The notes below the pieces were generated by a model. It did not search any database, was not told the DNA's origin, and saw nothing but the letters and a program-made list of their open reading frames with translations. The translations under genes were made by a program, and so were the position numbers. This document shows positions 1-20,893 of a DNA stretch of 20,893 bases, piece by piece. Each line of letters begins with the position of its first letter. Positions within the stretch are counted from its first letter, which is position 1. The DNA comes from Breznakia blatticola (lineage in GTDB: Bacteria > Bacillota_I > Bacilli_A > Erysipelotrichales > Erysipelotrichaceae). The stretch is from the NCBI RefSeq assembly GCF_004365815.1, contig NZ_SODD01000043.1, positions 1 through 20,893 on the forward strand. Reading direction: 5' to 3'.

Positions 1-67
1 CTTTTTTTATACATTATGGTCATGAAATAGTTGAAATATGTTAAAAATAGTTTTCCTCTAGCAAATC

Positions 68-95
68 TTTTCATTTCGAACATTTGTGCTATAAT
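68..95 (+). promoter_or_regulatory. Candidate sigma-A promoter for mreB (TTTTCA-N16-TGcTATAAT)
   Basis: Extended -10 TGcTATAAT at 87-95. Weak -35 TTTTCA at 68-73. Lies about 45 nt upstream of the mreB start. Confidence 0.35.
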
Positions 96-137
96 GATAA
101 AGCGTGAAAATGTATGAAATTGTAGAAAGCGAGGAAG

Positions 138-1130
138 ATGATGTTTTTTAGCAAAGAAGTTGGTATCGACTTAGGTACAGCAAACTTATTAATTTATGTT
201 AAAGGTGAAGGAATCGTCGTTGATGAACCTTCTGTAGTTGCGATAGATGCAGATAGCAAACGCTGTTTAGCTGCTGGTAATGAAGCGAAAGATATGTTAG
301 GTAGAACACCTGGTAAAATCTTAGCAATTCGTCCATTAAAAGATGGAGTGATTGCTGATTTTGAGGTAACTGAAATTATGCTTAACTACTTCTTAAAGAA
401 AATCAATATTAAAGGGATGTTCAAACGTCCAACAATTTTGATTTGTTGCCCAAGTAACATTACAAGTGTAGAACGTAATGCGATCCGTGACTGTGCATAC
501 CGTGCAGGTGCGAAGAAAGTGTTTATTGAAGAAGAACCAAAAGTAGCTGCTGTTGGAGCTGGTTTGGATATTAGTAAACCAAGTGGATGTATGGTGCTTG
601 ATATAGGTGGGGGAACTACTGATATCGCAGTTTTATCATTAGGTGAAATTGTAACAAGTACATCATTAAAAATCGCTGGGGATACATTAGATAAAGATAT
701 TATTAAATATGTAAAAGATAAAAAGAAATTGTTGATTGGTGAACGTACAGCAGAACACATCAAAAAAGAAGTGGGTACAGCTTGGCCAAAAACAAGAAAA
801 GAATCTGTAGAAGTAAGTGGACGTGACCTTGTGACTGGATTACCACACAAAATTACACTAACTAGTGCAGAAACAGAAGAAGCAATGCGTGAGCACCTTG
901 TGCAAATCGTAAGTGCTTGTAAAGTTGTTCTTGAACAAACACCTCCAGAATTAAGTAGTGATATCGTAACTCGCGGTATTGTTATTACAGGTGGTGGTGC
1001 CTTGTTACATGGAATTGATGAACTGCTTGCAAATGAACTAGGAGTTCCTGTATACATCGCTGAAAACGCATTAAGTTGTGTTGCTGAGGGATGTGGAGTT
1101 CTATTAGAAAACCTAGATATCGTTAGCTAA
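138..1130 (+). CDS. mreB: Rod-shape determining actin homologue MreB/Mbl
   Basis: 330-aa ORF with actin-fold ATPase motifs GIDLGTANLL (phosphate-1), LDIGGGTTDIAV (phosphate-2) and ITGGGALLHG (adenosine). Collinear with B. subtilis MreB/Mbl as I recall it. The second ATG at 141 is better spaced from the GAGGA at 131-135 and may be the true start. Confidence 0.93.
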   Translation: MMFFSKEVGIDLGTANLLIYVKGEGIVVDEPSVVAIDADSKRCLAAGNEAKDMLGRTPGKILAIRPLKDGVIADFEVTEIMLNYFLKKINIKGMFKRPTILICCPSNITSVERNAIRDCAYRAGAKKVFIEEEPKVAAVGAGLDISKPSGCMVLDIGGGTTDIAVLSLGEIVTSTSLKIAGDTLDKDIIKYVKDKKKLLIGERTAEHIKKEVGTAWPKTRKESVEVSGRDLVTGLPHKITLTSAETEEAMREHLVQIVSACKVVLEQTPPELSSDIVTRGIVITGGGALLHGIDELLANELGVPVYIAENALSCVAEGCGVLLENLDIVS

Positions 1131-1144
1131 GGGGGTGCTCGCAC

Positions 1145-2212
1145 ATGCAATGGGTACTTTACTTAGTTGTACCTTTATTACTGTCGACAGTGATTACTCC
1201 CATCGTAAATCGTATCGGGATTAAATTAGATATTTATGCACATACAAATGAGCGAACCGTTCACCATGGAAAAATTGCCAGAGTGGGTGGTATTGCCATC
1301 TATGTTGCATTTATCTTATCCATGACCTTCTTTATGGATGGAATAGATGATGCTTTTCGTGGTTTATTAATTGGATCAACGGTTATGTTTATCGGTGGTC
1401 TAATTGATGATATGTTGGATTTGAAACCCATACTAAAAATTGCCTTTCAAGTATTAGCAGCATATATTCTAATCAAAGTAGGTGGAGTCGAGTTAGGTGT
1501 GATTCACTTACCATTTGGTATTGTTATCAATATGGGTGTAGTTTCATTCCTAGTTACTTTTGTATGGATTATAGGGATTAGTAATGCCATCAATCTTGTA
1601 GATGGATTGGATGGACTTGCTGGTGGAATTACAACGATTGTCTTCTTGACGATTGCTGCGATTTCCGTGGCAGATGATCGACCAGATATCGCAATGATTT
1701 CATTGATTATTGCTGGATCGACATTAGGATTTTTATTCTTTAACTTTCATCCTGCGAAAATATTCATGGGTGATTGTGGGGCATTGTTCCTTGGATTTGT
1801 GGTTGCCGCAATTTCCTTAATGGGATTTAAAGGTTCTACATTTATCACATTAGGTTTTCCGATGTTGTTATTAAGTGTACCAATTGTGGATACCTTAAGT
1901 GCAATTGTGAGAAGAACTTTTAGTGGAAAGAAATTCACAGATGCAGATAAAGGACATTTCCATCACGTACTCATGCGACGTTTTGGACATCGTAATACCG
2001 TACTTATTATTTATGCGATAACCATGTCATTTGGTATTGTTGCATATGTATACATTCTAAATCAAAAAATTGGACTGTTATGTGTGGCGTTATTATTTAT
2101 TGGTCTTGAGATTTTCTTAGAGACTTCACAAATGATTTCACCAAAATACCATCCATTGATATCGATTTATCGAATTCTATTTAGAAAAAATGAAAAAGAC
2201 GACAAAGAGTAA
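1145..2212 (+). CDS. tagO: Polyprenyl-phosphate N-acetylhexosamine-1-phosphate transferase (MraY/WecA/TagO family)
   Basis: 355-aa polytopic membrane protein. Family motifs NAINLVDGLDGLAGG and FMGDCGALFLGF. SD AGGGGG at 1131-1136. Confidence 0.85.
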   Translation: MQWVLYLVVPLLLSTVITPIVNRIGIKLDIYAHTNERTVHHGKIARVGGIAIYVAFILSMTFFMDGIDDAFRGLLIGSTVMFIGGLIDDMLDLKPILKIAFQVLAAYILIKVGGVELGVIHLPFGIVINMGVVSFLVTFVWIIGISNAINLVDGLDGLAGGITTIVFLTIAAISVADDRPDIAMISLIIAGSTLGFLFFNFHPAKIFMGDCGALFLGFVVAAISLMGFKGSTFITLGFPMLLLSVPIVDTLSAIVRRTFSGKKFTDADKGHFHHVLMRRFGHRNTVLIIYAITMSFGIVAYVYILNQKIGLLCVALLFIGLEIFLETSQMISPKYHPLISIYRILFRKNEKDDKE

Positions 2213-2228
2213 ATCTTCGTCGTCTTTT
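2194..2228. terminator. Bidirectional intrinsic terminator between convergent tagO and the kinase gene
   Basis: AAAAGACGACAAAGA / TCTTCGTCGTCTTTT inverted repeat with one mismatch and loop GTAAA. A-run on the left and T-run on the right. Overlaps the tagO stop codon. Confidence 0.6.
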
Positions 2229-2234
2229 TGTGTA

Positions 2235-3194
2235 TTATGCTGTTTTTAGTTTGTTTATCAGTTTGTCAGTTATCTCTACATTTCCATATTTCATTGCAAG
2301 TAAGACAGAACCTTTATCTGGTGGTAAAACCGGTTCGACTAAGTCGATGTTAATATCTTCAAGATGTTTTCTTAATGGTTCTAAGATATAGGAACCACTT
2401 GAAAATACACCTCCACTATATGAAACTTTTGCGTATTCCATGTGTAGCGTATGATAAATTGCTTTTATGATGTCCGAAAGTTCTTTTGCTGCTTGATCGT
2501 ATACTGATAAAATAGCTGGATCATTTTTTTGAGCTAGAATGTATGCGTGTTTAGCAAGTGCAGCGATTTGTGTGCGATCATAATTCATAGTAACAACGCA
2601 ATCACGAAGCATATCAGAATCATTTGTCCAATTCATGACCTCGTTCAAATAGGAATAAAGCATTGTTTTTTTATCTCGATGATCACTTTGACGCGTATAT
2701 AATCGTAACATATTGCTAGCAATCCAATATGCACTCCCCTCATCACCGAGAAATGCGTGATGCCATCCACCTGAACGATAACTTTCATTATGTTCGTTAA
2801 TTCCCATCCCGATACTTCCGGTTCCTGCGATAATGTTAATACCTGGTTTTCCGCCAAGCGAACCCGCTAATGCATTTTCATTATCATTACCAATAGTAAA
2901 AGGAATTGACTGTAACGCGTTTTTTGCACTTTGTTCAATCTTAGGATCATCATCGATAATATCACCATATCCAGCACATGCTGCAAAACAATAACTAATT
3001 TGATTTCGGCTAAGATTTGCTTGACTAAGGCAATCATCAATTCCATCATTGAGGACTTTTGTTACACCATCAAATCCAGCTTGTAGATAATGTGAGGTTG
3101 GTTGAATGGATTCCGAGATAATAATTCCACGATCATCTGTTAGTAGAAACTTTGTTTTCGTTCCTCCTCCATCAATACCTAAAAAATATTTCAT
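2235..3194 (-). CDS. BadF/BadG/BcrA/BcrD-type ATPase, N-acetylglucosamine-kinase-like sugar kinase
   Basis: 319 aa. N-terminal LGIDGGGTKTKF and central IIAGTGSIGMG ATPase motifs typical of the family. Its ATG overlaps the regulator stop (ATGA at 3191-3194), and its GGAGG SD lies inside the regulator 3' end. Confidence 0.8.
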   Translation of the reverse strand: MKYFLGIDGGGTKTKFLLTDDRGIIISESIQPTSHYLQAGFDGVTKVLNDGIDDCLSQANLSRNQISYCFAACAGYGDIIDDDPKIEQSAKNALQSIPFTIGNDNENALAGSLGGKPGINIIAGTGSIGMGINEHNESYRSGGWHHAFLGDEGSAYWIASNMLRLYTRQSDHRDKKTMLYSYLNEVMNWTNDSDMLRDCVVTMNYDRTQIAALAKHAYILAQKNDPAILSVYDQAAKELSDIIKAIYHTLHMEYAKVSYSGGVFSSGSYILEPLRKHLEDINIDLVEPVLPPDKGSVLLAMKYGNVEITDKLINKLKTA

Positions 3195-4198
3195 TTCGAT
3201 TTTCCTCCTGTAGATTCACGTTCGATTAGTGTGACAGGTAATGAAATTGTATAAATTTCTGTATCTGTATTTGTAAGCAATTCGTGAAGTCGTTTGATTG
3301 CAAGTTTTCCAATTGTTTTTGTAGGTACTTCAATCGTACTAAGTGGTGGGGTGGTATGTTCTGATGTAGGGATGTTGTTAAAGCCAATAACAGAAATATC
3401 ATCAGGACATCGTAACCCAGATGCAAAAATGCGTCCAAGTATTACAGAACCAAGGGTATCACTACCTGCAAAGATAGCATCAGGTCGATTTTCAAGTGCA
3501 AGTATTTCATCGGTTTGCTTTCCACATGTGTTAAGATCCCAATCACAATTTCTCACGATGGCTTCATCAAAAGTTAAGTCATTTCTTCGTAAAGTTTCTC
3601 TATATGCTGCCATACGCAATGTATCGTCAAATACTTCATTAATCCCTGCACCACCAATATAAGCAATTCGTCTGTTTCCTTTTTGGATTAGATGTTCTAA
3701 GGCGATTGTAGTTGCACGATAGGCATCAAATGTAATGATATTAAGATTACTTTGGATTGGGTCGATACCGATAATGTGTGGAATTTTGCTTTGTAGTTGT
3801 TGCATCATGTCGGCTGGTAGACGCTCCATGATGATTACACCATCTAATTCAAAATCTAAAAACTCTTTTAGTATTTCAGGTTTTAAAAGTTCATTATAGT
3901 TTCTAGCAATAATTGGTTGAATGTCTAATTTCTCTGCCTCTGCTTCGGCCGCTGATAAAATAGATGTGAAATACGGGTCGGAATATTTTTCTGCAGTCAG
4001 TGCTAAGATGAAACCAACACGCCATGGTTTCTTTTTTGTTTTTTTAGATTTGTATATATAGTTTAGGTCTTTAGCTGCGCTGAAGATCTTTTCTTTTGTT
4101 TCAGGTGTTACTTTAAAACTCTCGTCATTAGATAATACACGAGCAACAGTAGCTAAAGAAACATCTGCTTTTTTTGCTACATCTCTCAAATTTGACAT
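3191..4198 (-). CDS. LacI/GalR-family transcriptional regulator
   Basis: 335 aa. N-terminal HTH MSNLRDVAKKADVSLATVARVLSN followed by a periplasmic-binding-protein-like sugar-binding core. SD CCTCCT (reverse complement AGGAGG) at 4205-4210. Confidence 0.9.
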   Translation of the reverse strand: MSNLRDVAKKADVSLATVARVLSNDESFKVTPETKEKIFSAAKDLNYIYKSKKTKKKPWRVGFILALTAEKYSDPYFTSILSAAEAEAEKLDIQPIIARNYNELLKPEILKEFLDFELDGVIIMERLPADMMQQLQSKIPHIIGIDPIQSNLNIITFDAYRATTIALEHLIQKGNRRIAYIGGAGINEVFDDTLRMAAYRETLRRNDLTFDEAIVRNCDWDLNTCGKQTDEILALENRPDAIFAGSDTLGSVILGRIFASGLRCPDDISVIGFNNIPTSEHTTPPLSTIEVPTKTIGKLAIKRLHELLTNTDTEIYTISLPVTLIERESTGGKSK

Positions 4199-4210
4199 AA
4201 TAATCCTCCT

Positions 4211-4223
4211 TGTTTAGTAAACA
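4211..4223. promoter_or_regulatory. Palindromic operator candidate TGTTTAgTAAACA (left copy)
   Basis: Perfect 6+1+6 palindrome directly abutting the regulator SD and just downstream of the candidate minus-strand -10. An identical 13-mer recurs at 4330-4342. Confidence 0.5.
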
Positions 4224-4251
4224 GTATAATACATAATTCATACATAATCAA
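4223..4251 (-). promoter_or_regulatory. Candidate sigma-A promoter for the regulator-kinase operon (TTGATT-N17-TATACT on the minus strand)
   Basis: The reverse complement of 4246-4251 is TTGATT and of 4223-4228 is TATACT, with a 17-nt spacer. Confidence 0.45.
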
Positions 4252-4264
4252 GCAAAAATATTAA

Positions 4265-4278
4265 TGTAAGGGTTTACA
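4265..4278. promoter_or_regulatory. cre-like / LacI-type 14-bp palindrome TGTAAGGGTTTACA
   Basis: Matches 13 of 14 positions of the CcpA cre consensus TGWAANCGNTNWCA as I recall it; the central C is replaced by G. Arms TGTAA/TTACA are inverted. Overlaps the -35 of the + strand promoter. Confidence 0.45.
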
Positions 4279-4301
4279 TATTAAAATATGTGTGATATTA
4301 T
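4273..4301 (+). promoter_or_regulatory. Candidate sigma-A promoter for the melA-ABC operon (TTTACA-N17-TGaTATTAT)
   Basis: -35 TTTACA at 4273-4278, 17-nt spacer, TG at 4293-4294 and -10 TATTAT at 4296-4301. Confidence 0.5.
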
Positions 4302-4329
4302 CGCAGTATACAAGATAAACATTCAATTA

Positions 4330-4342
4330 TGTTTAGTAAACA
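4330..4342. promoter_or_regulatory. Palindromic operator candidate TGTTTAgTAAACA (right copy)
   Basis: Identical 13-mer to 4211-4223, directly abutting the melA SD (AAGGAGG at 4342-4348). With the SDs, the two copies form a 19-bp inverted repeat: 4205-4223 versus 4330-4348. Confidence 0.5.
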
Positions 4343-4352
4343 AGGAGGAGAA

Positions 4353-5681
4353 ATGAGAAAGAAGATTACATTTATTGGAGCAGGTTCTTTAGATTTTACT
4401 AGAGATCTAGTAAGAGACATTCTTACATTCGATAGTTTTAAAGATTGCGAGATCTGCTTAATGGATATTGATGAAAAAAGATTAGAATATTCAAAAATGG
4501 GTGTGGAAAAGATTTTGAATAAAGGTAAATATCCAGCAACAGTAAAAGCAACAACTGATCGGCTAGATGCATTAAAAGATGCAGATGGAGTATTAATTAC
4601 AATTTTACAAGGTGGAGTTGAAGTTTGGCGAAACGATATTGAAATTCCTAAAAAGTATGGTGTCGATATTTGTGTAGGTGATACAAGAGGACCTTCAGGT
4701 ATCTTTAGATTTTTACGAACTGCACCAATTATGTTAGATATTATCAGAGATTGTGAAAAGGTTTGTCCAAATGCAATTGTATTGAACTATACAAATCCAA
4801 TGGCGATGTTAGTAAGTTACTTACAATCACAAACAAAGGTAAATGTTACAGGTCTTTGTCACAGTGTACAAGGAACAGCAAGTATGCTAGCTGAGTGGAT
4901 TGGTGCAGATCCAAAAGACATTGAATATACATGTGCTGGGATTAATCATCAAGCATTCTATTTAGAGTATAAGTGGAATGGTGAGGATGCATATCCAAAA
5001 CTTAAAGAAGCAATTCAAAAACCAGAAATCTATAATGAGGAAATTGTACGTAATGAAATGTTTAAGTATTTTCATTACTTTCCAACAGAATCAAGTGGAC
5101 ATAACTCAGAATATATTCCTTGGTTTAGAAAAAGACAGGATTTAATTGAAACGTATTGTTTACCAGGAACTGGATGGAATCCAGGAGCTTATGGATATAT
5201 TTTAGATGAATATCTTGAGCGTGAAGATACATGGGAAGATGAATACAAGAAATGGTTAGATGAAGGCGAGGTTGAATTAGAAAGAGGGGAGGAATATGCA
5301 TCATTTATATTCAACGCAATCTTTGGAAATCATGAACCATTCTACTTCAATGGAAATTTACGAAATCAAGGTTACATAACAAACTTGATGGATGGAGCGT
5401 GTGTAGAAGTTCCAGTAGTAGCTACAAAAATGGGAATTACACCAATTAAAAGAGTTACACTGCCTGATCATATCGGAGCACTTGTTTCCAATTCATCAAG
5501 ATTGGAAGAACTTGCAGTAAGAGGAGCAATAGAGAAAGATCCATATCTAATTTTTAGTGCAATTTTAATGGATCCACTTACTGCTAGCGTATGCAGTATG
5601 AAAGAAATTCGTGAAATGGTAAAAGAGATGTTTGAAGCAAATAAAGCATATTTAACATACTTTAATCCAATTAATTTTTAA
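4353..5681 (+). CDS. melA: Glycoside hydrolase family 4 alpha-galactosidase (MelA-like, NAD+/Mn2+-dependent)
   Basis: N-terminal Rossmann motif KITFIGAGS. GH4 motifs NYTNPMAM, GLCHSVQGTA and AGINHQAF, collinear with E. coli and B. subtilis MelA as I recall them. Start moved from the track ATG (4329) to ATG 4353, which has a well-spaced AAGGAGG. Confidence 0.85.
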   Translation: MRKKITFIGAGSLDFTRDLVRDILTFDSFKDCEICLMDIDEKRLEYSKMGVEKILNKGKYPATVKATTDRLDALKDADGVLITILQGGVEVWRNDIEIPKKYGVDICVGDTRGPSGIFRFLRTAPIMLDIIRDCEKVCPNAIVLNYTNPMAMLVSYLQSQTKVNVTGLCHSVQGTASMLAEWIGADPKDIEYTCAGINHQAFYLEYKWNGEDAYPKLKEAIQKPEIYNEEIVRNEMFKYFHYFPTESSGHNSEYIPWFRKRQDLIETYCLPGTGWNPGAYGYILDEYLEREDTWEDEYKKWLDEGEVELERGEEYASFIFNAIFGNHEPFYFNGNLRNQGYITNLMDGACVEVPVVATKMGITPIKRVTLPDHIGALVSNSSRLEELAVRGAIEKDPYLIFSAILMDPLTASVCSMKEIREMVKEMFEANKAYLTYFNPINF

Positions 5682-5706
5682 AAAGAAAACATAGAGGAGA
5701 CAGAAA

Positions 5707-6984
5707 ATGAAATTTTTAAAGGCATGCTTAGCATGTATGTTGGTTTTTACACTTACTGCTTGTGGACAAGGATCATCAGATGAGAATAGTGATAAAACCG
5801 TATTAACTTTTTGGGGACATCAAAATGAAGCTTGGAATAAGGCATATGAAGAAATGGCTGCTAAGTTTGAAGCAGAAAATGAAGATATCGAGATTAAATT
5901 TGAATTCTTCCCATATGATCAATTCGAGTCAAAAGTACAAACGTCTTTACTTTCACAAGAAGGTGGAGCTGATATTTATGAATTATGGGGTGGTTGGGGT
6001 ATCGATTTTGCACCAACGGGTGCATTAGCTCCAATCAATGACACACTAACAAAAGAGATTCTAGATGGATATTATGAACCAACATATGGATCACTAATGT
6101 TTGAAGAAAAACTGTATGGGTTCCCATTAGAGTTCAATATTGAATATGGTGGAATGATTATAAATGACAATATATTAGAAGAAAAGAGTATTTCAGTTCC
6201 ACAAAACTGGGAAGAACTTCGTACTGCCGCAAAAAACGCAACAGTAAAAGATGGAGATACATTTGTTACTAAAGGATTTGACTTTGTAAACTGGGATTCA
6301 GTTACATATATGTTTACATCGATGATTATGTCACAAGGTGGTTCATATCAAAATGAAGATGGTACATTTACATTCAATACTGAAGAAGGAAGAAAAGCAT
6401 TCCAAGAACTTACGGATATGGTTGTTAAAGATGGTGTAACCGATTTATCAGGATTAACAGGTGGTGAAGGTCTTGAAGGATATCAACAATTATTTGCAGG
6501 AACAACTGCAATGGTACCAAGAGGGCCATGGACAATCTCAGAGGGTGAACTATCCTTTGAGTTGAAGTATGGAGAAGATTTTGATTATGTTTCTTTACCA
6601 TTCTATGGAGAAACGAAATCATTTGCAGCAGAAACAGGTTGGTCATTAGCAGTTAATGGAAACAGTAAGAAAAGTGATGCAGCAATGCGTTTCTTAGAAT
6701 TCTTTGCACAAGAAGAAAACTTGTTAGAATTCAACGTAGCATGTGCTCAAATTCCAGCAAGTAAAGAAGTTGCGCAAGATCCAGAATTTATAAAGAAAAT
6801 GCCTTATGCAGAACCATTAGTTAAGATTTTAGATGATGGACACTTTGTTGGATATTTCAATACGGATACATTCAAAGAAAAAATCAATGAAGTGTTTACG
6901 GAATATGCAACAGGTGGATATGCATCAGTTGATGATGCATTAATGGATTTAGATAAAAAACTAAATTCCGCAATAAATAAGTAG
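5707..6984 (+). CDS. ABC transporter extracellular sugar-binding lipoprotein (CUT1 / SBP family 1)
   Basis: 425 aa. Signal peptide ending in lipobox LTAC (Cys19). Position and size match MsmE/MalE-like binding proteins. SD GAGGAG at 5693-5698. Confidence 0.88.
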   Translation: MKFLKACLACMLVFTLTACGQGSSDENSDKTVLTFWGHQNEAWNKAYEEMAAKFEAENEDIEIKFEFFPYDQFESKVQTSLLSQEGGADIYELWGGWGIDFAPTGALAPINDTLTKEILDGYYEPTYGSLMFEEKLYGFPLEFNIEYGGMIINDNILEEKSISVPQNWEELRTAAKNATVKDGDTFVTKGFDFVNWDSVTYMFTSMIMSQGGSYQNEDGTFTFNTEEGRKAFQELTDMVVKDGVTDLSGLTGGEGLEGYQQLFAGTTAMVPRGPWTISEGELSFELKYGEDFDYVSLPFYGETKSFAAETGWSLAVNGNSKKSDAAMRFLEFFAQEENLLEFNVACAQIPASKEVAQDPEFIKKMPYAEPLVKILDDGHFVGYFNTDTFKEKINEVFTEYATGGYASVDDALMDLDKKLNSAINK

Positions 6985-6990
6985 GGGGTT

Positions 6991-7006
6991 GGGGAGACTT
7001 CTCCCC
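6991..7006 (+). other. GC-rich intercistronic stem-loop between the SBP and permease genes
   Basis: GGGGAG-ACTT-CTCCCC: a 6-bp G/C stem with a 4-nt loop and no T-run. This placement is typical of mRNA-stabilising or partially terminating hairpins that raise SBP:permease stoichiometry. Confidence 0.5.
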
Positions 7007-7029
7007 TTAACTCCATAAAGGAGAAGAAA

Positions 7030-7905
7030 ATGAAAAACAAGAAATTTGTGAGAATTGTTCTTATTCCAGTATTTATTCATATGATTGTCTTTATTATTAT
7101 GCCAATTGTTGCTGGATTAGGAATGTCGTTTCTTGATTATAATCCACTTCGTTCGATAAACGAGTTTATAGGATTTAGCAACTTTGAAAGATTACTTGCA
7201 GATGATAATTTCAAAATTGCTTTAGTTAATACATTGGTATTCGTAATAGTAACCGTATGTATCAATATCATTTTGTCTCTAGTTCTTGCACAGTTGATAA
7301 ATATGTTTAAATCAAACAAAACAAGAAGTTTGTTTAGAATGATTTTCTTCCTACCATGTGTTGCACCACTGGTTGCTTCATCTGTGGTTTGGGGAAAAAG
7401 TATATTTCCAACTGTGAATGGATTAGCAAATATGATCTTGAATGCACTTGGTTTGTCGAGTGTAAACTGGATAGGTGATCCAAGTATGGTTATGATATCT
7501 ATCATTATATTTACGATTTGGGCAGATATTGGATATAACGTAATTTTGTTTACGGCTGGACTTGATGGGATTCCAAAGGACTACTATGAAGCAGCAGAAC
7601 TTGATGGAGCAAACGGTTTTCAGAAATTTAGATATATTACTGTGCCATTACTAGGTAGAACCTTTGCGTTTGTCACATTGATGACACTAATATCACACTT
7701 CCAAATGTTTGCACAGTTCTCAGTAATGATTTTAAGAAATGGTCCAGCAAATTCTGGACTTGTATTAACAAGTTATATTTATAAAACGGCATTTGAAACA
7801 AAAGATATGGGATATGCATCAGCGATTTCGATGGTGTTGTTCATCATAATCTTGGGAATTACGATGGTTCAACAAAAAGCAAACAAAGTAGATTGGGAGT
7901 ATTAG
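7030..7905 (+). CDS. ABC sugar transporter permease (MalF/UgpA-like)
   Basis: 291 aa with 6 predicted TM segments. EAA loop YEAAELDGANGFQKFRYITVPLL. SD AAAGGAGAAG upstream. Confidence 0.9.
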   Translation: MKNKKFVRIVLIPVFIHMIVFIIMPIVAGLGMSFLDYNPLRSINEFIGFSNFERLLADDNFKIALVNTLVFVIVTVCINIILSLVLAQLINMFKSNKTRSLFRMIFFLPCVAPLVASSVVWGKSIFPTVNGLANMILNALGLSSVNWIGDPSMVMISIIIFTIWADIGYNVILFTAGLDGIPKDYYEAAELDGANGFQKFRYITVPLLGRTFAFVTLMTLISHFQMFAQFSVMILRNGPANSGLVLTSYIYKTAFETKDMGYASAISMVLFIIILGITMVQQKANKVDWEY

Positions 7906-7906
7906 T

Positions 7907-8740
7907 ATGAAATTAAAAATAAAAAGAGAACAGGTTGTTCGTTTTAGTATATTTTTGCTTCTTGCATTAATTGCTGTATTCTTCATACTTCCATACATTT
8001 GGATGATTTTGAATTCTTTTAAATCAACGAAAGAGATTTTAATGTCACCAAAGAATATTTTCCCAGAACACTTTACACTTGATGCATACATAAAAGTATT
8101 AACAAATTCACCATTCTTTACGTGGTTTAAAAACAGTGCATTTATTACCATCACAAATACACTAGTCATTTTGTTTGTGAGTGCAATTGTTGGGTATGTG
8201 TTTTCGAAATATGAATTTCGTTTCAAGAAAACGTTATTTATGATTGTACTGGCTACAATGATGGTTCCAGCACAAACAACAATGATTCCATCATTCTTAT
8301 TAATCGATAAGCTTGGCTTGTACAATACAGCAGGTGCATTAATTTTTCCTACATTTGTTAATGCATTTGGAATTTACCTATGTAAACAATTCTGTGATGA
8401 GATTCCTGCTGAAATTATAGAAAGTGCAAAACTTGATGGTGCAGGCGATATTACAATATTCTTTAGAATCGTATTGCCAATGATCAAGCCAGCAATTGGA
8501 GCGCTTGCAATATTCACATTCTTAACATACTGGAATGATTATTTAAATCCATTAATTATGTTGAGCGAAGTGAAAAATATGACATTACCTTTAGCGTTAT
8601 CATTCTTTGCACAACAACATACAGCAGATTTAGCAGCACAAATGGCAGCGTCAGCATTAATTATGATACCAGTAACCATCGTATTTATGACATTCCAAAA
8701 ATACTTTATCAAAGGTATCGCAATGACAGGTATGAAATAG
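7907..8740 (+). CDS. ABC sugar transporter permease (MalG/UgpE-like)
   Basis: 277 aa. EAA loop [24 protein letters not shown]. Starts 1 nt after the preceding stop. Confidence 0.9.
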
Positions 8741-8750
8741 AGGAGTCACC

Positions 8751-9854
8751 ATGGCAAATATAGAATTAAAAAATATAAATAAGTTTTACGATAAAAATGT
8801 ACATGCAGTAACTGACTTTAACCTTGAAATTCGAGATAAGGAATTTATTGTATTTGTTGGTCCAAGTGGATGTGGAAAAAGTACAACATTGCGTATGATT
8901 GCAGGATTGGAAGAGATCTCATCAGGTGAATTATATATTGATGGTGTATTAGAAAATGATCGTCCAAGTAAAGATAGAGATATTGCGATGGTATTTCAAT
9001 CATATGCTTTATATCCACATATGAGTGTATATGACAACATGGCCTTTGGTTTAAAATTAAAAAAGACACCAAAGGATGAAATTGATAGACGAATCAAAGA
9101 TGCTGCGCAAATCTTGGAAATAACGGATTACTTGAAACGAAAACCAAAACAATTATCAGGTGGTCAAAGACAACGTGTAGCTTTAGGTAGAGCGATTGTA
9201 AGAAATGCAAAAGTATTTTTAATGGATGAGCCATTAAGTAATTTAGATGCAAAATTAAGAGTGCAAATGCGCTCGGAGATTATTCAATTACATCAAAAAA
9301 TAAAAGCGACTACAATTTATGTAACGCATGATCAAACAGAAGCGATGACAATGGCAACACGACTTGTCATAATGAAAGATGGCTTTATTCAACAAATTGG
9401 AACACCAAAAGAAGTATATGATCATCCAAAAAATCAATTTGTTGCGGGATTCATTGGATCTCCTGCAATGAATTTCATTGAAGGTGTAATTGAGGATGGA
9501 TGTTTTAAGTTTAGCGATTGTAGTTTTAAATTACCAGAGATCACGCATAAACGACTGACTGACTACCATGGAAAGAAAGTAACTATGGGAATTCGTCCTG
9601 AAGATATCTATACTGAAAAAATTGTTGAGCAAACATATCCAGAAGTAAATTTTGACTTCAAAATTGAAGTAAGTGAATTACTTGGACATGAAACGATTAT
9701 TCATGGATGCATTGACTGTCATAAGTTGATTGCAAAAGTAAATGCAAGAAATAATGTAAAAGCAGGTGATGTAATTGAGGTTACTTTTGATGCAGATAAA
9801 CTACATTTCTTTGATCAAGAAACAGGACAAAGTGTTTTGCATGAAACAAAATAA
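8751..9854 (+). CDS. msmX: ABC sugar transporter ATP-binding protein (MsmX/MsmK/MalK/UgpC type)
   Basis: Walker [10 protein letters not shown], signature [14 protein letters not shown], Walker [14 protein letters not shown]-loop YVTHDQ. C-terminal regulatory (TOBE-like) extension. Confidence 0.92.
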
Positions 9855-10872
9855 AGTACCGAAACCTCAATGTATAGTAAAAAAGACAGAAGTTTTGTAT
9901 CCGAAATTTCCAGTAATTGATTTTCATACACATATGGGGAAGTTGGTTTTGGGTGATGGCTATGAACGTATGTATAATACAAAAGAACATGTCAAACGAC
10001 TTAAAGAGTTAGGGATAAAGCATATTGTAAATCTTGATGGAATCTGGGGAGATGAACTTGATAAGATGCTTGAAAAAGTTGGGGATGAAGCTTCATTTAT
10101 TACAACATTTTGTTGGATAGATGTAACAAAAATAGACGATGATGATTTTGATGCATGGGTGATCGATCATCTAGAAACTGCATATAAAAAAGGATGCAAA
10201 GGGATTAAAATGTGGAAAGTGATTTCACTAAATCAAAAAGATGCATCAGGAAACTATATTCGTACAGATGATCCAAGACTAGCGGTTGTCTATCATACGG
10301 CAGCACGACTTGGTATGGTGATTCTAATTCACATTGCAGATCCAACAGCATTTTTCGAGGAAATAAACGAAGAAAATGAACGATCAATTGAACTTACGAT
10401 GCATCCAGATTGGCAATTTGGAAAACCAGATCAATATTCATTTGATGAATTGATGCAAATGCAAGATCATATGATCGAATTATATCCGAACACGACGTTT
10501 GTTGTTGCACATTTTGGTTCCTATGCAGAGAATTTAACACATGTGGCAAAACGTTTGGATAGGTATCCAAACATGTATATAGATATAGCAGCAAGAGTAG
10601 CTGAACTAGGTAGAGTTCCATATTCGGCTCGAGAGTTTTTCATTACGTATCAAGATCGAATTGTGTTTGGAACAGATGAAACACCTTTAGATTATTTTCA
10701 ATATCCACTAAGTTTTCGCTTTCTAGAAACTAGTGACGAATATTTTCCATATTGGGAAGACGAGACAGGCCCTCAACAAGGAAATTGGTATATATATGGA
10801 TTGCATTTACCAGATGAAGTGCTAGAGAAAATATACTATCGGAATGCGTGTGCATTATTGGGTATTGAATGA
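9841..10872 (+). CDS. Amidohydrolase-superfamily metal-dependent hydrolase (TIM barrel), substrate unknown
   Basis: Ordered candidate metal ligands IDFHTH (HxH), IHIADP, VAHFGS and FGTDE, as in amidohydrolase-type barrels. Start set to ATG 9841 (MKQNKVPK...), which overlaps the ATPase 3' end by 14 nt. No clear SD, so the exact start is uncertain. Confidence 0.75.
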
Positions 10873-10907
10873 TAATACATGAACAAATATAGGGTTTGTT
10901 CGAAATT

Positions 10908-10940
10908 GACGATTGTTACACATAAACAGTCGTCTTTTTT
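10908..10940 (+). terminator. Intrinsic terminator ending the sugar operon
   Basis: GACGATTGT / ACAGTCGTC forms a 9-bp stem with one G-U pair and loop TACACATAA, followed by TTTTTT. Confidence 0.7.
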
Positions 10941-10994
10941 ACATATTCTCACTTGATATCTTCATCATTTTTTCACAAATTGTTTCCATGTGCG

Positions 10995-11003
10995 TGGTAT
11001 AAT
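10995..11003 (+). promoter_or_regulatory. Extended -10 element TGgTATAAT immediately upstream of the tilS ATG
   Basis: TG at 10995-10996 and TATAAT at 10998-11003. The tilS ATG begins at 11010, only 6 nt after the -10, and no SD lies between them. Confidence 0.35.
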
Positions 11004-11009
11004 TGCACC

Positions 11010-12215
11010 ATGAGTAATGAATGTGAAACTTGGGTTGTTGCTGTTTCTGGTGGAGCAGACTCAATGGCGCTGTTAGATATGTATCGCAACAAGAATTATC
11101 AACTGGTTGTCGCACATGTGAATTATCATAAACGCGATACCGCCAATCGAGATGAAAATGGAGTTTGTTTGTATTGTAAGCAATATGACATTCCTTTTTT
11201 TGCATATCACGTAAAAGAATATAACCCGGGAAATTTTCAAGCACAGGCACGAAATATTCGATATCAATTTTTCAAGGAAATCGTAAAGCAAACCAATGCG
11301 AAAGGTGTACTTGTTGCACATCATCAAGATGATGTACTGGAAACCTATCTCATGCAAAAACAAAGAAAATCGATTCCGCGTGTATTTGGAATGGATACAG
11401 ATAGTACGATTAAAGGCGTACATGTACTTCGACCATTACTCAACTATAGTAAGCAAGATTTATATGAATACTGCAAAATGCACAACGTTGTATATTATGA
11501 GGATGAAAGTAATGCATCAAATGCATATACAAGAAATCGCATTCGTCATGAACAGGTGATGAAACTTGATCCTATGCAACGTAAGACATTGCTTGAAGAA
11601 ATGAAGCATGCAAATCATGGATTGCAAAAAATGCGACAGAAATTAGAATCGCATGTACAAAAGGAATTGGATATGCAAGTATTTGCTACATTGAATCAAG
11701 AAGAACAGCACCAACTGTTATACATGTGGCTAACAACATTTAGTGCATATCATCAAATCTCAAAACGCTATATTGACCAACTACTTTCTTTACACAAGAA
11801 ACAAAGTAATTGGCGTCATGATTATAAGCGAAATTATGAAATTGTATGTGAATATGGAGTACTTAAACTTCAAAAGAAAGCATCCGATACTTATGCATAC
11901 ACATACCATGAAGTACAAGAAGATATGACACCGTATTATCAATTATGTACACAAGGAAAAACCATTGAGGGATTTTATGTTGATAAACAAGATTTTCCAA
12001 TTGTGATTCGTTCACCTAAACCAGGTGATTCTATTCAATTACGTTACGGAAAAAAGAAAGTCTCAAGGTTTTTCATAGATCGCAAAATACCCAAAAAAGA
12101 ACGTGAAATTTGCCCAGTTGTTGAAAATGCGAATGGGGATGTCATATTTGTTAGTGGAATTGGCTGTGATGTGTTTCATTATAGTAACAATTTGAATATG
12201 TTTGTGATAAAATAA
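11010..12215 (+). CDS. tilS: tRNA(Ile)-lysidine synthase
   Basis: PP-loop motif VAVSGGADSMALL. C-terminal TilS-type domain (KKVSRFFIDRKIPKKERE). Conserved tilS-hpt-ftsH order. Start set to ATG 11010 rather than the SD-less TTG at 10953. Confidence 0.88.
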   Translation: MSNECETWVVAVSGGADSMALLDMYRNKNYQLVVAHVNYHKRDTANRDENGVCLYCKQYDIPFFAYHVKEYNPGNFQAQARNIRYQFFKEIVKQTNAKGVLVAHHQDDVLETYLMQKQRKSIPRVFGMDTDSTIKGVHVLRPLLNYSKQDLYEYCKMHNVVYYEDESNASNAYTRNRIRHEQVMKLDPMQRKTLLEEMKHANHGLQKMRQKLESHVQKELDMQVFATLNQEEQHQLLYMWLTTFSAYHQISKRYIDQLLSLHKKQSNWRHDYKRNYEIVCEYGVLKLQKKASDTYAYTYHEVQEDMTPYYQLCTQGKTIEGFYVDKQDFPIVIRSPKPGDSIQLRYGKKKVSRFFIDRKIPKKEREICPVVENANGDVIFVSGIGCDVFHYSNNLNMFVIK

Positions 12216-12248
12216 TGTGTATTGATAGTCAAGGAGTATATTAAAATT

Positions 12249-12794
12249 ATGCATAAGGATGTAGATAGAGTTTTAGTCTCAAGAGAAGAGATACACGCAA
12301 AGTGTATTGAATTAGGAAAACAAATTACGAAGGATTACACAGATAGAGGTGAACTACCAATTTTGGTTGGATTACTTAATGGTTCTGTTCCATTCATGAG
12401 TGAATTAATGAAGAACATCGAAATGGATGTTGAAATTGATTTTATGGATGTTTCAAGTTATGAAGGAACACAATCTGTGGGATCAATTCGAATCAATAAA
12501 GATATGGGTACCAGTGCAGCTGGAAAATCCATTTTATTAGTAGAAGATATCGTGGATACTGGAAAGACATTAACGGAAGTAAAACGTATGTTAGCAAACA
12601 AAGGTGCTAAAGATGTACGTGTTGTTTCTTTATTAGATAAACCAGATCGACGTACTGAAGATATAGAAGCAGATTACGTTGGGTTTACCATTCCAAATGA
12701 ATTTGTGATCGGATATGGATTGGATTACAATCAAAAATACCGTAACTTACCATATGTTGGGATTCTAAAACCTGAAGTTTATGAAGAGTCATAG
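12249..12794 (+). CDS. hpt: Hypoxanthine-guanine phosphoribosyltransferase
   Basis: PRPP-binding motif ILLVEDIVDTGKT. Collinear with B. subtilis HprT from MHKDVDRVLVS onward, ending in YRNLPYVGILKPEVYE. AAGGAG at 12231-12236. Confidence 0.92.
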   Translation: MHKDVDRVLVSREEIHAKCIELGKQITKDYTDRGELPILVGLLNGSVPFMSELMKNIEMDVEIDFMDVSSYEGTQSVGSIRINKDMGTSAAGKSILLVEDIVDTGKTLTEVKRMLANKGAKDVRVVSLLDKPDRRTEDIEADYVGFTIPNEFVIGYGLDYNQKYRNLPYVGILKPEVYEES

Positions 12795-12803
12795 GAGGGC
12801 TAG

Positions 12804-14774
12804 ATGAAAAACAATAAGCGCAATCCGTTGTTGCTTTTACCGTATTTATTATTAGCATTAATGTTAATCTTCCTATTACCATTTAACAATCTGAATGAAA
12901 CCAAAGAGTTTACTTACAATGAATTTGCTAAGAAAGCTGAAAAGATGGATTTCCAAGATGTTAGTATGGGAATTGGAACCGTAACAATTGAAGTTGAAGG
13001 TAAATATAAAAACAACAAAGATGAAGATGTTGCATTTAGTGCAACATTACCAAAAACTGATGAAAATATTGAGTGGTTACAAAAAACACTTGATTCAGGA
13101 AAAAACAAAGTTAAAGTGTATGAACCAGATGATGAAAACATCTTACTTACACTATTTATTAACTTCTTCCCAATCTTGTTGTTAGGAGGGTTTGTGTTCG
13201 TAATGTTCTCACGCATGGGTGGTGGACAACAAAACAAAGCCTTCGAATTCTCAAAATCAAGAGCGAAAGTACAGGGAAACATCAAAACACGTTTCAAAGA
13301 TGTAGCTGGAGCTGATGAGGAAAAAGAAGAAGTTAAAGAAATTATTGATTACCTTAAAAATCCAAAACGTTTCTCTGATATGGGAGCTCGTATTCCAAAA
13401 GGAATGTTAATGGTAGGTCCTCCAGGTACAGGGAAAACCTTACTCGCAAAAGCGGTAGCAGGAGAAGCGGATGTACCATTCTTCTCGATTTCTGGTTCAG
13501 ATTTCGTAGAAATGTTTGTTGGTACTGGGGCAAGTCGTGTCCGTGATATGTTTAAGAAAGCAAAACAAGCAGCACCATGTATTGTCTTCATTGATGAAAT
13601 CGATGCAGTTGGACGTCAACGTGGAGCTGGTATGGGTGGAGGAAACGATGAACGTGAACAAACCCTAAACCAATTGCTTGTAGAAATGGATGGAATGGAA
13701 GAAAACATTGGTATCGTAATTATTGCGGCTACCAACCGACCAGATGTTCTTGACCCTGCCTTATTACGTAGTGGACGTTTCGACCGTCAAATTACCGTAA
13801 GTTTACCAGATAAAAAAGGACGTACGGAAATTCTTGAAGTACATGCCAGAAATAAAAAGTTAGCACCAGATGTTACACTTGAAAACCTTGCTAAACGTAC
13901 ACCAGGATTCTCAGGAGCAGACTTAGAAAACGTATTAAACGAAGGTGCAATTCTTGCCGTTCGCGGAAACCGTAAATTAATCACTATGGATGACTTAGAT
14001 GAAGCAGTAGACCGTGTTATGATGGGACCTGCTAAGAAAAGTAAGAAATATAGTGATACGGATAAAAAACTCGTGGCGTACCATGAAGCAGGACATGCGG
14101 TTATTGGTATTAAATTAGAAGATGCTGACATGGTTCAAAAAGTAACGATCATTCCTCGTGGGGATGCTGGTGGTTACAACTTGATGACACCAAGAGAAGA
14201 AAAATACTTCCACCGCAAAAAAGAATACATGGCACAAATCACTGGATTACTTGGTGGTCGTGTATCAGAAGAGTTAGTATTTGGTGAAATCAGTGCCGGT
14301 GCAGTAAATGACATCGAAAAAATCACAAAAATCGCCAAAGCAATGGTTCGTGTATTCGGTATGTCAACATTAGGTCCTATTCAATATGCAGATCCTCAAG
14401 GAAATGTCTTTTTAGGAAGAGATTACAACCAAGGAGCAGCATACTCTGGAGAAGTTGCATTCGAAATTGACCAAGAAGTTCGTAAGATTATTAATGAATG
14501 TTACGATGAATGTAAACGCATCTTAATTGAAAACCGTGACTTACTTGATTTAATTGCAAATTCTTTAATTGAAGAAGAAACATTAACAAGTGAACAAATC
14601 AATAACTTAGTAGAATATGGTACATTAGATGCACCAAAACAAGATGTTGAAGCACACGAAGAAACAATCAAAGAACAAGATGAAAAAATGAAAGAACCAG
14701 AAGTTATCGAACAACCTGTAGAAGCACAAGAAAGTATTCCTACAGCTGATGACTTACCAGATTCTGAAGAATAA
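12804..14774 (+). CDS. ftsH: ATP-dependent zinc metalloprotease FtsH
   Basis: Two N-terminal TM segments. AAA+ Walker A GPPGTGKT and Walker B IVFIDEID. Zinc motif HEAGHA. Acidic C-terminal tail. SD AGGAGG at 12794-12799. Confidence 0.97.
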
Positions 14775-14782
14775 CTAACAAA

Positions 14783-14810
14783 GGGATATCGCAAGGTATC
14801 TCTTTATTTT
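14783..14810 (+). terminator. Candidate intrinsic terminator after ftsH
   Basis: GGGATATC-GCAA-GGTATCTC: an 8-bp stem including two G-U pairs, followed by TTTATTTT. Confidence 0.45.
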
Positions 14811-14835
14811 ACAAAATATGCTGTAGTCAACATGA

Positions 14836-14863
14836 TTGACATTGTTATAAAGTATGATAAAAT
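14836..14863 (+). promoter_or_regulatory. Candidate sigma-A promoter (TTGACA-N16-TGaTAAAAT) upstream of hslO
   Basis: Consensus -35 TTGACA at 14836-14841, TG at 14855-14856, -10 TAAAAT at 14858-14863. Confidence 0.5.
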
Positions 14864-14928
14864 GCATTCAACACAAAGCACTGCCATTGGTAGGTGCTTT
14901 TTGTGTTATAATACGAAAGGTGATAAAA

Positions 14929-15831
14929 ATGAAAGATCAATTAATAAAAGCCTTAGCCTGTGAAGGTCGTGTACGTATATATGTCGTAAATACCACAGGA
15001 CTTGTGAACTATGCACAAAAACAACAAGACTTGTGGCCAACTGCTAGTGCAGCACTTGGACGCACATTAAGTGTTGCATCCATGATGGGAGCAAACTTAA
15101 AAAGTGATCAAGAAAAGATTACTATTACAATCAATGGTGGTGGACCAATTGGAACCGTGATGGCAGATGCCTATTATGGAGGAAATGTCCGTGGTTTTGT
15201 CGGTGATCCACATATCATGTTGCAATATAACGAAGACCATCCATTAGCAAATAAACTTGCAGTTGGTATCGCAGTTGGTAAAGAAGGATATCTAGAAGTG
15301 AAAAAAGATATCGGTATGGGAAAAGAAGATTTCAGTGGACGTGTTGCATTACAATCCGGAGAAATTGGTGAAGATTTCGCATACTATTTTGCTTTGAGTG
15401 AACAAACACCATCTGCTGTATCAGTAGGAGTACTTGTTGATACCGACAATACAATTATTGCAAGTGGTGGACTGTTACTACAAATGATGCCAGATGCTAC
15501 CGAAGATGATATTCGCAAAAGTGAAGAAGCATTACGTAAATTAGATAATATGTCAAATTTAATACGTGACAATGTAGCACTTGAAGATATTCTTCATAGT
15601 ATGTTTGATGATATAAAAATACTAGAAACAACAGATGTTGCTTTTGTATGTAACTGTAGTAAAGAAAAAATCATCAATGCGATTTCTCTAATGGATGCTA
15701 GTGAAATTCAAAACATGATTGATGAAGATCATGGAGCACAAGCAACTTGTCAATACTGCAAAAAAGAATACCAAATCAGTGAAGCAGAACTTCAAGATAT
15801 ATTGAAAGATAAGGCGCATGTGGTACATTAG
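14929..15831 (+). CDS. hslO: Redox-regulated chaperone Hsp33
   Basis: C-terminal zinc-centre cysteines CxC...CxxC (FVCNCSKEK and ATCQYCKKEY). Start set to ATG 14929 (MKDQLIKAL) with GAAAGGTGA upstream; the track extension from 14854 runs through promoter and hairpin sequence. Confidence 0.9.
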   Translation: MKDQLIKALACEGRVRIYVVNTTGLVNYAQKQQDLWPTASAALGRTLSVASMMGANLKSDQEKITITINGGGPIGTVMADAYYGGNVRGFVGDPHIMLQYNEDHPLANKLAVGIAVGKEGYLEVKKDIGMGKEDFSGRVALQSGEIGEDFAYYFALSEQTPSAVSVGVLVDTDNTIIASGGLLLQMMPDATEDDIRKSEEALRKLDNMSNLIRDNVALEDILHSMFDDIKILETTDVAFVCNCSKEKIINAISLMDASEIQNMIDEDHGAQATCQYCKKEYQISEAELQDILKDKAHVVH

Positions 15832-16813
15832 AGATTTACCAATTGAAAATGAAATTGTCATTGCCCCAATGGCAGGTATTAGTAATGCTGCGTTCCGTTC
15901 ACTTTATAAAGAATTTGGAGCTGGTTTTATTGTGTCTGAGCTAATCAGTGATAAAGCTATTTTCTATAAAAATGAGAAGACGATGGGAATGTTAGATGTC
16001 CATGAAAATGAACATCCGATGGCATTGCAATTGTTTGGTCATGATATTGACACAATGGTTCACGCAGCTAAAGTGATGGATCAAGATACAGCTTGTGATG
16101 TAATTGATATCAATATGGGATGCCCAGTAAATAAGGTAGTAAAATCATTTGCTGGTAGTGCCTTGATGAAAGATCCTGAACATGCATACAAACTTGTTAA
16201 AGCAATTGTTGCTGCAGTGAAAAAACCAGTTACGGTTAAATTTCGAGCAGGTTGGGATGCACATAGTATCAATGCGGTCGAATTCGCAAAACTTATGGAA
16301 AAAGCGGGAGCCAGTGCAATTTGTATTCATGGTCGTACCCGTGCACAAATGTATGAAGGAAAAGCCGACTGGTCCATTATTAAACAAGTCAAAGATGCAG
16401 TCTCTATTCCAGTAATGGGAAATGGTGATGTAAAAAGCGTTGCTGACTTTAAAGCGATGATGGAAGAAACCGGTTGTGATGCAGTTGCGATTGGTCGAGG
16501 GGTTCTTGGAAATCCTTGGTTGATTCGTCAGTGCAATCACTATTTGAAAACGGGTGAAATTTTAGAAGATGTTTCGTATCAAGAGAAATTTGCTTTAGCA
16601 TTTCAACATGCAAGAAACCTTTGCGAATTAAAAGGAGAACGTGTTGGGATGAAAGAAATGCGTGGACATGCAACTTGGTATATCAAAGGATTGCCAAAAT
16701 CACATGTCACAAAAGATCGATTATCAAAAGTTGAAACCTTTGCAGAATTTGAAGATATTCTTCATGAGTATGAAATCATCTTACAAGAATACGAAGATAC
16801 AAAGCCCAGATAA
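15818..16813 (+). CDS. dusB: tRNA-dihydrouridine synthase B
   Basis: Motifs APMAGISNAAFR, DINMGCP and IHGRTR. Collinear with B. subtilis DusB as I recall it. Overlaps the hslO 3' end by 14 nt. Confidence 0.92.
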   Translation: MWYIRDLPIENEIVIAPMAGISNAAFRSLYKEFGAGFIVSELISDKAIFYKNEKTMGMLDVHENEHPMALQLFGHDIDTMVHAAKVMDQDTACDVIDINMGCPVNKVVKSFAGSALMKDPEHAYKLVKAIVAAVKKPVTVKFRAGWDAHSINAVEFAKLMEKAGASAICIHGRTRAQMYEGKADWSIIKQVKDAVSIPVMGNGDVKSVADFKAMMEETGCDAVAIGRGVLGNPWLIRQCNHYLKTGEILEDVSYQEKFALAFQHARNLCELKGERVGMKEMRGHATWYIKGLPKSHVTKDRLSKVETFAEFEDILHEYEIILQEYEDTKPR

Positions 16814-16838
16814 GTTCCACAAAAAGTGGAGCTTTTTT
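16813..16838 (+). terminator. Intrinsic terminator after dusB
   Basis: AGTTCCAC-AAAAA-GTGGAGCT: an 8-bp stem with one G-U pair, followed by a T-run. Confidence 0.65.
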
Positions 16839-16899
16839 AATGGAAAAGGTTTCAAATAAACTTGATAGCATTTATATCGCGTGAAATTTTCTTTTTTAT

Positions 16900-16927
16900 T
16901 TGACAAAGTTCATGCTTTTGTTAAAAT
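16900..16927 (+). promoter_or_regulatory. Sigma-A promoter of the lysS T-box leader (TTGACA-N16-TGtTAAAAT)
   Basis: Consensus -35 at 16900-16905, TG at 16919-16920, -10 TAAAAT at 16922-16927. Confidence 0.6.
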
Positions 16928-16934
16928 AGGGATG

Positions 16935-18684
<1,750 letters not shown>

Positions 18685-18745
18685 GAATACAAAAAATGGC
18701 ATGAATACAGGGGAATATAACTTTACAAATTATATTAAAGGTTAT

Positions 18746-18789
18746 ATTTACGCCTGATTTACGCCTGATTTACGCCCAATTTACGCCCA
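18746..18789. repeat. 4 x 11-bp perfect-phase tandem repeat (ATTTACGCCTG x2, ATTTACGCCCA x2)
   Basis: Read directly: units start at 18746, 18757, 18768 and 18779. A GC-rich ACGCC core sits in an AT-rich context, 62 nt after the lysS stop. Confidence 0.95.
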
Positions 18790-18831
18790 AATAATTACAG
18801 ATAGAAAGCTAACCTACAAATAATGATTGAG

Positions 18832-18858
18832 AATAGTACGAGAAATTGTGCTATTTTT
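18832..18858 (+). terminator. Weak candidate terminator downstream of lysS
   Basis: AATAGTAC / GTGCTATT forms an 8-bp, AT-rich stem with one G-U pair and an 8-nt loop, followed by a T-run. Confidence 0.35.
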
Positions 18859-18922
18859 AATTTGATAGTAAGAAAAGTATTTTATGTATACTTGTATTAT
18901 TTAGTATAATTTTTTAAGATGT

Positions 18923-18950
18923 TTGCAAGGAAACTTTGTGATGATATAAT
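18923..18950 (+). promoter_or_regulatory. Candidate sigma-A promoter for the MBL/TM operon (TTGCAA-N16-TGaTATAAT)
   Basis: -35 TTGCAA at 18923-18928, TG at 18942-18943, consensus -10 TATAAT at 18945-18950. SD TAGGAGGG at 18964-18971 and ATG at 18979. Confidence 0.55.
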
Positions 18951-18978
18951 TAGAAATAAAGATTAGGAGGGATAACAT

Positions 18979-20307
18979 ATGAGAGAACCATTAAAGTTTA
19001 TAACAGATGAAAAGTCATTAAAATTTTATTTGATAGATTGTGGTTCAGGGTTAATGCATTTAATAGTATTTCCAAATGATAAGGTAATGCTATTTGACTG
19101 TAATGTTACAAGTGATAATGAGGACAGAATAATAAAATTTTTAGAGAAACATATACCTTCTAAATGGGATAATGAAACTGGAGAATTCAAAAAAGAAATA
19201 GATATATTTGTAAATTCCCATAGAGATATTGACCATCTTCGTGGTTTGAAAAAGGTTAATAGTAATTTTAAAGTAAAGTCAATTTGGGATTCAGGACAAA
19301 CTGGAGCTAGTACAGATAATAGCGAATACAACTACTATATGTATTTAAGAAGAGAACTAAAAAAAGCTAATGAAAATAATTTGTTTGTACCTGTTCCATC
19401 AAATGAAGCGATTAGACACGACATTGATGATATAGATATTTATTGTCTTTCTGCAGAGGCAGACTTTCAAGAAGATTATGTTAATGAAGTAAAGATGGCT
19501 GTAAAAAAACAACATACAAATTCGATGGTTTTGCTTATAAAGTATGGGGAAAGAAAAATGCTTTTAACTGGTGATTCAGATTGGAAAAGTTGGAAGGAGC
19601 AAATTGTACCAAACTTCAAGTGGAATTCTGTCAATTATGAAAATACAGATATATTGGTAGCAAGTCACCATGGGTCAAGAAGTTTTTTTACTGATGAATT
19701 AAATGAAACAATTGATGTGGAGAAAAATCCTGATACAACATATTTAGAGTCAATTGGTTTAATAAAACCTGTTGTTACAATTATTTCCTGTGGAGATTAT
19801 GAAGAATATCATCATCCAAATAAAGAAGCTTTGGCTTTGTATAAAACACATACAAGCAATGAACAGGTATATACTACAAATGAGCTAGGAACAATTTGTG
19901 GTTTTATATCTGCTACGGGTGATTTTTCTATAATACCAGATAGATTTAAAAATAATGAGAATCAAGAAAACTATAATTTTAAACTTTCATGTAATGTCAA
20001 TGGAGTATCTATAAATAATGGAGATTCTTTAGCAACAGGATGTAATTTGAAATTTTCAGCATTGGTTACGCAAGGGCTAAGAACACCAGATGATAAACTT
20101 AAAATATTTTGGGAGGTTTCTAATATGGGTATAGATGATGATTATGAACATCAAGAGATATACTATAAAGGGAAAAAAGAAGAAAGTGGAAAATATGTAT
20201 TTGAACGTGAGTTGTCTTTTGTTGGAATACATACATTAAGATGTAGAATTAAAAATACTTCTAAAGGAATTGATGAAACTAAAATTTTTATAGTAAGGGG
20301 AATATAA
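18979..20307 (+). CDS. Stand-alone ComEC/Rec2-type metallo-beta-lactamase-fold hydrolase with an extra C-terminal beta-rich domain
   Basis: 442 aa with no TM segments. Ordered MBL motifs of the COG2333/ComEC type: YLIDCGSGLMHLIVFPNDKVMLFDCN, FVNSHRDIDHLRGL (an H-x-D-x-D-H variant, nt 19219-19236), NSMVLLIKYGERKMLLTGDSD, ILVASHHGSRS and IISCGDYEEYHHPNKEAL..VYTTNELGTI. Residues ~333-442 form an additional domain of alternating-polarity strands. Confidence 0.8.
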   Translation: MREPLKFITDEKSLKFYLIDCGSGLMHLIVFPNDKVMLFDCNVTSDNEDRIIKFLEKHIPSKWDNETGEFKKEIDIFVNSHRDIDHLRGLKKVNSNFKVKSIWDSGQTGASTDNSEYNYYMYLRRELKKANENNLFVPVPSNEAIRHDIDDIDIYCLSAEADFQEDYVNEVKMAVKKQHTNSMVLLIKYGERKMLLTGDSDWKSWKEQIVPNFKWNSVNYENTDILVASHHGSRSFFTDELNETIDVEKNPDTTYLESIGLIKPVVTIISCGDYEEYHHPNKEALALYKTHTSNEQVYTTNELGTICGFISATGDFSIIPDRFKNNENQENYNFKLSCNVNGVSINNGDSLATGCNLKFSALVTQGLRTPDDKLKIFWEVSNMGIDDDYEHQEIYYKGKKEESGKYVFERELSFVGIHTLRCRIKNTSKGIDETKIFIVRGI

Positions 20308-20308
20308 A

Positions 20309-20845
20309 ATGAATATAAAGGACTATCGCGAGAAAGAGCTTAAAATGTTTGTATTGGCGTGTATTCTTTTATTTGTTAGCTTAACTCAAAGTTTTTTGCT
20401 TAATGATGTTGTAGTATTGGAAGTATTTATCAAAATTCTCAATACCTCTATAATATCGAGTTCAATTTATTTAATGTCGTTTGTTGCGGATTCGTTACTC
20501 ACTAGTCAATTTAAGGAAAACTTAATCTACATTTTTGGATTATACACAAAACCAGGAAGTGAAATATTTACAAAGATTGAAGAGAATAATAATGATAATC
20601 GTATTAGTACAAAAAAAGCATTAAAATATTATAAAAAAATATACGAAGATATGCCAAATGCTGATAAAAATAAAAAGGATTATCAAAATAGTTGTTGGTA
20701 TTCTATTTACTCAAATTATAGAAATGTTAAAATGATTGAAATATCACATCGTGACTTTCTTTTATGTAGAGATATCTTTTGCATGACCTTTATACTAATT
20801 GTAAATGTCAATTATAAATTAACGAAAATTCGGAATCAGAGTTGA
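20309..20845 (+). CDS. Small multi-pass membrane protein of unknown function, co-operonic with the MBL hydrolase
   Basis: 178 aa. The ATG lies 1 nt after the MBL stop, and the SD AAGGGG sits inside the MBL 3' end. Hydrophobic segments at about aa 13-31, 44-60 and 150-167, separated by a ~90-aa Lys/Asn/Tyr-rich loop. I recognise no family motif. The stop codon falls inside the first 23-bp repeat, so a truncated or altered 3' end is possible. Confidence 0.6.
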   Translation: MNIKDYREKELKMFVLACILLFVSLTQSFLLNDVVVLEVFIKILNTSIISSSIYLMSFVADSLLTSQFKENLIYIFGLYTKPGSEIFTKIEENNNDNRISTKKALKYYKKIYEDMPNADKNKKDYQNSCWYSIYSNYRNVKMIEISHRDFLLCRDIFCMTFILIVNVNYKLTKIRNQS

Positions 20846-20893
20846 TGAATTTTCGGAATATGAGTTGAAGAAAAATCGGAATTATAAATTGAT
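20824..20893. repeat. 23-bp tandem repeat, at least 3 copies, running off the window edge
   Basis: Units GAAAATTCGGAATCAGAGTTGAT, GAATTTTCGGAATATGAGTTGAA and GAAAAATCGGAATTATAAATTGAT. The invariant TCGGAAT core occurs at 20830, 20853 and 20876, an exact 23-bp period. AATTATAAATT also recurs at 20810 and 20880. Confidence 0.8.

Follow-up and report, generated by a model that had tools for sequence, protein, structure and literature searches.

A ComEC-type metallo-beta-lactamase and AGS-C fusion protein with a small membrane partner next to lysS in Breznakia blatticola: a candidate two-gene conflict module

What is a low-GC pair of genes, encoding a metallo-beta-lactamase (MBL)-fold protein and a small membrane protein, doing directly downstream of lysS in Breznakia blatticola? 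The window (the whole stretch of DNA that was analysed, 20893 bp) is an entire contig, and its right edge is the contig end. An earlier note on this DNA had described a two-gene cassette following Bacillus-like housekeeping synteny and had proposed it as a conflict or defence module. The upstream gene order (tilS-hpt-ftsH-hslO-dus-lysS, with a T-box leader preceding lysS) is present, and so are both open reading frames of the cassette, here called genes A and B, for which 274 homologues and 1196 representative matches to the family profile were found, respectively. The features of the locus are as follows.

18746-18787: left tandem array, 11 bp x 3.8
18922-18950, + strand: predicted promoter of the cassette (TTTGCA, 17-nt spacer, TG-extended TATAAT), from a consensus match at 10/12
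18965-18970, + strand: Shine-Dalgarno sequence AGGAGG of gene A, 8 nt 5' of the ATG, read from the sequence
18979-20307, + strand: gene A, 442 aa, cytoplasmic MBL-fold hydrolase fused to AGS-C
18979-19953, + strand: ComEC-like MBL nuclease-type domain of gene A (aa 1-325)
19966-20304, + strand: AGS-C immunoglobulin-like beta-sandwich domain of gene A (aa ~330-442)
20296-20300, + strand: Shine-Dalgarno sequence AGGGG of gene B, within the 3' end of gene A, read from the sequence
20309-20845, + strand: gene B open reading frame, 178 aa
20309-20803, + strand: homologous part of gene B (aa 1-~165), running from the cytoplasmic N-terminus through TM1, TM2 and an ~85-aa cytoplasmic helical domain into the first part of TM3
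20804-20893, + strand: foreign DNA, replacing the last ~50 codons of gene B and running to the contig end
20824-20882: right iteron array, 23 bp x 2.6, core TCGGAAT, within the foreign DNA that interrupts gene B

The layout agrees with much of what had been read from it before. The near-consensus promoter is accompanied in two relatives (loci L001 and L068) by the same extended -10 element, TGATGrTATAAT, 5' of gene A. The ATG of gene B lies 1 nt past the TAA of gene A, with its Shine-Dalgarno sequence inside that gene, and the two genes are translationally coupled. The drop in composition, previously a spot check by hand, was borne out by computation: GC content is 29.0% in gene A and 25.9% in gene B, versus a mean of 35.0% (sd 1.8) in the other 16 genes of the window, which places the cassette 3-5 sd below the host genes. 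On the other hand, the tandem arrays reported on both sides exist but do not belong to the cassette in the way implied. The right one is part of the foreign DNA within gene B. The left one lies in the 3' region of lysS, upstream of the lysS terminator; because it accompanies lysS in L001 and is missing in front of the cassette in L068, where the cassette is located elsewhere, it is not considered part of the cassette and was rejected as a boundary or operator.

Gene A is full length and apparently intact, and its product is a cytoplasmic, ComEC-type MBL-fold enzyme. Its homologues are mostly ~445 aa long, and the Pfam Lactamase_B score of 27.1 bits exceeds the cut-off of 22.7. When its AF2 model (pLDDT 90.1, pTM 0.91) was compared with the PDB by Foldseek, the ComEC beta-lactamase-like domain ranked first (9ic4; E 8.9e-15, TMt 0.75) and the phosphorylcholine esterase Pce next; ComEC alone was matched in the PDB sequence search. 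The H-x-D-x-D-H and HHGS motifs are shared with ComEC/Rec2, and the putative metal ligands (H81, D83, D85, H86, H179, D199, H230 and H231, matched to the MBL motifs by hand) are invariant in 64 homologues of 49-76% identity. The protein has no hydrophobic segment (highest 19-aa Kyte-Doolittle mean, 1.27), and neither a signal peptide nor a TM segment was detected. Moreover, the ComEC/Rec2 model TIGR00361 matches only through its MBL end (positions 436-655; 44.5 bits versus a cut-off of 190), and the Pfam and NCBIfam profiles found no Competence channel and no OB domain in gene A or gene B. The earlier description of a ComEC-type MBL protein lacking the membrane channel thus stands, and this soluble protein is not a member of ComEC/Rec2 itself. 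Its MBL domain is ~60 residues longer than that of ComEC, including a low-confidence loop (159-183) just before H179.

By homology with ComEC and with defence-associated MBL nucleases, gene A most likely encodes a metal-dependent DNase. In PADLOC, its MBL domain cross-matches PDC-M48B (4e-11), PDLC03854 (8.7e-11; the MBL model carried there under the name LmuA) and RTasMBL. In Hachiman, AVAST, Lamassu and DRT systems, ComEC-like MBL nucleases whose genes adjoin those of trypsin-like protease fusions are latent DNases, which cut DNA and not RNA (PMC12799240; 10.1101/2025.09.03.673762). Gene A resembles these trypsin-MBL (HamM-type) modules in its ComEC-like MBL fold and in matching the same PADLOC models, PDLC03854 and RTasMBL. 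Unlike them, it has no linked trypsin-like protease, either in the window, where lysS and gene B flank it, or in its Pfam-annotated relatives; control would come from the AGS-C domain or the membrane partner and not from proteolysis. The substrate need not be DNA, since the fold is also close to Pce.

The most informative feature of gene A had been overlooked: the earlier domain reading was right about the MBL part and missed the AGS-C domain that forms the C-terminus. Pfam AGS_C (PF18134) matches aa 330-428 with 32.6 bits (cut-off 26.7; E 9e-8). This part is all-beta in the AF2 model, and Foldseek pairs it with 9ard_A, the immunoglobulin-like AGS-C domain of the Pycsar cyclase EcPycC (prob 1.00, TMt 0.59, 20% identity); no PDB chain matched it by sequence, and the PDB match is one of fold alone. 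AGS-C was first proposed to be a nucleotide sensor. It is an Ig-like domain carried by ~40% of type I CBASS CD-NTases and by PycC; it alters which phages are restricted, adjusting the phage specificity of the CD-NTases, and a sensing role has been proposed for it (10.1101/2023.05.21.541620). Within the gene A family, AGS-C is more variable than the MBL part (mean pairwise identity 44% versus 59%). Several of its polar residues, among them N382, K397, R410 and H418, are invariant, and such conservation could reflect the binding of a small ligand or a partner instead of a variable surface for antigens. A literature search returned no paper joining AGS-C with a metallo-beta-lactamase.

The family to which gene B belongs is unannotated and consists of four-helix membrane proteins of 216-234 aa. 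The AF2 model of a full-length homologue (P0123; pLDDT 88.5) is all helical, and the distribution of K and R residues is consistent with an N-in/C-in topology. The ~85-aa cytoplasmic domain contains six invariant residues (D96, R98, Y108, W130, R154 and D155). No match to the truncated or full-length protein was found in Pfam (none at E <= 1), NCBIfam, PHROGs or PADLOC, the last having been searched with the gene B protein of the window and five full-length homologues, and Foldseek of the model against the PDB and BFVD returned nothing at E <= 0.001. Profile searches with Pfam and NCBIfam likewise assigned neither gene to a housekeeping family.

The 178-aa membrane protein of the earlier note is a real open reading frame, but it is a C-terminally truncated copy of this larger protein, as the alignment with full-length relatives shows. 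DNA homology with L001 is lost after ~20802, and the foreign DNA that follows adds 13 unrelated codons and a stop at 20843-20845. The rest of TM3, TM4 and a conserved KAKRFVxNVIAxD tail are missing. A database query with the C-terminal 55 aa of a close homologue (P0122) gave no candidates, P0122 itself also not being recovered. The insertion that ends both gene B and the contig is probably a mobile element. Matches of 20795-20893 to plasmids and phages by blastn were at chance level, and a motif scan found similar 23-bp arrays in seven metagenome contigs, five of them followed ~90-150 bp downstream by a long ORF, these ORFs having an istA-like N-terminus in common. The IS21 istA/istB pair was confirmed by Pfam in only one of these (L073). 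The interrupting DNA may tentatively be regarded as an IS21-type end; the assignment is tentative because the orientation of the array core gives no clean match to the presumed terminus and the other two arrays do not adjoin IS21 genes. With the last ~50 residues of gene B removed by the insertion, the cassette copy in B. blatticola is probably an inactive, disrupted remnant.

The distribution of the cassette differs from that of a universal core pair with normal composition. Full-length gene A homologues (42-64% identity) are patchily present in ~34 of 185,579 species representatives (~0.02%), in Bacillota, Bacteroidota, Omnitrophota, delta-proteobacterial/Thermodesulfobacteriota lineages, Gastranaerophilales, Victivallales, Neomarinimicrobiota and Longilinea. 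The latter we take to represent the Chloroflexota. In a close Erysipelotrichaceae relative, the pair is found at another locus. The patchy multi-phylum spread and low GC content fit the earlier impression of horizontal acquisition, which has to be qualified for the recent past: relative to L001, gene A is 76% identical, LysS 79% and Dus 63%, and the cassette looks vertically inherited within the lineage since its split from the L001 organism.

The two-gene arrangement is widely kept. A small TM-protein gene adjoins gene A on the same strand, with small gaps, in 31 of 33 distinct loci, the exceptions being L037, which has no membrane partner, and L016, whose partner lies 1.9 kb away; the expected co-occurrence was thereby confirmed. 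These partners fall into five families: gene B (17), a PDC-M48A-like family (10) and three others (7). Comparison of gene B with the other partners (PDC-M48A-like F2, F11, F12, F41) by hhalign gave probabilities of 8% or less throughout, and the families are therefore treated as unrelated. Because the partner is swapped among unrelated families and gene A is conserved, gene A is taken as the core and the membrane protein as exchangeable. Conversely, gene B homologues without gene A still adjoin a short MBL gene (L002-L006), and in Sarcina ventriculi (L036) gene B occurs split.

The surroundings of the relatives also agree with the defence-island setting suggested earlier. Most of the directly adjoining genes are classical anti-phage genes that run in the same orientation (type I R-M, SIR2, AIPR and Lamassu-type MBL). 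HsdR of a type I R-M system lies directly upstream in five loci, L007 additionally has SIR2_2 and AIPR genes and a Lamassu-type MBL that is a true one (331 bits), and the neighbour in L067-L069 is an AAA ATPase with Ppl/AriA/GajA-type matches. Integrases, relaxases, T4SS genes and a RelB/ParE pair are found nearby, and many copies reside on integrative, conjugative or mobilisable elements. Ten loci have a genuine PDC-M48 pair (340 and 56 bits) directly preceding the gene A homologue, an arrangement suggestive of a joint three-gene system. No relative was found when IMG/VR viral contigs were scanned with the gene A profile, a result that is neutral with respect to defence and provides no phage link.

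How does the cassette compare with known systems? It is not Rst_Hydrolase-3Tm, 6A-MBL, ComEC, Lamassu, CBASS or PDC-M48 itself. Rst_Hydrolase-3Tm, named in the earlier note as a possible relative, is a two-gene anti-phage system of a hydrolase and a transmembrane protein that is thought to act by abortive infection (Rousset et al. 2022). The paper's description sets it apart from the MBL-fold gene A: its hydrolase is HAD-like, and because this is a different fold, the system is only an architectural analogue. The 6A-MBL system of Pseudomonas aeruginosa also includes an MBL-fold protein in an anti-phage setting. Its model (NF058524) gives a weak N-terminal match (49.8 bits versus a cut-off of 220), and the ubiquitin-related components that it includes are absent, the window containing only housekeeping genes upstream. 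PDC-M48, a PADLOC candidate for which a literature search found no paper and which is unpublished, is similar in architecture, as a ComEC-like MBL hydrolase (PDC-M48B, ~285 aa) is tightly linked to a small multi-TM protein (PDC-M48A, ~165 aa) in defence islands. Gene A differs from PDC-M48B by its additional AGS-C domain, and it scores 40.8 bits over a partial MBL domain versus 340.5 bits over the full length for a genuine member (L008, 8549-9406). Gene B, from a family of ~220 aa with an 85-aa cytoplasmic domain, has no PADLOC match, and its hhalign probability against the PDC-M48A-like family is 0.9%. Finally, type I CBASS (CD-NTase-AGS-C) and Pycsar (PycC-AGS-C) share with the cassette the C-terminal Ig-like AGS-C, the two-gene operon and the exchangeable small membrane protein. 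Membership was rejected because neither gene A nor gene B encodes a nucleotidyltransferase or cyclase domain. With an MBL hydrolase as its catalytic domain, the cassette has no evident second messenger, and its membrane partners are considered unrelated to the annotated Cap and PycTM families because they have no Pfam or PADLOC matches.

On balance, we lean towards the view that the cassette is an uncharacterised, horizontally mobile two-gene conflict module, most likely directed against phages and possibly against incoming DNA in general; a defence function is what we infer from its genomic context. In such a module, the gene B protein would hold the gene A protein at the membrane in a latent state. 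During infection, the AGS-C domain would recognise a phage-derived cue and free the DNase, which would then destroy phage DNA and perhaps host DNA as well. Gene B might serve as a tether, a regulator or a membrane-damaging co-effector.

An unlikely alternative is a messenger-type system, in which an MBL phosphodiesterase makes or destroys a nucleotide signal, AGS-C binds nucleotides and gene B is a ligand-gated membrane effector, so that the pair would resemble Pycsar or type I CBASS minus the cyclase; in a variant of this idea, the enzyme would serve anti-defence by breaking down immune cyclic nucleotides. Elsewhere, AGS-C is known from nucleotide cyclases that have TM effectors as partners, the exchange of unrelated TM partners resembles the effector swapping of CBASS and Pycsar, the conserved cytoplasmic domain of gene B with its invariant residues could be a ligand site, and the fold of gene A is close to that of the phosphodiesterase Pce. 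However, in structure and sequence gene A is closest to the ComEC DNase domain and to defence MBL nucleases, whose target is DNA and not RNA, and the three-gene loci, with two MBLs and one TM protein, are easier to reconcile with a nuclease complex than with a signal relay. Moreover, no cyclase or other signal synthase occurs among the families recurring beside gene A (MBL, small TM and R-M), the singleton neighbours having been only partly domain-scanned.

A similarly low probability is given to a conflict or maintenance module of mobile elements that is not aimed at phages, either a membrane-tethered nuclease against incoming conjugative or transforming DNA (entry exclusion) or a toxin/partner addiction pair that stabilises an ICE or island. 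The tight coupling of the two genes and the many copies carried as cargo of elements with relaxases, T4SS genes, integrases and a RelB/ParE pair are consistent with this explanation, and the MBL domain of ComEC reportedly acts on DNA crossing the membrane, in work attributed to Silale et al. in 2021. It is opposed by the predominance of anti-phage genes among the immediate neighbours, by the link of AGS-C, so far, to phage specificity, and by the Breznakia lineage, where the pair is chromosomal beside lysS and no element genes are visible. In that lineage the divergence of the pair is housekeeping-like, similar to that of LysS, which counts against the anti-phage reading. This divergence, the position directly after a housekeeping operon and the fold matches to ComEC and Pce are consistent with an ordinary cellular function, such as that of a stand-alone nuclease for competence or DNA uptake, or of a Pce-like phosphodiesterase of the cell envelope with a membrane partner. 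Such a role is nevertheless very improbable. The Competence channel and OB domain are missing, TIGR00361 falls far below its cut-off and gene B has no Pfam match; an enzyme with no signal peptide or TM segment cannot reach teichoic acids; and the scattered occurrence in ~0.02% of species, the different locus in a close relative, the low GC content and the tolerance of a truncated (window) or split (S. ventriculi) gene B all speak against it.

Beyond the anti-phage module favoured here, a broader idea is possible although doubtful: AGS-C would be a portable phage-sensing module that can gate a nuclease directly and not only a cyclase, the MBL-AGS-C protein with its membrane partner would parallel type I CBASS and Pycsar but do without a messenger, and together with PDC-M48 it would form a large unrecognised superfamily of ComEC-like nucleases with exchangeable small membrane proteins. 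Such systems may work at the membrane on entering DNA.

AGS-C is one of the few handles on what activates the cyclases of type I CBASS and Pycsar. Its presence on another catalytic domain, combined with near-obligatory, swappable membrane proteins and defence islands, suggests a self-contained sensor or regulator that has been re-used in evolution. If AGS-C does gate the nuclease, DNA cleavage would be a simple read-out for the cue it recognises, because the output would not be a second messenger. The PDC-M48 candidate and an orphan membrane-protein family with 1196 representatives are also tied to one model. For B. blatticola itself, the meaning is more modest: the copy beside lysS is probably broken, and the activity therefore cannot be learned from this genome. 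If validated, the family would add a new two-gene defence system and might exemplify an anti-DNA nuclease tethered to the membrane.

Pfam recovered the tilS-hpt-ftsH-hslO-dus-lysS order, and beyond lysS, where the earlier note had placed a two-gene cassette, both reading frames were found: gene A, encoding an MBL hydrolase with an AGS-C domain, and gene B, encoding a small membrane protein. The window is the whole 20,893-bp contig, and the features of this region are as follows:

10953-12215, + strand, tilS
12222-12794, + strand, hpt
12804-14774, + strand, ftsH
14854-15831, + strand, hslO
15818-16813, + strand, dus
16938-17148, T-box leader 5' of lysS (94.7 bits, just over the gathering score of 93)
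17128-18684, + strand, lysS (longest ORF)
18746-18787, 11-bp tandem array (3.8 copies) 3' of lysS
18922-18950, predicted cassette promoter TTTGCA-17-TG-TATAAT, from a match to the consensus
18965-18970, Shine-Dalgarno sequence AGGAGG of gene A
18979-20307, gene A (442 aa)
20309-20845, gene B (178 aa)
20824-20882, 23-bp tandem array (2.6 copies)

The cassette thus has its own predicted near-consensus promoter, as claimed, and the remaining points of layout also held: the ATG of gene B lies 1 nt past the stop codon of gene A, with its Shine-Dalgarno sequence within gene A, and GC content drops to 29.0% in A and 25.9% in B, against a mean of 35.0 +/- 1.8% over the sixteen other genes of the window. 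Because the T-box leader extends into the 5' end of the longest lysS ORF, and the LysS of the closest relative (contig L001) aligns only from residue 24 of that ORF, the real lysS start is probably ~70 nt downstream of 17128. Tandem arrays do flank the cassette on both sides, but the left one goes with lysS and the right one follows the end of gene B homology. The left array, consisting of two copies of ATTTACGCCTG and then two of ATTTACGCCCA, lies between the lysS stop codon and a terminator-like hairpin that precedes the cassette promoter. Two of its copies are kept at the same position in L001 (8491-8512), and it is missing upstream of the cassette in another Erysipelotrichaceae contig (L068), in which the cassette has a different location. 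Proteins could bind to the array in this 3' region of lysS.

In the protein encoded by gene A, Pfam detected Lactamase_B (aa 21-199) and AGS_C (PF18134, aa 330-428), the latter over its gathering score, and an AlphaFold2 model with 64 homologues as input (pLDDT 90.1, pTM 0.91) places an all-beta domain after an MBL alpha-beta/beta-alpha core. The proposed ComEC-type character was borne out: the closest Foldseek match of the N-terminal part is the crystal structure of a ComEC beta-lactamase-like domain (9ic4, E 8.9e-15, TMt 0.75), ahead of the phosphorylcholine esterase Pce, and ComEC proteins are the only solved relatives by sequence, with the H-x-D-x-D-H motif in common (H81-R-D83-I-D85-H86 in A). 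The C-terminal part matches 9ard_A, the 'Pycsar EcPycC cyclase immunoglobulin-like AGS-C domain' (prob 1.00, TMt 0.59). H81, D83, D85, H86, H179, D199, H230 and H231 are invariant in the 64 homologues (49-76% identical to A), so A is under selection to remain an active enzyme; since no hydrophobic segment was found in it, it should be cytoplasmic. Its scores fall below the curated cut-offs for ComEC/Rec2 (44.5 bits, cut-off 190) and for 6A-MBL (49.8 bits, cut-off 220), a Pseudomonas system with ubiquitin-related components, and PADLOC gave only partial cross-matches, to PDC-M48B (4e-11), PDLC03854 (9e-11; an MBL model filed under the name LmuA) and RTasMBL (6e-7). Within the family, mean pairwise identity is 44% in the AGS-C part versus 59% in the MBL part. 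This greater variability would fit a specificity domain, and several invariant polar residues in the AGS-C part are also compatible with a conserved binding site for a ligand or partner.

Both parts of A have counterparts in known defence systems. AGS-C, which has an Ig-like fold, is found on ~40% of type I CBASS CD-NTases and also on Pycsar cyclases; operons carrying it restrict different phage families, and a role in sensing or regulation has been proposed (10.1101/2023.05.21.541620). In Hachiman, AVAST, Lamassu and DRT, ComEC-like MBL proteins serve as latent DNase effectors that a linked trypsin-like protease unmasks (PMC12799240; 10.1101/2025.09.03.673762). Rst_Hydrolase-3Tm, named in the earlier note, is an analogue in architecture only, as the hydrolase of that system is HAD-like (PMC9122126) and A has an MBL fold.

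The neighbours of A were surveyed by ORF calling, profile searches and clustering in 33 distinct loci with readable flanks. A small same-strand membrane-protein gene adjoins A in 31 of them, so that the expected co-occurrence was found. The partner belongs to family B in 17 loci, to one of three other clustered families (F11, F12 or F41) in 7, and in 10 it is a ~165-aa protein preceded by a ~285-aa MBL; no homology was detectable among the partner families. In the representative of the last group (L008), the MBL scores 340 bits against PDC-M48B and the TM protein 56 bits against PDC-M48A, and the others cluster with it, which assigns the ten loci to the PADLOC candidate PDC-M48. PDC-x systems are unpublished PADLOC candidates, and no paper naming PDC-M48 was found. 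The order PDC-M48B MBL (~285 aa), PDC-M48A TM protein (~165 aa), MBL-AGS-C (~445 aa), with no B-type partner, was seen in L008 (8549-11332), L018, L019, L021, L024, L025, L027, L028, L040 and L080, which suggests that PDC-M48 often includes an unrecognised third component. In six loci (L007 12167-13273, L014 2112-3233, L021, L024, L027 5345-6535 and L040) the modules are linked to yet another MBL paralogue, the third, which is 369-396 aa long with a Cys-rich insert and matches PDLC03854 and PDC-M48B weakly, so up to three MBL-fold genes are consecutive. B homologues lacking A still adjoin a short MBL (L002-L006). In L002-L005 (L002 8665-11431) a 287-aa MBL comes first, then a 144-aa unknown, B and a 241-aa TM protein, whereas L006 (9971-12604) starts with B, continues with a 295-aa MBL and a 157-aa TM protein, and ends with a protein of 127 aa that has an N-terminus (KIFLSY...D) looking TIR-like by eye.

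The 178-aa membrane protein of the earlier note is present as an ORF, but it is a truncated copy of a family of 216-240 aa. Only its first ~165 residues can be aligned; DNA homology to L001 stops at ~nt 20802, and the last 90 nt of the contig are of unrelated sequence, including the 23-bp array. The window copy has no family match in Pfam, NCBIfam, PHROGs or PADLOC, and full-length B none in Pfam or PADLOC. The profile of B yielded 1196 matches at E <= 1e-3 and 651 at <= 1e-10 in an exhaustive search of 50%-identity representatives. The full-length model is all-helical (pLDDT 88.5), with two N-terminal and two C-terminal TM helices around a cytoplasmic helical domain of ~85 aa, located at aa 64-152, and has no structural match in PDB or BFVD. 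Its K/R distribution is compatible with an N-in/C-in topology, and charged tails are conserved at both termini (N-terminal MNIKDYREKELK..., C-terminal ...KAKRFVxNVIAxD). Of TM3 only the start remains in the window copy, and TM4 and the conserved tail are gone; judged from these losses, the allele is most likely non-functional, and this copy of the module is probably dead. Elsewhere, Sarcina ventriculi has B as two separate ORFs of 102 aa (L036 9438-10093), and an Erysipelotrichaceae MAG has A split into 341 + 101 aa (L067 6587-7925), although A is intact in the identical-context Logan contigs L068, where the A-B pair spans 1622-3605, and L069; either frequent decay or assembly errors are responsible.

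The array that begins where B homology ends has a 23-bp period and iteron character (core TCGGAAT), and the contig ends within it (20804-20893). Its pattern, TTCGGAAT-N15-TTCGGAAT-N15-ATCGGAAT (24 fixed bases), was found again, always at the 23-bp period, in seven unrelated metagenome contigs (L070-L076). A long ORF with a common istA-like N-terminus lies ~90-150 bp downstream in five of the seven, and the only one of these scanned with Pfam (L073) carries Mu-transposase C-terminal and IstB_IS21 domains in an ORF pair (IS21 istA/istB). The sequence CCAGCGTCRCT, ~30-45 bp inside the array, is common to L073, L074 and L076. The arrays are probably IstA-binding terminal repeats, and an IS21-type insertion would account for both the truncation and the contig break. 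This assignment is tentative on two counts: the core, with its palindromic TTCNGAA, does not have a fully consistent orientation towards the presumed terminus in the window, and two of the seven arrays are not beside IS21 genes. The L001 contig likewise ends soon after the cassette, inside a minus-strand ORF (10855-11061) whose translation resembles by eye the C-terminus of an IS256-family transposase; in this lineage, IS elements seem to insert readily 3' of lysS and the cassette.

A large protein database contains 274 homologues of A, and full-length A occurs in only ~34 of 185,579 species (one genome each; 42-64% identity). These include Clostridia/Lachnospiraceae, Muribaculaceae, Trichlorobacter and other delta-proteobacterial/Thermodesulfobacteriota lineages, Omnitrophota, Longilinea, Victivallales, Gastranaerophilales and Neomarinimicrobiota, a scatter that points to horizontal transfer, as the earlier note had suspected. 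IMG/VR contained no relative of A. Within Erysipelotrichaceae, L001 has the pair intact and likewise next to lysS, at 8668-10651, and the identities of A (76%), LysS (79%) and Dus (63%) make inheritance between these two lineages look vertical. In a third Erysipelotrichaceae relative, the pair lies between genes for a polysaccharide flippase and an AAA ATPase, so it is not a core feature of the clade.

The surroundings of the relatives are of defence type, as had been proposed. Type I R-M genes occur near A, with HsdR immediately upstream in five loci, and the AAA ATPase neighbour in L067-L069 has Ppl/AriA/GajA-type matches; other flanking genes encode HNH proteins, tyrosine integrases, relaxases and T4SS components. 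A dense defence island occupies L007 (1-21314), which belongs to a mobilisable element; its gene order is relaxase, type I R-M plus DUF3800, A, B, MBL, DUF4268, SIR2_2, Lamassu-type MBL (331 bits to the PADLOC model named LmuA, beside a gene for a 940-aa product) and AIPR.

The pair is best read as a defence or conflict module. There is little support for an ordinary role in competence or at the cell envelope: ComEC is the nearest solved relative, but A is confined to few species scattered over phyla and the pair is not core in Erysipelotrichaceae. Two rivals deserve more weight, namely that A is a nucleotide-signal phosphodiesterase acting with a gated membrane effector, or that the pair serves an anti-conjugation, anti-transformation or addiction function of the element carrying it.

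Under the defence or conflict reading, A would be the conserved core, a ComEC-like MBL enzyme that probably degrades DNA and bears AGS-C as a regulatory or sensor domain, and the membrane protein would be a partner open to exchange, serving as a tether or regulator of A or as a co-effector. Domain content, conservation of the catalytic residues, gene linkage, mobility and genomic context are observed here, whereas the substrate and trigger of A, the role of B and the defence phenotype are inferred. The original observation is thus confirmed and its defence or conflict interpretation supported, with the AGS-C domain, the relation to PDC-M48 and the truncation of B as additions. Judged by its domains, the module appears to be an MBL-nuclease defence module with a membrane partner and a sensor domain borrowed from CBASS/Pycsar.
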